DNA of 63,613 nucleotides, counting the filler, from an uncultured bacterium (GTDB lineage Bacteria > CAYJOG01): assembly GCA_964371695.1 (NCBI GenBank). It is 28 parts of 28 records of this genome, joined end to end, with 100 filler letters (N's around TTAATTAATTAA, not from the genome) between each part and the next. Parts side by side here need not be neighbours in the genome. Positions count along the whole stretch, not along the records: positions 57,132 to 59,227 come from CAYJOG010000565.1; positions 59,328 to 61,421 come from CAYJOG010000566.1; 26 more parts are not named here. One strand, given 5' to 3'. The position numbers and the translations under genes were made by a program. The notes beneath the pieces are model-generated. The model saw nothing but the letters and a program-made list of their open reading frames with translations, searched no databases and was not told the origin of the DNA. Positions 1 to 63,613 of this stretch are shown here, piece by piece. The first letter of the stretch is position 1. Every line of letters starts with the position of its first letter.

Positions 1-264
1 ATGTTTGTGGACCTCACGATTGGTGGTCTGGTGCAGGGCTTCAGTTGGGCCAGCCTCTCACCCTGGGAAGACAGCGTGGTGTGGTCGATACCCTTCTGGG
101 GCGTGCGCACCATCAGCGGTTTCATGATCATCGCGGGCACCGCCATGTGGGTGCTCAACCTGTGGCTCACGGCCCGCAAGCCGATTGCCGCCCTGGATGA
201 AACTTTGCCGGAGTCTGCTCAGGACATGTTTGAGCCGACAACCGAGCCGGTGGGGGCCCACTGA
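1..264 (+). CDS. ccoN: cbb3-type cytochrome c oxidase subunit I, C-terminal fragment
   Basis: LTIGGLVQG..W..SV....PFW.VRTISG.M matches the CcoN C-terminal helices; stop overlaps the ccoO start. Confidence 0.85.
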   Translation: MFVDLTIGGLVQGFSWASLSPWEDSVVWSIPFWGVRTISGFMIIAGTAMWVLNLWLTARKPIAALDETLPESAQDMFEPTTEPVGAH

Positions 265-1124
265 TGAAAGCGCTCATCGAACGATTCAACTTTGTGCTTT
301 TTGCGGGCGGCTTTGGCCTGTTCATCTTCAGCGTGGTGGCCCAGGCGGTGTTGCCCTTCATGGTGCTCAAGGACATTCCCTATGCCACCGCCGACAAAAT
401 CGCCGAGAACGTAGACCCGGCCTTCACCGACATGGCCCGGCGCTGGGAGAAAGAGTTCAAAACCTATTACCCCGGCGGCGCCACCCCCAAAAACTACGCC
501 GAGGCCCTGCGCCTGGGCAAAAAGGTTTACATTCAGGAGGCCTGCTGGCACTGCCACAGCCAGTTTGTGCGCCCCGTGAGCAACGAGAGCGTGCGCTGGG
601 GCAAGGTGAGTTATCCCGCCGAATACCAGACCGAGTTTCACCTGCCCCCCCTGCTGGGCACCCGCCGCGTGGGGCCAGACCTGAGCCGCGAGGCCTGGGT
701 GCACAGCAACGACTGGCACGCCGCCCACTTCTATCGCCCCACCGACGTGGCGCCCGTGAGCGTGATGCCGGATTTCCCCTGGCTGTTTGACAAAAACAAA
801 GTGCCCAACAAAAAGGGCATGGGGCTGATTGCCTATGTGCAGTGGCTGGGAAGCTGGATTCCCGAAGAAGACCGGGCCGGTGGCGGCACGCTGAACATCA
901 CCCGCGAAATGATGGATAAAAACCGGGGCAAGTTCCCCCAATCCACCGCCGCGCCCGCCGCTGCCGCCAAACCGGCCGCTGCGGCAGCCCCCGCTGCTGC
1001 TGAGGCCGCCCCCGCCGCCGCCGCTGCGCCGGTTAAAGAAACGCTCGAGGACATTCCCGTGCGCAAAGACCCCTGGGCCAAGGAAGAAAATCTGGACAAA
1101 CCCTGGACGGTGGGCATCGAGTGA
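264..1124 (+). CDS. ccoO: cbb3-type cytochrome c oxidase subunit II with Ala-rich C-terminal tail
   Basis: GKKVYIQEACWHCHSQFVRP, GTRRVGPDLSRE, SVMP.FPWLF. Confidence 0.92.
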   Translation: MKALIERFNFVLFAGGFGLFIFSVVAQAVLPFMVLKDIPYATADKIAENVDPAFTDMARRWEKEFKTYYPGGATPKNYAEALRLGKKVYIQEACWHCHSQFVRPVSNESVRWGKVSYPAEYQTEFHLPPLLGTRRVGPDLSREAWVHSNDWHAAHFYRPTDVAPVSVMPDFPWLFDKNKVPNKKGMGLIAYVQWLGSWIPEEDRAGGGTLNITREMMDKNRGKFPQSTAAPAAAAKPAAAAAPAAAEAAPAAAAAPVKETLEDIPVRKDPWAKEENLDKPWTVGIE

Positions 1125-1507
1125 ACTCCAACGGCCCAGACGACATCAAGGCGTTTGCGGATGCCCTGAAGGTGGAAACCGCACCGCCGCCGAAAAATCG
1201 TGGCTTCATGGGCATTTTTGACATGGGGGCTTTTGTGGGCACGTTTTCGCTGCTGGTGATACTGCTGGCGGGCGGCGGCTTCATCTACAAACTCACCGAG
1301 TTTGTGCGCTCCATTCGGGGGGCCGACGCCATGGTGTTCGCCATCATGCCCATCACCATTTACCTCATGGTGGCGGCGGGCTTCATGTGTCTTTTTCTGT
1401 GGGCCTTCCTCAACGGCAAGTTTGCCGATCTCGAAGCCGCCAAATACACCATGCTGGAGCAGGAGGAAGCCTATGAGCGCGCCGAACAAGCCGCACGCCG
1501 AGCCTGA
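1121..1507 (+). CDS. ccoS: cbb3 oxidase maturation protein, CcoS/FixS-like, with extra N-terminal TM helix
   Basis: FLWAFLNGKFADLEAAKYTML resembles the CcoS W...GQFDDLE motif; GTGA overlap with ccoO. Confidence 0.65.
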   Translation: MNSNGPDDIKAFADALKVETAPPPKNRGFMGIFDMGAFVGTFSLLVILLAGGGFIYKLTEFVRSIRGADAMVFAIMPITIYLMVAAGFMCLFLWAFLNGKFADLEAAKYTMLEQEEAYERAEQAARRA

Positions 1508-1988
1508 ACACAAGACGGCGGAGAACCTTTTTGAGAACCCCGTCCTGGTCTCCCGCACCGCCACGGACTACACGGCGCACCGCCTGGACGCCATTCCCTA
1601 TGTGGGCAACGACGTGCCGCGCTACATGAACATCATCTGGCTTCTTTATATCTCCTGGGCCAGTTGGTACATGGTGGCCAACTACATTCCCGACATCAAG
1701 CTGTGGTTTTCCAAGGACATCACGCCGGTGATTTATGGCGGTTATGACCAGGAATATTGGGCGCGCCATGTGGAGGGCACCGATGAAGCGGGCTTCCTGA
1801 AAAAACTGGACATTCCCAAAAAAATGAAAAAGCTCCAGGGCGAGGCCCCTGCCGCACCGGCGGGTGAAGCCGCCGCAGCAGGCGAAGAAACCTCTGCGGC
1901 CCCCGCCGCAGAATCCGGCAGCGGCGGCATGAGTTTCCCCGGCGCGGTGCCCGCCGAAGGCGTGAAGATCGAAACCGAAGAAATGTAG
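1473..1988 (+). CDS. membrane protein resembling the CcoP/FixP N-terminal domain, no heme motif
   Basis: AGGAGG at 1461-1466 then ATG 1473; HRLDAIPYVGNDVPRYMNIIWLLY resembles CcoP H.YDGI.E.DN.LPRWW; no CxxCH. Confidence 0.5.
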   Translation: MSAPNKPHAEPEHKTAENLFENPVLVSRTATDYTAHRLDAIPYVGNDVPRYMNIIWLLYISWASWYMVANYIPDIKLWFSKDITPVIYGGYDQEYWARHVEGTDEAGFLKKLDIPKKMKKLQGEAPAAPAGEAAAAGEETSAAPAAESGSGGMSFPGAVPAEGVKIETEEM

Positions 1989-1998
1989 GCCGGGGTCG

Positions 1999-2040
1999 GG
2001 AAGTCCGAAGTTGAAAATTGGGAGCTTGAAATCGGAAGTC
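1999..2040 (+). repeat. heptamer tandem array (GGAAGTC-like); related arrays at 16383-16417 (-), 28092-28112 (-), 38868-38909, 63517-63537
   Basis: ggaagtc cgaagtt gaaaatt gggagct tgaaatc ggaagtc: 7-nt periodicity read directly. Confidence 0.7.
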
Positions 2041-2083
2041 GGTAAAAGAAATAGCCCCATCCCAATCTGCACCTTCTGGCCGC

Positions 2084-2111
2084 CGTCATTTCCGCGAAAG
2101 CGGGAATCCAG
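2084..2111 (+). repeat. CGTC-type REP (CGTCATTCCCGCGAAAGCGGGAATCCAG); other copies at 22173, 25339, 38842, 38938, 56208, 56706(-), 59333(-), 62437
   Basis: nine near-identical palindromic copies, all intergenic. Confidence 0.9.
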
Positions 2112-2232
2112 TTAAACCATAAACAGAGCACCTTTTTCTGCTTTCTTTCAGTGGGGCAGGCGTCCCGCCTGCCTTTTATATGAACGCAGGCAGGACCACA
2201 GGCGGGGACGCCTGTGGCTACTCGCGCCACCA

Positions 2233-2332
2233 NNNNNNNNNNNNNNNNNNNNNNNNNNNNNNNNNNNNNNNNNNNNTTAATTAATTAANNNNNNNNNNNN
2301 NNNNNNNNNNNNNNNNNNNNNNNNNNNNNNNN
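2233..2332. other. artificial contig linker N..TTAATTAATTAA..N (first of 27)
   Basis: identical 100-nt six-frame-stop spacer every ~2.3 kb. Confidence 0.99.
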
Positions 2333-3922
2333 CAACAACTCACTGAGAGAGGCGTTGCTTTGCCGCCGCCCCACCGGCAAACCCCGCACCAGCACCGCCC
2401 CTTCGCCAAAAGGCTCCAGGTCCAGGCCATAACGCAACAAAGCCTCCCGGTTGGCTTGCACCTGCACCACTTCTGGCGGACTCAACGGCAGCGGCAGCGG
2501 CACCAGCAGTCCCTGACTGGGCAACTGCTGGCGCTGTTTGAGGGCCTTGCTGAACTGCTCATAAAGCACCCGCTCGTGGGCCACGTGCTGATCGGCCAGA
2601 TAGGGCGCGCCGTCAATCGTGAAGAGCAGATAGGTGTGATAAAGCTGGGCGAGAAACCGCAGGTTGCCCGACAACGTGGCATGCCCCTGCGCAATCGCCA
2701 CCGTAAAGTTTTGTCCGTTCTGTCCCGCCTGAGACCCAGTGGGGTTCAGACCAAAAGGCCGCTCAGGCAAAAACGAACGCGGGGCCGCCGATCTGGCCCA
2801 ATGGGTAGGCGCTGGATTGAACCTTGTTCCCGGCTCTGAAAAGGCGGGGCCGCCCGGCGCTGGCAAAGACGGGGCAAAATCCAGCTCCCCCCCATCTGGG
2901 CCGGAGGGCGGCAATATCTCCATAAAAGCCCCCACCACGCGGGTGGCCTTGTCCACGGCCCGGCTCAGCACCATATACACCGGGCCGTTGGCCACAAAGC
3001 GCACTTCCCGTTTGGTGGGATGCACGTTCACGTCTACCAAGTGCGGCGGCACACTGATCTGCACCACGCCAAAGGGATATTTGCGGGGCGGGATCATGCC
3101 CCGGTAACGACTCATGAGGCTTGAGAGCAGCCAGCGGTCCTGCACCAGACGGCCGTTCACCAGAAAAAACAGCTTGCGGGCGTCGCTGCGGGTGGCCGAA
3201 GGGCGGCTCAGGAACCCCCACAGCCGCACGTCCCCTTCTTCCGTCTCTACCGGCACCAACCCCTGCCAAGCCTCCCGGCCAAAGAGTTCCATCACCCGTG
3301 TGCCCAGGTCTTCCTGGGCCAGTGTGCGCACCACGGTGCGAGAGCCATCGGTGAGCAGAAACCCCACTTCGGGCCGCATGAGGGCATAACCCACCACAAT
3401 TTCGGTGGCGGCCATCAGCTCTTTGCTGGCCTCCTTCATGAACTTTTTGCGGGCGGGGGTGTTGTGAAACAGGTCCGCCACCCGCACGGTGGTGCCCTGA
3501 TCCCGCGCCGTGGGGACAATCTCGCCGGAGGGATTCAGTTCGTGGGCCTGACCGGGCGCGGGGGCGCTGATGAGGCTCAGGTGACTCACCCGGCGGATGG
3601 CCCCCAGGGCCTCACCCCGGAACCCCAGGGTGTGCAGGTTGAACAGGTCGTCGTAGTCCCGCACCTTGCTGGTGGCGTGTTCGGTGAGGGCCAGGGGCAT
3701 TTCTTCGGGCGTCAGGCCACAGCCGTCATCGGCCACCTCAATGAGCTTCAGGCCCCCCTGCTCCAGGCGCACCTCAATGGACCTGGCCCCGGCGTCCAGG
3801 GCGTTTTCCAGCAGTTCCTTCACCACGCTGGCGGGGCGCTCCACCACCTCACCGGCAGCGATTTTGCCAATCAGCTCCGGCGAAAGTTTGTGAATACGGG
3901 GCGTCTGCCTGAGGGTGTCCAT
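2333..3922 (-). CDS. mutL: DNA mismatch repair protein MutL (C-terminus cut by gap)
   Basis: IAAGEVVERPASVVKELLENALDAGA, TLGFRGEAL, VDVNVHPTKREV, DQHVAHERVLYE. Confidence 0.97.
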
Positions 3923-3967
3923 TGATTATGCGGCATTTTAGCCGCATTGCCTCAAGCGGGGAACAAG

Positions 3968-4300
3968 TCACTCAAACAGCTCGCTGTGGGTTCCGGCACG
4001 GACAAATATCACTGTTTCATCGTTACCCCCGCCGCCCTCCACGCGGTAAATGCGCAAAAAATCGCCCCCAATGTGACATTCCCGGTGGTCCTTCCATTTG
4101 CCTTTCAAGGGATGATCCTTCCACTCTGAACCCAAAGGCGATTCGGCCCTGATCAGCCACAGCATGACCTCCTTCAGTTTGTTCATGTCAAAACGGCCAG
4201 AGGCGCAAAGTCGGTCCCAATCTTTCTGGAACTGCCTTGTTTTATCGCTGTTTCGCGGCGCGGCGGCCCGTTTGGAGGGCGGCGTTTTTTTCGAGGTCAT
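3968..4300 (-). CDS. yafQ: type II TA toxin, YafQ family
   Basis: WKDHPLKGKWKDHRECHIGGDFLRIY...RAGTHSELF. Confidence 0.92.
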   Translation of the reverse strand: MTSKKTPPSKRAAAPRNSDKTRQFQKDWDRLCASGRFDMNKLKEVMLWLIRAESPLGSEWKDHPLKGKWKDHRECHIGGDFLRIYRVEGGGGNDETVIFVRAGTHSELFE

Positions 4301-4553
4301 CAAACAGAGCCTTGGCGGTTTTGAAGCGTCCCTTTTTTATTTTTCGTGCGTCTTCCATGGCCACCCGGGTTTTTGCACTGGGGGCAGGTGATTCAAAGGG
4401 CAAATCGTTTTCAGCCACCATCTGGTGCAGAAAAAGCCGGATTGCGTCGGACATTTTCAATCCCTTGCCCGCCAGCACACGATCAGCCCTTTTTTTCAGG
4501 TCGGGCGCAATCCGGGAACGGATTTCCACTTTTTTACTGGCCAGCCCCGGCAT
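4242..4553 (-). CDS. dinJ: type II TA antitoxin, RelB/DinJ family
   Basis: RSRIAPDLKKRADRVL..GLKMSDAIRLFL......LPFE; directly upstream of yafQ. Confidence 0.9.
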   Translation of the reverse strand: MPGLASKKVEIRSRIAPDLKKRADRVLAGKGLKMSDAIRLFLHQMVAENDLPFESPAPSAKTRVAMEDARKIKKGRFKTAKALFDDLEKNAALQTGRRAAKQR

Positions 4554-4664
4554 GAACTGATTGTNNNNNNNNNNNNNNNNNNNNNNNNNNNNNNNNNNNN
4601 NNNNNNNNTTAATTAATTAANNNNNNNNNNNNNNNNNNNNNNNNNNNNNNNNNNNNNNNNNNNN

Positions 4665-5348
4665 GCTTCGGTCATTTTGCCGGTTTATAACCAGGCTGAT
4701 CACATCGGCGAGGTGCTGGCGGGTTATGCCGAAGCGGTGGCCAAATTGCCATTTGTGGTGGAACTGCTGCCCGTCATCAACGGCCCCCGTCGGGATGATT
4801 CCCTGGCGGTGTGTCAGGCAGTGGCGGAAAAGTTTGATTGTGTGCGCGTGTTGTGCATTGACGAAGGCGGCTGGGGCAGGGCGGTGCGCCACGGCCTGTC
4901 GCAGGCCAGGGGCCAGACGCTCTGTTATTCCAACTCGGCCCGCACTGCGCCCGAAGATCTGACGCTGCTGCTGATTTATGGCGTGGCCCACCCCGACACG
5001 GTCATCAAAGCCAACCGCAAAATTCGCGACAGTTTCACCCGCCGCCTGGGCAGTCTGCTCTATAACCTGGAATGCCGGTCTCTGTTTGACCTGCCGGTGT
5101 GGGACATCAACGGCACCCCCAAGGTGTTTCCCCGGAGCCGGGAAAAATTGCTGAACCTGACACGCAATGATGACCTGATTGACCTGGAGTTTGTGGCGAT
5201 CTGCCGACGCGAGGGTTATCCCGTGCTGGAGGTGCCCATCCTTTCGGCGGTGCGCCACGGCGGCGAAAGCACCACCAAACTCAAGTCGGCCATGCGCATG
5301 TATTCGGGTGCATGGCGCATGTCCCGCGCCATGGGGCAGGTGCCGTGA
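4665..5348 (+). CDS. glycosyltransferase family 2 (5' partial)
   Basis: SVILPVYNQAD, GWGRAVRHGL, DINGTPKVF. Confidence 0.8.
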   Translation, partial: ASVILPVYNQADHIGEVLAGYAEAVAKLPFVVELLPVINGPRRDDSLAVCQAVAEKFDCVRVLCIDEGGWGRAVRHGLSQARGQTLCYSNSARTAPEDLTLLLIYGVAHPDTVIKANRKIRDSFTRRLGSLLYNLECRSLFDLPVWDINGTPKVFPRSREKLLNLTRNDDLIDLEFVAICRREGYPVLEVPILSAVRHGGESTTKLKSAMRMYSGAWRMSRAMGQVP

Positions 5349-6537
5349 AAACATCCCGGCAAACCACTTTGGAAGACCGCTGGACACAGCACGACGCCCA
5401 GTGGCGGAATCCCCAGCAGGTGGTGGGTCACTGGCAGGAGGCAGACAACGCGCCCGCTGGGTTGTTTCATCATCGCGTGACCGGAGACTGGTGGGGGTTG
5501 CTGGATGACCTGGCCCTGACGCTGGTGGTGAGCCGGGAATATGAACATCTGCTCATGGCCCTGAGCGCGCCGGGGGGGCAGCCCCGCGTTTCTTATCTTT
5601 CGCTGCCCCATCCGTCGGGCTTGGCGGCAGACCGGAAAACCAAAACCCTGTTTGTGGCCTGCACGCGTAATCCCAACCAGATTCTGGAACTCACACCCGC
5701 CAGCGGCTGTTTTGTGCGCACCGACGAATCCATGCCGGACCTTTCCGCCAAACCCCTGATGCCAGTGGGGGCCGCTTTTTTTGCCGGGAGTCTGTATCTG
5801 CATGATCTGGCGCTGATTGGCGGGCAGTTGCATGGCAACGCCGTGGGGCACAACGCCGTGGTGCGGTTTGAAAATGGTGCAACGCCCCGGCATGTGTGGT
5901 GGCCANNNNNNNNNNCAAGCCAGATTTTTCCGCCAATTTTTTGCAACTCAACGGCATGGCGGCGGGGCGGGACTTGGCCAGCAGTTTTTTTACGGCGTCG
6001 ACAGAGGCTCCCAGCCCCAAACGCCCCGGTGACCTGGACTGGCCGGTGGACAAACGGGGTGTGGTGTTTGCCGGTGAGAGCCGCGAGCCGGTGTGCCGGG
6101 GCCTGACCCGTCCTCACAGCCCGCGCCTGCACCGGGGGCGTTTGTGGTTGGACAACAGCGGTTATGGCGAACTGGTGGTGAAAAGGGCGGGGGGGTATGA
6201 AGTGTTGGCCCGCCTGCCGGGCTGGACACGGGGCCTGGCTCTGGTGGGGGACGTGGCGTTTGTGGGGGTTTCCCGCGTGATTTCGCGCTATGCCGTGTAT
6301 GCGCCGGGGCTGAATGTGGAAAAAAGCCGCTGCGGCGTGTTTGCAGTGTGCCTGAAAACAGGCAAGGTGCTGGCGAGTCTGGCGTGGCCCCAGGGCAACC
6401 AGATTTTTGCCATCGAAATTATTCCCCGCGCAGTGAGCACGGGTTTTCCCCGCGCAGTGGCGCAAAAAAAATCGCGGGATGCCGAAAAGAATCTCTATTA
6501 CGCTTACCAGACCAATTCCAGAGGGAGTTCTGAATGA
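5345..6537 (+). CDS. DUF4915/TIGR03032-like beta-propeller protein (split by 10-N scaffold gap at 5906-5915)
   Basis: YLHDLA, LQLNGMA, GLTRPHSPRLHRGRLWLDNSGYGEL, LPGWTRGL. Confidence 0.75.
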
Positions 6538-6896
6538 CCCAGACCAAAAACGACATCCGCCTGCTGATGATCGGCGCCATGTACGAAAACGGCGGCAACA
6601 CCACACACCGTTTTCTCGACGGGCATCCGCAGATGTTTGTCTACCCCTACGAGTCCCAGCCCGGCAGCCGTCTGGTGCAGGACATGATGAGCAGCCTGTT
6701 TCCCGTGAAATACCGCTGGCCGGTTTTCGCGCTGGACGCCACGCCTTATGACGATTACAAGGCCATCATTGACGAAGAAGGCAAGGTGCGCAGCCGCACA
6801 CCCAATGTGAGCAAGTTCCGCCACATGCCCTTTGACATGAACGACGACGAACGCTGCGAGATTTACCAGAAATACATCGCCCAGACGGGCCGCAGC
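6534..6896 (+). CDS. putative sulfotransferase (3' partial)
   Basis: GAMYENGGNTTHRFLDGHPQ resembles the PAPS-binding loop (RSGTT...LDGHPQ). Confidence 0.6.
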
Positions 6897-7019
6897 NNNN
6901 NNNNNNNNNNNNNNNNNNNNNNNNNNNNNNNNNNNNNNNNTTAATTAATTAANNNNNNNNNNNNNNNNNNNNNNNNNNNNNNNNNNNNNNNNNNNNTGGG
7001 GAGAGGGTGTAGACGGCCC

Positions 7020-8435
7020 TCAACGCCCGGCGCGCACCACCAGCGTGTGTTCTCCCGGCCCACCGCACAGTACGCGGAGGATGTTTTTGCCTGTTACCGG
7101 GACAGGTGCGCTGTCGCAGGCAGCCACGGGTTTTTCCAGGCCCGGCGCGGCCCCCGCCGCCAGCCGGTGTTCCTTTTCTTTCGCCAGACCCCGGAAACGC
7201 ACGGTGAGGGATTTTTCTGCCGGGTTCCAGTTCAGCGCCAGCGGCTCGCCCGCCAGGGCTTCCACACGCAGGCGCGAAAAGGCCGCGATGGCGGCGGTGC
7301 GGGGGGCGTCCTGCTGGCCATTCTGGCCAAAAAATCCCCACTGGGCGGGGGGATATTCCTTCCACAGCCAATAAAACGCACCGGCGAAAGTTTCGTTTTG
7401 CAGGTCAAACCACCATTGTGTGATTTCGCCAAACCGGGGACCCGTGGGGTTGTAGCCCCATTCGGTGATCACCATGGGGGCGTCGTAACTCGCCGCTTCG
7501 GCCACACCCGCCCGGAACGAACGTTGCAGGTCGGCTTTTTTCATCGTGGCCTCTTTGGGAAAGGGGGTGAAAACGCCCGTGTAAAAATGAGGCGTGTAAA
7601 CGGTGCCCGGCCCCAGTGAGCCGTCGCCCTTCACGGCTTTGTCCTGCACGTTGCGCGTGGCGTGGGGTTCAAAAAAAACCAGTTTCTGCGGGGCCTCCTG
7701 TGAAATGGCGGCGGCAATCTCCCGGTGAAAGGGCATGAGTTTTTCTGGCGGGCCGAGGGGTTCGTTGAGGATTTCAAAACCCAGCACGGCGGGATTGTTT
7801 TTCCAGCGGCGGGCCAGGGCGCGCCACAGGTTGATGAAACGTTTTTTGAAATAGGGGCCTTTTTCGCCTTCGCCATAAAGCGCTGCAAACGCCTGCTGCA
7901 CGGGTTTGGAAACCATGCGCATGGGGTCGTCTTCGTTTTTCACCGGCGGCGGCGGGGGATGCACCGCCCACAGGGGCGCGCCGTCGTCACCCACATATTT
8001 CGAGTAACCGTCCTGATGCATGTCCACCAGCACCCACAGGCCCTCCTGTGCGGCCCACGTGATGACCTGATCGGCCTGTTTGAGATAAGCGGCGTTCAGG
8101 CCGCCTTTTTCGTCCGGCTCCAGGCCGCTCCAGTTCAGCGGCAGGCGCAGGGCGTTGAAGCCCATCTGGCGCATCTGCCGGGCGTCTTCACGGGTGAAGG
8201 CGGGAATCAGCCCCCAGGGGTTTTTGGCGCCAGGCACTTGGTTGTCGTAAAGGCCCTTGATGCGAGCGTTCACGCCGTGCAGGAATACCGTGCGGCCTTT
8301 TTCATCCACCAGTTGGCGGTTGCGCAGGCCCAGGGGTTTGCCCGCAAAATCGCCCTGGGCCAGGGCCATGCCGGGCAAAATCGTCAGGCTCACAACCAGT
8401 GGCAGCAGGCGGATTACGGATTGGTAAACAGACAT
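7020..8435 (-). CDS. secreted GH5 glycoside hydrolase, endoglycoceramidase-like
   Basis: signal peptide; GFNALRLPLNWSGLEP, DMHQD, GFEILNEP, ITEWG. Confidence 0.85.
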   Translation of the reverse strand: MSVYQSVIRLLPLVVSLTILPGMALAQGDFAGKPLGLRNRQLVDEKGRTVFLHGVNARIKGLYDNQVPGAKNPWGLIPAFTREDARQMRQMGFNALRLPLNWSGLEPDEKGGLNAAYLKQADQVITWAAQEGLWVLVDMHQDGYSKYVGDDGAPLWAVHPPPPPVKNEDDPMRMVSKPVQQAFAALYGEGEKGPYFKKRFINLWRALARRWKNNPAVLGFEILNEPLGPPEKLMPFHREIAAAISQEAPQKLVFFEPHATRNVQDKAVKGDGSLGPGTVYTPHFYTGVFTPFPKEATMKKADLQRSFRAGVAEAASYDAPMVITEWGYNPTGPRFGEITQWWFDLQNETFAGAFYWLWKEYPPAQWGFFGQNGQQDAPRTAAIAAFSRLRVEALAGEPLALNWNPAEKSLTVRFRGLAKEKEHRLAAGAAPGLEKPVAACDSAPVPVTGKNILRVLCGGPGEHTLVVRAGR

Positions 8436-8508
8436 GGCGGGCGATTTTACATCCTGCCCCAAACTTGTCCTGCCGGTCGGCGGGGCGCTTTTTTGTTACC
8501 ATTAATTC

Positions 8509-9072
8509 ATGACCGCTTGGGGGCAAATGGTTCAGCCGGGAGACCTGATTCTGGTGCGCACACCGGGCTGGGTGTTCCGGGTGGGGCGCAGGCTGTGCGG
8601 CAACACCTATGACCACATCGCCGTGGTGGTGCAAAACGGCCAGACCGTGAACATCGACAAACCCATGAGCCGCACGCTGCCCATGGAGAAACTCCTGCGG
8701 CCCCATCTCTCGCCCCTGGTGCTCAGGCCCGCCTGGGCGCACACCGGGGAGCAGGAAAATTTCGTGGACTGGATCAGCCAGGCGGTGGACAGCACCTATG
8801 ACACACGGCGCACCCTGAGCCTGGTGTGGCGGGTGCTGGTGAACCGCTGGCTGGGGGTGAAAATCGCCCTCTCGCCCATGGGGGCAGAGCGCGAGCGCTG
8901 GATATGCACCGACGCCGTGCTGATTGGCCTGTCGGCCCACGCCAGCCGGTTTGAAGACCTGCCCCAGATGGAGCTGGACTGGCGCTGGCTGGGATCTGGC
9001 ACCACCAACGATTTTCTGGAGATTTCCCGCCTGCGGCCAGAGCATCTGGTGGTGGTGTTTGGCCGGGACTGA
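8509..9072 (+). CDS. permuted papain-like (YiiX/YebB, NlpC/P60-related) protein
   Basis: PGDLIL..YDHIAVV (His) precedes YD..and WICTDAV (Cys). Confidence 0.6.
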   Translation: MTAWGQMVQPGDLILVRTPGWVFRVGRRLCGNTYDHIAVVVQNGQTVNIDKPMSRTLPMEKLLRPHLSPLVLRPAWAHTGEQENFVDWISQAVDSTYDTRRTLSLVWRVLVNRWLGVKIALSPMGAERERWICTDAVLIGLSAHASRFEDLPQMELDWRWLGSGTTNDFLEISRLRPEHLVVVFGRD

Positions 9073-9325
9073 AAGGTGCTTGGCAAGAGCTGGTTTTCCG
9101 CGTTCGTATCCCAGGAGTAGCGGCGACGCCCCCGTCGCCGTTGGCGAAATCTGCGGTGGGGACACCGCGCCCATTGCTGTTAGGTTTGTGAGAAAAGTCC
9201 CGGATTATCAGGGGTTTTTTGAGGTNNNNNNNNNNNNNNNNNNNNNNNNNNNNNNNNNNNNNNNNNNNNTTAATTAATTAANNNNNNNNNNNNNNNNNNN
9301 NNNNNNNNNNNNNNNNNNNNNNNNN

Positions 9326-9441
9326 TCCCCCTCACCCGCCTCGGGTTTCGCTTCGCTCAACCTTCGGCTGCCCTCTCCCTTAGGGAGAGGGCAAGAAAAA
9401 AAAGCGCCTATTGCGTCCACGTCTACTCCGAAAATGCTCTA
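9326..9441 (-). mobile_element. partial TAGAGCA-ended MITE containing a CCCTCTCCC hairpin
   Basis: reverse complement starts TAGAGCATTTTCGGAGTAGACGTGGAC and aligns with 41224-41340. Confidence 0.7.
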
Positions 9442-9674
9442 AACAGATGAACCTTTGGCAGGGTGTTTATCAACACTTGGCTACCCCAGCAAAAAATACA
9501 GTCCCACCAGGGCGATGCCCGCGCCGGCAAGGCGGGGAGCGAGGGTGAAGCCCTGTTTGTTGGCCACCCAGGCGCTGCCGAGGGAGCTCAGGTGCAGGAA
9601 CAGGTTGTTACGCTGCATCGCACTCGCCTCACAAAAATGCAAGGCTATTTTATCCGGCTCCTGATAAGACGGGG

Positions 9675-10586
9675 TTACCAGTTCAGGTCCAGGGCAAAGC
9701 GGTGGGTGTTGCCCAGCGCGCCAAAGGGAATGTAGGCGTAGTTGAGCTGGTATCTGGGCTGAAGAATGCCCACGCCATAACTGAAGCCGTTGTCCAGGTC
9801 GCTGCTGTTGTTATAACCCGCCCGCAGGCGCACCATTTTGGTCAGGCCATATTCCGTGCCCAGCTTCCACACCGGGTCGTCGCCCTTGGCAAACTCGCCT
9901 TCCAGCGCCCAGAGCCATTCGGTCTGGGGCAGTTTATAGGCGGCCCCCAGGCGAATGAGGGTGGGCAGGCTGTCTGATCCGTTGCCCACTTCCAGGCCCT
10001 GGCCCAGGTTCTGCACCACCGCCGAGAGGCGCAGGGGCTGGCTGGGCAGTTTGTAGAGCATGCCGATGTCCAGCGCAAAGGTGGTGTCGCTGAAGTTGGC
10101 GATTTCGCTTTTGACGTATTTGAGGGTGACACCGGCGGCGGAGCGTTTGTTGATCTTGCGGCCATAACCCAGGCTCATGACCGAGTCGGTGGGGGTGAAG
10201 TTGCCCGTGGCCACGTTGAGTGCGTTGAAACCCGCCTGACTGCCGAGATCCAGCGCCATGTAACTGAAACCAAAGTTGCCCCGGCCCTTGCTCTGGTTCT
10301 CGTGCAGATACCCCACATATTCCTGGCTGATGTCCGAGATGTAATCGTTGTGCATCACCATGGCTTTTTTGCCTTTGTTGATGCCCACGGCGGCGGGGTT
10401 CACCCACATGCCCTCCGGTCCCTCGGCGATGGCCGAAAAGGCCCCGCCCATGGCGGCGCTGCGTGCGCCCACGTCCAGCCGCAGAAACACCGCGCCGGGG
10501 CTGGAGGCCGCCTGGGCCTGTGCGCCCAAGGCAAGCGCCAGGGCGGTGGCACTGAGGGAGATGGCTGGAAAACGAAGGGTCAACAT
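9675..10586 (-). CDS. PorV/PorQ (UPF0164)-like outer-membrane beta-barrel protein
   Basis: signal peptide; FLRLDVGARSAAMGGAFSAIA...WVNPA; C-terminal G.THRFALDLNW. Confidence 0.8.
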   Translation of the reverse strand: MLTLRFPAISLSATALALALGAQAQAASSPGAVFLRLDVGARSAAMGGAFSAIAEGPEGMWVNPAAVGINKGKKAMVMHNDYISDISQEYVGYLHENQSKGRGNFGFSYMALDLGSQAGFNALNVATGNFTPTDSVMSLGYGRKINKRSAAGVTLKYVKSEIANFSDTTFALDIGMLYKLPSQPLRLSAVVQNLGQGLEVGNGSDSLPTLIRLGAAYKLPQTEWLWALEGEFAKGDDPVWKLGTEYGLTKMVRLRAGYNNSSDLDNGFSYGVGILQPRYQLNYAYIPFGALGNTHRFALDLNW

Positions 10587-10731
10587 GGGGCGCTCCTTTG
10601 GGAGAACGGGTTTCCTTGGATTTATCGGTGGCTTTTTATTGGTTTTTGACGGGACAGTTTTATTTTCCACTGCTTTTGGCCCAATCACAACGAAATGAAC
10701 ACGCCAGAAAGGGCCAGATGACTGGTTCCGT

Positions 10732-10747
10732 AGCAAACCTGATGCCA
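10732..10747 (-). promoter_or_regulatory. sigma54 (-24/-12) promoter upstream of the PorV-like gene
   Basis: minus strand TGGCATCAGGTTTGCT fits TGGCACNNNNNTTGCW with exact GG-N10-GC spacing. Confidence 0.65.
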
Positions 10748-10900
10748 AGTCAGGCAAAAGCGGCGGCGGCGGCAAAAGACAGGAAAATCTGGAGAAATCC
10801 CTGTTTCACGCCGGGATGGAGTCAACTTTTTGTCGCCTTGTGCCTGTGGCTGCGGGGGAGTGGGCATTATGCGGCATCCTGTTAAAACGTGCGCAGGCTC

Positions 10901-11116
10901 TTACAAAAGCTCTTTCAGGGCATCACGGCTGAGACCGGCCTGGCGCAGGATTGAGGCGAGTGTTCCGGGTTTGAGTTCGCTGTGCATCGGCACGATGACA
11001 ATTTGGGGTCCGGCTGGCCCCATTTTTTGCAGTTTGACATGGCTTCCCTTTTGGCTGAGAACTTCAAAACCATCCCTTTTCAGGGCATTGATCATTTTTC
11101 GGCCTGAAATGTCCAT
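10901..11116 (-). CDS. hicA: HicA-family toxin
   Basis: GFEVLSQKGSHVKL...VPMHSELKPGTLASILRQAGL. Confidence 0.9.
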   Translation of the reverse strand: MDISGRKMINALKRDGFEVLSQKGSHVKLQKMGPAGPQIVIVPMHSELKPGTLASILRQAGLSRDALKELL

Positions 11117-11209
11117 GCGACTGCTTTGTACGCGTAAAGAAGGATATCAGCCATAGGCAAAGGTTTTGAGTTAGTCGGTGCCTGCCCAAAAATCGGTTAG
11201 AATGAGACG

Positions 11210-11425
11210 GTGAAACTGACCGCCGCCATCACGCAGGAAGACGGCTGGTTTGTGGCCCAGTGCCTGGAAGTGGATGTGTGCAGTCAGGGCCAGACCGTTG
11301 AGGAATCCCTGCTGAACCTGAAAGAAGCCCTGGAGCTTTATTTTGAGGGTGATCCCTCGCCGGAAATCGGCCCCACGCCCATTCTGGCTCCGGTGGAAAT
11401 CAACCTGCCCGCCTCGGTGGCCTGA
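11210..11425 (+). CDS. hicB: short HicB-family antitoxin
   Basis: EDGWFVAQCLEVDVCSQGQTVEESLLNLKEALELY. Confidence 0.88.
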   Translation: MKLTAAITQEDGWFVAQCLEVDVCSQGQTVEESLLNLKEALELYFEGDPSPEIGPTPILAPVEINLPASVA

Positions 11426-11449
11426 GCAGCCAGGCCACTGTGGCCTGCT

Positions 11450-11551
11450 TCACATCGCCTTGAGGATTCCTTCGACCATCTTTTTGGCGTCGCCAAAGAG
11501 CATCATGGTGTTGTCGCGGAAGAACAGCTCGTTTTCGACACCCGCATAACC
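11450..11551 (-). CDS. pntB: NAD(P) transhydrogenase beta subunit, C-terminal fragment
   Basis: hand translation [33 protein letters not shown]. Confidence 0.9.
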
Positions 11552-11651
11552 NNNNNNNNNNNNNNNNNNNNNNNNNNNNNNNNNNNNNNNNNNNNTTAAT
11601 TAATTAANNNNNNNNNNNNNNNNNNNNNNNNNNNNNNNNNNNNNNNNNNNN

Positions 11652-12720
11652 CCTTGGAGCCCGACAGGCTGATGCGGTCTTCCGGCCCGCCGGGGCTGGT
11701 TTTTTCGGTGGCCATGACGCCGGATTTTTTGCAGAAAAACGAGTTCTCGAAAAACAGCGGCGTGATGCCCAGTTCCTCTGGGCGGAACTCGTCGAAAATA
11801 TGCTGGGCGTCATAGGAGCCGTAATAGTTCCCCACGCCCGCGTGGTCGCGCCCCACGATGAAATGGGTGCAGCCATAGTTCTTGCGCACCAGGGCGTGAA
11901 AAATGGCCTCGCGGGGGCCGCCATAACGCATGGCGGCGGGGAACACGCTCAAGAGCACGCGGTTTTTGGGATAGTAGTTTTCCAGCAGCACTTCATAACA
12001 CTTCATGCGCACGTCGGCGGGGATGTCGTCGCTTTTGGTGCTGCCCACCAGGGGGTGCAGCAACAGTCCGTCTACAATCTCCATGGCCACCTTCTGAATG
12101 TACTCGTGGGCGCGGTGTACGGGGTTGCGGGTCTGGAACCCCACCACGCGCCGCCAGCCCATGTTGATGAAATATTCCCGGGTCTGGCTGGGGGTGAGGC
12201 GGTGGTCCAAAAAGGGCAGGCCGCCCGGCAGGGCCAACACCTCCACCGGCCCGCCTATGCCCACTTCCTCTTGTGTATAAAGCGCCGCCACGCCGGGGTG
12301 GTCGGGGTCTTCGGTGCGGAACACCATCCGCGCCTCGTTTTTTTTGTCGTAACCGTACTGGTCTTTCACGGTCATGATCGCCAGCAGGTTGCCCTGTCCG
12401 TCGGTCAGCCCCAGGCGTCCGGCAGACTCCGCCTTGGCCGCCAGGGCGCGGTCTACCGTGAGCGTGATGGGCATGGACCACGCCACGCCGTTGTGCAACC
12501 GCATACCCTTGACCACCGATTCGTAGTCCTCCCGGCCCATGAAACCTTCCAGCGGCGACATGGCCCCGATGGCCAGCATTTCCAGGTCGGCCAGTTTGCG
12601 CTCGTCCAGGGCCAGTTGGGGTAGGCTTTTGGCTTCTTCACGCAGGGCCTGGGCTTTTTCGGCGTGCAGGCGGACATGCAGGTAACCGCCGTGGGGGGGA
12701 ATGGTCTGTTCTGGTTTCAT
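11652..12720 (-). CDS. sat: sulfate adenylyltransferase (3' partial)
   Basis: [43 protein letters not shown]. Confidence 0.97.
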
Positions 12721-12767
12721 GGTTGCTCCGTGGCCCATCTGGCCGGGGCGCACTTTATCACCAAAAA

Positions 12768-13253
12768 TTACTCCGTCACGGTCACACGTTCAATGATGGC
12801 GGGGTTATCGGGCAGGGGATTGTCGGCGTGGTCGCGGGGCAGCTTCACGATGGTGTACACCACGTCCAGGCCGTCCTCTACCTGGCCAAAGGCGGTGTAC
12901 TGGCCATCCAGATAAGACGCTTCACCGGCCATGATGAAAAACTGGCATCCGGCGCTGTCGGGGTGGCCGGAGCGGGCCATGCTGAGCACACCCGGCACGT
13001 GGGGGGTGTCGTTGAATTCGGCGCGGATTTTGTAGCCGGGGTCGCCCATGCCGTGCAGGCTGCGGTCGTCCTCTTTGCTGTTGGGGTCACCGCCCTGAAT
13101 CATGAAACCCGGAAGCACCCGGTGAAACTTTGTGCCGGTATAAAACCCCTCATTGGCCAGCTTCAGAAAGTTCTCCACGTGCCCCGGCGCTTTGTCGGGA
13201 AGGAAAGACAGCGTGATGTCGCCGTGGTTGGTGTGCAGGGTCACTTGGGCCAT
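12768..13253 (-). CDS. cyclophilin-type peptidyl-prolyl isomerase
   Basis: [31 protein letters not shown]. Confidence 0.95.
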
Positions 13254-13343
13254 GGTGTTCCTCTTTCTGTTTGCGCTGAAAAGGGCGCAGAAGGACTAAA
13301 CAGTTTTAATACCCTTTTGGCCGCCTGAATAACCGGAGAAAGA

Positions 13344-13869
13344 CTATTTCACCGGCCATTTCTGGATGCTGGCTTTTTTGATGACGGCAGGGTTCTGGGG
13401 CAGGGGATTGTCGCGCTGGTCGCGGGGCAGGTTCACAATCTTGTTCACCACGTCCATGCCCGACACCACTTGGCCAAAGGCGGTGTACTGGCCGTCCAGT
13501 TGCGGTGTGACGCCCACCATGATGAAAAACTGCGAGCCGCCGGTGTTGTAGCCGTTGGGGTCGGTGGGGCCGCCATAACCGGCGCGGGCCATGCTGAGAA
13601 TGCCCGGCACGTGCTTGATGTCGTTGAACTCGGCCTTGATGTTGTAGCCGGGGCCGCCGGTGCCGTCGTCCAGCCGGTTGTCGTTTTTGGTGTTGGGGTC
13701 GCCGCCCTGAATCATGAAACCCGGAATCACCCGGTGAAACTTGATGCCGTCGTAATATTTCTTGCTGATCAGCGTTTTGAAGTTCTTGACGTGCCCCGGC
13801 GCTTTTTTGGGGAAGAACCGCAGGATGACGCGGCCCAGGTTGGTGTCCAGCACGGCCACTTCCTCACCC
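13344..13869 (-). CDS. cyclophilin-type peptidyl-prolyl isomerase (5' partial), tandem paralog
   Basis: [32 protein letters not shown]. Confidence 0.95.
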
Positions 13870-13999
13870 NNNNNNNNNNNNNNNNNNNNNNNNNNNNNNN
13901 NNNNNNNNNNNNNTTAATTAATTAANNNNNNNNNNNNNNNNNNNNNNNNNNNNNNNNNNNNNNNNNNNNGGGGCAAAGCCCCCGCTTTTCAACACAAAA

Positions 14000-15025
14000 T
14001 CAAATCACCACGGGGTGATGATGGGCGGGCAGGCCCGTGCGCTCGGCGTCCAGCCAGGTAAACGTGCGGGCCAGGCCTTCTTCCAGCGAGATTTTGGGGG
14101 CGTAACCCAACATGCGTTTGGCTTTTTTGCTGGTGAAGTGGAAGTTGTGGGCGATGGAATCCACCCGGTAGCGGGTGAGCAGTGGGGGGTCGTCGCTGCG
14201 GGCCAGTTGATAGGCTTTTTCCATGGTTCCGGCGGCCACCATGGCCAGTTGATAGGGCAGGTTCACGCGGGGCGGCGGCAGGTCGCCCAGGCGGCAAATC
14301 AGTGAAATCAGGTCTTTCCACCGCACCGCTGTTTCGTCGGTGAGGCAAAAGATGTTGCCCGGCGCGTCGGGGTGTTCCCCCGCCAGAATCAGCCCCTGCA
14401 CCAGATTTTCCACATAGCTGAAACAGGTATAGGCCCGGCCGCCGTTGATGTGCGCGAAGTGGCCTTTTTCGATGGCTTCCACCAGCGCCACGAAGTTTTT
14501 GTAATCGCAGGGGCCAAAGATGAATGCCCCGGGGCGCACAATCACCACCTCCAGCTTGCGTTCATACCAATACCGCTCCACCACGTGTTCGCCCATGATT
14601 TTGGACATGCTGATGGGATAGGCGTTGTTGTCGCGGGGGGTTTTTTCGGTGGCGTGGAAATAACCCACAAACCGGTGCACGGCCAGCGAGCTGACGTAGA
14701 CCAGCCTTTTGACGCCCGCCTTTACGGCGGCTTCGGCCACCGTGCGGGTGCCCAGGGTGTTCACGCGGATGATGTGATTGGCCTCGCCCCAGTCTTTCAC
14801 CACCGAGGCCAGGTGATAGACCGTGTGGACACCCTCCATGGCGCGGGTGAGCAGGGGCAGGTCGTTGATGTCGCCGCTGTAAAGGCGGTTGGGGTGAACC
14901 CCCGGCACGGCATAACCCGTCTCGACAAAAGCCCGCACGGCATAACCGGGCCGGCGCAGCAGTTCATGTGTCAGATTCTGGCCAAGAAACCCGCTGGCCC
15001 CGGTGATGAGAACCGCCTGACTCAC
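14000..15025 (-). CDS. NAD-dependent epimerase/dehydratase, 3-beta-HSD-like
   Basis: TGASGFLG, extended-SDR layout. Confidence 0.85.
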   Translation of the reverse strand: MSQAVLITGASGFLGQNLTHELLRRPGYAVRAFVETGYAVPGVHPNRLYSGDINDLPLLTRAMEGVHTVYHLASVVKDWGEANHIIRVNTLGTRTVAEAAVKAGVKRLVYVSSLAVHRFVGYFHATEKTPRDNNAYPISMSKIMGEHVVERYWYERKLEVVIVRPGAFIFGPCDYKNFVALVEAIEKGHFAHINGGRAYTCFSYVENLVQGLILAGEHPDAPGNIFCLTDETAVRWKDLISLICRLGDLPPPRVNLPYQLAMVAAGTMEKAYQLARSDDPPLLTRYRVDSIAHNFHFTSKKAKRMLGYAPKISLEEGLARTFTWLDAERTGLPAHHHPVVI

Positions 15026-15723
15026 TGGCCCTGGCCTCCCTGAAGCTGCTTGGCGTTGTTCTGATACACCTGCGAAAGCGCGGCATAAATCTGGGCCAGG
15101 GCAGAGTGGGCCTCGGCCATTTTCGGGTTCAGTTGCAGGGCGGTTTTCAGCGAGGTGACACCGTCATCGGGCCTGCCTGCCGTATACAACAACACGCCCA
15201 GGTTGTAATGCAGCTGGGGATTGTTGGGGTTGGTTTTAAGAGCGCCCTGCAAACGGTCAAAAGCCTGCTGGTTTTTTCCGGTGGACACCAGATAACTTAC
15301 TGTGCGCAGCAGCACATCCAGATTTTTAGGGTCTTTGGCCAGAATTTTTTCGTAGACCTCATAGGCCTCTTTGGTTTTTCCGGCCCGGTTGAGCAGGTCG
15401 GCCTTGAATCCCAACAGATTGGCGGGCAGGGGTTTTCCGGCCAGAGCTTTTTCATAGGCAGCCATCACCTGCTGGGCTTGCGCCATGCGGTTTTGCATGA
15501 CTTCCAGTTGAATCAAGGTTGAGACAATCTGGGCATTGGTTTTGTCGGCCTGGAGGCCCCGGTTCAGTTGTTCCCGTGCTTTGGCCACGTTGCCCTGGCT
15601 CAGAGAGAAACTCGCTGCGTCCATCATGTCCTGGGCCAGATCAGCATGGGCAGGCAGAAACCACAACGAAAGGGCCAGAAGGACTCCGGCCAGAATGTGT
15701 TGATGAGAAGGTCGGGTGAACAT
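15022..15723 (-). CDS. secreted tetratricopeptide repeat protein
   Basis: signal peptide; TPR units such as LHYNLGVLLY...ALQLNPKMAEAHSALA. Confidence 0.85.
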   Translation of the reverse strand: MFTRPSHQHILAGVLLALSLWFLPAHADLAQDMMDAASFSLSQGNVAKAREQLNRGLQADKTNAQIVSTLIQLEVMQNRMAQAQQVMAAYEKALAGKPLPANLLGFKADLLNRAGKTKEAYEVYEKILAKDPKNLDVLLRTVSYLVSTGKNQQAFDRLQGALKTNPNNPQLHYNLGVLLYTAGRPDDGVTSLKTALQLNPKMAEAHSALAQIYAALSQVYQNNAKQLQGGQGQ

Positions 15724-15804
15724 GCGCCCAAGATTAACACAGCGCCCCCCGCCTTTCCCACACCCCGGCCACCAACATCAGTTATTTTTACAACCGAACG
15801 TTTC

Positions 15805-16181
15805 ATGGCCCCTCCTGTCAAAGCAACCTTTCCCGACGCACTGGACCCAACCTTCCGGTTTCTGGCGCTGCTGAAGGCCCATCAGGCCAAACAGCCCCCC
15901 CCGCCCTATCCGTTGCAGGGCGGCCAGTTGGCGGGGGTGTTCAACCGGCTGGGTTATCACGAGTGGAGCCGCCCCCTTCAAAAAAAACTCATCCACCGTT
16001 TTATCGCCCCCACCGACGACGACCTGCTGGGTGTGCGCACCCAGAGCCTCACGGGCTGGGCGGGAGAATATTTTTCGGGGGGACTCACCGTGTTGGGACC
16101 GCCGGTGCCGGGTCTGTTGATGGACCTGTGCCGCATGGACGCCAGCCTGCTGCCCCACAGCTTTGGCGCACGGGTGTGGAC
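15805..16181 (+). CDS. hypothetical protein (3' partial)
   Basis: open frame with GC3-biased codons up to the gap. Confidence 0.5.
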
Positions 16182-16419
16182 NNNNNNNNNNNNNNNNNNN
16201 NNNNNNNNNNNNNNNNNNNNNNNNNTTAATTAATTAANNNNNNNNNNNNNNNNNNNNNNNNNNNNNNNNNNNNNNNNNNNNGGGTTGGGGTGAGGGGTTT
16301 ATTCAAAAACAAAAAAACCAAATAGGGTTTTTTGCTTTTGTTTTTATGCCACAGGCGGGACGCCCGTGGCGACTGCGCCACCAACCTCCAACCTCCATCT
16401 TCCGTCTTCCCGCCTCTTT

Positions 16420-16602
16420 GAATCTGTTTATAAAGTCCATCATGGACTTTATAAACCCAACGCCATCAGGGGCAAAGCCCCTTTGGCGTGGCGAAAACCT
16501 GCGCTTTGGCAAAGCTCCGATTTTCGAATGCAGTCATCCATGACCGCAAGAGCCTGTTTGCATTGCACCATGATCCACACGGCGCAATTTATAAACAGGC
16601 TC
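16420..16602 (+). mobile_element. MITE-like element with TIRs GAnTCTGTTTATAAA..TTTATAAACAGGCTC; second copy at 60375-60614
   Basis: terminal inverted repeats, internal hairpins, long near-identity to 60375-60614. Confidence 0.75.
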
Positions 16603-16646
16603 TTATAATCCCCCAGCGCCGACAACAGGGCGGCGTGGGAGGAATC

Positions 16647-17993
16647 GTGTTCGAAACGCTTTCAGAAAACGGCTGGGCACAGGCCCTGTCGGCCATGGGC
16701 CAGCGCATGTCGCTGGACAAGGGCATTTTCCACTGGTCGGGCCGGGCCAAAAACGAGGCCAGCATCGACGCCACCATCGGCAGCGCCAGCGGCCCGCTCT
16801 GCGAAATCATTGACGGGGCCGAGGGCCGGGGGCTGTTTTATCTGCCCAGCATGGTCGAGGCCATGAAAAGCCTCAAACCCGAAGACCTCGCCGCCTATGC
16901 CCCCATCGGCGGCCTGCCGGGTTTTCAGGACCAGTGGAAACAATGGATTGTGGAGAAATCCGCCACCGTGTGCCGGGTGGATGCCGAAGCCCTCAGCAAA
17001 CCCATGGTGGCGCCGGGCCTGACGGGGGGCTTGTATCTGTGCGCGTCGCTTTTTCTGAACCCCGGACAGAGCATTGTGCTGGCGGACAAACGCTGGGAGA
17101 ACTACGACACGCTTTTTGGCCGCAACCTTGGCCTGAACATCAGAAGCCACAAGCTGTTTGGCCCTGAGGGCCTGGACTATGGCAGCCTGGAAGAAAGCCT
17201 GATGGCGGTGCTCAAAACCCAGAGCCACGCCGTGCTGGTGCTGAACTTTCCCAACAACCCCACGGGTTTCATGCCGCAGAAGTTCGAGATGGAGGGCATT
17301 GCCCAGGTGCTGGCCAAGGTGGCCGAGAACACGGGCCAAAAAGTGGTGGTGCTGTGCGACGACGCCTATGAGGGGTTTGTCTTTGACAACAAAGCCGCCA
17401 AGGGCAGCCCGTTTTATCTGCTGGTGGGTGTGCATGAAAACGTGATTCCCATCAAGATTGACGGCCTGAGCAAGGAGTTTCTGTTGTATGGTGCACGGGT
17501 GGGCGTGGTGACGGCGGGCATGGGGGCGTCCCTCAAAAACCGTCAGCAACACGCGGCGGACTGGGAGGACAAACTGGGGGGCCTGATTCGCGCCACCTAC
17601 AGCAACGGCCCCCGCGCCCAGCAGGCGTTGTGGCTGGCGGCCATGAAGGACCGTCCCCGCGTGATGGCCGAGCGCGACCGCGTGCTGAGTGTGCTCCGGG
17701 GCCGTTGCGCCGCGCTGAAGGCGGGTTATGACCAAGCCGCCGCTGGCGGCAGCGCGCTTAAGAGCGACCCCTTCAACAGCGGCTTTTTTGCCCTGTGGAA
17801 CCTGCCCGCCAGCGTGCCCGCGGCAGACCTGGCCGACAGACTGTTGAAAAATTACAAAACCGGCGTGATTCCCATTTCACAGCCCGCCGAGGGTGTGAAC
17901 GGCGTGCGGGTGGCTTTTTGCTCGGCCACCGAAGCACAGATGCCCGAACTGGTGCAGAATGTGTTCAGCGCCGTGAAAGAGATGACCCCCTGA
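16647..17993 (+). CDS. PLP-dependent aminotransferase class I/II
   Basis: GGAGG then GTG; LNFPNNPTGF, DDAYEG, IKIDGLSKE...GARVG. Confidence 0.9.
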   Translation: MFETLSENGWAQALSAMGQRMSLDKGIFHWSGRAKNEASIDATIGSASGPLCEIIDGAEGRGLFYLPSMVEAMKSLKPEDLAAYAPIGGLPGFQDQWKQWIVEKSATVCRVDAEALSKPMVAPGLTGGLYLCASLFLNPGQSIVLADKRWENYDTLFGRNLGLNIRSHKLFGPEGLDYGSLEESLMAVLKTQSHAVLVLNFPNNPTGFMPQKFEMEGIAQVLAKVAENTGQKVVVLCDDAYEGFVFDNKAAKGSPFYLLVGVHENVIPIKIDGLSKEFLLYGARVGVVTAGMGASLKNRQQHAADWEDKLGGLIRATYSNGPRAQQALWLAAMKDRPRVMAERDRVLSVLRGRCAALKAGYDQAAAGGSALKSDPFNSGFFALWNLPASVPAADLADRLLKNYKTGVIPISQPAEGVNGVRVAFCSATEAQMPELVQNVFSAVKEMTP

Positions 17994-18313
17994 TGCCCAG
18001 CCAGGGCCGCGCCTTGGTGGTGTTTGCCGACGGCAGCCGCATGTTGGCCGAGTTGGCGCGCCTGCCCGAACCCACCGACACAGTGCTGATTCTGCACAAG
18101 GCCCTGGGGGTGCCCAAGGCCCCTGGTCAGGCCGAGGCCCCCGCCAGTGGGGGGATGTTCGAGAGCCTCGCGGCCCAGGCCGACGTGCTGCGCACCGCCG
18201 GGCCGCTCAAAGAAATCTACATCGCCATGCAGCATGTGCTGGCCGTGAAACTGGTAGAAGAAAAAGCCCAGTTCGGCCCCACCACCGCCGACATGGAGGA
18301 AATCTTCAAATGA
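17993..18313 (+). CDS. hypothetical protein
   Basis: TGATG coupling to the aminotransferase; typical codon usage. Confidence 0.6.
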   Translation: MPSQGRALVVFADGSRMLAELARLPEPTDTVLILHKALGVPKAPGQAEAPASGGMFESLAAQADVLRTAGPLKEIYIAMQHVLAVKLVEEKAQFGPTTADMEEIFK

Positions 18314-18492
18314 AAAAGCAGTCGGCCCAGGCCGGGAAACAGGCTTTTTCGGTGGAGCGCGTTATCAAGGATGATGGCCGTGTGTTGTATCTCTACCGGC
18401 TGAACAAACCGGGAGATGATTTGTCCGAACCTGTGGCGCGGAAAAGAGAACCGGGAGATTTTTCACCCCGCAGGAGTAGGCGCGGTGTCCCC
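18310..18492 (+). CDS. small hypothetical protein (KDDGRVLYLY motif), runs into a REP at the contig end
   Basis: GGAGG RBS and ATGA overlap with the upstream gene. Confidence 0.45.
18474..18492 (+). repeat. GTAG-type REP family (GAGTAGGCGCGGTGTCCCC and relatives; also near 9115, 23051, 23311, 25898, 32209, 32244, 39101, 55224(-), 56329, 56611(-))
   Basis: GTAG foot followed by GC-rich palindrome, many intergenic copies. Confidence 0.8.
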
Positions 18493-18592
18493 NNNNNNNN
18501 NNNNNNNNNNNNNNNNNNNNNNNNNNNNNNNNNNNNTTAATTAATTAANNNNNNNNNNNNNNNNNNNNNNNNNNNNNNNNNNNNNNNNNNNN

Positions 18593-19256
18593 GGGTGGCC
18601 AGGGTGAGGCCCGTCTCGGCAAAATCGGGCCGCCGCCGCGTGGCCTGAAAAAGCCGCGACACAATCTCCCGCTGCAAGAGCACCTGTTCTGGCGAAAGTT
18701 GCAGGGCAAAGGGTTTGGGTGCTTGCGCCGGGCCGCCCTGGATGACAAAGGGCACGGCAGGGTGGGGCGCGGTTGTGGTTTTTTCAAGCAGGGGCAGGAG
18801 TGCGCCTTCGGCCTCGTCTTTGGCATGGCCAGCAATACCGTAACGGGACAAAACGCCAGAGCTCACCACATCCACGCGGTGCTGGCCCCCGATGTAGGCG
18901 TCTGCCAGCACCAGGGGGCATGCATAAATTTCACTCAGGCGCTGAAGGGTTTGGGCGAGTTCTTCGTCAAACCATTGCAGGTTGGTGAAGGGGGTGTTCA
19001 TCACCACCAGGGCGTCAAACGGCCCCTGGGGCAGCAGGTTTTTCAGGTCATCAAAAGGTAAACCGAAACCGAAATAGCGGTCGTTCAGGGGCCAGAGGCG
19101 GGTCTGGGGGTGAAAGAGCGTGTCCAGCGTGGCCGCCTCGTGGCCCGCTTGGCGCAGCAGGCCTGCGGCGGTGAGCGTGTTCAGATGCAGGTAATGGGGG
19201 TAATCCACAAACCGGCGATAAAGCCGCAGCCTTGGCCCAAACAACAACACCCGCAT
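18593..19256 (-). CDS. probable B12-binding/radical SAM protein, N-terminal part
   Basis: HLNTLTAAGLLRQAGHEAATLD resembles a cobalamin-binding N-domain; cut just before the expected CxxxCxxC. Confidence 0.5.
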
Positions 19257-19291
19257 GAAAAAAGTCTAACAGGGCGTTGATTAATCCCTCG

Positions 19292-20221
19292 CTACTTCAT
19301 GGTTTTGGCCCACGAGGCCAGAGCGTCGCGGCTGTCGTAAGAAAAGGAAAACCCCAGTTCGGTTTCCAGACGGGTGCTGTCCATGAGCCAGGGGTAGGTG
19401 AGAAAGGGCATCATGCCCGGCGGGCCTTCCAGCACGCCGGTTTGCCACAGCAGTTCGCCCAGGTTGTCTTTGAGAAAACCCGGCAGGGGCAGGGGGGTGC
19501 TGCCGATTTTTTTGAGCGCGTCGTAATAGGGCAGGGGGTTATCCCCCGCCACGTTATAGGCCCCCGCGCCCTGTTTGAGAATCACCACCGCCAGGGCCTT
19601 GGCCACGTCGGCCACGTGTACGAACTGGAACAGCGGGTTGTGGCCAGCCACGCAGGGCGAGAGTTTTTGCGCCATGGTGCGCGAAATGTAGTTGTTCACC
19701 TCTGGCCCCAGCACAATGCAGGGGCGCAGCACGGCCAGGGTGGTTTGTTTCTGCCCCTTGCGCCAGTCCCACAACATGTCTTCCATGCGGCGTTTTTCAT
19801 AGGCATAGGGAAAGTCCGGCTCGGCCCGCAGGGGGTGGTCTTCCTTCAGCAGCGGCGGATTGTCCTCATGGGCCCCATAGGCGGTGCCGCTGCTGACAGC
19901 GGTGAGGTGGGTCACCCCATGGGTTTCGCAAAAATCCAGGCAGTGCTGCGTGCCGGTGAGGTTCACCTGGGTCTGGCGCGTGAGGTCGCGGATGGGGTTG
20001 AGCAAAAAGGCCAGGTGCGCCATCCGCTCAATGGCAAAGGGTGGGGCGGGATAGGGCTGGCTGATGTCGTGGTGGGTGAACGCCAGCTTGGGGTGGTGCA
20101 GGGCCGGTTCTGCGATGTCCAGCACCCATATCCGGCGCACTTTGGGTTCGTCCAGCAGGCGTTCCAGCAGACGGGTTCCCAAAAAGCCGCTGCCGCCGGT
20201 AACAAGAAGATTCAGTGACAT
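19292..20221 (-). CDS. NAD-dependent epimerase/dehydratase
   Basis: VTGGSGFLG, SSGTAYG, YAYEK, QFVHVADVA. Confidence 0.88.
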   Translation of the reverse strand: MSLNLLVTGGSGFLGTRLLERLLDEPKVRRIWVLDIAEPALHHPKLAFTHHDISQPYPAPPFAIERMAHLAFLLNPIRDLTRQTQVNLTGTQHCLDFCETHGVTHLTAVSSGTAYGAHEDNPPLLKEDHPLRAEPDFPYAYEKRRMEDMLWDWRKGQKQTTLAVLRPCIVLGPEVNNYISRTMAQKLSPCVAGHNPLFQFVHVADVAKALAVVILKQGAGAYNVAGDNPLPYYDALKKIGSTPLPLPGFLKDNLGELLWQTGVLEGPPGMMPFLTYPWLMDSTRLETELGFSFSYDSRDALASWAKTMK

Positions 20222-20328
20222 GAAACCATTATGAAGCAGGAGCAAGGGGTCTGTTTTCATGGGGCGACAGGGGTATTACAGTACGGCCTGTTCGACAACC
20301 CTCATCCTCACCCTCAAGGAGTCCCCTC

Positions 20329-20682
20329 ATGTCCGAATCACAAGGTCTCAAGTTCCTGCTCAAAAAACGCCCCGAAGCCATGAAGCACTACCTCAAGTTC
20401 ATGGGCGGCGCAGGTGAAAATCTGGATGAAAAAACCCGCATGTTGCTCACGGTGGTGATCGAAACGGTGAACTATTCACCCCGTGGCCTGAAGCACTACA
20501 TTCCCCGCGCCCTGGCCGCCGGGGCCACCGAAGACGAAGTGATTGATGCGATTCTTTACACCTATCCCATTTCCAGTCTGGTGAAGGTGGTGGACGCGAT
20601 GGATATTTTTCTGTCCATGGACCGCGAGGCGGAAGCGGAAAAGGTGCGGGCCAGAAAAGCCAAAAAAGCTGCGGAAAAGTAA
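20329..20682 (+). CDS. carboxymuconolactone decarboxylase/AhpD family protein
   Basis: LDEKTRMLL...HYIPRALAAGATEDEVIDAI; AGGAG RBS. Confidence 0.8.
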   Translation: MSESQGLKFLLKKRPEAMKHYLKFMGGAGENLDEKTRMLLTVVIETVNYSPRGLKHYIPRALAAGATEDEVIDAILYTYPISSLVKVVDAMDIFLSMDREAEAEKVRARKAKKAAEK

Positions 20683-20902
20683 GCCCTGCTGGTGCTTAAG
20701 AGTTAAAACAGGTGGTGGGGCCAGTAGCCACAGGCGTCTCACTCAAAGCTGCTAACTTTTGACAAAAAACCAACATCGTTCCCTCTCCCCTCTGGGGAGA
20801 GGNNNNNNNNNNNNNNNNNNNNNNNNNNNNNNNNNNNNNNNNNNNNTTAATTAATTAANNNNNNNNNNNNNNNNNNNNNNNNNNNNNNNNNNNNNNNNNN
20901 NN

Positions 20903-21341
20903 GCTGCTGAAAGACGAACGGGTGGATTTGCGCACGGCGGCGGCAAACGGCCTGTTGCCCCTGCACTCGGCGGTGCGCCAGGGCCACGAAGAAACCGTGC
21001 GCAACCTGCTGGATGATGGTGCTGAACTGGAAGCCACTGACCCACGGGGCCAGCGCCCCCTGCACTGGGCGGCCCGTGAAACCCTGCCGGGCATGGTGAA
21101 GCTGCTGCTGGAGGAAGGCGCAGAGGTTTCACCCGTCACCCTCAAGGGCGGCCCCCTGAACGTGGCCGACACACCCCTGCACTGGTCGGCGTTTTATGGC
21201 GACATGACCTCGGTGGAAACACTGGTGGACAAACAGGCGGCTCTGAACCAGAAAAACCAGGACAACGCCACGCCGCTTTACAAAGCCGTCAACCATCCCC
21301 TCGTCCGCTGGTGGCTCATCAAAAAGGGCGCCACGGAGTAG
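20903..21341 (+). CDS. ankyrin repeat protein (5' partial)
   Basis: GLLPLHSA, GQRPLHWAA, TPLHWSA, TPLYKA. Confidence 0.9.
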
Positions 21342-21347
21342 CCGGAC

Positions 21348-22133
21348 ATGCGCAACCAACCCGCCAAAGATTGCAAAACCCGTTTGCGCCGGGGCGTCTG
21401 GATGCTGCTGCTGGCTGGGCTTGTGGTTTTGCCCTGGCCCCAGACCCAGGCCCAGGTGGTTCCCTACAAACCCGGCCAGGGCAGCGGCGTGATGAAACCC
21501 GGCGGCAGCGGCGTGATGTTCGGCGGCCAGAAAAACCCCAATGCGCCGCTTTATGCCCTGCTCAAAAGCCAATCCCGTTTGTCGCTGCTGGCCATTCAGG
21601 ATGGCAACAAACCCCTGCACGGCGTGTTCAGTCTGGAGGGAAGCATCAACCAGCGGGGCGACGTGACCCTCACGCTGGATTTGAGCAGCGTGGACACGGG
21701 CGACGCCGTGCGGGACAAAACCATCGCCGAAGTCCTTTTTGGCGCTTCGCCCAACAAAAAAACCACCGCCCTGGTGTCACTCAGCCTGGGCGGCGCCACC
21801 CTCAACCGGGTGAAAAAAGGCGAAGCCTTCAGCGAAAAACTCAAAGGCACGCTGCTGCTGAACAATCAGAAACAGCCCTTTTCGGCCACGGTGTTTTTCA
21901 GCCCCGTCAAAACCGGCGGCCTGCGGGTGCTGAGCATGGAGCCGGTGGAGCTCAACCCCGCCCACTGGGGGCTGGACAAAAACCTCGACGCCCTGCTGAA
22001 GGCCACCGGGGCGGTGTCGCTGGGGCGCCCCGGGGGGGTGGCGGTTGTTATGGTGTGGGGGGGGCCGTTTTTTGGGAACCCCTATTGCCCATTTTTGTTT
22101 NNNNNNNNNNCGTTTGATCTGGTCTGGCGGTGA
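21348..22133 (+). CDS. YceI-like secreted protein (3' end low quality around scaffold gap)
   Basis: LDLSSVDTGDAVRD motif; signal peptide. Confidence 0.65.
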   Translation: MRNQPAKDCKTRLRRGVWMLLLAGLVVLPWPQTQAQVVPYKPGQGSGVMKPGGSGVMFGGQKNPNAPLYALLKSQSRLSLLAIQDGNKPLHGVFSLEGSINQRGDVTLTLDLSSVDTGDAVRDKTIAEVLFGASPNKKTTALVSLSLGGATLNRVKKGEAFSEKLKGTLLLNNQKQPFSATVFFSPVKTGGLRVLSMEPVELNPAHWGLDKNLDALLKATGAVSLGRPGGVAVVMVWGGPFFGNPYCPFLFXXXXFDLVWR

Positions 22134-22276
22134 CCTTTTTTGGGAACCCGATATGCCCCATTTGTCTTCCGCCGTCATTCCCGCGAAAGCGGGAATCCAG
22201 TTAAAGCCAAAAGGGTTTTTGACCTTTGTTTTTTTGCCACAGGCGAGACGCCCGTGGCTACTGCGAAGGCGGTGAC

Positions 22277-23023
22277 GTGACCCTTTATGGCCCACCCCGC
22301 GAGCTTTGGGCCAAGCCCCCGGGCACGGCGGCGGCGGCGGCGCTGGCGTGGGGCCTTGGGGGCTGGTTTGTCTATGCCCTGTCGGGTTTGTTCCCTGGCC
22401 CCGTGGCGCTGGCATTGGGCGGCCTCACTGGGCTGGTGGTATTTCTGCGGAACCAATGGCGCTGGCGCGCCAACCGCCACGCGCCCCACGCCTGGGGGCT
22501 GTTTGCCGACGGTCTTTTTCTCATCGGCCACGACTGGGCGCGGCTGATTCCGTTTGAGGACATCACGCATCTGAAATGCCTGCGGCCCCAGGGCAGCCAC
22601 AAGGCTTTTGCGGCGGCGGGCATTCTGGCCTGGCCCCTGATGGCGGTGGAACTGAAAAGCGGCGAGGTGTTCGCCGTGCCCGCCAACCTGCACAACCGCG
22701 AGGCCTTTCAGCACGCCCTTTCCCTGGCCACTTTCGCGCTGCGTTATCCCCCCTATGCCCAGACGCTGAACCGTGACCAGCAGGTGAGCCTGGGGGGAAT
22801 CACCCTGACACCGGCGGGTGTGCTGAAAAACGTTTCGCCCGATCACCCGGCAGTGCCGTGGCGGGGCATGCACCTGCTCACGGCGGGGCAGCGGTGGATA
22901 CGCTACCGGCCGCTGCAGGGCGTGGCCAACCCCATTTTGTGTGCGGTGGAAGACGTGGACGACATCGATGTTTTTTTCAGTCTGGCCCTGTCGCTCTGCG
23001 CCCGCGAAAGACGCCTGAGTTGA
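22277..23023 (+). CDS. hypothetical membrane protein
   Basis: two N-terminal TM helices, long ORF. Confidence 0.6.
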   Translation: MTLYGPPRELWAKPPGTAAAAALAWGLGGWFVYALSGLFPGPVALALGGLTGLVVFLRNQWRWRANRHAPHAWGLFADGLFLIGHDWARLIPFEDITHLKCLRPQGSHKAFAAAGILAWPLMAVELKSGEVFAVPANLHNREAFQHALSLATFALRYPPYAQTLNRDQQVSLGGITLTPAGVLKNVSPDHPAVPWRGMHLLTAGQRWIRYRPLQGVANPILCAVEDVDDIDVFFSLALSLCARERRLS

Positions 23024-23205
23024 CGCCCAGAAGTTCATTCGGCCCAAAGTGAGTAGCAGCGATGTCCCCATCGCTGCTGTATTGGTGCGGTGGGGACACC
23101 GCACCNNNNNNNNNNNNNNNNNNNNNNNNNNNNNNNNNNNNNNNNNNNNTTAATTAATTAANNNNNNNNNNNNNNNNNNNNNNNNNNNNNNNNNNNNNNN
23201 NNNNN

Positions 23206-23275
23206 GCCCTCTCCCTGAGGGAGAGGGCAAGGACTGGCCCCGCCCTTTGTCTACGTCAAATATGAATTTGCGCTA
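23206..23275 (+). mobile_element. partial TAGAGCA-type MITE, right end
   Basis: near-identical to 30152-30221. Confidence 0.7.
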
Positions 23276-23402
23276 AGGGTGCTTATCCAGTGGTTCCTCA
23301 GATTTGAAATGAGTAGCAGCGATGTCCTCATCGCTGCTGTGTGGTGCGGTGGGGACACCGCACCTACTCTTCATTTTTAAACAGATGAACCACGACACCC
23401 TG

Positions 23403-24299
23403 CTAACCAAATACCCCCTGGCGTTCCTTCAGGCCCTGTTCCAGCAGGGCGCTGATGACGGCCTTTACTTCGTCCACGTAACCCGACACCACCGCGTCAT
23501 CGGCGTCGGCGTCTCCCTTGAAGGTGATCGGCGGGGCAAAATAAAGGTGATAACGGGTGGGCAGGGGCATGAGCCCCACCGGCCCCAGCAGCGGAAAAAA
23601 CGGCGTGATGGGAAACACCGGCGCGTCAATCAGGCTTGCCAGCAGCTTGCTGTTGTGCAGGCCGGGGTTCTGTTCTTCGCTGCCCACCACCGCCACGGGC
23701 ACAATGGGGGCCTGGGTCTCCAGGGCCATGCGCATGAAGCCCAGGCCGAACTCCTGCAACTGATAGGCCTGATCAAAGGTCTTGTTCATGCCGCGCACGC
23801 CTTCGGGGCAGGCGAGCACCAGTTCTCCCCGCTCCAGCTCGCGGATGCAGTTGTGGCGTGTGCCCACCAGCGAGCCCATGCGGCTCACCAGCACACTCAT
23901 GAAGGGCAGCGTGCCCAGCCAGTATTCCCCCATGCCCCGCACCAGCCGGGGCGGCTCGCGGTCCAGCAGCAGCGCGGTGCTCACCATGGCCATGTCGCTG
24001 GCCACCTGCCCCGCGTGATTGGCCACCAGCAACACCTTGCCCTCGGGCACGTTGTTCAGGCCGCTCACCTTGCAGCGGAAGTAATGGTCATAACACCACG
24101 CCATGGCGGCGAAGTAATGCACCACGTCTTCGGGCCGGGCGCCGGTTTCGTCATATCCAAACTCGTTACGGTTCAGCGACAACCGCGACAGATGTTCCAG
24201 CACCAGTTGTTTGTAACCGGCGAAATCCAGCGGCGACAGGCGCTTGCGGGGCGAAAGTTCCGCCGGGGCTTGCAGGGATGCGCCGGAACGGTCGCTCAT
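23403..24299 (-). CDS. lysophospholipid/glycerol acyltransferase (PlsC-like)
   Basis: LLVANHAGQVASD (NHxxxxD-like), PEGVRG, PIVPVAVVG. Confidence 0.88.
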   Translation of the reverse strand: MSDRSGASLQAPAELSPRKRLSPLDFAGYKQLVLEHLSRLSLNRNEFGYDETGARPEDVVHYFAAMAWCYDHYFRCKVSGLNNVPEGKVLLVANHAGQVASDMAMVSTALLLDREPPRLVRGMGEYWLGTLPFMSVLVSRMGSLVGTRHNCIRELERGELVLACPEGVRGMNKTFDQAYQLQEFGLGFMRMALETQAPIVPVAVVGSEEQNPGLHNSKLLASLIDAPVFPITPFFPLLGPVGLMPLPTRYHLYFAPPITFKGDADADDAVVSGYVDEVKAVISALLEQGLKERQGVFG

Positions 24300-24706
24300 A
24301 TCTTTGGCGACGCCGGGCCGATCAGGCCCTCTACCGTTTTGCGCAGCGTGTGATATTGAAACGGCTTGATGAGCGCCACGCTCACGTTTTCGCGCTGGGC
24401 GGTGTTGCGCTCTTCTTCGTTGTCCTGGCTGCTCATGAGGCAAAGGGTGAGGTCGTGGTTTACCTTCAGGCGCTTGATGAAAGAGAGCAGGTCCATGCCC
24501 GGCGGGTCGGCAGTGAACATCACGAGGTCAAAGGTGCTGTCATTGAGTTGCAGCAAAGCGTCCCGGCTGGTGTCCGACAGCGTGATGTCATAACCCATGC
24601 GGCTCAGAAAACCCCCCAGGAGTTTCTGGTAGGTGTGCGAGTCGTCCACGGCCAGAATCCTCTTGGGCAGGGACACGGTGTTGGTTGCCGAGTTTGGAAT
24701 GCTCAA
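24296..24706 (-). CDS. single-domain response regulator, atypical receiver
   Basis: RILAVDDS..., DLVMFTADPPGMD, LIKPF. Confidence 0.75.
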   Translation of the reverse strand: MSIPNSATNTVSLPKRILAVDDSHTYQKLLGGFLSRMGYDITLSDTSRDALLQLNDSTFDLVMFTADPPGMDLLSFIKRLKVNHDLTLCLMSSQDNEEERNTAQRENVSVALIKPFQYHTLRKTVEGLIGPASPKI

Positions 24707-24744
24707 AGGCTAACAAAAAAGAAGGGGACTGGCCAGTTGGGAAC

Positions 24745-25248
24745 TCAACGAAACATCCCAGGGTCCACCAGTTTGCCTTTTTCAATCAGCATGAACGACT
24801 GCGTGACCAGACTGATTTCGTCGGCGATTTCCTGGCAGGCCGTCTGTTCTGGCGGCTGGCCTGGCTCGACCACTTCCCACTCGGTGCTCAGGGCATACCA
24901 CACCCAGCCCTTTTTGGCCGCCAGTTGTTCACCCATGAAGTCGGGTTTGTTCAGCAGGGCCTTGTATTCCAGAGCGCTTACACGGAACACCGTAAACAGC
25001 GTCTCGTTGTTGCACACAAACTTGGCAGAGACAGGCGACGCAGGGGCCGTTGTCACCTTGCCCACCCAGTGCATGGGCATCATCAGGGCGAAGCCCAGTT
25101 TTTCGTTGGCGACGTTGGGTTTGTGTTTTTTGAAACTGGCCACACTGCGGCCATGCAGGCGGGTGTTGATGCTTTCGGCATGGACCACCGAACCGGCGGA
25201 GAACACCAGCGTGCCCAGAAAAAGGTTTCGAAAAAGGTGAAGGCGCAT
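24745..25248 (-). CDS. hypothetical secreted protein
   Basis: AAAGGA RBS, signal-peptide-like N-terminus. Confidence 0.55.
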   Translation of the reverse strand: MRLHLFRNLFLGTLVFSAGSVVHAESINTRLHGRSVASFKKHKPNVANEKLGFALMMPMHWVGKVTTAPASPVSAKFVCNNETLFTVFRVSALEYKALLNKPDFMGEQLAAKKGWVWYALSTEWEVVEPGQPPEQTACQEIADEISLVTQSFMLIEKGKLVDPGMFR

Positions 25249-25507
25249 GGCGTTTGTTCCTTTGCGGGAGGGTGAAGGGAGATGATAGCGCAGCCTGAAA
25301 GCTGGACGTTGGAAAAGAAAAAAGCTGCGGCTCTCTGGCGTCATTCCCGCGAAAGCGGGAATCCAGTCAGACATAGGCAAAAAACATCTTTTCTTTTGAT
25401 AGTGGGGNNNNNNNNNNNNNNNNNNNNNNNNNNNNNNNNNNNNNNNNNNNNTTAATTAATTAANNNNNNNNNNNNNNNNNNNNNNNNNNNNNNNNNNNNN
25501 NNNNNNN

Positions 25508-25885
25508 GCCCTGAACAGGGCCATGCAGGGGCGTTATCTGGCCCGGCAGGTGGAGCAGGTGCGCCCCGATCGCCTGGCTCGCCATTTTCGCCCCGATGGG
25601 GACTATTTCGTGATTGACGAGCGGGTGAAGGGTCTGGTGAAGTTTGAAAAACACAACCTGCTGGAAGACCCTCTGGGCGGCCCCCACGACCTGCTTTTGT
25701 GCCGCAACGTGGTGATTTACTTCACCGAAGAAGCCAAGGACGATCTCTTTCGCCGGTTTGTCGAATCCCTCAAACCGGGGGGGTATCTGTTTGTGGGCAG
25801 CACCGAGCGGGTGGTGCATTATCAGGAACTGGGTCTGGTTTTCGCCAGCCCGTTCATTTACCGGCGCATGAAGATGGCGAAATAA
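25508..25885 (+). CDS. cheR: chemotaxis methyltransferase CheR, C-terminal fragment
   Basis: VKFEKHNLL...DLLLCRNVVIYF...LKPGGYLFVGSTE. Confidence 0.92.
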   Translation, partial: ALNRAMQGRYLARQVEQVRPDRLARHFRPDGDYFVIDERVKGLVKFEKHNLLEDPLGGPHDLLLCRNVVIYFTEEAKDDLFRRFVESLKPGGYLFVGSTERVVHYQELGLVFASPFIYRRMKMAK

Positions 25886-25988
25886 GCCGCTTTTTAGAGA
25901 GTAGGCGCGGTGTCCCCACCGCGCACAGACCTTAAGAAAATCAAGGGTTTTTGCCCTTCACGGCGGTGTGAGTTCGAGCGGAGGCACT

Positions 25989-26030
25989 CTGGGTGCCCAT
26001 TGGGGCACCCAGCCGCGAGAAGGCGATAGC
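25989..26030 (-). repeat. GCTATCGCC..TGCCCCAATGGGCA hairpin repeat; also at 50363-50404, 43787-43857, 60490-60550
   Basis: reverse complement matches 50363-50404; related copies share the TGCCCCAATGGGCA hairpin. Confidence 0.75.
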
Positions 26031-26145
26031 CCGCCGCTACTCCTGCGGAAAACCTCAAAGCGAAGCGTTACCGAATGGATGGAAAATATCTGCAAAACAA
26101 CCTTCGCAGATTTGGTTCTCTGGAAGAATTCAAAAAACCATCCCG

Positions 26146-27039
26146 TCAGCTCCCAACCAGATGTTTCACCATCCGCCCCGCCACGTCCACGCCGGTGGCC
26201 TGTTCCAGACCCTCGAAACCGGCAAAGGCGTTTACCTCCAGCACCACCGGGCCGTCGTGGGTGCTCAGCAGGTCCACGCCCGCCACGTTCAGCCCCAGGG
26301 CACGCGCCGCCTTCAGGGCCAGAAAAACCTCTGGCGGTGTGGGGGTGTGAGCCACTGCCCGACCCCCCCGGTGCAGGTTGCTGCGGAAGTCCCCCTCTGG
26401 CGCGGTGCGGATGACGGCAGCCACCACCTCGCCCCCCACCACCATCAGGCGGGTGTCCTGGCCTGCGGCCTCTGGGTAAAACCGCTGCACCAGCACCGGC
26501 TGCTGCAACAGCCAAAGGGTGTCCAGCAGGCTTTCCAGAGCCGCCCGGCTCTCGGCGAGCATCACCCCCACGCCCTGGCTCTGGTGGGTCAGTTTCACCA
26601 CCACGGGGAAACGGGCCGTGACAGGGTTGGCGGTGCGCAGGTGGGCGGGGTCCCGCACCAGCACGGTGGGGGGTACAGGCAGCCCCGCCGCCGACAGGGC
26701 CGCCAGACTGGCGAACTTCTCACAAGCCAGCGCCATGGCCTGGGGGGGATTGTCCAGCTTCACCCCCATGGCCCACAGGTGGCGGGCCAGCATCAGGCCA
26801 TGGGTCTGTGTGGACAGCCCCACCCGCAGCTGGGCGTGGCTGGGGGCGCACACCGGCTGGCCCAGGTGGCTCAGGGCCAGACCGGCGTCACCCACGTGTG
26901 CCTGCAAACCAAAGGTGTCATAACACACGGTGTCCACACCCAGCGCGGCGGCGGCCTGGGCGAGTCGGCGCACCGCGTGGCTGTCTGGCGTGCTGGAAAT
27001 CAGCGCCAGTTGAGGGAGGTTGGGGAGGGCCGGTTTCAC
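26146..27039 (-). CDS. RimK-family ATP-grasp ligase
   Basis: FPVVVKL...QGVGV, DTRLMVVGGEVVAAV.R....DFRSNLHRGG, GVDLL....LEVN. Confidence 0.88.
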   Translation of the reverse strand: MKPALPNLPQLALISSTPDSHAVRRLAQAAAALGVDTVCYDTFGLQAHVGDAGLALSHLGQPVCAPSHAQLRVGLSTQTHGLMLARHLWAMGVKLDNPPQAMALACEKFASLAALSAAGLPVPPTVLVRDPAHLRTANPVTARFPVVVKLTHQSQGVGVMLAESRAALESLLDTLWLLQQPVLVQRFYPEAAGQDTRLMVVGGEVVAAVIRTAPEGDFRSNLHRGGRAVAHTPTPPEVFLALKAARALGLNVAGVDLLSTHDGPVVLEVNAFAGFEGLEQATGVDVAGRMVKHLVGS

Positions 27040-27708
27040 AAAAAACCCGACCGGCCTTCAAAATTTTCCGCCACCCACCAGCCTTCTTCGGTGGCTTCGG
27101 CCAGTTGGGGAAACATCGGCACCTTGCCCAGCAGGCCGTCTACACAAAAATGGGGCATGAGCAGGCCGCTGTGGCCGGGCCATTGGGCCATCAACGCCAG
27201 CCCCGCTTCAATGCCAGTCTGAAAATGCAGCGCGCCTGCCTGATGGTCGCCATGGTGCAGGTAATAGGGCTTCACCCGGCGTTTCACCAACCCCCGGTTC
27301 AGCGCCAGCAGCACGTCAAAATCATCGTTCACACCCTTCAGCAGTACCGACTGGTTGAGCACCGGCACACCCCCCAGCACCAGGTTTTCCAGGGCGCGGG
27401 AGGACTGGGGGGTGAGTTCGGCGGGGTGGTTGAAATGGGTGACGCACCACACCGGGCCGGTGGCGCTGAGGGCCCTCGCCAGCGCACGGGTCACCCGCAT
27501 GGGCAATGTCACCGGCACACGGGTGCCCAGGCGAATGAGGTCCACGTGGGGCACGGCGAAAATGGACTTGAGCACCTCTAGCAGGCGTTTGTCCGAGAGC
27601 ATCAGCGGGTCGCCGCCGCTCAGGATGACCTCGCGGATTTCGGTGTGCCTGTGCAGGTAGGCCACCACTTCTGCCAGTTCCCGCGCCCCCAGTCCCAGGG
27701 GTTCCAGG
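27036..27708 (-). CDS. KamA/EpmB-family radical SAM aminomutase (5' partial)
   Basis: EVILSGGDPLML, IRLGTRVPVTLPMR, THFNHPAEL, NQSVLLKGVNDD, PYYLHH. Confidence 0.92.
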
Positions 27709-27808
27709 NNNNNNNNNNNNNNNNNNNNNNNNNNNNNNNNNNNNNNNNNNNNTTAATTAATTAANNNNNNNNNNNNNNNNNNNNNNNNNNNNNNNNNNNN
27801 NNNNNNNN

Positions 27809-28065
27809 GGCAGGGGCAGACCGAAATACAGACTCATGCCCAGCGCCCCGGCCCACAGGCCCGGCCACAGACCCACACCCCCCAGCCACAACCCGGCAAA
27901 CGCCACCGCCGCCAGGGGCCACACCACAAACTCGGCGGCGTCGTCGCCAAACAGCATCATGGGCAGCGTGGGCAGCAAAAACGCCGACAGGCCCAGCAGC
28001 ACCATGGCCAGCAGGCAACGGAGCGTGAGGGGAAGTTTCAGAAAAGCGGCCTGAAGGGTGTTCAA
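27809..28065 (-). CDS. MASE1-like membrane sensor domain protein (3' partial)
   Basis: VWPLAAVAFAGLWLGG..LWPGLWAGA. Confidence 0.55.
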
Positions 28066-28114
28066 GGCCCCGATAGCTTAGCAGGGCGGCGGACTTCCAA
28101 CCTCTGTCTTCCGC

Positions 28115-30007
28115 CTAAAACCGCGTCGTCACCCAGGTTTCAAAATTGTCGCTGTCGTCCACATAGTTGCCCACGCCGCTGTCGCCACGGGGGTCACCGT
28201 CGGGGGCGAATTTGTCCCAGCTGTGGCTGTAACGGAAACGCAGGTCGGTGCTGGTGGTGAGGCGGTAATTCAGGTCGTGGCTCAGGCTGTAACTGGTGCC
28301 AGAGGCGAGTGACGAAATGATGTCGCCGTTGGAAAGCTCGGTGGGGCGTTTGGTCTGGTTGAGGAACTGGTTTTTGGAAAACCTGAGACCATAGCTGGCG
28401 TTGCGCTTGGCGAAGTCCCAGTTCAGGCCCAGGGACTGGTTGAGAATCTTGAACTTCAGATCCATCGAGGCGGCCACGGGGTTGGTGGTTTCCTGGCCGT
28501 CCACCACGCCGTCGCCGGGGGTGTTCACGATGGGGTTGCCCAGGTCGTCCTTGATGATGTTCAGGCCGTCCTTGCCACNNNNNNNNNNGAAGGCTGTCCA
28601 GAATCCGCTGCTTGGCCCCCACGTTGATGTTGCTGATGCTGTAACTCACGTTGGCGTTGTCAGACAAAAAGTATTTGAAGTCCGCGCTTTTATAGGTGCC
28701 CCCCAGCCGCGCGGTGCGGGTGTTGAGCCAGTCCAGCACGCTTTCCAGCAGAAACCCGTCGTCGCCCAGTCCGTCGGCCACCAGCGGAAACTCGATTTCG
28801 ATGGGCCGGTTCTCCTTGAAATCCGCCATCACCACGCTGGCCTGATAATTGTCTTCGCTCACGCGGTTGATGTTCGCCAGGGCCACCAGCACGTCCAGGC
28901 TGTTGATCTGCAACGGCAGGCCCCCCAGGTTGAGCAGGCTGTTCAGGTCCAGGCCCGGCAGACCCAGGTTTTTGCTGGAGAAACCGCTGTTGAGGTGAAT
29001 GTAGCCCAGGGGAAAAATCTGGTAAGGCGGCTTGCCCCAGTCCAGCAGCATCACCACGCCTTCGCCGGTTTCCTGCTTGCGGGGCACGATGACAAATGTG
29101 TCCTCGTTGTTCAGGTCCACGCCGGTGTCGGGTTTTTTCTGGAATGTCCAGCGGGGGCGGGTGAAAGTGGAGTGGGCGTATTCGCCGGTGAAGAACACCT
29201 CGCGGCCCCCCAGCTTGGTGAGGGGATAACGCACCCACAGGCTCTTGACCACGTTTTTGGTGGGGGGAACACCACCCGGTCCTTGTCCGAGCTGTATTCG
29301 TTGCCGTAGTCGTTCTTGACGGTCTGCGTGGTGCTCCAGCTTCCCACCGTGCCGCCATAACTGTCGTCGTCCTGATACTCCCGCAGAAAGCTGATGCGCC
29401 AGATGCCCAGGGGGTTGTCAAAAATGGACCCCGACGCGCTGGCCCCGTAGGTGTAGGTGTCAAACCGGGGGCAGCGCGTGTTGCCGTCGCTGGCGCGGCA
29501 GGGGTCCACGCGGCTGCGGCGGCCAAACACGTCGATGGTGGTGTCGTTGAGCTGCAACTGGGCCAGCAGGCCCTGCGCCCCTATGTTGAAAAGCGTGAGG
29601 GGCGCGAGCCAGCCAAAGCTGATGTCGCCAAACCGCAGGCCCCGCAGATAAAACTTGGGGGGCCGGGGTTTGCCCCGCTGAAAGTCCACATAGTTGAAGC
29701 CAAAACCCCCCACGCGGAACCGGCTGCGGTCGCGGCCAAAATCGTTGGTGAAGGAAAACCCGGCCTCCACCAGGGTGTCCTCCTGGGGGTTGGGTTTGCT
29801 GGTGAAACTCAGGTTGAAGTTGCTCTGAAAATCCACGCCGGTGTTCTCATAAAACGTGCCGCCCGACCGGTAATAAAGCTGCTCGCTGCACTGCAAGTGG
29901 GCGCGGTCTTTTTCCTACTGAATGGTGCGGCGGATGGTGAGAAAGTCGGTGTTGTTGCGCAGGCTGAACCCCTTGCCCTTGGCCAGGGATTTTTTCAGGT
30001 CCAGCAC
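28115..30007 (-). pseudogene. large probable outer-membrane beta-barrel gene interrupted by an in-frame TAG (29915-29917), a frameshift at G6 (29262-29267) and a scaffold gap
   Basis: coding-like frames continue across the lesions; beta-strand alternation; C-terminal WVTTRF. Confidence 0.5.
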
Positions 30008-30107
30008 NNNNNNNNNNNNNNNNNNNNNNNNNNNNNNNNNNNNNNNNNNNNTTAATTAATTAANNNNNNNNNNNNNNNNNNNNNNNNNNNNNNNNNNNNN
30101 NNNNNNN

Positions 30108-30221
30108 CCCCCTCACCCGCCCGTGACCTCACATGCGTTCGGTCACGGTCTGCCCTCTCCCTCAGGGAGAGGGCAAGGACTGGCCCCGCCCTTTGTCTAC
30201 GTCAAATATGAATTTGCTCTA
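30108..30221 (+). mobile_element. partial TAGAGCA-type MITE, right half; its terminal TAG is the DUF1848 stop
   Basis: overlaps 41383-41426 in sequence; ends GTCTACGTCAAATATGAATTTGCTCTA. Confidence 0.72.
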
Positions 30222-31139
30222 CGCCTTTTGGTGGTGTGCCGCCACAAGCGTCACCGCCGGCGTGAACAGAAACGGCGAGGCCGGGTCATGCTGGTGAAAA
30301 CGTTTGAGGGCCAGGGGGCGCGAGCGCACGGCGTAGCAATAAACGCAGCCGTGGGGGCAGGTGTCGTAATCGCCGATGTCCCGCGAAGCCCAGCAACCAC
30401 ACTGGGGCCGGTGGCCTTTGTTGCCCGCGGGCACCGGCTCGCCCGCCAGCCGGGTGAGGCGGGCGGCGTCTATGCAGGCGGCGTCGTTCACGCCTTCCAC
30501 CAACCATTGGCGCTGGGCGCACAGGCTCAGGGCAAGGCCCGCCTGGGCCGCCATGTCCCGCAGTTCGCCGAGCATGGCTTTTTTGGTTTCGTCTGGCGGG
30601 TCGGTCCAGTCCAGCCCCAAGCCCTGGGGTGTTTCCCGCCGGGCCAGGTTGCGCTGGGTCTTTTGATAAAAGTGGGTGAAGCTCACCACCACTTCGTCCA
30701 CCACGCCCGTCAGTTCCCGCGACAGGGTGCGGAAGTTTTTGAGGTGGAAAGCCCAGGGCGTGAGCGGCGTGATGAGAATGGGGTCATAACGCCACACGCC
30801 CACGCCGGGGCCGAATTGTTCCCGCAGTGAAACCAGGTCTGCAATGGCCCGCCGGGGGGGCGTGACGGCGGTTTCGATGGCGCGGGGATAACCCGTGATC
30901 GTCATCTGCACCACAAAAGGTTTGTGCTGTTGCTGCACATCCAACAGCGCCGGAAAAAACGGCCGCAGGTGGCGCGTCCAGAACACATAACCCGACACGG
31001 CGGCGGGGGAAAGATCCACTGTGAGGGTTTTGCCGTTGTAGGGGTTGGTGGTGTGGCAGAAACCGGCCTTGAGACGGTTGCGGAACCACGGGCCATAAAA
31101 CGCCGGAATGTCGGTACGGTAACTGGCGCTGATGATCAC
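30219..31139 (-). CDS. DUF1848 domain protein
   Basis: MIISASYRTDIPAFY, WRYDPI, CGCWASRDIGDYDTCPHGCVYCYA. Confidence 0.92.
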   Translation of the reverse strand: MIISASYRTDIPAFYGPWFRNRLKAGFCHTTNPYNGKTLTVDLSPAAVSGYVFWTRHLRPFFPALLDVQQQHKPFVVQMTITGYPRAIETAVTPPRRAIADLVSLREQFGPGVGVWRYDPILITPLTPWAFHLKNFRTLSRELTGVVDEVVVSFTHFYQKTQRNLARRETPQGLGLDWTDPPDETKKAMLGELRDMAAQAGLALSLCAQRQWLVEGVNDAACIDAARLTRLAGEPVPAGNKGHRPQCGCWASRDIGDYDTCPHGCVYCYAVRSRPLALKRFHQHDPASPFLFTPAVTLVAAHHQKA

Positions 31140-31142
31140 CTG

Positions 31143-32183
31143 CTAATCCTGCGCATCCTCCACCCGCAACACCAGCTTGCCCAGGGTGTGGCCGGTTTCG
31201 ATACGCCGGTGCGCTTCGGCGGCCTCAGCAAGAGGCAACACGCTGGTCAGGGCGGGAACGATCAGGCCCGACTCAAACCACGCCGCCGCACGGCACAGGG
31301 CTTGGCCCTGTTTTTCGGGGGCGGTCTCAAACAGGGCGCGGGTGAAGACAAACGTGAAACTCAGGGCCGCCCGTTTGGCCCGCAGGGGCGTCACGTTCAG
31401 GGCGGAAAGCTCCGGGCTGCCCGCCAGCAGGCCAATGTGCCCCAGGGGATTCAGCAGACCCGCCAGTTCGCCGAAGGTGTCGTTGGGGCCGTTGTTCAGC
31501 AGATAATCCACGCCATTCAGTCCCAGGGCCTTGAGTTGTGGGGCCAGGGGCTGGTGGTGATTCAGCACCCAGTCCGCGCCCAGTTTTTGGCAAAAATCCT
31601 GCGAGGCTGGCCGCGAGGCGGTGGCCGCCACCCGCAGGCCCAGCACTTTTTTGGCCAGGGGAATGGCCATGCTGCCCACGCCCCCCGCGCCGCCCACCAC
31701 CAGCAGCACAGGGGCGTCGTGGGCCGGGTGTGATGGCTGGGTGGCGGGCACGGGAATGTGCATGTTTTCCACCAAAGTTTCCCAGGCGGTGAGAAAGGGC
31801 AGGGGCACGCTGGCGGCTTCTTCAAACCCAAGGCTGGCCGGTTTTGGGGCGGTGAGGCGAGCATCGGTGAGGGTGTGGGTGGCGTAGGCCCCCTGATGGT
31901 TGATGCGCCCCAGAAACCACACGTCGTCGCCCACGGCAAAATCCGTTACACCTGCGCCCAGGGCCAGCACCACGCCCGCGCCGTCATAACCCGTGCTCAC
32001 TGGCCCCTGTTCCGGCCTGGGGGCCACGGGCACCTCGCCCCGGCGCACCTTGGTGTCGATGGGGTTCACACCGGCGGCCTTCACCAACACCAGCAGCTCT
32101 CCCGGCCCCGGTGTGGGGGTGGGAAGCGTCAGGGGGGCCAACACCTCTGGCCCGCCGTGTTGTGAAAAGGCCATGGTGTGCAT
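31143..32183 (-). CDS. zinc-binding alcohol dehydrogenase/quinone oxidoreductase family protein
   Basis: GVNPIDTK, LTAWE, GGAGGVGS, GHTLGKLVL; GGAGG RBS. Confidence 0.9.
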   Translation of the reverse strand: MHTMAFSQHGGPEVLAPLTLPTPTPGPGELLVLVKAAGVNPIDTKVRRGEVPVAPRPEQGPVSTGYDGAGVVLALGAGVTDFAVGDDVWFLGRINHQGAYATHTLTDARLTAPKPASLGFEEAASVPLPFLTAWETLVENMHIPVPATQPSHPAHDAPVLLVVGGAGGVGSMAIPLAKKVLGLRVAATASRPASQDFCQKLGADWVLNHHQPLAPQLKALGLNGVDYLLNNGPNDTFGELAGLLNPLGHIGLLAGSPELSALNVTPLRAKRAALSFTFVFTRALFETAPEKQGQALCRAAAWFESGLIVPALTSVLPLAEAAEAHRRIETGHTLGKLVLRVEDAQD

Positions 32184-32398
32184 GGGGGTTCCTCCCGTTT
32201 TTTGATTTGAGTAGGCGCGGTGTCCGTTGCCGACAGGTTACCTGTAGCCCCGGCGTCCCGCCGGGAGAAAAAAAACCGCCGCAGGCGGCACAAAACAGNN
32301 NNNNNNNNNNNNNNNNNNNNNNNNNNNNNNNNNNNNNNNNNNTTAATTAATTAANNNNNNNNNNNNNNNNNNNNNNNNNNNNNNNNNNNNNNNNNNNN

Positions 32399-33955
32399 GC
32401 CCCGGAATCCGCCCCGTCGCCCCCGGACTGGAACGCCGAACCCCACTGGGAAGGTACACCCGCCCCTTCGGCCAAAAGGCAGCGCACCCGAACCGGGCGC
32501 AAATCCGCCACCCCACCCCGCGCTGCCAGCAAAAAGAAAACCCGCCAGCAAACCCAAACCCCGCCCGCCGGGGAAAAGGTGCTGGTGCCCTATGGCGAAA
32601 AAAGCACCTCGGCCAAAGGCAAACAGCCCCCCACGCTGCCCCTGCCGGGGGCGGCCAGCGGCTCAACGCCCGCCGCCGCAGTGTCGCCCAGCGCCGAATC
32701 AAAACCTCCGATTTGGGACTCCCTGTTGGCCCCCGACAAAAAACTGATGATGGTGGGTCTGGCTTTTGCCCTGGTGCTGCTGCTGGTGCTGCTGGATCAA
32801 CACAAAAAAACGAAACAGGTCAAAAAAGAAAAAGCCGCCCCCGCGCCTTTTCCGGCTTCTCCCCAGGCCGCCGGGGCCACGCCCGCCCCAGAATCCGAAA
32901 CCAGTCTGAACTGCCCGGTGTGCGGCGCAGACAATCTGGCCACGGCGCTGTTCTGCGAACAATGCGGGGCCAAGCTCAAAGCCAGCGATCCCACGCCCCA
33001 CCTGACGCACCTGCCCGACACTCCAGCCGCCCCGGCCCCATCCGAGGAACCGAAAGGTTTTTGCCCGGTGTGCGGCGCGGCCAACCAGAGCGGCTCGGCT
33101 TTTTGCGAAGAGTGCGGGGCCTCGCTGGAAACCTTTGAAACCGACCTGCCGGAAACACCCACGCCCTCTTTTGAGGCCGAAGAACCCGCGCCGCCGCCGT
33201 TTGTCGAATCCGCGTCCGCCACCGAGCCTGAGGCTCCGCCGCTGGTGGAAGAAACCGAAGAAGAAACCACACCCCCACCGCCCCTCACCGAGCAGAACGA
33301 CCCGTTCCACGGCATGTCCCAGGCCCCGCTGCCCGACGCCTCGGTGTTTCTGGGCGAAGACGACCCCACGGGTCTGGGCCTGAGCGCGCCCACCGCAGGC
33401 GCTGCCGAACCCCAGGCGGGGGACGTGGACTTTGACCGTTTTCAGGGAGAAGTGGCCACGCTGTTTGAAGATTCCTCCGACAGCGATACCCCCGAGGCCC
33501 CGGCCAATCCCGACGCCCCCACGGGCGACATCGCCGCGCTTTTGCCCGAACAGGACACCCTGCCCCACGAAGAAGAAATCACGCTGAACGTAGACGACCT
33601 GCCGGTGCAGCCACCCCCCAGTTATCTGGCCGAAATGGGCGACCCCTATCGTGTGCAGGAGCAGATGCAGGCCGCCGCCGACGCCCAGACCATGACCGAA
33701 AACCTGGCGCTTTCACAAGACTGGTCTGCCCAGGAGGAACCCCTGGCCGCGCCAGAAGAAGCACCCCTGGCGGACTGGCCCGCAGAGGAAACCGCCCAGG
33801 CGAACTGGCCCACCGAAGAAACCGGCGAGAGCGCCCCGCCCCTGGCCGAAACCGGCGGCGAACAGGCCGGTGAACAGGTGCCCTGCCCGCTGTGCGGCGA
33901 AAGCAACCCCGCGGGATCAGATCACTGCTTCAACTGCGGCGCGAGCATGGTGTAG
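32399..33955 (+). CDS. membrane-anchored acidic/Pro-rich protein with three zinc ribbons (5' partial)
   Basis: one TM helix; three CPxCGxxN..(F/H)CxxCG motifs. Confidence 0.8.
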   Translation, partial: APESAPSPPDWNAEPHWEGTPAPSAKRQRTRTGRKSATPPRAASKKKTRQQTQTPPAGEKVLVPYGEKSTSAKGKQPPTLPLPGAASGSTPAAAVSPSAESKPPIWDSLLAPDKKLMMVGLAFALVLLLVLLDQHKKTKQVKKEKAAPAPFPASPQAAGATPAPESETSLNCPVCGADNLATALFCEQCGAKLKASDPTPHLTHLPDTPAAPAPSEEPKGFCPVCGAANQSGSAFCEECGASLETFETDLPETPTPSFEAEEPAPPPFVESASATEPEAPPLVEETEEETTPPPPLTEQNDPFHGMSQAPLPDASVFLGEDDPTGLGLSAPTAGAAEPQAGDVDFDRFQGEVATLFEDSSDSDTPEAPANPDAPTGDIAALLPEQDTLPHEEEITLNVDDLPVQPPPSYLAEMGDPYRVQEQMQAAADAQTMTENLALSQDWSAQEEPLAAPEEAPLADWPAEETAQANWPTEETGESAPPLAETGGEQAGEQVPCPLCGESNPAGSDHCFNCGASMV

Positions 33956-34068
33956 CAACGGCGAGGCCACCTTTTTCCCTCTCCCGTCCGAAGGATGGGA
34001 GAGGGAACAACTTCGGCGCACATCAATTTCTTCAAAATGAATGATATTCCTCGGCGCCGCCTTGCGCC

Positions 34069-34587
34069 TCACAACTCCTGCAACGCCGGGGCGTTTTGCA
34101 GATAATCCCCCGCCCACAGCAGGGCCGGGTGGCCCTCCAGTTCCTCCAGATATCCCCCCAGGGGCAGCAGTGGGCTGAGCAGGGCCGCCACGGCGTCTTC
34201 CGCCACCGTGGGAGTGTCGCTTTTGAGCAGACCCGCAGACACCATGTCCTGAACACGGTTCAGCGACGGCAGGATTTTTTTGCGGGCCGTGGGCAGGTCG
34301 TCGCCAATGTTGTAAAGCGCCAGCATGGCCCGCGCCATCACCGGGGCCAACACGGGGGCCAGGGGGTCCAGCCACGAAATGCCCGTGGGTTTGTCGGCGC
34401 TGGCGGCCAGGCTGGGGCGCTCCTTGATCATGTTCAGACCAACAGCCCGCACCTGCAACCCCAGCACCTCGTCGGCCCAGTCTTCAATCAGCCACACCTC
34501 GGCAGCGCGGCGTTTGTTTTTGGGCGCGAGAGGCGGGTCGGGATAGGTTGCTTCGAGATAGACCAGGATTTCGGTGCTGTCGTGAAT
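34069..34587 (-). CDS. glutathione S-transferase family protein (5' partial)
   Basis: IHDSTEILVYLEATYPDPPL....WLIEDWADE. Confidence 0.75.
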   Translation of the reverse strand: MHDSTEILVYLEATYPDPPLAPKNKRRAAEVWLIEDWADEVLGLQVRAVGLNMIKERPSLAASADKPTGISWLDPLAPVLAPVMARAMLALYNIGDDLPTARKKILPSLNRVQDMVSAGLLKSDTPTVAEDAVAALLSPLLPLGGYLEELEGHPALLWAGDYLQNAPALQEL

Positions 34588-34687
34588 NNNNNNNNNNNNN
34601 NNNNNNNNNNNNNNNNNNNNNNNNNNNNNNNTTAATTAATTAANNNNNNNNNNNNNNNNNNNNNNNNNNNNNNNNNNNNNNNNNNNN

Positions 34688-36833
34688 CAGGCTTTTTGGC
34701 GTGCGGGATGACCTGTCTCTGGCGGCGGCGGCGGCGTTCATGCTCAGCCCGCTGCTCACGGGGCGTCTGGTGCTGGACACGCACCTGGGTCTGGTGGCCG
34801 CCGCCTGGATGCCCCACGTGTTTGTGTCGGCCCACCGCTGGGTGAGTGAAAAACAGCTCCGGTTTGTGTTCGGTCTGGCGGCAGCGCTCTCGCTGATGCT
34901 GCTGGGGGGCCACCCACCCAACGCCGTGATGTTCGGTTTTGCGGCGGTGGCCTATGGCTTGGTGCTGGCGTGGCTGAGCGGTGCATTTTCGCTTAAAACT
35001 TTGGGTGGTTTTGCGCTGGCGGGGCTGATGACCCTGGGGCTGTGCGTCGCGCCTTTGCTGGACCTCAAAACCCTGGCCGCCGAAGGCCCCCGCGCCCTGC
35101 GCATGGGCCTGGACCCCGCCAGTCAGGGCCTGCCGGTGGAGGCGCTGCTCACGCTGGTGCTGCCGGGTGTGTGGGGGCGGGATTATCAGGGAGTGGGTTA
35201 TCTGGGGCGGTTTTTCGGCAGCCTCAACACGCTCTATATCGGTGTGTTGTGGCCGGTGGCGGCCCTGCTGCGGCCCGCTTGCAGGCAGCGCCCCGCCGAG
35301 TTGGCCCTGCTGCTCACGGCGCTGGGTTGCGGCCTGATGGCCGTGGGTCTGCCCAGTCCGCTGATTGTGCTGATGCAAAAGGCTGGGTTTCCCCTCTCCA
35401 CGCTGCGTCTGCCGGTGCGCTGGATGTTCCCGGTGATGCTGGCGCTGCTCACCTTTGGCGCGCTGGCGGTGCAGCAGGTGTGGAACAGGCCGGTGACCCT
35501 GCCGCGCTGGTTGGGGCGCAGCGTGGCGCTGGTGTTTGCCGTGGGGTTGCTGGTAGCGGGTTTTCTGCTGGCAGCGCCCCAGGCGGTGTTGAAAACCGCC
35601 CTGGACTGGGCCATGACCGACCCGGCCCGTTTCGCCGCGCTGGACGCAGCCCCCCTGGCCGCATGGCGACAAACGGGCCTGTGGCTGATGGGCGAGACGC
35701 TGCTGTTCGCCGCCCTCACGGCGCTGGTGCTGCTGTGTCTGAAACGCGGTAAAACTGCCGTGGCGCTGGGGCTGAGTCTGCTGCTCAGCGGTGTGGCGGC
35801 AGCGCCGGATCTGGCCCTCAGTTTCCGCCCCCGCGAGGCTCCCCTGCCCGTGCCGAAACAGGTGAAAACCACCGACCGTATTCTGCCGCTGGTGTCGCGG
35901 TTCAACTCCCCCCACGACACGGCCATGGGGGCGCTGGACTGGTTCACGCTGGACACCCTCGGTCAGTTGCTGATGCAGCGTTACACCGTGGCCCCTATCC
36001 ACGGCGGTGTGCCTCACGTGGGCTGGCAAAGCCTGTTGCTGGGCACGCACCAGCGGGTGAACGACACCACCTGGGACGTGAAAAAACCCTGGCTGGATTT
36101 TTTGATGGTGCGCTGGGTGCTCACCCGCGACACGCCCCATCCGTTTTGCAGCCGCCCCCACGCACCCCGTTACCGGGCGCAGACGGCCATGAACATGCCG
36201 CCGCCCCGTGGCCTCACGCGGGCCTTTTTGTGCGTGGACAAATCCGCCATCGAGGCGGCGGGTTTTGAAGAAACACCCACACCCGACGAGCGCGGGGGAT
36301 ACCGCTGGTGGCGCAACACAACGCCCGGTGTGGGCGCGTTGTGGGTGGGCCGCTTCAGGCCCAGTGCGGACCCTCTTTCGGACGCACTGAAAGACCCGGC
36401 GGGCTGGCTTGCGCACCCCACGGCCACACCGCAGGACGTAAAGGCGCTGAAACGGTTTTTTGTGAAGGGCGAAGCCGAGGCCACCGAGGCCAGCCTCCGC
36501 CTGCATTTCAGGTCGGCGGACAAGGCAACGCCTGCTGTTTCTTTTTCCCGTTCAACCGCGCCGGGTTTTCTGGTTTTGCCGTTGCCCTATTGGCGTCAGT
36601 GGCGGGTGAGCACACAGGGCGAAAAAGGTTTGACGCCGCTGAAAACCTTTCGTGCGGCTGGTGGGCTTCTGGGTGTGGTGGTTCCCAAAAACCTCGGCAG
36701 AATCAAACTGGATTTTCACTATGGCGGCGCGCACCGGACTTGGGGGATGGTGGTGATCTGGCTGGTTTTTTTGGGTCTTTGGTGCATCGCGGTGATTTAT
36801 CGGGACAAAAGAAAACCTGCCCCATTTTTGTAG
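34688..36833 (+). CDS. YfhO-like polytopic membrane protein, GT-C-type (5' partial)
   Basis: many TM helices, LGGHP, LYIG, LRLPVRW, C-terminal PYWRQW soluble domain. Confidence 0.65.
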
Positions 36834-36971
36834 TGGGGCGGGCGTCCCCGCCCGCCACTCAAATAAAAAGGNNNNNNNNNNNNNNNNNNNNNNNNNNNNN
36901 NNNNNNNNNNNNNNNTTAATTAATTAANNNNNNNNNNNNNNNNNNNNNNNNNNNNNNNNNNNNNNNNNNNN

Positions 36972-38799
36972 CCCGGAGGTGGACCGCCGTTATCAGGCCG
37001 CCACGGCGCTGATTCACGGCGAGGGGGGATATCCCCTTTCGGCTTTTCTCACCCCCCAGGGCGAGGTGTTTTTCGCCGCCACTTTTTTGCACGCCGAACA
37101 CCACCAGCCCACGCTGGAAGACGCCGCCAGCATCGAAACCCTGCTGGGACTCATCGAGGACTCATGGCGCACCAACGCACCGGGACTGATTGAAAAAGCC
37201 CGCCACATCACCGAACAACTGGACACAAGCCTGCACAAGACCCACGGCGACCCTTCGCTTTTCTGGCTTCAGCAGGCGCAGGATGGGCTTTCGATGAGTT
37301 TTGACCTGCGCCACGGCGGGTTTTTCAGCGCCCCCAAGTTTCCCCACACACCAGCGCTGGATTATCTGCTGGCCGAAGAAGAAAACTCCCCCGAAGACTG
37401 GCGCAACACCCTGCTGCGCCGCTCGCTGGAAACCCTCACCCAAAGCGCCCTGCGGGACAGGCTGAAGGGAGACTTTCACCGCTACGCCCCCGACGAGGCT
37501 TTTTCTGTCGCCCAGGGTGAAAAATGCCTTGCCGACAACGCCGCCATCCTGTCCACGCTGGCCAAAGCCAACCTGTGTGGCTGGCCCCTGCAACGACCGC
37601 TGAAAAACGCCGCAAACGCCCTGTGTCAAAGCTGGCGGCGAGATGACGGCCTGTTTGTCTCGGCTTTTTTGCCCGCCGAACACAACGCCCCCGGTCTGGC
37701 AACGGGTCAAACCCTGCCACAGATTCAGGCGGCGCTTTCTGCCGAAGAGTTCGCCCTGGCCCAGGACGCCTTTGGCCTGAGCGAAACCGGCCACCCTTTG
37801 CTGCCCCCCGGCCAGAACACACTGGCCCTGCGCCGCACGCTTCACGAACTGGCCACGGGCCACCAGACAAACGAAGACCAGATGCTGGGGCGGCTTGCTT
37901 CAATCGAGGAAACCCTCGCCGCCCGCCTGACCGCCGCCGAAACCGTGGCCCTGACCGACACGTTCTGCGCCCCCCAGGCCCAGGCGCTCACCGCCCTTTT
38001 GCTGGCTCACCGCGTGGACCCCCAACCCCTTTGGAAGGACACCGCCCTGGAGGCCCTGAATGGCCTCATCCGCCGTTTTTTCAGGGCCGGGCGGGGTTTT
38101 GTGCGAGCGGTGCGCCCCCTGCCCGGTGGACACGTGCGGGAACTGCCCGGCCTGCTGGAAGACCAGGCCGCCCTGCTGCTGGCTCTTTTGGCCGCCTTTG
38201 AAACCACGGGCCAGCGCGCCCACCTGAAAGTGGCGCTGGAAACCTGGGACTGGACGCTGGACCAGTTTCAGCACGAATCGGGTCTGTTTCAGGACACGGC
38301 ACGGGACGACACCACCGGCCCCGGCCTGCTGAGCCATCCGCACCTGCCCTGGCAGGACGCCCCCGGCCCCAGCGCCAACGCCCAACTGGCCCAGGGCCTG
38401 TGGCGGCTTTATGCCCTCACCGGCCAGCAGCGGCTGGCCGAAAAAACCGCGGGCATTCTGAGCACCTGCGGCGAACTCCTGACCCAACACGCCGTCTACA
38501 CCGGCGGCTTGGCCGAGGCCCTGTGGTCGTTCCTGTACCCACCCCTCACGCTGGTGCTGAGCGGCGACACCACCCAACCCACCTTTGGCGCATTACACCA
38601 GCAAGCCCTGTCGCTGCCCCAAAGCCGAGCCGTGGTGTTTCCCCTGTTGAATGAACAATGGCCCGACCCGCCGGGCTGGCTGAGGGCCGCTTCATTCGCC
38701 CCCACGGCCACCCCCACCCTCTGGGTCTTCAGGCATCAGCAACTGGTTACAAAACTCACCAGCGAGGATGCGCTCAAATCACTTTTGTCCAGTTGGTAG
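36972..38799 (+). CDS. diverged YyaL/DUF255-like thioredoxin plus (alpha/alpha)6 protein (5' partial)
   Basis: GGYPLSAFLTP, FD.RHGGF..APKFP, EKCLADNA, LEDQA, PSANA. Confidence 0.8.
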
Positions 38800-39249
38800 G
38801 ACAGGGATTCGGCACAGAAAAAACCAGAATCTTTCTCACGCCGTCATTCCCGCGAAAGCGGGGAGCCGGAGGCTGGAAGTCGGAAGTGGGAGGCTGAAGG
38901 CTGGAGGCTGCAAAATGACAAAACCATCGCCCCCTGCCGTCATTCCCGCGAAAGCGGGAATCCAGTTGAAACAAAAACACAAAAACCATTTTCTATTTTC
39001 TTTTTCTGTTCTCTTTCAGTGGGGCGGGCGTCCCGCCCGCCTTTTATTTGAACGCAGGCAAGACCACAGGCGGGGACGCCCATTGCTGTTAGGTTTATTG
39101 GTAGCCCCGGCGTCCCGCCGGGAGCAAATAAACGCCGAAGGCGTCACCANNNNNNNNNNNNNNNNNNNNNNNNNNNNNNNNNNNNNNNNNNNNTTAATTA
39201 ATTAANNNNNNNNNNNNNNNNNNNNNNNNNNNNNNNNNNNNNNNNNNNN

Positions 39250-41242
39250 GGATGAAAACAGGCCGGTGCTGGTGTCCATTGGTTACGCCACCTGCCACTG
39301 GTGCCACGTGATGGAGCGGGAAAGTTTTGAAGACGAAGAAACCGCCCGGTTTCTCAACGAAAATTTTGTGGCCATCAAGGTGGATCGCGAAGAACGCCCC
39401 GATGTGGACAAGGTGTATATGGACGCCCTGCACGCCATGGGAGAGCAGGGGGGCTGGCCGCTGAATGTTTTTCTCACGCCCCAGGGCGAGCCTTTTTATG
39501 GCGGCACCTATTGGCCGCCGCAGCCGCTTTATGGCCGGTCCAGTTTCGCCCAGGTGCTGGCGGGCGTGGTCCAGGCGTGGATGAACAAGGAAGGCGATCT
39601 GCGCCAGCAGGCGGCCAAGCTCACGGCGCATCTCTCAGCACGCCACGGCGAATCTCCCGGCTCTCAAAATCTGGCGCTGGACTTCGCCGCCGAAGAACAG
39701 GACGCAGACGCCCACCGGCAGCTTTTCGACCCTCATCACGGCGGTTTTCTGTTTCACCACAACAACAAGTTCCCCCCCAGCATGGGTCTTTTGAATCTGC
39801 TGCGGGTTCACAGCCGCACGGGCGAAAAAGACCTGCTGGACATGACCCGGCTCACCCTGCGCAAAATGCGCGAAGGGGGCATTTATGATCAGCTCGGCGG
39901 CGGCCTGTGCCGTTACAGCACCGATCACCACTGGCTGGCGCCGCACTTCGAGAAAATGCTCTATGACAACGCCCTGTTTGTGTGGGCGCTGGTGGGCGCG
40001 TGGCAGCGCACGGGCGAGGACTGCTGGCGTGATTGGGCGCTGGACACGCTGGGGTATCTCACCCGCGACATGACCCACCCGGAGGGCGGTTTTTACAGCG
40101 CCGAAGACGCCGACAGCGAGGGCGAAGAGGGCAAGTTTTATGTGTGGACAAAACGGGAGATGGAAAAGCTCATTGGTGGTGCGCCCCTGGCGGCGGAGCT
40201 GATGGATTTTTGGGGTGTCACCGAGGGCGGCAATTTTGAGCACGGCGCGAACATCCTGCACGTGGCCAGGCCCCTTGCGGATACCGCCCTGGCCGCCGGG
40301 CTTTCCCTCTCAGAAACCCGGCAGGCGCTGGACGTGGCCAAGGGGGTGTTGCTGGCGGCGCGCAACCTGCGGGTGCGCCCCCTGCGGGACGACAAGATTC
40401 TTACCAGTTGGAACGCCCTGGCCATCAGCGCTTTTGCTCGCGCCGGAGCCGCCTTTGACAACCCCGCGCTGGTGCGTCAGGCCAGCCGGGCCATGGTGTT
40501 TGTGCGGCAAAATCTTTTTTCGGTGGAGGGGCGTTTGTTGCGGCGCTGGCGTGATGCTCAGGCCCGTTATCCGGCTTATCTGGTGGACTACGCCCAACTG
40601 GCTGTGGCGGCGCTGGACCTGTATGAAGCCACCGGGGAGCTGCCGCACTTTGAGTTTGCCCGCCACCTGGCCGATGAAATCGAACGGTTGTTTCGCAACG
40701 AAGAGGGGGGCTATTTCGACACTGGTCACGACGCCGAGCGCCTGCTGGTGCGCACGCAAGAGGCTTATGACGGTGTGGAGCCAAGCGGCAACAGCGCCTG
40801 CGCCGGTTTGTTCACCCGGCTGTTTCACCTGGGAGCGGGGGAGGTGTATCACCAGCGGGCGCTGCACGTGCTGGGGCGGTTTGAGCCAGAGTGGCGCAGG
40901 CGGCCCATCAGTCACCCGGCCATGCTGGAGGCCGTACACCGCTTGTCCCGCGGGCCGCTGGAAATCGCCCTGGTGGGGCCGCCGGATCACCCGGAAATGC
41001 AGCAGGTCCTGCGGGGTTTGCGAGGGCGTTTTCTGCCCCATCTGGCCCTGGCTTTTTGCGAAGCGGAACAGGCCCCGGCCCACGCTGCGGCGGGTGTGGG
41101 ACTGCTGGCAAACCGGGGCAGCGAAGGCGAAGAACCGGTGTTTTACCTTTGCCGGAACATGACCTGTCAAAACCCCGTGCGCACCGCCCAGGAACTGCTG
41201 GCGCTGGTGGACGAGGGGATTATTAGAGCATTTTCGAAGTAG
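39250..41242 (+). CDS. YyaL/DUF255 (SPATA20-like) thioredoxin domain protein (5' partial)
   Basis: SIGYATCHWCHVMERESFED, GGWPLNVFLTP, PHFEKMLYDNA. Confidence 0.95.
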
Positions 41243-41426
41243 ATGTAGACAGCATACGGGCTTTTTCTTTGCCCTCTCCCAGAGGGAGAGGGCAGCCGAA
41301 GGTTGAGCGAAGCGAAACCGGAGGCGGGTGAGGGAGAAAGAGAGCTTTTGAAAAAAGCCTGATTCTTTCTGCCCAGCCTGTTCCCCCTCACCCGCCCGTG
41401 ACCTCACTTGCGTTCGGTCACGGTCT
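41224..41426 (+). mobile_element. TAGAGCA-ended MITE, left part, with paired CCCTCTCCC/CCCCTCACCC hairpin repeats
   Basis: starts TAGAGCATTTTCGAAGTAGATGTAGAC; supplies the last codons and stop of the YyaL gene. Confidence 0.72.
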
Positions 41427-41526
41427 NNNNNNNNNNNNNNNNNNNNNNNNNNNNNNNNNNNNNNNNNNNNTTAATTAATTAANNNNNNNNNNNNNNNNNN
41501 NNNNNNNNNNNNNNNNNNNNNNNNNN

Positions 41527-41564
41527 CCTTCTACCCTGGCGTACAAGTTTTCAATTTTCAGCAT
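41527..41564 (-). CDS. sufC: Fe-S assembly ATPase SufC, N-terminal fragment
   Basis: AAGGAG RBS then MLKIENLYARVEG directly after sufB. Confidence 0.75.
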
Positions 41565-41576
41565 TGTTTCTCCTTG

Positions 41577-43016
41577 TCAACCCACACTGTCTTCCAGTTT
41601 CAGCGCCAGCAGGCGTTCGGCCTCCACGGCGAATTCCATGGGTAGTTGCCGAAACACATCTTTGCAGAATCCGTTGATGACGGCGCTGATGGCCTCTTCG
41701 CGGGCAATGCCCCGGCTCTGGAAATAGAACAACTGGTCTTCGCTGATTTTTGACGTGGTGGCCTCGTGTTCGATATTCGCATCCTGCGTGGCCACGTCAA
41801 TGTAAGGATGCGTGTTGGCCCCGCAATGAGACCCCACCAACATGCTGTCGCATTGCGTAAAGTTGCGCGCCCCCGCAGCCCCCCCCAGCACCTTCACCAG
41901 CCCCCGGTAAGTGTTCACCGATTCGTCGGCGGAAATGCCCTTGGAAATGATGACGCTGGTGGTGTTTTTGCCCTTGTGGATCATCTTGGTGCCCGTGTCG
42001 GCCTGCATTTTTCCGTTGGTGAGCGCCACGGAATAGAACTCACCCACGCTTTCGTCTCCCAGCAGCAGGCAACTGGGATATTTCCAGGTGATGGCGCTGC
42101 CCGCCTCCACCTGGGTCCAGCTTATTTTGCTGCGCCGCCCGGCGGCCTTGCCCCGTTTGGTGACGAAATTGAAAATGCCGCCCTTGCCTGTTTTGGGGTC
42201 TCCGGCATACCAGTTCTGCACCGTGGAATATTTGATTTCGGCGTTGTCGTTCGCCACCAGTTCCACCACGGCGGCGTGCAACTGGTTGGTGTCAAACATC
42301 GGCGCGGTGCAGCCTTCCAGATAACTCACATAACTGTTGCTGTCGCAGATGATGAGCGTGCGCTCGAACTGACCGGAGTCGGCGTTGTTGATGCGGAAAT
42401 AAGTGCTCAGCTCCAGCGGGCAGCGGGTGTTGGGGGGCACATATACAAAACTGCCGTCTGAAAACACCGCGCTGTTGAGCGCGGCATAAAAGTTGTCCCC
42501 CACCGGCACCACCGTGGCCAGATACCGCTCCACCAGTTCGGGAAACTCGTGCAGCGCCTCGGTGAAAGAGCAGAAAATCACGCCTGCGTCGTAGAGCTTT
42601 TTTTTGTGGGTGGTGGCCACGCTCACGCTGTCAAACACGGCGTCCACCGCCACCCCCGCCAGTTGTTTCTGTTCCTGCAACGGAATGCCCAGCTTCTCGA
42701 ACGTGCGGATCACTTCCGGGTCTACTTCGTCCATGCTGCCCAGCTTTTTTTTGGGCTTGGGGGCGGCGTAATAAACGATGTCCTGAAAATCAATGGGCGG
42801 GTACTTCACCCGCGCCCAGACCGGCTCATTCATTTTTTGCCACTGACGCAACGCCTTGAGGCGGAATTGCCGCATGAAATCCGGCTCTTCCTTGACCTGA
42901 CTGATCAGGCGCACCACGTCTTCGTTCAGACCACGGGGAAACGCCACACTTTCCACATCGGTGTGAAAGCCGTATTTATAGGCCGACGCCTTGAGGGCTT
43001 CTTTTGTCGCGCTCAT
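41577..43016 (-). CDS. sufB: Fe-S cluster assembly protein SufB
   Basis: [37 protein letters not shown]. Confidence 0.97.
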
Positions 43017-43686
43017 GTGCCGCCCTCTTTCACCACGATTTCAGGATGCAGCTTTGACCGAAAAACTTCTTCGGCCAGTTTGAGCGACGTGGGCACCTGC
43101 TCTGGCGCAAGGGCTTTGTGAAACCGCAGCACGATATTCAGGTCGTCGTGCAGACCCGTGATTTCGAGGTCACCCGCAGACAGGTGCAACCGCGCCGCCA
43201 CGGCGGTTTTCAGCAGGGCGTCGGCCTGTTCCAGTTTTTTGGCCAGCCCCAGCGGCAACCAGTTTTTGTCGGCTTCGGTCATTTCTTCCACCGGCTTGCG
43301 CACATAACGTTTTTCGTCGGCGGGTTTGGGCAGCAGCACCACGCCGGGGCGGGCCTGCCGGAGCTTTTTCTGCAAGTCCTCCAAAAAACCGAACGCCGCC
43401 GCGCCTTGACTGGCAAAGGGATCTGGCCCAAGGCGTCGGGCGACTTCATCCGCGCCCAGCGCGCAAGCGTCTTCAAACCGTTTGCCCTGCACCGCCTCGC
43501 AAAACGCGTCGGCCACCGGCCCGCTGGTGATGCCCCCATAGGCCAGATAACGGGCCTCCTGCACCACGTCGGCGTCCAGATTGAGAAGCCAATAGAACTT
43601 GGCCTCGCCCCCCCCCGCCGTGAGCAACCCAAGCAGCGTGCGGGCGGCGTGGTCAATAAAAAAAGCCCCCCGGGGTTTTGGCGCGC
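43013..43686 (-). CDS. NifU/IscU-like scaffold-related protein (5' partial)
   Basis: KFYWLL...[12 protein letters not shown]....[12 protein letters not shown] resembles a U-type fold; overlaps the sufB start. Confidence 0.5.
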
Positions 43687-43910
43687 NNNNNNNNNNNNNN
43701 NNNNNNNNNNNNNNNNNNNNNNNNNNNNNNTTAATTAATTAANNNNNNNNNNNNNNNNNNNNNNNNNNNNNNNNNNNNNNNNNNNNCGCCTTTGCTCGGC
43801 CAGATGCCCCAATGGGCATCTGGAAAGATTCCTCGCAAACTACCGCACAAATACAGCAGCGATGTGGATATCACCGCTACTCATATAAATCCAAATGAAC
43901 TAAGGCGGGG

Positions 43911-44588
43911 TTACTTCACCGCGCCGCGCAGGCTGGCGCTGGCCGAGAGCACTTCGGCGGCCACCGTGGCGGCGTCCTGGCCCGGCAACACGGCCACGCC
44001 GCGGGTTTCTTCGCGCACCGCCTCGGTGAGGGGGCCGGTGACGATGGGGCCGAACTGCGCCAGCCCCTTGCTGCTGCTCAGCACCGCTGCGGTCACCGCC
44101 TCGCTCACCGGGTCCAGCACCTGATCGGTCTGGAACATCACCAGCGCCCGCTGGCGATGATGCCCCTCTCCCATGCTCAGCAACAGGTTGGGGCTGGCCC
44201 CGGCCACGCAGGGTTTGGTGGTGGGCGCGGCCACACAACGGCTGGGCAGGGCGTAAAACGCAAACTGGCCGTCGCGCGTGACGGTGGTGCTCACCGCGCT
44301 CACACCCGCGAGCGGTGCGCCGGTGTTATCAATGGCCGCCATCGTGATGGTTTCTCCCTCTGGCGCGGGCAGCAGGTTCAGGCCCGACAGTCTGGCCCCA
44401 CGGTGAGCGACGCCCTCTGCAGGCGGAGGCGGGATGAGTGCCACACCCTGCAACATGGGGGCGGGGTCGGGGAAAAACGCCTTGTCGCTGGGTTTGACGT
44501 TGCCGCCGCAACCCGTCAGCGACAACAGTCCCAGCCCACCCGTCAGGGCGCAGGCGGCAAAACAGGAAATCCGTCGGCGTGGCGGCAC
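43911..44588 (-). CDS. hypothetical lipoprotein
   Basis: basic N-terminus and lipobox LTGC. Confidence 0.65.
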   Translation of the reverse strand: MPPRRRISCFAACALTGGLGLLSLTGCGGNVKPSDKAFFPDPAPMLQGVALIPPPPAEGVAHRGARLSGLNLLPAPEGETITMAAIDNTGAPLAGVSAVSTTVTRDGQFAFYALPSRCVAAPTTKPCVAGASPNLLLSMGEGHHRQRALVMFQTDQVLDPVSEAVTAAVLSSSKGLAQFGPIVTGPLTEAVREETRGVAVLPGQDAATVAAEVLSASASLRGAVK

Positions 44589-44628
44589 GGGGGGATTTTA
44601 GCAGGCCGTGGCAACCGGGTTTGACTGT

Positions 44629-45612
44629 TCACGCGTGTTCAAAACGGTGTACAACATCCAAAAGCGCGCTGTTGTCCAGGCCGCAGCCGGTGATGACCAC
44701 CGCCGTGCGGCGGCCCGCCACGTCCACTTTTTCTTTGAGCAGCGCGCCGATGCCCACCGCGCCGCCGCCCTCTATCACCATGCGGTGGTTCTTTAGCATC
44801 CAGTAAATGCTCTCGGCAATCGTCTCTTCGCTCACCGTCACCACGTCGTCTACCCAGTGACGGAAAAACTCAAAAAACTCGTCGCTGATGATGGTGCCGA
44901 TGAGCGCGTCTGCGAGCGAACGCTGGGTGTCCACCGGCGTGCGGCGCCCCGCCTTCAGGCTGTGCGCCCAGGGGGCGGAGACCTCTGGCTGAATGCCGAT
45001 GACACGGATGTTGGGGTTGATGTGTTTGGCCGCCATGGCGCAGCCAATGATCAGCCCGCCCCCGCCCACCGGCACCAGCAGCGTGTCGATGTCCGGGTCC
45101 TGACGCAATATCTCCAGCGCCACCGTGCCCTGGCCGCTGATGATTTTGGGGTCGCAGAACGGATGAATGAACGCCTTGCCGGTGATGGACTGGAACTCGT
45201 GGGCGTGCTCCTTGCTCTGGTCATAATTCGCGCCCTTGAGCACCACCTTGGCCCCATAAATCTGGGTGTTCTCCACCTTCACTTCGGGTGTGGTCTCTGG
45301 CATGAAAATGGTGGCCTCGATGCCGAACATCTGGGCGCAGAACGCCACCGCCTGGGCGTGATTGCCCGCGCTCACGGCCACGATGCCGCGCTCTTTTTCG
45401 GCGTCGCTGAGCGAGGCGATTTTGTTGTAGGCCCCCCGCAGCTTGAACGACCCCACCGGCTGCAACAGGTTCTCCAGCTTGAAAAAGGTTTCGCCGCCGC
45501 ATTTTTTGCTCAGGCGGCGCGAGCGCACCATGGGGGTGGGTTGCACCACCTGGCGAATATGGTATTCCGCCGAAAAAATGTCCTTGAAGGCAAGGCCGAA
45601 AAGGTTGGCCAT
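44629..45612 (-). CDS. threonine/serine dehydratase (PLP, fold type II)
   Basis: GSFKLRGA, SAGNHAQ, PVGGGGL. Confidence 0.92.
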   Translation of the reverse strand: MANLFGLAFKDIFSAEYHIRQVVQPTPMVRSRRLSKKCGGETFFKLENLLQPVGSFKLRGAYNKIASLSDAEKERGIVAVSAGNHAQAVAFCAQMFGIEATIFMPETTPEVKVENTQIYGAKVVLKGANYDQSKEHAHEFQSITGKAFIHPFCDPKIISGQGTVALEILRQDPDIDTLLVPVGGGGLIIGCAMAAKHINPNIRVIGIQPEVSAPWAHSLKAGRRTPVDTQRSLADALIGTIISDEFFEFFRHWVDDVVTVSEETIAESIYWMLKNHRMVIEGGGAVGIGALLKEKVDVAGRRTAVVITGCGLDNSALLDVVHRFEHA

Positions 45613-45664
45613 GGGCGAATTGTATCGCAACACCCCGGGGCTGGCCGCTGGTAAAATTCATGCC

Positions 45665-45941
45665 GTGGCGCGCAGGCCGGTGAGAGCAGGAGATGGTGCG
45701 CCGGACTTTGAACTGCCCGCCCACACGGGCGAAAACGTGCGGCTGTCGCACCAGAAAGGCCACAAGGTGTGGCTGGCGTTTTTTCGTCACGCCGGGTGCC
45801 CGCTGTGTTATCTGCGGGTGCATGAGATGGCGCAGCGTGAAGCAGAATGGACACGCCGGGGCCTGCGGGTGCTGGCGGTTTTTCAGAACCCCGTGGACCA
45901 GATGACGCCCCTGCTGGGCGCGCAGCCGCCGGGTTTTCCCC
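45665..45941 (+). CDS. peroxiredoxin-like AhpC/TSA family protein (3' partial)
   Basis: GDGAPDFEL, FFRHAGCPLC. Confidence 0.8.
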
Positions 45942-46041
45942 NNNNNNNNNNNNNNNNNNNNNNNNNNNNNNNNNNNNNNNNNNNNTTAATTAATTAANNN
46001 NNNNNNNNNNNNNNNNNNNNNNNNNNNNNNNNNNNNNNNNN

Positions 46042-46203
46042 GGTTTTGGCCTGGAAAAACCGGAAATAGACCGAGCGGGGAGAGAGGCGGTAAAACAGGT
46101 CCAGCAGGGCCTTTTTGTCGGCGGGGCGCACAGACCGGAGCAACATGGGTGTGCCGTCTTTCAGCAACACCTGCCGGGCATAATCCTGGGCAGAAAAGGT
46201 CAA
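46042..46203 (-). CDS. GNAT-domain (Pat-like) protein, N-terminal fragment
   Basis: LKDGTPMLLRSVRPADK..L..LFYRLSPRSVYFRFF. Confidence 0.75.
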
Positions 46204-46210
46204 GGGGTGG

Positions 46211-47014
46211 TTACCCCAACATGGCCTTCATGAAAAGCCCCGACCCCGCCAGGGACTGGCCGCCGTCTATCACCATCGTCGCGCCGGTGATGTAGGCCGC
46301 CGCCGGGCTGCACAAAAACAGGGCCAGATCAGCGATTTCATCCTTGGTGGCGTAACGCCCCAGGGCAATGGCGGCTTCCAGCTTCTTTTTGGCGTCTTCG
46401 GTGGGGGTGAGGCGATCCATGCCTTCGGTGTCGTCCACCGGGCCGGGGTTGATGCAGTTGGCCCGCACACCCAGGCCCCCCCACTCCAGGGCCAGGGTTT
46501 TCACCAGCATGTCAATGCCCGCCTTGGCAGCACACACGTGGGCCTGAAAGGCCATGGGCGAAAAACTCTGCACCGCCGAAAGCGCCAGCAGGCTGGCCCC
46601 CGGTTTGCGCAGGTGATTAAACGCCGCCTTGAAGGCGTTGAACGCCCCCAGCAGGTCAATGTCCACCACCGCCTTGAAGCCGTTGGCGCTGAGCGCCGCT
46701 GCGGGCTGGGGAAAGTTGCCCGCCGCGCCCGCCAGCACCACATCAAAGGGGCCGTGGGCCTCGCGGGCGGTGGCCATGGCCGTCTCAAGGGCGGGGTAAT
46801 CCCGCACGTCGGCGGTCAGCGGCAGACATTTTCCACCAAAACCCCGAACCCCTTCGGCAGCCTTTTCGGCCTTTTCGGGGTTCCGGCCCAGAATGGCCAC
46901 GTTCGCCCCCTGTTCGCTGAAGCGTTCGGCGATGCGCAGGTTGATGCCGCTGGTGCCGCCGGTGATGAACACCGACTTGCCCTTGAACAGGTCGGGCTGA
47001 AAGATGCTGGCCAT
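46211..47014 (-). CDS. SDR oxidoreductase, 2,4-dienoyl-CoA reductase-like
   Basis: TGGTSGIN, GAAGNF, LSANGFKAVVDIDL; AGGAGG RBS. Confidence 0.9.
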   Translation of the reverse strand: MASIFQPDLFKGKSVFITGGTSGINLRIAERFSEQGANVAILGRNPEKAEKAAEGVRGFGGKCLPLTADVRDYPALETAMATAREAHGPFDVVLAGAAGNFPQPAAALSANGFKAVVDIDLLGAFNAFKAAFNHLRKPGASLLALSAVQSFSPMAFQAHVCAAKAGIDMLVKTLALEWGGLGVRANCINPGPVDDTEGMDRLTPTEDAKKKLEAAIALGRYATKDEIADLALFLCSPAAAYITGATMVIDGGQSLAGSGLFMKAMLG

Positions 47015-47092
47015 GTGAACCTCCTGAAGTGGTTTGACACAGGCATTATTACCCAACTGCCTCACCGTTCCTTCTGTTATCCTGCCGGGGTT

Positions 47093-47497
47093 ATGAATTA
47101 CGCCATCGTCAAAACCACCCGCGAGCGCCAGGGCCTGAGCGCCGAACTGGTGCGTGTGATGAACCACGAAAAAGAATCCGTGCAGTTTTGCCGCGACCAG
47201 AACAACACCCTGAACTTTCTTTCGGACGCGCACTACAGCGTGGCGGAGTTACTGGGCGAAGGAGACTTCACCGTGCTGGTGTTCAATAACAGTTGCCAGT
47301 TGGCACGGGCTTTTGACAGCGAAAAAGCCGCCCACACCTTCATGAAATCCGATCTGCCCAAACTGGGTTTTCCCAAGGAGTGGAAGTTCAGTCTGCTGGC
47401 CAAGGTGGACCCGAACGCTGCACCCGAAGAACCAGAAGAACCAGGAGAACCAGAACCACCTGAAGCAGAACCTTTGCCGCCAACCTCAGAAGACTGA
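47093..47497 (+). CDS. hypothetical protein with Pro/Glu-rich tail
   Basis: divergent ORF with typical codon usage. Confidence 0.6.
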   Translation: MNYAIVKTTRERQGLSAELVRVMNHEKESVQFCRDQNNTLNFLSDAHYSVAELLGEGDFTVLVFNNSCQLARAFDSEKAAHTFMKSDLPKLGFPKEWKFSLLAKVDPNAAPEEPEEPGEPEPPEAEPLPPTSED

Positions 47498-47898
47498 GCC
47501 AGATCATTCTTTTTGACACAAACACCACCACTTCTTGGGTGAGCCTGCAAAAGTCCGTCCTGGACTTTTTTCGGCCCCACAACCCCTCGGCAAGGCCTCA
47601 GGATTGTGGGCGAAAACCTACGCTATGCTCGGTTTTCGTGAGCATTCCATCCAGGAATGCAAGTCGCCCCTGATGCGCCTGGACGGTTTTGGCCCAGGGG
47701 TTTCGCCCCTTCCAAACCCTTTTCAAGTTTGGTATGGGCGACTTCTTGGGCAGCGGGGGATTTTGCTTATACTTTCGGCTCCCCCGAATGGGGAGACCAG
47801 CCAACGCCACTCAATCAAGGGATTTTTCACTATCATTTCCTTTGCGTGACGGCCCAAAACCGCCACGGCTGGCCCAAGGTTTNNNNNNNNNNGGCCCA

Positions 47899-48174
47899 GT
47901 GATCACCACCCCTTTAAGCGTGGAACAAACTTATGAGGAAATGCGCGTGCGCCTGAAGGGCCTTGCGCCGGAGTTCGAGCTTCGCCACAAGGCCGAACTG
48001 GCGGTGCGCATCAACCGCCTGAAAGAAGAAAAAAACGCCATCATCCTTGGCCACAACTACATGGAGGCCGCTCTTTACACCTCTGTGACGGATTTTCGCG
48101 GCGACTCCCTGGAGCTTTGCCGCCGCGCCCAGGCCACCGATAAGGACATCATCGTGTTCTGCGGTGTGCAGTTC
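47899..48174 (+). CDS. nadA: quinolinate synthase (3' partial)
   Basis: NAIILGHNY...DFRGDSLEL...IIVFCGVQF. Confidence 0.93.
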
Positions 48175-48354
48175 NNNNNNNNNNNNNNNNNNNNNNNNNN
48201 NNNNNNNNNNNNNNNNNNTTAATTAATTAANNNNNNNNNNNNNNNNNNNNNNNNNNNNNNNNNNNNNNNNNNNNCAAACCTGGGGTGTCCGAGGGGATGA
48301 ATCCCCTCGGTGGGGGGTTTGGGGGGCAAAGCCCTCCAAATAATCTTGATTCAA

Positions 48355-49053
48355 TCAACTCTTTTGCTGCACCAGCTTCAAAAAGTTCACCAGCAGCCGC
48401 TGGCGTTCCTTTTCGTGGGTTTTGAGTTTTTGGGCGGTCTGGCGCTGAAAAAGGGCGTAGCGGTTTTTGAGTTCTTCCCTCGTGAACCACGCAGAGCGCA
48501 TGGCCTCGTCGGTTTCGGTGTGAAACTGAAGGCCAAACACAGACTTGCCCGCCCAGATGGCCTGATTGGACACCCGCTGCCCCCAGGCGATTTTGCGTGT
48601 GCCCGGCGGAATGGTGAAGGTGTCGAAGTGCCACTGGATGGTGTCGAAACGCTCTGGCACGCCTTTGAAAAGGGGGCAGATTTTGCCCTCCTGTGTCAGG
48701 GCCACCCTGCCCCACCCCACCTCTGGCGCACGGGCCTGGAACACTTCGCCCCCCATGGCGCTGGAAATGATCTGGGCCCCCAGGCAAATGCCCAGCAGGG
48801 GCAGGTCCTTTTCCACCGCCAAGCGCACCAACGCCCGTTGTTGCGGCAAAGTCGGGTGTGCCTTGTCATCCACCGCCGACATCGGCCCCCCCAGCAGCAC
48901 CAGACCAGAAGTGTTCAAATGTGTAACACCACTGAGAGAATCCTGACCCACCAGATGCACCTTCACCGGCAGGTTCATCTCTTTGGCCAGCACCAGCAGG
49001 TGCCCTGTCGGCTCGGCGGGTGTCTGTTGAATGATGTGCAGGTATTGTTTCAT
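48355..49053 (-). CDS. type 1 glutamine amidotransferase
   Basis: LGGPMS, LGICLGAQ, QWHFD, GLQFHTE. Confidence 0.9.
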   Translation of the reverse strand: MKQYLHIIQQTPAEPTGHLLVLAKEMNLPVKVHLVGQDSLSGVTHLNTSGLVLLGGPMSAVDDKAHPTLPQQRALVRLAVEKDLPLLGICLGAQIISSAMGGEVFQARAPEVGWGRVALTQEGKICPLFKGVPERFDTIQWHFDTFTIPPGTRKIAWGQRVSNQAIWAGKSVFGLQFHTETDEAMRSAWFTREELKNRYALFQRQTAQKLKTHEKERQRLLVNFLKLVQQKS

Positions 49054-49097
49054 ATTGCTTAATAGTGTTCATCCCTGTTGAGACAAACTGGATTCAT

Positions 49098-49115
49098 TTG
49101 TGATTGACCTCACAA
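49098..49115. promoter_or_regulatory. CRP/FNR-type (or Rex-like) palindromic operator
   Basis: TTGTGA-TTGACC-TCACAA is a perfect TGTGA-N6-TCACA between divergent genes. Confidence 0.65.
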
Positions 49116-49177
49116 TAGTTTAAGATTTGCCACATGCAACTGTACACAGTCGGGGACACGGGGAGGGGGACCGCTCC

Positions 49178-50257
49178 GTGAACAACCCTTCCTCCCAGCC
49201 GGTGATCTGGATTGGGCAGGACGCCCTCACGCTGGGTGTCGTGCGGCAGGCTATTACGGCGGCGCAACACGGCGCGACCTTGCTGCTGGAGGGAGAAACG
49301 GGCGTGGGCAAAGAGCTGCTGGCCCGCCTGAGCCACCAGCAAAGCCCCCTTGGCCAGGGGCCGTTTGTGGCCATGGGCTGTGGGGCCATCCCCTCCAACC
49401 TGTTTGAGAGCGAGCTTTTTGGCCATGTGGCGGGGGCTTTTACCGGTGCGCTTTATGACCGCACGGGCCTGTTGGAGGCCGCCGACGGCGGCACTCTTTT
49501 TCTGGATGAAATCAGCGAGGTGCCCCTGCCCCTGCAGGTGAAACTGCTGCGGGTGCTGCAAGACGGCGTGCTGACCCGTCTGGGCGAAAACCAGACCCGT
49601 CAGGTGCGGGTGCGCGTGGTGGCGGCCACCTCCCGCAACCTCAAGGAACTCGTGGACCAGCGGCTTTTCCGCGAAGACCTCTATTACCGCCTCAACGTGG
49701 TGCATCTGGTGCTGCCCCCCCTGCGGGAACGCCCCCAGGACATCCCCCTGCTGTGTGATTATTTCGCCAAAATCGCCGCGCAACGGCTGGGGCAAAACCC
49801 CAAACCCATCGCCGCCGAGGCCATGGCCCTGCTGCGAGCCTATGAATGGCCCGGCAACGTGCGGGAACTGGCCAACACCATGGAGCACATGGTGATTTAC
49901 AGCGACGACCCGATTCTGGACGAAAACACGCTGCCCGGCAGTGTGCTGGAGGGCGCACGGCAATCTCCGGCCCCCAAGCGCCTGGGGCTGAAGCAACGGG
50001 TGGAAATGTACGAGAAACGGCTCATCCGCGAGGCCATGCGCCAGTCCAAGGGCGTCAAGGCAAGGGCGGCCCGCCTGTTGGGAGTCAAACGCACCACGCT
50101 GGTGCTCAAGATGCAGCGTTATGGCATGGCCCAGGGGCGGGACCGCGACGACGAAGAAGAATCCAGCCACCTGCCCTCGCCCCACCAGCACAACGGCTCC
50201 GAAGCCTCCCAGGCCGGGGCACTGTCGCCCACGGGCGCGACTGAATCTGCTGACTGA
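49178..50257 (+). CDS. sigma54-dependent Fis-family activator lacking an N-terminal sensor domain
   Basis: [36 protein letters not shown]-terminal HTH; GGAGG then GTG. Confidence 0.92.
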
Positions 50258-50504
50258 TCACTTTTGACAAAACCAGTTTTGTCCGAGGATTTTTGCCCAT
50301 GCCTGTTGGGTTAAGGAAAAAAAGTGTGAGATCGCCTGGGCTTTTTGATGTAGCCCCGGCGTGCTATCGCCTTCTCGCGGCTGGGTGCCCCAATGGGCAC
50401 CCAGNNNNNNNNNNNNNNNNNNNNNNNNNNNNNNNNNNNNNNNNNNNNTTAATTAATTAANNNNNNNNNNNNNNNNNNNNNNNNNNNNNNNNNNNNNNNN
50501 NNNN

Positions 50505-51426
50505 GGTCCAGGTGAACGTAATCCTTGCCGTCAATGCCCTTGCCCTCGCGCACCTCAAAATAAATGCTGCGGCTCACCATGTCGCGGGGGGCGAGGTCTT
50601 TGATGGTGGGGGCGTAACGCTCCATGAACGCCTCACCGGTGCGGTTGCGCAAAATGCCGCCTTCGCCCCGCGCCGCCTCGCTCACCAGAATGCCCAGCTT
50701 GCGCAGGCCCGTGGGGTGGAACTGCACAAACTCCATGTCCTGCAGGGGGATGCCCCGGCGATAGGCGATGGCCATGCCGTCTGCCGTGTTCGCCAGTGCG
50801 TTGCTGGTGGTGCGCCAAGCCCGGCCATAACCACCGGTGGCGAACACCACCGACTTGGCCTGGAACGTGTGCAGGCGGCCCGTGAGCAGGTCCATGGCCA
50901 CCACGCCGCAACAGGCGCCGTCCACCATCAGCAGGTCCATTACAAAATACTCGTTGTAAAACCGCACCTCATTTTTCACGCACTGCTCAAACAGGGTTTG
51001 CAGAATCATGTGGCCGGTGCGGTCGGCGCTGTAACAGGCGCGGCGCACGGGCGACTTGCCGTGGTCGCGGGTGTGGCCGCCAAACCGCCGCTGGGCAATG
51101 CGCCCCTCTGGCGTGCGGTTAAAGGGCAGGCCCAGGTGTTCCAGTTCATAAATCGCCCGGGGGGCGTCTTTGCACATGAACTCGATGGCGTCCTGGTCGC
51201 CCAGATAATCCGACCCCTTCACGGTGTCGAACATGTGCCATTCCCAGTGATCTTCTTCAAGGTTTCCCAGGCTGGCCGAGACGCCCCCCTGGGCCGCGCC
51301 GGTGTGGCTGCGGGTGGGGTAGAGCTTGCTGATGACGCCCACGTCGGCCTTGTGGCTGGCCGCCAGCGCGCTCATCAGTCCGCTGCCGCCCGCGCCCACA
51401 ATCAATACTTCGTGTCGGTGGATCAT
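50505..51426 (-). CDS. sdhA: succinate dehydrogenase flavoprotein (3' partial)
   Basis: [31 protein letters not shown]. Confidence 0.96.
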
Positions 51427-51947
51427 TGTTCGCCCCCTTCCTGGGGATACCACTCCGGCTCTTCCTGGGGCGGCGGGTCTCCCGCCTGGGGCCCGGTGTC
51501 GCCAGAGAGGGGCTCCTGCTGGGCGTTGTATTCGTCCAGGCCGGTTTCAGCCGCAGGGGCGGCGTGGGCCTGCCGGGCGTTCACGCCCACCTTCACAATG
51601 GCAAAGGCCCCATAGGCCCACAGGGCGGCCATGAACACATACACCACGCTCAGGGTCGTCAGGCGGGCGAGGCGATTTTTGATGAAGTCGTCCAGGCTGA
51701 TTTTCAGGCCAATCACGGCGTGCAGCAGGCTGAAGGTGACCAGAATCAGGTTGAAAATCACCCACTCCGGGTTGCCCAGGCGCTCGGCCACGCTGTCAAA
51801 GTTGAGGTCACGGGGGTTGGTGGTCTTGATGGTATGCATGTAAACGAAGTGAAACACCACCGCCAGCAGCAGCACACCGCCGCTCAGGCGTTGCACATAC
51901 CACTCCACCACGCCGCCCCCTTGGCGGCCACGGGGGCTGAAGGTCAT
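51423..51947 (-). CDS. sdhD: succinate dehydrogenase membrane anchor
   Basis: [25 protein letters not shown] couplings on both sides. Confidence 0.88.
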
Positions 51948-52333
51948 GGCGACACCGCCTTTTTCAGACCCAGGGCCTGTTGCAGCACGTCGGCGTGCTG
52001 GAACATGAAAAACGCCATCACCAGCCAGCCCACGGCGGTGGCGGCCAGCACGGCGTAAAACATCTGTTTTTGCAGGTGCGTGAGGTCCAGCAGGTCCACC
52101 AGAATGATGCGCAGGCCATTGAGCGCGTGAAACAGCACCGGGGCGAACAGGGCGATCTCGGCCAGTTTGAACACCGGTGTGTTGTATTTGGCCATGTAGG
52201 CGTTGAAGTGCTCCGGCCCCTGGGCCAGATGCCCCATGGAAAGGATGTGCAGGATGAGATAAAAGAGAAGGGCAAGGCCCGAAAGCCGGTGCATGTAAAA
52301 AGCCAGCATGCCCGCCTGAATGCGGTATTTCAC
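51944..52333 (-). CDS. sdhC: succinate dehydrogenase cytochrome b556 subunit
   Basis: MHRLSG, FHALNGLRIILVD; AGGAGG then GTG. Confidence 0.92.
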   Translation of the reverse strand: MKYRIQAGMLAFYMHRLSGLALLFYLILHILSMGHLAQGPEHFNAYMAKYNTPVFKLAEIALFAPVLFHALNGLRIILVDLLDLTHLQKQMFYAVLAATAVGWLVMAFFMFQHADVLQQALGLKKAVSP

Positions 52334-52418
52334 GGGGCAACCTCCTTTGGCGGGGGCCATTCTCCACCCGTGGGGGAGACAGTCAAGACATGGGGGAAGA
52401 TGGTGGGAGGAAGCCTTC

Positions 52419-52621
52419 TCAATATCGCTGCTCCGGCACACCCACCCACAGGTTGATCACCTCTGACCGGGGCCTGCCCTGCACGGGGGTGCGGCGCACC
52501 TCACAGACATAATCAATGGTGCTCATGCCGCCGGGGGTGCTGCTGCCCACATACACCTTGCCTCTTATATCAAAGGTCTTTTTGGTCTCCTGCCAGGTGA
52601 CCTTGGGATTGTCGGGGGGGC
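52419..52621 (-). CDS. hypothetical protein, C-terminal fragment
   Basis: open frame PPDNPKVTWQETKK...VGVPEQRY*. Confidence 0.45.
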
Positions 52622-52730
52622 NNNNNNNNNNNNNNNNNNNNNNNNNNNNNNNNNNNNNNNNNNNNTTAATTAATTAANNNNNNNNNNNNNNNNNNNNNNN
52701 NNNNNNNNNNNNNNNNNNNNNTTATTGCCT

Positions 52731-52768
52731 ACCCCTCACCCCAACCCTCTCCCCAGTAGGGGAGAGGG
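52731..52768 (+). repeat. CCCCTCACCCCAA-CCCTCTCCC..GGGAGAGG hairpin repeat family (about 15 copies: 6997, 9326, 16282, 20780, 23206, 30108, 33976, 41271, 52731, 54693, 58337, 58821, 59049, 59435, 63561)
   Basis: conserved stem CCCTCTCCC/GGGAGAGGG with variable loop and GGGTGAGGG tail. Confidence 0.9.
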
Positions 52769-52873
52769 GGCAAGGGCGGCATTCTCTCATTTAATGGCGT
52801 TACCGCTTGTGGCCTGCCCCGCCCCCTGAAATCCCCGGTTGGTTTTGGTCAAAAACTTGGTCAAGATGTGGCC

Positions 52874-54637
52874 ATGACCACCCAAGGCCCCATTCGCATC
52901 GCCAACTGTTCCGGTTTTTATGGAGACCGCCTGAGCGCCGCCAAAGAGCAGGTGACCGGCGGCGACATAGACGTGCTCACCGGCGACTGGCTGGCCGAGC
53001 TGACCATGCTCATTCTGTTCAAGGACAAAATGACCGACCCCAAGAGGGGTTTTGCCAAGACCTTTCTCAAGCAGATGGAAGACGTGCTGGGAACCTGTCT
53101 GGAAAAAGGCATCAAGGTGCTCACCAACGCCGGGGGGCTGAACCCCAAGGGGCTGGCGGCGGCGCTGGGAGAGGCGGCGGCCAAGCTGGGGATCTCGCCC
53201 AAAATCGCCGTGGTGCTGGGCGATGACGTCACCAGCCAGATTGGCGCGTGGCAAAAAGAGGGCCTGGAACTGAAACACGCCGACACGGGCCTGCCCCTGA
53301 AACAGGCCAAGGGCATGCCGTTGGCGGCCAATGCTTATTTGGGGTGCTGGGGTCTGGTGAAGGCGCTGGAACTGGGGGCGGACGTGGTGATCACCGGCCG
53401 CACCACCGACGCCGCCCTGGTGATGGCCCCCGCCGCATGGCGGTTTGGCTGGTCGCCGACGGATTATTCGCCGCTGTCGGGCGCGCTGGTGGCGGGCCAC
53501 GTGATTGAGTGCGGGGCGCAGGCCACGGGGGGCAATTACAGCTTCTGGCAAGAGGTGCAGAACTATCACAACGTGGGGTTTCCCATTGCCGAGGTCTACG
53601 CCGATGGTTCTTCGGTGATCACCAAACACCCCGGCACCGGCGGCGTGGTGACGGTGGACTCCATCAAGGCGCAGTTGCTTTACGAAATCCAGTCCCTGGA
53701 CTATCACAGCCCCGACTGCCTCGCCCGCCTGGACACCCTGCACGTAGAGCAGGAAGCCCCCGACCGCGTGCGGATAAAAGACATGCAGGGCGGCCCGCCC
53801 ACGGACCTGCTCAAGGTGGGGGTGAATCTGGCGGCGGGTTACCGCAATTCCGCCAAGTTTGTGGTGGGGGGGGCAGACCCTCTGGCCAAAGCCAAACTGC
53901 TGGAAGACGTGTTCTGGCCCCTGGTGGGGGGCAAGCAGAACTTCGCCGAAACCCGCATGGACGTGTTGCAGGCCTTTGTCGAAGACCCGCCCACGCCCAA
54001 CCACAACCTCACGTTTGTCACCTTGGGGGCGCGGGACCTGGACCAGCGCAAGGTGGACCGCATTTTTGGTCAGCGGGCGATTGAACTGGCGCTCTCGACG
54101 CTGCCGGGTTTGTCACTGGGGTCTTTGCCCGAAAAAGCCCAGGCCTGCGGTGTGTTCTTTCCCACCCTGGTGCCCCGTGACAAAATCAGCATGACGGTGG
54201 AAATGGGCGGCGAAACCCATGGGGTGGAACACCCCGTCCGCACGGGCGAGCCGGTGGCCTCGCCCCACCGGGTGCTGGCCCCCTCGCCGGTACCCACGGG
54301 GCGGGTGCGGCGTTTGCCCCTGGGGCGGGTGGCGGGCAGTCGCAGCGGCGACAAGGGCGGCAATGCCAACGTGGGGTTTTGGGTGCGCAAGGCCGAGCAC
54401 TATCCCTGGCTGCGTAATCTGCTCACGGTGGAGCAGATGAAAAAGTGGCTTGCCCCCAGCGGTTTTACGGGCGAAATCGAACGTTACGAACTGCCCAACC
54501 TGTGGGCGCTCAACTTCATCCTCAAGGGATATCTGGGTGATGGGGTGGGGGCGTCTCTTGCGCCAGACCCCCAGGCCAAATGCCTGGGTGAGTTCTTCAG
54601 GGCCAAAATGGTGGATGTGGATGAGGTGCTGCTTTAA
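52874..54637 (+). CDS. acyclic terpene utilization AtuA/DUF1446 family protein
   Basis: IANCSGFYGDR, DWLAELTM, GHVIECGAQATGGN, RSGDKGGNANVG. Confidence 0.92.
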   Translation: MTTQGPIRIANCSGFYGDRLSAAKEQVTGGDIDVLTGDWLAELTMLILFKDKMTDPKRGFAKTFLKQMEDVLGTCLEKGIKVLTNAGGLNPKGLAAALGEAAAKLGISPKIAVVLGDDVTSQIGAWQKEGLELKHADTGLPLKQAKGMPLAANAYLGCWGLVKALELGADVVITGRTTDAALVMAPAAWRFGWSPTDYSPLSGALVAGHVIECGAQATGGNYSFWQEVQNYHNVGFPIAEVYADGSSVITKHPGTGGVVTVDSIKAQLLYEIQSLDYHSPDCLARLDTLHVEQEAPDRVRIKDMQGGPPTDLLKVGVNLAAGYRNSAKFVVGGADPLAKAKLLEDVFWPLVGGKQNFAETRMDVLQAFVEDPPTPNHNLTFVTLGARDLDQRKVDRIFGQRAIELALSTLPGLSLGSLPEKAQACGVFFPTLVPRDKISMTVEMGGETHGVEHPVRTGEPVASPHRVLAPSPVPTGRVRRLPLGRVAGSRSGDKGGNANVGFWVRKAEHYPWLRNLLTVEQMKKWLAPSGFTGEIERYELPNLWALNFILKGYLGDGVGASLAPDPQAKCLGEFFRAKMVDVDEVLL

Positions 54638-54928
54638 AGCGTTTTCTGACTTGGGAGAGCACAAATCCGGGCCGGATGCCGGACAGGCTACTCCCTCTCC
54701 CCTTGAGGGAGAGGGTTGGGGAGAGGGGCTTATCGAAAAACAAAAAAACCGAACAAGGTTTTTGTTTTCTTGCTTGAACCCCGGCTGTTTCGCGCTTCGC
54801 GCTCAGGCGGGTGAGGACACCCGCCCTANNNNNNNNNNNNNNNNNNNNNNNNNNNNNNNNNNNNNNNNNNNNTTAATTAATTAANNNNNNNNNNNNNNNN
54901 NNNNNNNNNNNNNNNNNNNNNNNNNNNN

Positions 54929-55191
54929 ACCAGGCAAAAATCCAGGCCCTGCTCCGCCAGTGTTTCCAGGCGTTTTTCCAGCGGAAAAATCAGGGGCACG
55001 GGCTGGCCGGTGAGCACCTCTTTGGGGTGGGGGAAAAACGTGACGGCCCCCAGGGGGCGATCCCCGGCGGTGGTCTTGAGCTGACGGAAAACCTCTTGAT
55101 GCCCCAGGTGCAGGCCATCGAACACGCCGATGGTGACGGCGGAAGGCGGGCCGGGCCAGACATCGTCAGAAGGCCAGTGGAGGATTTGCAT
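54929..55191 (-). CDS. ribF: riboflavin kinase/FAD synthetase, N-terminal part
   Basis: AVTIGVFDGLHLGHQ, TFFPHP; follows truB. Confidence 0.93.
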
Positions 55192-55294
55192 TAAGTCAGC
55201 ACCCTGAGTTTGTTTTGGTTGTTGCGCGACGGGGGCGTCGCGCCTACTCCCAAAAGGGATGACAACACGCGATTTCGCTTCAATCCTGCCCACA

Positions 55295-56179
55295 TTACCC
55301 CAGCACCCTATCCACATGCAGGCCGCTGGGCAAGACAACCCCCAGGCCCACCACCTCGTCTTCAAACAGCACCACCACCCGCACACCAGGGGCGGGTGCA
55401 TCGCTGCCAGAAAACTGGTCTGGTGATAGTTTTTGCCCCAGACGGGCCTTGCGCCAGCCTTCGGCGCTCAGTGTCACCATGGGCTGTCCCGGCGCGGCCC
55501 TGTCCAGGGGTTGCAGTGGTGTGGCGGGTGTGACGTCTTCGGGCAAAAGCGCCATGGAGAGATCAAAAGGGCCCACGGCGGTGCGCCTGAGGGCGGCAAG
55601 CACCACCGGCTGGCCCCAGTGCAGGCCCAGCAGTTCGGCAAAAGACCGGATGTAGGTGCCCCGGCTGACGGTGAGCGACAGGGAGAGGGTGTCCGGTGTC
55701 TGATCCAGCAGCGTGACTTGGCTCACCTGAATGGGCCGTGGGGCGCGGGGCACTTCCAGCCCCCGGCGGGCCAGGTCATAGAGCCGCTCCCCGCCCTGCT
55801 TGAGCGCGCTGACCATGGGGGGGATCTGTGTGGTCTGGCTGGCCAACAGGAGGGTGGCGGACTGGACTTCATCTGGCGTCAAAGGCCGGGGGGCTTGTTG
55901 GGCCAGCACCTTGCCGGTGATGTCCAGCGAGTCGGTGGACAGCCCCAACTGAAAACGGGCCTCGTAGGTTTTTGGCAACGCCATCACCAGCTCGGTGAGG
56001 CGCGTGGCCCCGCCCACGGCCATCACCAGCACCCCTTCGGCGAAGGGGTCCAGCGTGCCAGTGTGACCCGCTTTTTTCACCCCCAGCCCCCGCCGCGCCA
56101 CTGCCAGCGCCCGTGCGCTGCTGGGGCCGGGGGGTTTGTTCAACACCAGAAAACCGCTGGGGGGTGAGGGCGTGACCAT
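55295..56179 (-). CDS. truB: tRNA pseudouridine(55) synthase
   Basis: KAGHTGTLDPFAEGVL, PPMVSALK, SRGTYIRS. Confidence 0.95.
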   Translation of the reverse strand: MVTPSPPSGFLVLNKPPGPSSARALAVARRGLGVKKAGHTGTLDPFAEGVLVMAVGGATRLTELVMALPKTYEARFQLGLSTDSLDITGKVLAQQAPRPLTPDEVQSATLLLASQTTQIPPMVSALKQGGERLYDLARRGLEVPRAPRPIQVSQVTLLDQTPDTLSLSLTVSRGTYIRSFAELLGLHWGQPVVLAALRRTAVGPFDLSMALLPEDVTPATPLQPLDRAAPGQPMVTLSAEGWRKARLGQKLSPDQFSGSDAPAPGVRVVVLFEDEVVGLGVVLPSGLHVDRVLG

Positions 56180-56207
56180 GCCGCACCAGTATTGGTGATG
56201 CGCCCAG

Positions 56208-56733
56208 GTCATTCCCGCGAAAGCGGGGATTCAGTCAAACATGAAAAACCGGTTTAAGTGGCACGGCACTCCTGTCCGTTGCTGTCAGGTTTGTGAGAAA
56301 AATTGCAAATCATCAAGGATTTTTTGTAGTAGCCCCGGCGTCCCGCCGGGAGGGTCAAACGCGCCGTAGGCGCACACCATTCAGATTTCTCTTCGTATTT
56401 CACTTAAAACCCCTGACAAAACTCCCTCCGTGGAGTTTTGTTATCGCCGAGACGGGGAATGAATCCCCGTCTCGAGCGCGAAACCCTACAGGTTTTTAAT
56501 CCTCCGGGTTTCGGATGCGGACCATCCAGGTCCGCAGATCCCCCAACAAAACCAGTTTTGTTAGGGGCTTTTAAAAACCCCTGTTTGGTGACGCCTTCGG
56601 CGTTTTATTGCTCCCGGCGGGACGCCGGGGCTACAAATAAACCTGACAGCAATGGACTGTCCGTGCCACTGAAAAAAAGAACAAAGTGTGATGTTCATGT
56701 TTCAACTGGTTTCCCGCTTTCGTGGGAATGACG
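56208..56733. repeat. nested multi-family inverted-repeat block (BIME/REPIN-like)
   Basis: five concentric inverted pairs (see findings). Confidence 0.8.
56404..56574. mobile_element. ~170-bp MITE-like core with TIRs AAAACCCCTGACAAAACT / AGTTTTGTTAGGGGCTTTT
   Basis: imperfect 18-19 bp TIRs, TTAA at both ends, internal hairpins. Confidence 0.6.
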
Positions 56734-56773
56734 GCGGGGCAGAGCCGGTTGAATTTCTATTCCCCTACGGGTA

Positions 56774-56838
56774 GTAGGGCCGGTGGGATTCGCCCTTCTT
56801 GCTGGCGGCGTCGTGCCGCCAGCAGCCGGGCAGCCTCG
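56774..56838 (+). repeat. GCTGGCGGC..GCCGCCAGC hairpin repeat family; also 56977-57031 and, in opposite orientation, 58151-58209 and 58948-59000
   Basis: four copies about 55-65 nt long on two contigs. Confidence 0.8.
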
Positions 56839-57131
56839 CCAGCTCTCGGCGCATCCTGCGCCTCGGTGTGCACCGCACACCCGCTGGCTCGGTTCTCATC
56901 CCCACCGGCCAGATCGGCTGAGTGTAAGAGGCATTTTGATAAGCTGCGTTTTCAGCCTTCGATTCCCCCCCGGGTGGTAGGGCCGGTGGGATTCGCCCTT
57001 CTTGCTGGCGGCGTCGTGCCGCCAGCAGCCGNNNNNNNNNNNNNNNNNNNNNNNNNNNNNNNNNNNNNNNNNNNNTTAATTAATTAANNNNNNNNNNNNN
57101 NNNNNNNNNNNNNNNNNNNNNNNNNNNNNNN

Positions 57132-57508
57132 TTGTGAACGCCCGTCACCCGCTCATGCGCCGCACGGCGGCCTGGGTGACGGGGGCGCGGAACCCTTTTC
57201 ACACGGCGGGGGAGTTCCGGGGCGAAGGCAACATCCACGGCGGCGGGGCGTGGACAATGGGGCTGGCGGCGCGGGTGTTGTCTGGCTTGGACGCCGCCCA
57301 TGGCCGACGCGCCCTGCTGGGGGCCGTCATGGATGGCGGTGATGCCTGCGAGGCGGTGGACCCCCACACCGGCGGTTGCCACAGCGGCGCGGCCATGGCC
57401 AGCGCGGCGGCTTTCATCACACAGGCGTTTTATGCTGACCGGGGCGGGTGCGCCACCCGCCCGGCAGTGGTTCAAGGAGGAACAACATGCCCATCAAGAA
57501 AATCATGA
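57132..57508 (+). CDS. C-terminal fragment of a probable (alpha/alpha)6 glycoside hydrolase, GH125-like
   Basis: NPF..G...G.H...W.MGL..., CEAVDP..G resembles the GH125 C-terminus. Confidence 0.4.
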
Positions 57509-57942
57509 CCAAAGAGGTGATCAGTTTTGAGCCTCAAATGAGCCTGGAAGACGTGTTCGCCATCATGTATCGCAACCGCATCAGCGGCGGGCCGGTGGTG
57601 GATGAAAACGGCGACATGGTGGGTGTGATTTCTGACGCAGACCTGATTCGCGCCATGGCCCCCAACCTGTTCAAGGTCATGACACTGCAAAGCCACGCTG
57701 AAGACAAAGAACTGATGCGCGAAATCCAGAAACGCCTCAAACGCACGCTGGTGAAAGACGTGATGTCGCCCCATGTGGAAAAAGTGGTGGAGGCGGAGTC
57801 CATCGTGAAGGTGGCGGCCATCATGGCCAGCAAAAACCTCAAGCACATGCCCGTGATGAAAGAGGGCACCGCCCAGGTGGCGGGCTGGGTGTCGCGGCGC
57901 GACCTGCTGCGCTCCATGTTCAGCCGCCTGGGTTTGAGCTGA
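57487..57942 (+). CDS. CBS domain pair protein
   Basis: AAGGAGG RBS; ISGGPVVDENGDMVGVISDADL, VKDVMS. Confidence 0.9.
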   Translation: MPIKKIMTKEVISFEPQMSLEDVFAIMYRNRISGGPVVDENGDMVGVISDADLIRAMAPNLFKVMTLQSHAEDKELMREIQKRLKRTLVKDVMSPHVEKVVEAESIVKVAAIMASKNLKHMPVMKEGTAQVAGWVSRRDLLRSMFSRLGLS

Positions 57943-57991
57943 CAGGCCCCGCCGGGCCAAATGCGGGAAAACCGGCTAAAGTAATGCTGTC

Positions 57992-58065
57992 GGGCGGTTA
58001 GCTCAGTTGGTTAGAGCGCATGGTTTACACCCATGAGGTCGGGGGTTCGAAGCCCACACCGCCCA
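57992..58065 (+). tRNA. tRNA-Val(TAC), CCA not encoded
   Basis: GGGCGGT/ACCGCCC acceptor stem, GCTC/GAGC D-stem, CATGG-TTTACAC-CCATG anticodon arm, GGTTCGA T-loop. Confidence 0.95.
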
Positions 58066-58387
58066 CAAGGTCAATATCGTTAGGGCGGGGGGGGTTAGAA
58101 CCGAGGCCGCCAGTCCCAAGGACCGCCCCACTGGTTGTGGCGAGAGCGGCCGAGGCTGCCCGGCTGCTGGCGGCACGATGCCGCCAGCAAGAAGGGCGAA
58201 GCCCTCACCCCCCACCCAGGGTGGCGGTGAGGGTTTCGGAGGGAAAAGCCGACCCCCGGTGGGGGCCGAGGCGCGGGATGCGCCGAGAGGTTTTTCCCCT
58301 GCCCGGCTGCCTGAAATGAAAAATGGTTTGCCCACTCCCTCTCCCCTTTATGGGGAGAGGGTTGGGGTGAGGGGTCAAACAAAAAGC

Positions 58388-58756
58388 CTATAAACCCTCT
58401 TCTCTTTCTTTCACAACGGCCAGCAACGCCTCCACCACCCCAGGCAGGTTTTGAAGCACCTCCAGGTTGGTGTATCGAAAAACAGCGACGCCCTTGGACT
58501 GCAAAAAAGCCGTCCGTGCCTTGTCCCGCAAAAGCCCTTCGGCCTCCAGGTGTTGGCCCCCATCCACTTCCACCGCAAGGCGCAACGCCGGGCAATAAAA
58601 ATCCAAGACGTATGGTCCAAGCGTGAATTGCCGCCGGAATTTGTGTTGATCCAGTTTCCGGTTTCTCAGGGCGCTCCACAACTTGCCCTCGGCGTCTGTG
58701 CTGGCTTGGCGCAGAGTCCTTGAAAAAGCAATTTTCTCCGCTTCTCTTTCAGGCAC
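58388..58756 (-). CDS. DUF559 (Vsr-like, very-short-patch-repair-type) endonuclease
   Basis: LRQASTDAEGKLWSALR...KFRRQ...YVLDFYC..LAVEVDGGQH....RD..RTAFL..G..VFRYTN. Confidence 0.92.
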   Translation of the reverse strand: MPEREAEKIAFSRTLRQASTDAEGKLWSALRNRKLDQHKFRRQFTLGPYVLDFYCPALRLAVEVDGGQHLEAEGLLRDKARTAFLQSKGVAVFRYTNLEVLQNLPGVVEALLAVVKEREEGL

Positions 58757-59515
58757 ACGAAAAGTTTAGTGCGGGCGCGGTGTTTGCGACAAAGGTGGGG
58801 CTGCGCCCGCTTGTTGCCTACCCCTCACCCCAACCCTCTCCCCAGTAGGGGAGAGGAGGCTGATTCAACCCATCTTCACCGCCCCTTCACCTCCACTGGG
58901 GAGTGGGCGTCGCAAAGCGCGTCGCGGCATGATGCACGGGTTGTCCACGAGGCTGCCCGGGCGGCACAATGCCGCCAGCGAGAAGGGCGAAGCCCTCACC
59001 GCTCACCGAAGGTGGACGATTTCGAGTGATAAACAATGGTGCATCACGCCTCTCCCCTTTATGGGGAGAGGGCGGCGCGTAGCGCCGGGTGAGGGGTTAA
59101 ACATGAGCAAAAAATCAAAAAAGTTGTTTTTTGCTTTTGAATAAACCCCGGCAGTTTCGCGCTTCGCGCTCAGGCAGGCGAGACGCCCGCCCTACTCCGT
59201 CGTGCCGCTGGGCGCGCCCGGCAGCATNNNNNNNNNNNNNNNNNNNNNNNNNNNNNNNNNNNNNNNNNNNNTTAATTAATTAANNNNNNNNNNNNNNNNN
59301 NNNNNNNNNNNNNNNNNNNNNNNNNNNTCTTACTGGATTCCCGCTTTCGCGAGAATGACGGCGGAGTTCTCCCTGTTTTTGCTGATATTGCCGCTTGACC
59401 CCTCCCAAGCCAAAAAAATGTGGGTCATGACAGGCCCCTTTATGGCGAGAGGGTGCCGCAGCGCGCCGGGTGAGGGGTTGAAGCAAAAACCCGGCACTGT
59501 CGAAAGGTGTCCGCC

Positions 59516-60388
59516 ATGACGCCCTGGGGACTGGCGGCCCTGCCCCACGGCGTGCTCTCGGTGCGCACCGAAGACCACGCGGGGCTGCTGGCAAGCTGGC
59601 TGGCGGCCCGTCTTCACCCGCTGGACACTCCCCCCCACCACACCGCCGACTTCATCACGCTGGACCTGAGCCTGCGGGGCGAGGACGTGTTGCACGAGTG
59701 GGCGGGCCTGCCGCCGCCGCCCGCCCGGCCGGGGCGCGTGGGGGTGCAGCACCACGCCAAACAACAAACCACCGTGGTGAACTACGGCGGCAAAATGACC
59801 GTGGCGCTCTCGCCGGGCCGGGGGTTGATCTGTCTGTCTCCGCTTCAGGGTTTTTCGCCAGATGAAAAAAAACTCCTCATGGCCCACCGCCTGCTGAGCC
59901 AGGGCCTGGGTGATTTTCTGGCGCTGCTTAAGCCTGCCGCCCTGGGCTGGTGGCACGGCGCGGCGGTGGTGGCAGACCACGCCGCCCACGTGCTGCTGGG
60001 GCCAAGCGGCGCGGGCAAGAGCACCACGGCGTTGTTGTTGCAATCCGCTGGTTGCCCCGTGCTGGCCGACGACATGACCCCCATCGATTTGATGCAGCAC
60101 ACCGTGTGCCCCAGCCCGGAGCCAGTGGTCACCGCCCGCGCACCGGCCCCCCTGGCGGCCTTTTGGGTGTTGCGGAAAGGCGATGCACTGGCGGCGGAGC
60201 GGCTTCACGGCGCGACGGTTTTTCAGACCCTGCGCACCCATCGCTGGGGAGAAGCCGTGTTGCCGGGGGCCGTGCAACTGGACACCCTGGCGGCACTGTC
60301 CCCCGTGCCGGTTTATCAGCTCACCCTGCCGCCGCTGGAACAACTGGATGCCCAGGCGCTGGCAGCGCTTCTGAGAGTCTGTTTATAA
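59516..60388 (+). CDS. HPr kinase-related P-loop protein
   Basis: HGAAV...LLGPSGAGKST...VLADD. Confidence 0.75.
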   Translation: MTPWGLAALPHGVLSVRTEDHAGLLASWLAARLHPLDTPPHHTADFITLDLSLRGEDVLHEWAGLPPPPARPGRVGVQHHAKQQTTVVNYGGKMTVALSPGRGLICLSPLQGFSPDEKKLLMAHRLLSQGLGDFLALLKPAALGWWHGAAVVADHAAHVLLGPSGAGKSTTALLLQSAGCPVLADDMTPIDLMQHTVCPSPEPVVTARAPAPLAAFWVLRKGDALAAERLHGATVFQTLRTHRWGEAVLPGAVQLDTLAALSPVPVYQLTLPPLEQLDAQALAALLRVCL

Positions 60389-60614
60389 AGTCCGTCCTGG
60401 ACTTTATAAACCCAACGCCTTCAGGGGCAAAGCCCCTTCGGCGTGGCGAAAACCTGCGCTTTTTCAAAGCTCCGGCTTTCGGATGCGGGCGCTATCGCCT
60501 TTGCTCGGCCAGATGCCCCAATGGGCATCTGGAAAGACTCCTCGCAAACTCATGCCCGCAAGAGCCTGTTTCTATTCCACCATGTTCCACATGGCGCAAA
60601 TTAGAAACAGGCTC
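60375..60614 (+). mobile_element. MITE-like element (copy of 16420-16602 with an extra internal hairpin repeat)
   Basis: GAGTCTGTTTATAAA..AAACAGGCTC ends; contains the TAA stop of the upstream gene. Confidence 0.75.
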
Positions 60615-60636
60615 TGAACCGCTAAACTCCCCCACC

Positions 60637-61421
60637 ATGGAATATTTTGAAATCGAGGGCGGCCAGCCCCTAAGTGGAACCATCGCCATTGACGGCAGCA
60701 AAAACGCCGCGTTGCCCATCATGGCCGCCTGCCTGCTGAGTGAGCACCCCGTGCATCTCAAGCGTCTGGCCCGGCTGGAAGACATCCGCCACATGGCCCG
60801 TGTGCTGGAACACCTGGGGGCCACGGTGGCGCTGAATCAGGACGAAGCCACCATCACCGCCGGTGAAATCCGCACCTTCGACACCCCCTATGACCTCATG
60901 CGCCGCATGCGCGCCAGCACCTATGTCATGGGGCCGCTGCTGGCCCGTTTTGGCCGGGCCACGGTGGCGTTGCCCGGTGGTTGCGCCATCGGGGCGCGGC
61001 CCATCAACTATCACCTCAAGGGCTTTGAGCAGATGGGCGCAAAAATCGAGCACAGCCATGGCAACGTGTTGCTCAGCGCTCCCAAGGGACTCAAAGGCGC
61101 GCACCTGTCGCTGAACTTTCCCAGCGTGGGGGCCACCGCCAACCTCATGATGGCCGCCACCCTGGCGCGGGGTGTGAGCGTGATTGACAATGCCGCGCAG
61201 GAGCCGCACATCCGCGCCCTGGGGGAGTTTCTGCGCACGCTGGGGGCGGTGATTTCCGGCGAGGGCACCCACCGCATCGAGGTGGAAGGCGTGGACAAAC
61301 TGAACGGCGGAACCTTCACCAACCTGCCTGACCAGATTGTGGCAGGCACCTGGCTGGGGGCGTCGCTCATCACCGGTTGCCCCCTCACGCTGTCGCCGGT
61401 GGTGCACGAAGACCTCCATTG
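60637..61421 (+). CDS. murA: UDP-N-acetylglucosamine 1-carboxyvinyltransferase (3' partial)
   Basis: GSKNAALP, MRAS, LPGGCAIGARP, SVGATANL. Confidence 0.97.
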
Positions 61422-61521
61422 NNNNNNNNNNNNNNNNNNNNNNNNNNNNNNNNNNNNNNNNNNNNTTAATTAATTAANNNNNNNNNNNNNNNNNNNNNNN
61501 NNNNNNNNNNNNNNNNNNNNN

Positions 61522-62425
61522 GACGCGGCTGATGCTGGTGGTGGAACTGCTGGCCCAGGCGGTGGCCCAGACCAAACACTGGCGTCTGGCGGTGTATCAG
61601 GAAGACTGCACCCCCGGCGGCCCGCAAGAGGCCGTGCGCCCGCTGCTGCGTCAACTGCTCGCCCCTCTGGGCACACGGGGTATGGTGAGCCTGGGGGCCG
61701 ATGAAATGGCCTTTGAAGGCCTGGGTGTGCTGGCGCGGCATTTCTTCGGCGGCGTGCCCAAAACCGTGCGGGTGCTCTGGAGCCACGAAGGGGCCGAAAA
61801 CATTGTGCCGCCCTTTGAAGACCAACCCCTGGGTGAAACCCTGAAAACCAAGATGGCTTTTCTGGGTCTTTCGGCAGATGAAAAGGCCACCGATGCGCTC
61901 TATCTGCTGGCCCACCCCAAACCGCTGGACGCCATGGCGGGCATCCGTCACTGGCCCAAACGGCCCGACTGGCCCGAAGCCGAAACAGGAATCCGGCGCT
62001 GGTTTATCGCGGACATGTTTGCCGCCAACGGCGGGCATCCCAGCCTGATGCGTCCGCTGCAACGCCTGATGATGGCGGACGCGCTGGGCAGTTACTGCGG
62101 ATTTAACACCGCCAGCAACAGCCTGGGCATTTGCCTGGGCCTGGGGCTGTGGGGCGTGGGAGACCCGCAAGGCCTGCTGGTGAGCCTGAACTGGCGGATA
62201 TTGGAGGACATCGGTTATTACTCGGTGGTGCGGCCCCGTGCGGTGCAGGAGGCCCAGGCGCGGGATGCGTTCATCTGGCGGCTGGGGGCGCACAAAAAAG
62301 CCATGACGATGTTCATCAACCGGGAACTGGAAAAATGGACAGCGCGCACCTGCCTGGCTCCTCTGCCGGTGGAACTGCCCTGGGGCAGGCTGTTTGAAAT
62401 CGGCCCGGAAGGCTGGGAAAAATAA
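61522..62425 (+). CDS. DUF4127-like protein (5' partial)
   Basis: GADE, ADMFAANGG, YCGFNTASNSLG, RILEDIGY..VVRP, LPWGRLFEI. Confidence 0.7.
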
Positions 62426-62558
62426 CCCCAGGCTGGCGTCATTCCCGCGAAAGCGGCAGTCCAGTTGAAACATAAACGGATCGCCTTTTTCAGTTTTCTT
62501 TCAGTGGGGTGGGCGTCCATGCCCGCAAGCGGCGGATTGCCGGTAAAATAAGCATCCC

Positions 62559-63512
62559 TTGCGCACCGGTGCGGCCCTGCTCATCACGTTTTGCCTGCTG
62601 CTGTTGCAGGTGTTCAATGCGCCCAGGGTGCGCCGGGTCAAGGGGTTCCGGTCCTCTCTCAGCAGCGTGCCCCGGGCGGGCATGGCCCAGGTGTCGTCGC
62701 TGGGCAACGTGCGGGCCATGGCGGACTGGTACTGGATACAGTCGGTGCTCTATTTCGCCCAGCACTGGCTCACCGACCAGGACTACCGCCCCCTGGAGCG
62801 CTCTTTGGATTTCATCACCGATCTTCAGCCCTATGCCGAAACGCCTTATGTCATTGGCGGCTGGATGCTGTGCGATGGCCCCCGGTCGTGCCCGGCGGCG
62901 GTCAATCTGGCGCTGAAGGCCACCGTGTGGAACCAGAACTCGTGGGCGCTGCTGGAGCAGATGGGCATCCTGATTTTTCTGGAGCAGCGGGAAAACAGAA
63001 CAGCGGCGGGCATGTTCAAGATCGCACGGGGGCGGCCCGGTGCGCCGGTGTCGCTGCACGCGCTGGAAGGCTACATGTGGATTCGCGGCGGCGAAGAGGA
63101 GCGGGCCAAGGCGTTTTACACCCAGCTTTACCACACGGCCCCCACGCCCCAGTTGCGCCACAAAGCTGCGGTGGAACTGAAACGTTACGCCATGGTGAGC
63201 GACCTGCGTCGCCTGCAGGAAGTGTTGCAGGAATACGTGGACGCCTATAACGAACTACCTCCGGACGTGGCGGCCCTGAGCAACTTCAAGGCAGGGGAAC
63301 TGCCCCAGGCCGATCCTTTCGGCGGGAATTACCGGGTGGACCCCTCCGGCGTCGTCACCACCACCACCAAAGAGGAACTCACCATTCTCCAGCACCGTTA
63401 TATGGACAAAGCTCCGCTCAAACCCGTGACGCTGCGGCGTTATTACGGTCCTGAGCCGCCAGAAAACCTCAAGGCCCACACGCCTTCGGTGCTGGACACA
63501 CTCACGCCGTGA
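62559..63512 (+). CDS. hypothetical exported helical-repeat protein with C-terminal DPFGG motif
   Basis: N-terminal TM helix, ADWYWIQSVLYF, DPFGGNY. Confidence 0.6.
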   Translation: MRTGAALLITFCLLLLQVFNAPRVRRVKGFRSSLSSVPRAGMAQVSSLGNVRAMADWYWIQSVLYFAQHWLTDQDYRPLERSLDFITDLQPYAETPYVIGGWMLCDGPRSCPAAVNLALKATVWNQNSWALLEQMGILIFLEQRENRTAAGMFKIARGRPGAPVSLHALEGYMWIRGGEEERAKAFYTQLYHTAPTPQLRHKAAVELKRYAMVSDLRRLQEVLQEYVDAYNELPPDVAALSNFKAGELPQADPFGGNYRVDPSGVVTTTTKEELTILQHRYMDKAPLKPVTLRRYYGPEPPENLKAHTPSVLDTLTP

Positions 63513-63613
63513 GTTGGTAAGTCGGAGACTGGAAGCTGGAAAAAGAAAAAGCCCCATCGTTCCCTCTCCCGTGCTTTGCATGGGAGAGGGTGGCGCGTAG
63601 CGCCGGGTGAGGG

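What the first reader, a model, noticed from the sequence alone, without database searches (positions are those of the whole stretch)
58337..58856. Stand-alone DUF559 endonuclease cassette bracketed by inverted copies of a dispersed hairpin repeat: a RAYT/REP-like system with a different nuclease
Seen: the 122-aa DUF559 ORF (58388-58756, minus) is flanked on the left by CCCTCTCCCC-TTTAT-GGGGAGAGGG-TTGGGGTGAGGGG (58337-58374) and on the right by its inverse CCCCTCACCCCAA-CCCTCTCCCC-AGTA-GGGGAGAGG (58821-58856), both tails pointing at the gene. A -10-like hexamer (TAAACT, 6 nt before the GTG) lies inside the repeats. The same hairpin occurs about 15 times across the contigs, mostly without the gene, and the right flank is identical over about 43 nt to a copy on another contig (52725-52767). 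Established: REP palindromes are associated with flanking HUH/Y1 transposases (RAYT/TnpA-REP); DUF559 is a Vsr-like PD-(D/E)XK nuclease family with no settled function. Inference: this nuclease is the cognate enzyme that recognises or spreads this repeat class. I know of no characterised mechanism, but novelty needs a literature check.
Basis: partly seen in the sequence, partly recalled or inferred. Interest (0 to 1): 0.82.

Follow-up and report, generated by a model that had tools for sequence, protein, structure and literature searches.

The report
Nuclease gene bracketed by triplex repeats
A small DNA-cutting enzyme gene sits between two inverted copies of a long-known but unexplained bacterial repeat, and the same three-part cassette recurs across many bacterial phyla, so the gene may be that repeat's missing protein partner.

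Summary
A 122-aa DUF559 ORF (58388-58756, minus; Pfam E 2e-31) is bracketed by inverted copies of a hairpin with a third G-rich arm (58337-58374 and 58821-58856).

The flanks are not a new repeat. They match the published BoxC/PIT/TMECO "intrastrand triplex motif" (Holder 2015), for which no mobility gene was found.

The bracket is general:
- 83 of 105 DUF559 loci from species genomes scored above the 95th percentile of shifted controls.
- 56 of 70 from metagenomes did the same.
- The flank sequence co-varies on both sides of each gene.

The cassette behaves as an insertion. It is missing from metG and from a Pseudomonas intergenic site in relatives. In 17 loci it lies in frame inside host proteins, 11 of them restriction-modification genes.

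Gene and repeat co-occur. All 22 Pseudomonas genomes with the gene hold the repeat, against 16 of 99 without it. However, five genomes with 50-134 repeats have no DUF559 at all.

My reading is a selfish nuclease cassette that lives in and depends on these repeats, spreading in a homing-like way. Dispersal of all repeats by the nuclease (RAYT-like) is not shown.

I found no paper linking the two. Earlier notes of this scan report the same cassette on at least 47 other genomes.

The parts
58337..58374 (+). Triplex-motif repeat (TM): arm a CCCTCTCCCC, loop TTTAT, arm a' GGGGAGAGGG, TT, third arm b GGGGTGAGGGG. It lies 13 nt after the stop codon of the DUF559 gene, so it is the downstream end of the cassette in gene orientation.
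   Evidence: It matches the published TMECO consensus with the loop widened by one base. It folds at -16.2 kcal/mol, z -4.2.
58388..58756 (-). DUF559 (Vsr-like PD-(D/E)XK) nuclease gene, 122 aa, GTG start.
   Evidence: PF04480, E 2.1e-31; NCBIfam PRK09767, 78.8 bits, below its equivalog cut-off of 218; PDB 3hrl, E 3.6e-22. It carries all 13 columns that are invariant in 30 homologues, including D52, E63 and H69.
58757..58820 (-). 64-nt leader between the upstream TM and the start codon. It contains the hairpin GCGGGCGC..GCGCCCGC and the TAAACT hexamer.
   Evidence: The promoter scan found no sigma-70-like site. Homologous loci have a comparable spacer of 16-145 nt.
58821..58856 (-). Inverted TM copy, the upstream end of the cassette in gene orientation. 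On the minus strand it reads CCTCTCCCC TACT GGGGAGAGGG TT GGGGTGAGGGG.
   Evidence: Its a'-b part matches the consensus exactly, and its outer stem pair is lost.
59048..59096 (+). Third TM copy on the same contig, with a nested GC hairpin (CGGCGCGTAGCGCCG) between arms a' and b.
   Evidence: -20.8 kcal/mol, z -5.4. The same nested form flanks DUF559 genes in L104, L106 and L110.
52725..52768 (-). TM copy at the very start of contig 24, identical over 43 nt to the right flank of the cassette. What lies to its left is lost at the contig end.
54693..54728 (+). Solo TM variant, with third arm GGGGAGAGGGG, and no gene beside it.
58169..58224 (+). Copy of a second, unrelated repeat family (GGCGGCACGATGCCGCC hairpin followed by GAAGGGCGAAGCCCTCACC). 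With 58960-59015 it forms direct repeats outside the cassette.
   Evidence: family D1, 89% identity; further copies at 56780-56820 and 56983-57023.
58960..59015 (+). Second copy of that repeat family on the other side of the cassette.

Best explanation
Window 58337-58856 (520 nt) is one copy of a widespread three-part mobile cassette: TM repeat, about 60-nt leader, DUF559 nuclease gene, inverted TM repeat. The flanks belong to the known BoxC/PIT/TMECO intrastrand-triplex repeat class and serve as the terminal inverted repeats of the cassette.

**Shown:**
- The bracket is specific to DUF559 genes and holds across phyla.
- The two flanks co-vary.
- The cassette is present or absent as a block between relatives.
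- It can sit in frame inside host proteins.
- Gene and repeat co-occur in genomes.

**Inferred mechanism:** The Vsr-like nuclease nicks or cuts DNA at TM-type structures, either the hairpin/triplex or the centre of a TM palindrome. Host recombination and repair then use the TM copies, and the longer composite repeats around them, as homology to copy the gene into other TM-bearing sites. This is homing-like gene conversion. Rare illegitimate repair at the hairpins would create new insertions.

On this reading the gene is a selfish resident that depends on the repeats. Gene-less single and paired TMs are its targets or its decayed relics, and are not necessarily its products.
For: **Specific bracket**
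- The strict detector found TM density of 2.41 per kb (127 in 52,640 nt) next to the gene, against 0.13 per kb (69 in 528,836 nt) elsewhere in the same 80 loci.
- A test that assumes no motif put 83 of 105 loci above the 95th percentile of 261 shifted controls, and 79 of 105 above the 99th.
- It replicated on metagenome loci: 56 of 70 above the 95th and 53 of 70 above the 99th percentile of 125 controls.

**Co-variation**
- Lineage variants of the repeat change on both sides together (L101, L104, L106, L110, L111, L114, L119, L120).
- A gene's own downstream flank matches its upstream flank better than foreign ones do, with median rank 0.067.
- One genome (G004) holds three cassettes with different TM types.

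**Moves as a block**
- The MetRS of G003 carries the cassette in its linker. The two relatives I aligned (G233, G242) lack it. None of the listed matches to the DUF559 part in 40 order-level relatives lies in metG.
- In Pseudomonas, G001 has an insert of about 840 nt where G289, G268 and G284 have 10 nt between the same two genes. G245 has its DUF559 on another contig.
- G187 holds four copies with few differences in the alignment.

**In frame inside host proteins**
- This holds in 17 loci, with host Pfam domains on both sides in 12 of the 13 scanned; L189 has a host match upstream only.

**Co-occurrence**
- Pseudomonas genus: 22 of 22 genomes with the gene hold a TM, against 16 of 99 without it.
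- Class sample, as both / gene only / repeat only / neither: 29 / 13 / 25 / 134, odds ratio 12.

**Nuclease**
- The profile matches PDB 3hrl at E 2.5e-33 and the homing-endonuclease domain 3r3p at E 4.2e-5.
- The invariant acidic and His residues are present.

**Gene depends on repeats rather than the reverse**
- Repeat-rich genomes without the gene exist.
- Every Pseudomonas genome with the gene has the repeat.
Against: - No cleavage, binding or conversion was tested.
- No target-site duplication or precise target could be defined.
- The Pseudomonas empty sites carry no TM pair. A simple "home into an existing pair" step therefore does not explain that insertion.
- Five Pseudomonas genomes with 134-297 TMs hold no tails-inward TM pair with a spacer of 30 nt or less. 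In four of them the gene is single-copy, so homing, if real, is rare there.
- In Pseudomonas the gene forms one clade at a shared locus, which looks like vertical descent.
- 22 of 105 and 14 of 70 loci show no bracket above the control level.
- The co-occurrence statistics ignore relatedness among genomes, and many of the genomes are incomplete bins.
- The whole genome of the window's organism is not held. Its repeat and gene copy numbers are unknown.
Confidence: 0.5

Rival explanations
1. RAYT-like reading. The DUF559 nuclease is the enzyme that disperses and maintains the whole population of TM repeats in its genome. It would be a usually single-copy, vertically inherited gene flanked by its cognate repeats, as RAYT is by REP/REPIN.
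For: - There are 1-3 gene matches against 37-278 TMs in five genomes.
- In Pseudomonas the gene is single-copy, sits at one locus and forms one clade.
- All 7 genomes with 198 or more TMs carry the gene.
- TMs within one genome are nearly uniform.
- In G005 the cassette's upstream TM differs at one base from the commonest solo type.
Against: - Five Pseudomonas genomes with 50-134 TMs have no PF04480 match at E <= 0.01.
- In the class sample, six genomes without a strong DUF559 match hold 13-44 TMs: G067, G157, G125, G064, G136 and G117. G157 carries DUF559 fragments.
- Among genomes that have TMs, copy number does not differ significantly with or without the gene: medians 19.5 against 10, p 0.14.
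- In G003 the cassette's TMs differ from the 41 solo TMs.
- A 120-aa PD-(D/E)XK nuclease has no known strand-joining activity (general knowledge).
- Cassettes occur in several copies and inside genes, unlike RAYTs as I recall them.
Confidence: 0.2
2. Resident gene with its own structured leader and terminator. On this reading the TMs are expression or insulation signals of the gene, or the gene is a passive passenger caught between repeats that something else moves.
For: - The upstream TM lies at a fairly constant distance before the start codon, and the downstream TM lies at or just after the stop.
- Repeats can be abundant without the gene.
Against: - In 17 loci the flanks are translated in frame as part of host proteins, so they cannot be acting as terminators there.
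- Holder et al. report that an earlier study found no promoter or terminator activity for these motifs (Discussion of PMC4666352).
- The terminator scan did not flag either flank, and neither is followed by a T run.
- Among the 83 TM places listed for G005, I saw no other convergent pair at gene-sized spacing. This was a check by eye on one genome only.
Confidence: 0.12
3. Housekeeping Vsr-like mismatch-repair nuclease linked to a cytosine methyltransferase, as proposed for Caulobacter VsrA. On this reading the flanking repeats are incidental.
For: - A DUF559-containing Caulobacter protein causes an SOS response when the solitary methyltransferase ScmA is deleted (passages of PMC12907096).
- JGI names many homologues "very-short-patch-repair endonuclease".
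- 11 of 17 in-frame hosts are restriction-modification or methylase genes.
Against: - This reading does not explain the bracket, its co-variation, the presence or absence of the cassette as a block, or the in-frame insertions in MetRS, ValRS and Mur-ligase-like genes.
- The gene's distribution is patchy: 22 of 121 Pseudomonas genomes.
- No methyltransferase gene lies on the window's contig, though that contig is only 2.1 kb.
Confidence: 0.08

Closest known systems
BoxC / PIT / TMECO intrastrand-triplex repeats (Holder et al., NAR 2015, PMC4666352; I read the abstract, sections 12, 15 and 20, and term passages)
   Same: It has the same architecture and nearly the same sequence: a pyrimidine arm, a loop, a purine arm and a second purine arm. 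Three window copies match the published consensus once the loop is allowed one extra base. E. coli K-12 has 23 copies, and five of its loci are inverted pairs.
   Different: The paper reports no associated gene. [quoted passage not shown] Here the repeat brackets a nuclease gene, including E. coli ycjD, which lies next to TMECO no. 9.
REP / REPIN with RAYT (HUH Y1 transposase); literature recalled, not read here
   Same: In both, a short dispersed hairpin repeat far outnumbers one protein gene that is itself flanked by inverted copies of the repeat. Single-copy, vertical behaviour is seen in Pseudomonas.
   Different: The enzyme is a Vsr-like PD-(D/E)XK nuclease, not a HUH/Y1 enzyme. The repeat has a third arm. 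Cassettes are multi-copy in some genomes, cross phyla and sit in frame inside genes. Repeat-rich genomes without the gene exist.
Homing endonuclease genes, in particular I-Bth0305I (PDB 3r3p, 'mobile intron protein')
   Same: The stand-alone DUF559 profile matches 3r3p at E 4.2e-5. A 2012 survey places Vsr, DUF559 and this intron endonuclease in one clade (Table passage of PMC3424549). Occupied and empty alleles exist.
   Different: There is no intron and no intein. No Hint or intein family appeared in the Pfam scans of 13 host fusions. The element carries its own inverted repeats. No recognition site is known.
MITEs and insertion sequences
   Same: It has terminal inverted repeats of about 35 nt (up to about 175 nt in G187), gene-less paired copies, and presence or absence between relatives.
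   Different: There is no transposase of any known class, no target-site duplication was found, and single half-elements are common.
Rickettsia palindromic elements, palindromic repeats inserted in frame in protein genes (recalled, not read here)
   Same: Cassettes and solo TMs are read through in frame inside host proteins.
   Different: These elements carry a protein domain of their own, and they occur in many phyla. The window's copy is intergenic.
Vsr, and Caulobacter VsrA (PMC12907096, passages read)
   Same: Same fold family. VsrA contains a DUF559 domain and damages DNA in vivo.
   Different: That work concerns repair linked to a methyltransferase. No repeat context is described in the passages I saw.

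Membership tests
BoxC/PIT/TMECO triplex motif | Consensus CCCTCNCCC N3-6 GGGNGAGGG N3 GGGNGAGGG (Holder 2015, section 12) | tested here: met
   With the loop widened to N3-7 and the spacer to N2-4, 3 window copies match exactly against 0 expected. The fourth copy (58821-58856) matches in its a'-b part and is one base off in the outer stem.
BoxC/PIT/TMECO triplex motif | Many dispersed copies, sometimes as inverted pairs | tested here: met
   There are 5 copies with the third arm on 2 of the window's 28 contigs. Genomes with related cassettes hold 37-278 copies, against 0 for the reversed control pattern.
BoxC/PIT/TMECO triplex motif | The single strand folds into a triplex | not testable with these tools
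   Only the hairpin fold could be computed.
DUF559 / Vsr-like PD-(D/E)XK nuclease | Match to PF04480 above its cut-off | tested here: met
   108.5 bits against a cut-off of 20.6. PDB 3hrl at E 3.6e-22.
DUF559 / Vsr-like PD-(D/E)XK nuclease | Conserved acidic and His residues of the active site | tested here: met
   D52, E63 and H69 are invariant and D65 is nearly so in 30 homologues, and the window protein has all of them. Their catalytic role is inferred from the family.
DUF559 / Vsr-like PD-(D/E)XK nuclease | Nuclease activity | not testable with these tools
   No assay was possible.
REP-RAYT system | The enzyme is a HUH/Y1 transposase | tested here: not met
   Pfam finds only DUF559 and a weak MTES_1575 match.
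REP-RAYT system | The gene is flanked by inverted copies of the repeat that is dispersed in the same genome | tested here: met
   for the window; for related genomes.
REP-RAYT system | The repeat population depends on the gene | tested here: inconclusive
   Co-occurrence is strong, but five genomes with 50-134 repeats have no gene.
Homing endonuclease gene | Occupied and empty alleles of the same site | tested here: met
   Seen for metG and the Pseudomonas TonB-receptor locus. This could not be tested for the window's own locus, because no relative above 58% identity was found in the two contig collections that could be fetched.
Homing endonuclease gene | Sits in a self-splicing intron or an intein | tested here: not met
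   No intein or Hint family appeared in the scans of 13 host fusions. The window copy is intergenic.
Homing endonuclease gene | Cuts the empty allele | not testable with these tools
   No assay was possible.
MITE / insertion sequence | Terminal inverted repeats | tested here: met
MITE / insertion sequence | Target-site duplication and a transposase | tested here: not met
   No direct repeat was seen at the junctions. The only ORF is the nuclease.

The most novel reading that the evidence does not exclude
DUF559 nucleases and BoxC/PIT/TM triplex repeats together form a previously undescribed class of autonomous mobile element. It would be a nuclease-only cassette whose ends are triplex- or hairpin-forming inverted repeats. 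It would spread by nuclease-triggered repair, seed genomes with gene-less repeat copies, cross phyla, and colonise protein-coding genes in frame. That would give a 30-year-old orphan repeat family its missing enzyme.
Probability: 0.35. Interest if true: 0.9.

Novelty: new variant of a known kind. Interest (0 to 1): 0.74.

Why it matters
BoxC/PIT/TM repeats are abundant in E. coli, Pseudomonas, Neisseria, cyanobacteria and more than 260 other genomes. They have been tied to genome instability, but no origin or partner protein was known (PMC4666352).

DUF559 is a very large family with a solved structure and no settled function. A physical and statistical link between the two makes both questions directly testable. 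One can purify a 122-aa protein, offer it the repeat as hairpin, duplex or palindrome, and follow a marked cassette in a laboratory strain.

If the link is functional, three things follow:
- It adds a nuclease-only type of selfish element to the known kinds.
- It explains a source of domain insertions in essential proteins such as MetRS and ValRS, and in many restriction-modification enzymes.
- It explains why such loci break short-read assemblies, as in this window.

Tried and rejected
- **Whole genome of the window.** It is not held. Copy numbers, RAYT presence and relatives of this organism could not be tested.
- **Close relatives of the window's protein.** None above 58% identity turned up in the species genomes or the JGI metagenome contigs. 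The 94-95% identical proteins P0002 and P0004 could not be placed on DNA. No empty site for this exact locus was therefore found.
- **Promoter claim.** The scan found no sigma-70-like site.
- **Target-site duplication.** I looked at 28 bracketed loci, at multi-copy genomes and at Pseudomonas junctions. None was found. Intergenic sequence around the empty sites is too diverged for base-exact borders.
- **Strict motif detector.** It found both flanks in only 28 of 80 loci, upstream only in 9, downstream only in 22, and none in 21. Many misses are lineage variants or nested forms, so I replaced it with the motif-free test.
- **Tails-inward empty TM pairs in Pseudomonas.** None with a spacer of 30 nt or less in 5 genomes. 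Longer spacers were not searched.
- **Chance.** Rejected: shuffles give 0 expected copies, and the reversed control pattern gives 0 in all genomes listed.
- **Intein or intron reading of the in-frame cases.** Rejected for lack of any such domain.
- **Weak profile matches to enterotoxin B chains.** These have E 0.04-0.7. I judged them chance matches and did not follow them.
- **Literature.** The searches were DUF559; the four arm motifs; intrastrand triplex, BoxC, TMECO and ycjD; COG2852, PF04480, IPR007569 and PIT terms; ycjD alone; and Box C with repeat terms (0 papers). None gave a paper linking DUF559 to this repeat. Subscription journals and supplementary files were not searchable.
Full report
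**1. What is in the window**

The window is 28 concatenated contigs of about 2.1-2.2 kb, joined by N linkers. No whole genome is held for it. The finding lies on contig 57132-59227.

That contig carries a CBS-domain gene (57448-57942), tRNA-Val(TAC) at 57992-58066, and a repeat-dense stretch that holds one ORF. The ORF is 58388-58756 on the minus strand, 122 aa, with a GTG start.

- It matches Pfam DUF559 at E 2.1e-31 over almost the whole profile.
- It matches the NCBIfam YcjD-type model at 78.8 bits, below that model's equivalog cut-off.
- It matches the structural-genomics entry 3hrl at E 3.6e-22.

The left flank (58337-58374) is CCCTCTCCCC-TTTAT-GGGGAGAGGG-TT-GGGGTGAGGGG. The right flank (58821-58856) is its inverse.

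- The inverted arms are 32 nt long and 91% complementary.
- Shuffles give 0 expected copies.
- The right flank is identical over 43 nt to the first bases of contig 24.
- A third copy with a nested GC hairpin lies at 59048-59096.

Two details of the finding do not hold. "About 15 copies" is really 10 clean hairpins, five of them with the third arm. The TAAACT hexamer is not part of any promoter-like site in the scan.

**2. The repeat is a known class**

A full-text search for the arm motifs led to Holder et al. 2015 (PMC4666352). Its TMECO consensus is CCCTCNCCC N3-6 GGGNGAGGG N3 GGGNGAGGG (section 12). This is the window's repeat. With the loop allowed one more base, three window copies match exactly, and the fourth matches in its two purine arms.

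The paper equates these motifs with BoxC and the earlier "PIT" elements. It reports 23 copies in E. coli K-12, five loci of which are inverted pairs, and presence in more than 260 genomes. It also shows a stable triplex in vitro for the single strand.

[quoted passage not shown] The words "endonuclease" and "DUF" do not occur in the text.

In E. coli K-12 the only annotated DUF559 gene I looked at is ycjD (1351407-1351760). It lies about 170 nt from TMECO no. 9 (1351204-1351239). Its 3' end runs into a decayed hairpin of the same type.

**3. The bracket is general and specific**

The protein has 274 relatives at E <= 1e-3 among 327 candidates. Many lie on very short contigs. Several have C-terminal tails such as PSPNPLPEGEG, which are translations of the repeat.

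I fetched 80 loci from species genomes at 45-58% identity, from many phyla. By eye, most show the same order in gene orientation: hairpin plus G-tail some tens of nt before the start, then C-tail plus hairpin at or just after the stop.

| Test | Result |
|---|---|
| Strict detector, 80 loci | both flanks 28, upstream only 9, downstream only 22, none 21 |
| TM density near the gene | 2.41 per kb (127 in 52,640 nt) |
| TM density elsewhere in the same loci | 0.13 per kb (69 in 528,836 nt) |
| Motif-free test, genome loci | 83 of 105 above the 95th percentile of 261 shifted controls; 79 of 105 above the 99th |
| Motif-free test, metagenome loci | 56 of 70 above the 95th percentile of 125 controls; 53 of 70 above the 99th |

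Many of the strict detector's misses are lineage variants or nested forms. I therefore ran the motif-free test, a local alignment of the 200 nt upstream against the reverse complement of the downstream flank. It used 113 loci in all: the 80 above, the 30 best PF04480 matches of a class-level genome sample, and 3 more. Five duplicates were dropped first. 105 loci had full flanks. In the metagenome replication, 10 of the 80 loci had flanks too short to use.

Many Pseudomonas loci are orthologous, so these loci are not all independent events.

**4. The flanks co-vary**

Where the repeat differs between lineages, it differs on both sides of the same gene:

- CCTCCCCC..GGGGGAGG with GGGTGGGGG in L111 and L114.
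- ACCTCTCC..GGAGAGGT, a nested hairpin, then GGTGAGGG in L104, L106 and L110.
- CCTTCTCCC..GGGAGAAGG with GATGAGGGG in L119 and L120.
- AT-richer forms in Patescibacteria.

A gene's own downstream flank matches its upstream flank better than foreign downstream flanks do, with median rank 0.067. One genome (G004) holds three cassettes with different repeat types. The repeat type therefore travels with the cassette and not only with the host.

**5. The cassette is an insertion**

*metG.* In G003 the cassette lies in the variable linker before the C-terminal tRNA-binding domain of MetRS. Forty order-level relatives were searched, one of them an unpublished genome (G230). The listed matches to the DUF559 part of the query lie elsewhere in those genomes, never in metG. 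The two relatives I aligned (G233, G242) have a plain linker.

*Pseudomonas.* G001 carries about 840 nt, arranged as [TM- .. TM+]-DUF559-[TM- .. TM+], between a TonB-dependent receptor gene and a convergent gene. G289, G268 and G284 have 10 nt between the matches to those two genes. In the junctions printed this amounts to some 10-20 unaligned bases and no TM. G245 has a different palindrome at this spot and its DUF559 on another contig.

*Multi-copy genomes.* G187 has four copies with few differences in the alignment. Their shared sequence extends outward as nested inverted repeats of up to about 175 nt.

No target-site duplication was seen at any junction.

**6. In-frame copies inside proteins**

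In 13 of the 80 genome loci and 4 of the 80 metagenome loci, the whole cassette is one open frame with a host gene. Pfam finds host domains on both sides in 12 of the 13 that I scanned; L189 has a host match on the upstream side only.

- Restriction-modification or methylase genes, 11 loci: MmeI-like (2), DUF1156-type methylase (2), HsdM (3), HsdR (1), HsdS (2), N6_N4 methylase (1).
- Other genes, 6 loci: MetRS, ValRS and Mur-ligase-like (4).

The tree suggests roughly 9 independent events among the first 13. No intein family was found. Solo repeats are also read through in frame, for example in the MmeI-like proteins of L054 and L060.

The window's own copy is intergenic and has its own stop codon 13 nt before the repeat.

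**7. Gene and repeat in genomes**

Five genomes with cassettes hold 37-278 TMs and 1-3 DUF559 matches. The reversed control pattern gives 0.

| Sample | Both | Gene only | Repeat only | Neither | Statistic |
|---|---|---|---|---|---|
| Class sample, 201 genomes | 29 | 13 | 25 | 134 | odds ratio 12, Fisher p 7e-11 |
| Same, without unpublished G044 and G145 | 28 | 12 | 25 | 134 | |
| Pseudomonas genus, 121 genomes | 22 | 0 | 16 | 83 | p 3e-14 |

There the canonical TM pattern occurs in 54 genomes and a strong DUF559 match (best E <= 1e-25) in 42. These p-values ignore relatedness among genomes.

Several results go against a strict dependence of the repeats on the gene:

- Six gene-less Pseudomonas genomes have 41-134 TMs.
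- Five of them have no PF04480 match even at E <= 0.01.
- Among TM-bearing genomes, copy numbers with and without the gene do not differ significantly: medians 19.5 and 10, p 0.14.
- Five Pseudomonas genomes hold no tails-inward pair with a spacer of 30 nt or less.

**8. Phylogeny**

A quick tree of 81 sequences has few columns and many open forks. It puts 30 rows, nearly all Pseudomonadaceae, in one clade, which is consistent with vertical descent at one locus. It also shows supported clades that mix phyla, such as Actinomycetota, Chloroflexota and Thiothrix. The window's protein has no supported sister, and its best identity is 58%.

**9. What the enzyme is like**

The profile of stand-alone DUF559 proteins matches 3hrl at E 2.5e-33. 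It also matches 3r3p, the nuclease domain of the intron homing endonuclease I-Bth0305I, at E 4.2e-5. The name and activity of I-Bth0305I are recalled; the PDB title reads "Mobile intron protein". A 2012 survey lists Vsr, DUF559 and this enzyme in one clade (Table passage).

The one experimental hint I found is Caulobacter VsrA. It is a DUF559-containing protein that triggers an SOS response when a solitary cytosine methyltransferase is removed (passages).

**10. Reading**

The parts I regard as shown are these: a three-part cassette, its generality, its co-varying ends, its presence or absence as a block, its in-frame copies, and genome-level co-occurrence.

The mechanism is inferred. Two patterns point the same way. 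Every genome with the gene has the repeat, while repeat-rich genomes without the gene exist. The enzyme is also related to a homing nuclease. I therefore favour a selfish nuclease gene that lives in and depends on TM palindromes and spreads by nuclease-triggered repair (confidence 0.5).

| Alternative | Confidence |
|---|---|
| Resident gene with structured signals, or passive passenger | 0.12 |
| Plain repair enzyme | 0.08 |

The clean Pseudomonas empty sites and the single-copy state there are not explained by simple homing.

**11. Novelty**

In six full-text searches I found no paper that links DUF559 to this repeat. Subscription journals and supplements were out of reach.

Earlier notes of this scan describe the same cassette on at least 47 other genomes, including in-frame copies in leuS and in an L,D-transpeptidase gene. 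One note reads the flanks as leader and terminator. I reached my reading before I saw these notes, and they are not independent evidence.

- The genus-level and class-level co-occurrence tables, including the repeat-rich genomes without the gene.
- The metG and Pseudomonas empty sites.
- The 3r3p profile match.

Noticed in passing
window 58169-58224, 58960-59015, 56780-56820, 56983-57023: A second repeat family (hairpin GGCGGCAC-GAT-GCCGCC followed by AGCAAGAAGGGCGAA..) occurs at least four times on two contigs. Two copies form direct repeats about 110 nt outside each end of the cassette.
   Followed up: partly
window 9373-9389, 23209-23225, 30155-30171, 41274-41290: Simple hairpins GCC-CTCTCCC-TNA-GGGAGAG-GGC without a third arm. 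They have shared flanking sequence (for example GGCAAGGACTGGCCCCGCCC after two of them), so they belong to a further, longer repeat unit.
   Followed up: no
window contig ends at 20782-20802, 23206 and 52722: Several of the 28 near-equal-length contigs begin or end inside these hairpin repeats. The repeats probably broke the assembly. Many DUF559 homologues also lie on very short contigs.
   Followed up: partly
L081 (E. coli K-12 1349500-1352500) and L181 (E. coli O55:H7): 3343 of 5426 E. coli genomes carry the sapF-ycjD-fabI form. The others carry the eefRABCD operon there instead (passages of PMC12817139). Homology between the two forms ends about 16 nt from TMECO no. 9, and the eef form has no TM in this region. 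A duplicated fragment of the ycjD 3' end lies after the gene.
   Followed up: partly
L054 and L060 (MmeI-like enzymes): At the loop after AAWY(V/L)KAA(K/Q)Y, L054 carries the full cassette. At the same position L060 carries only a 13-aa peptide encoded by a solo repeat, and its DUF559 cassette lies in another loop.
   Followed up: partly
17 in-frame loci (L021, L027, L040, L051, L054, L055, L060, L064, L067, L068, L072, L076, L077, L189, L197, L244, L245): 11 of the 17 host genes are restriction-modification or DNA methylase genes. The reason is unknown.
   Followed up: no
L141-L144 (G187): The hairpin loop of the TM holds a 33-nt insert, and the cassette lies inside nested inverted repeats of up to about 175 nt. 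The palindromes seem to be built by insertion into one another.
   Followed up: partly
L073 and L059: A contig binned as Devosia carries a cassette that falls inside the Pseudomonas clade. A contig binned as Bathyarchaeia carries a typical bacterial-type cassette. Both may be binning errors or transfers.
   Followed up: no
G273:C1:770449-771037 and 1002643-1002897: In Pseudomonas, TMs also occur as same-strand tandem arrays with a 111-nt period. Most pairs there are tails-outward, unlike the tails-inward pairs of E. coli K-12.
   Followed up: no
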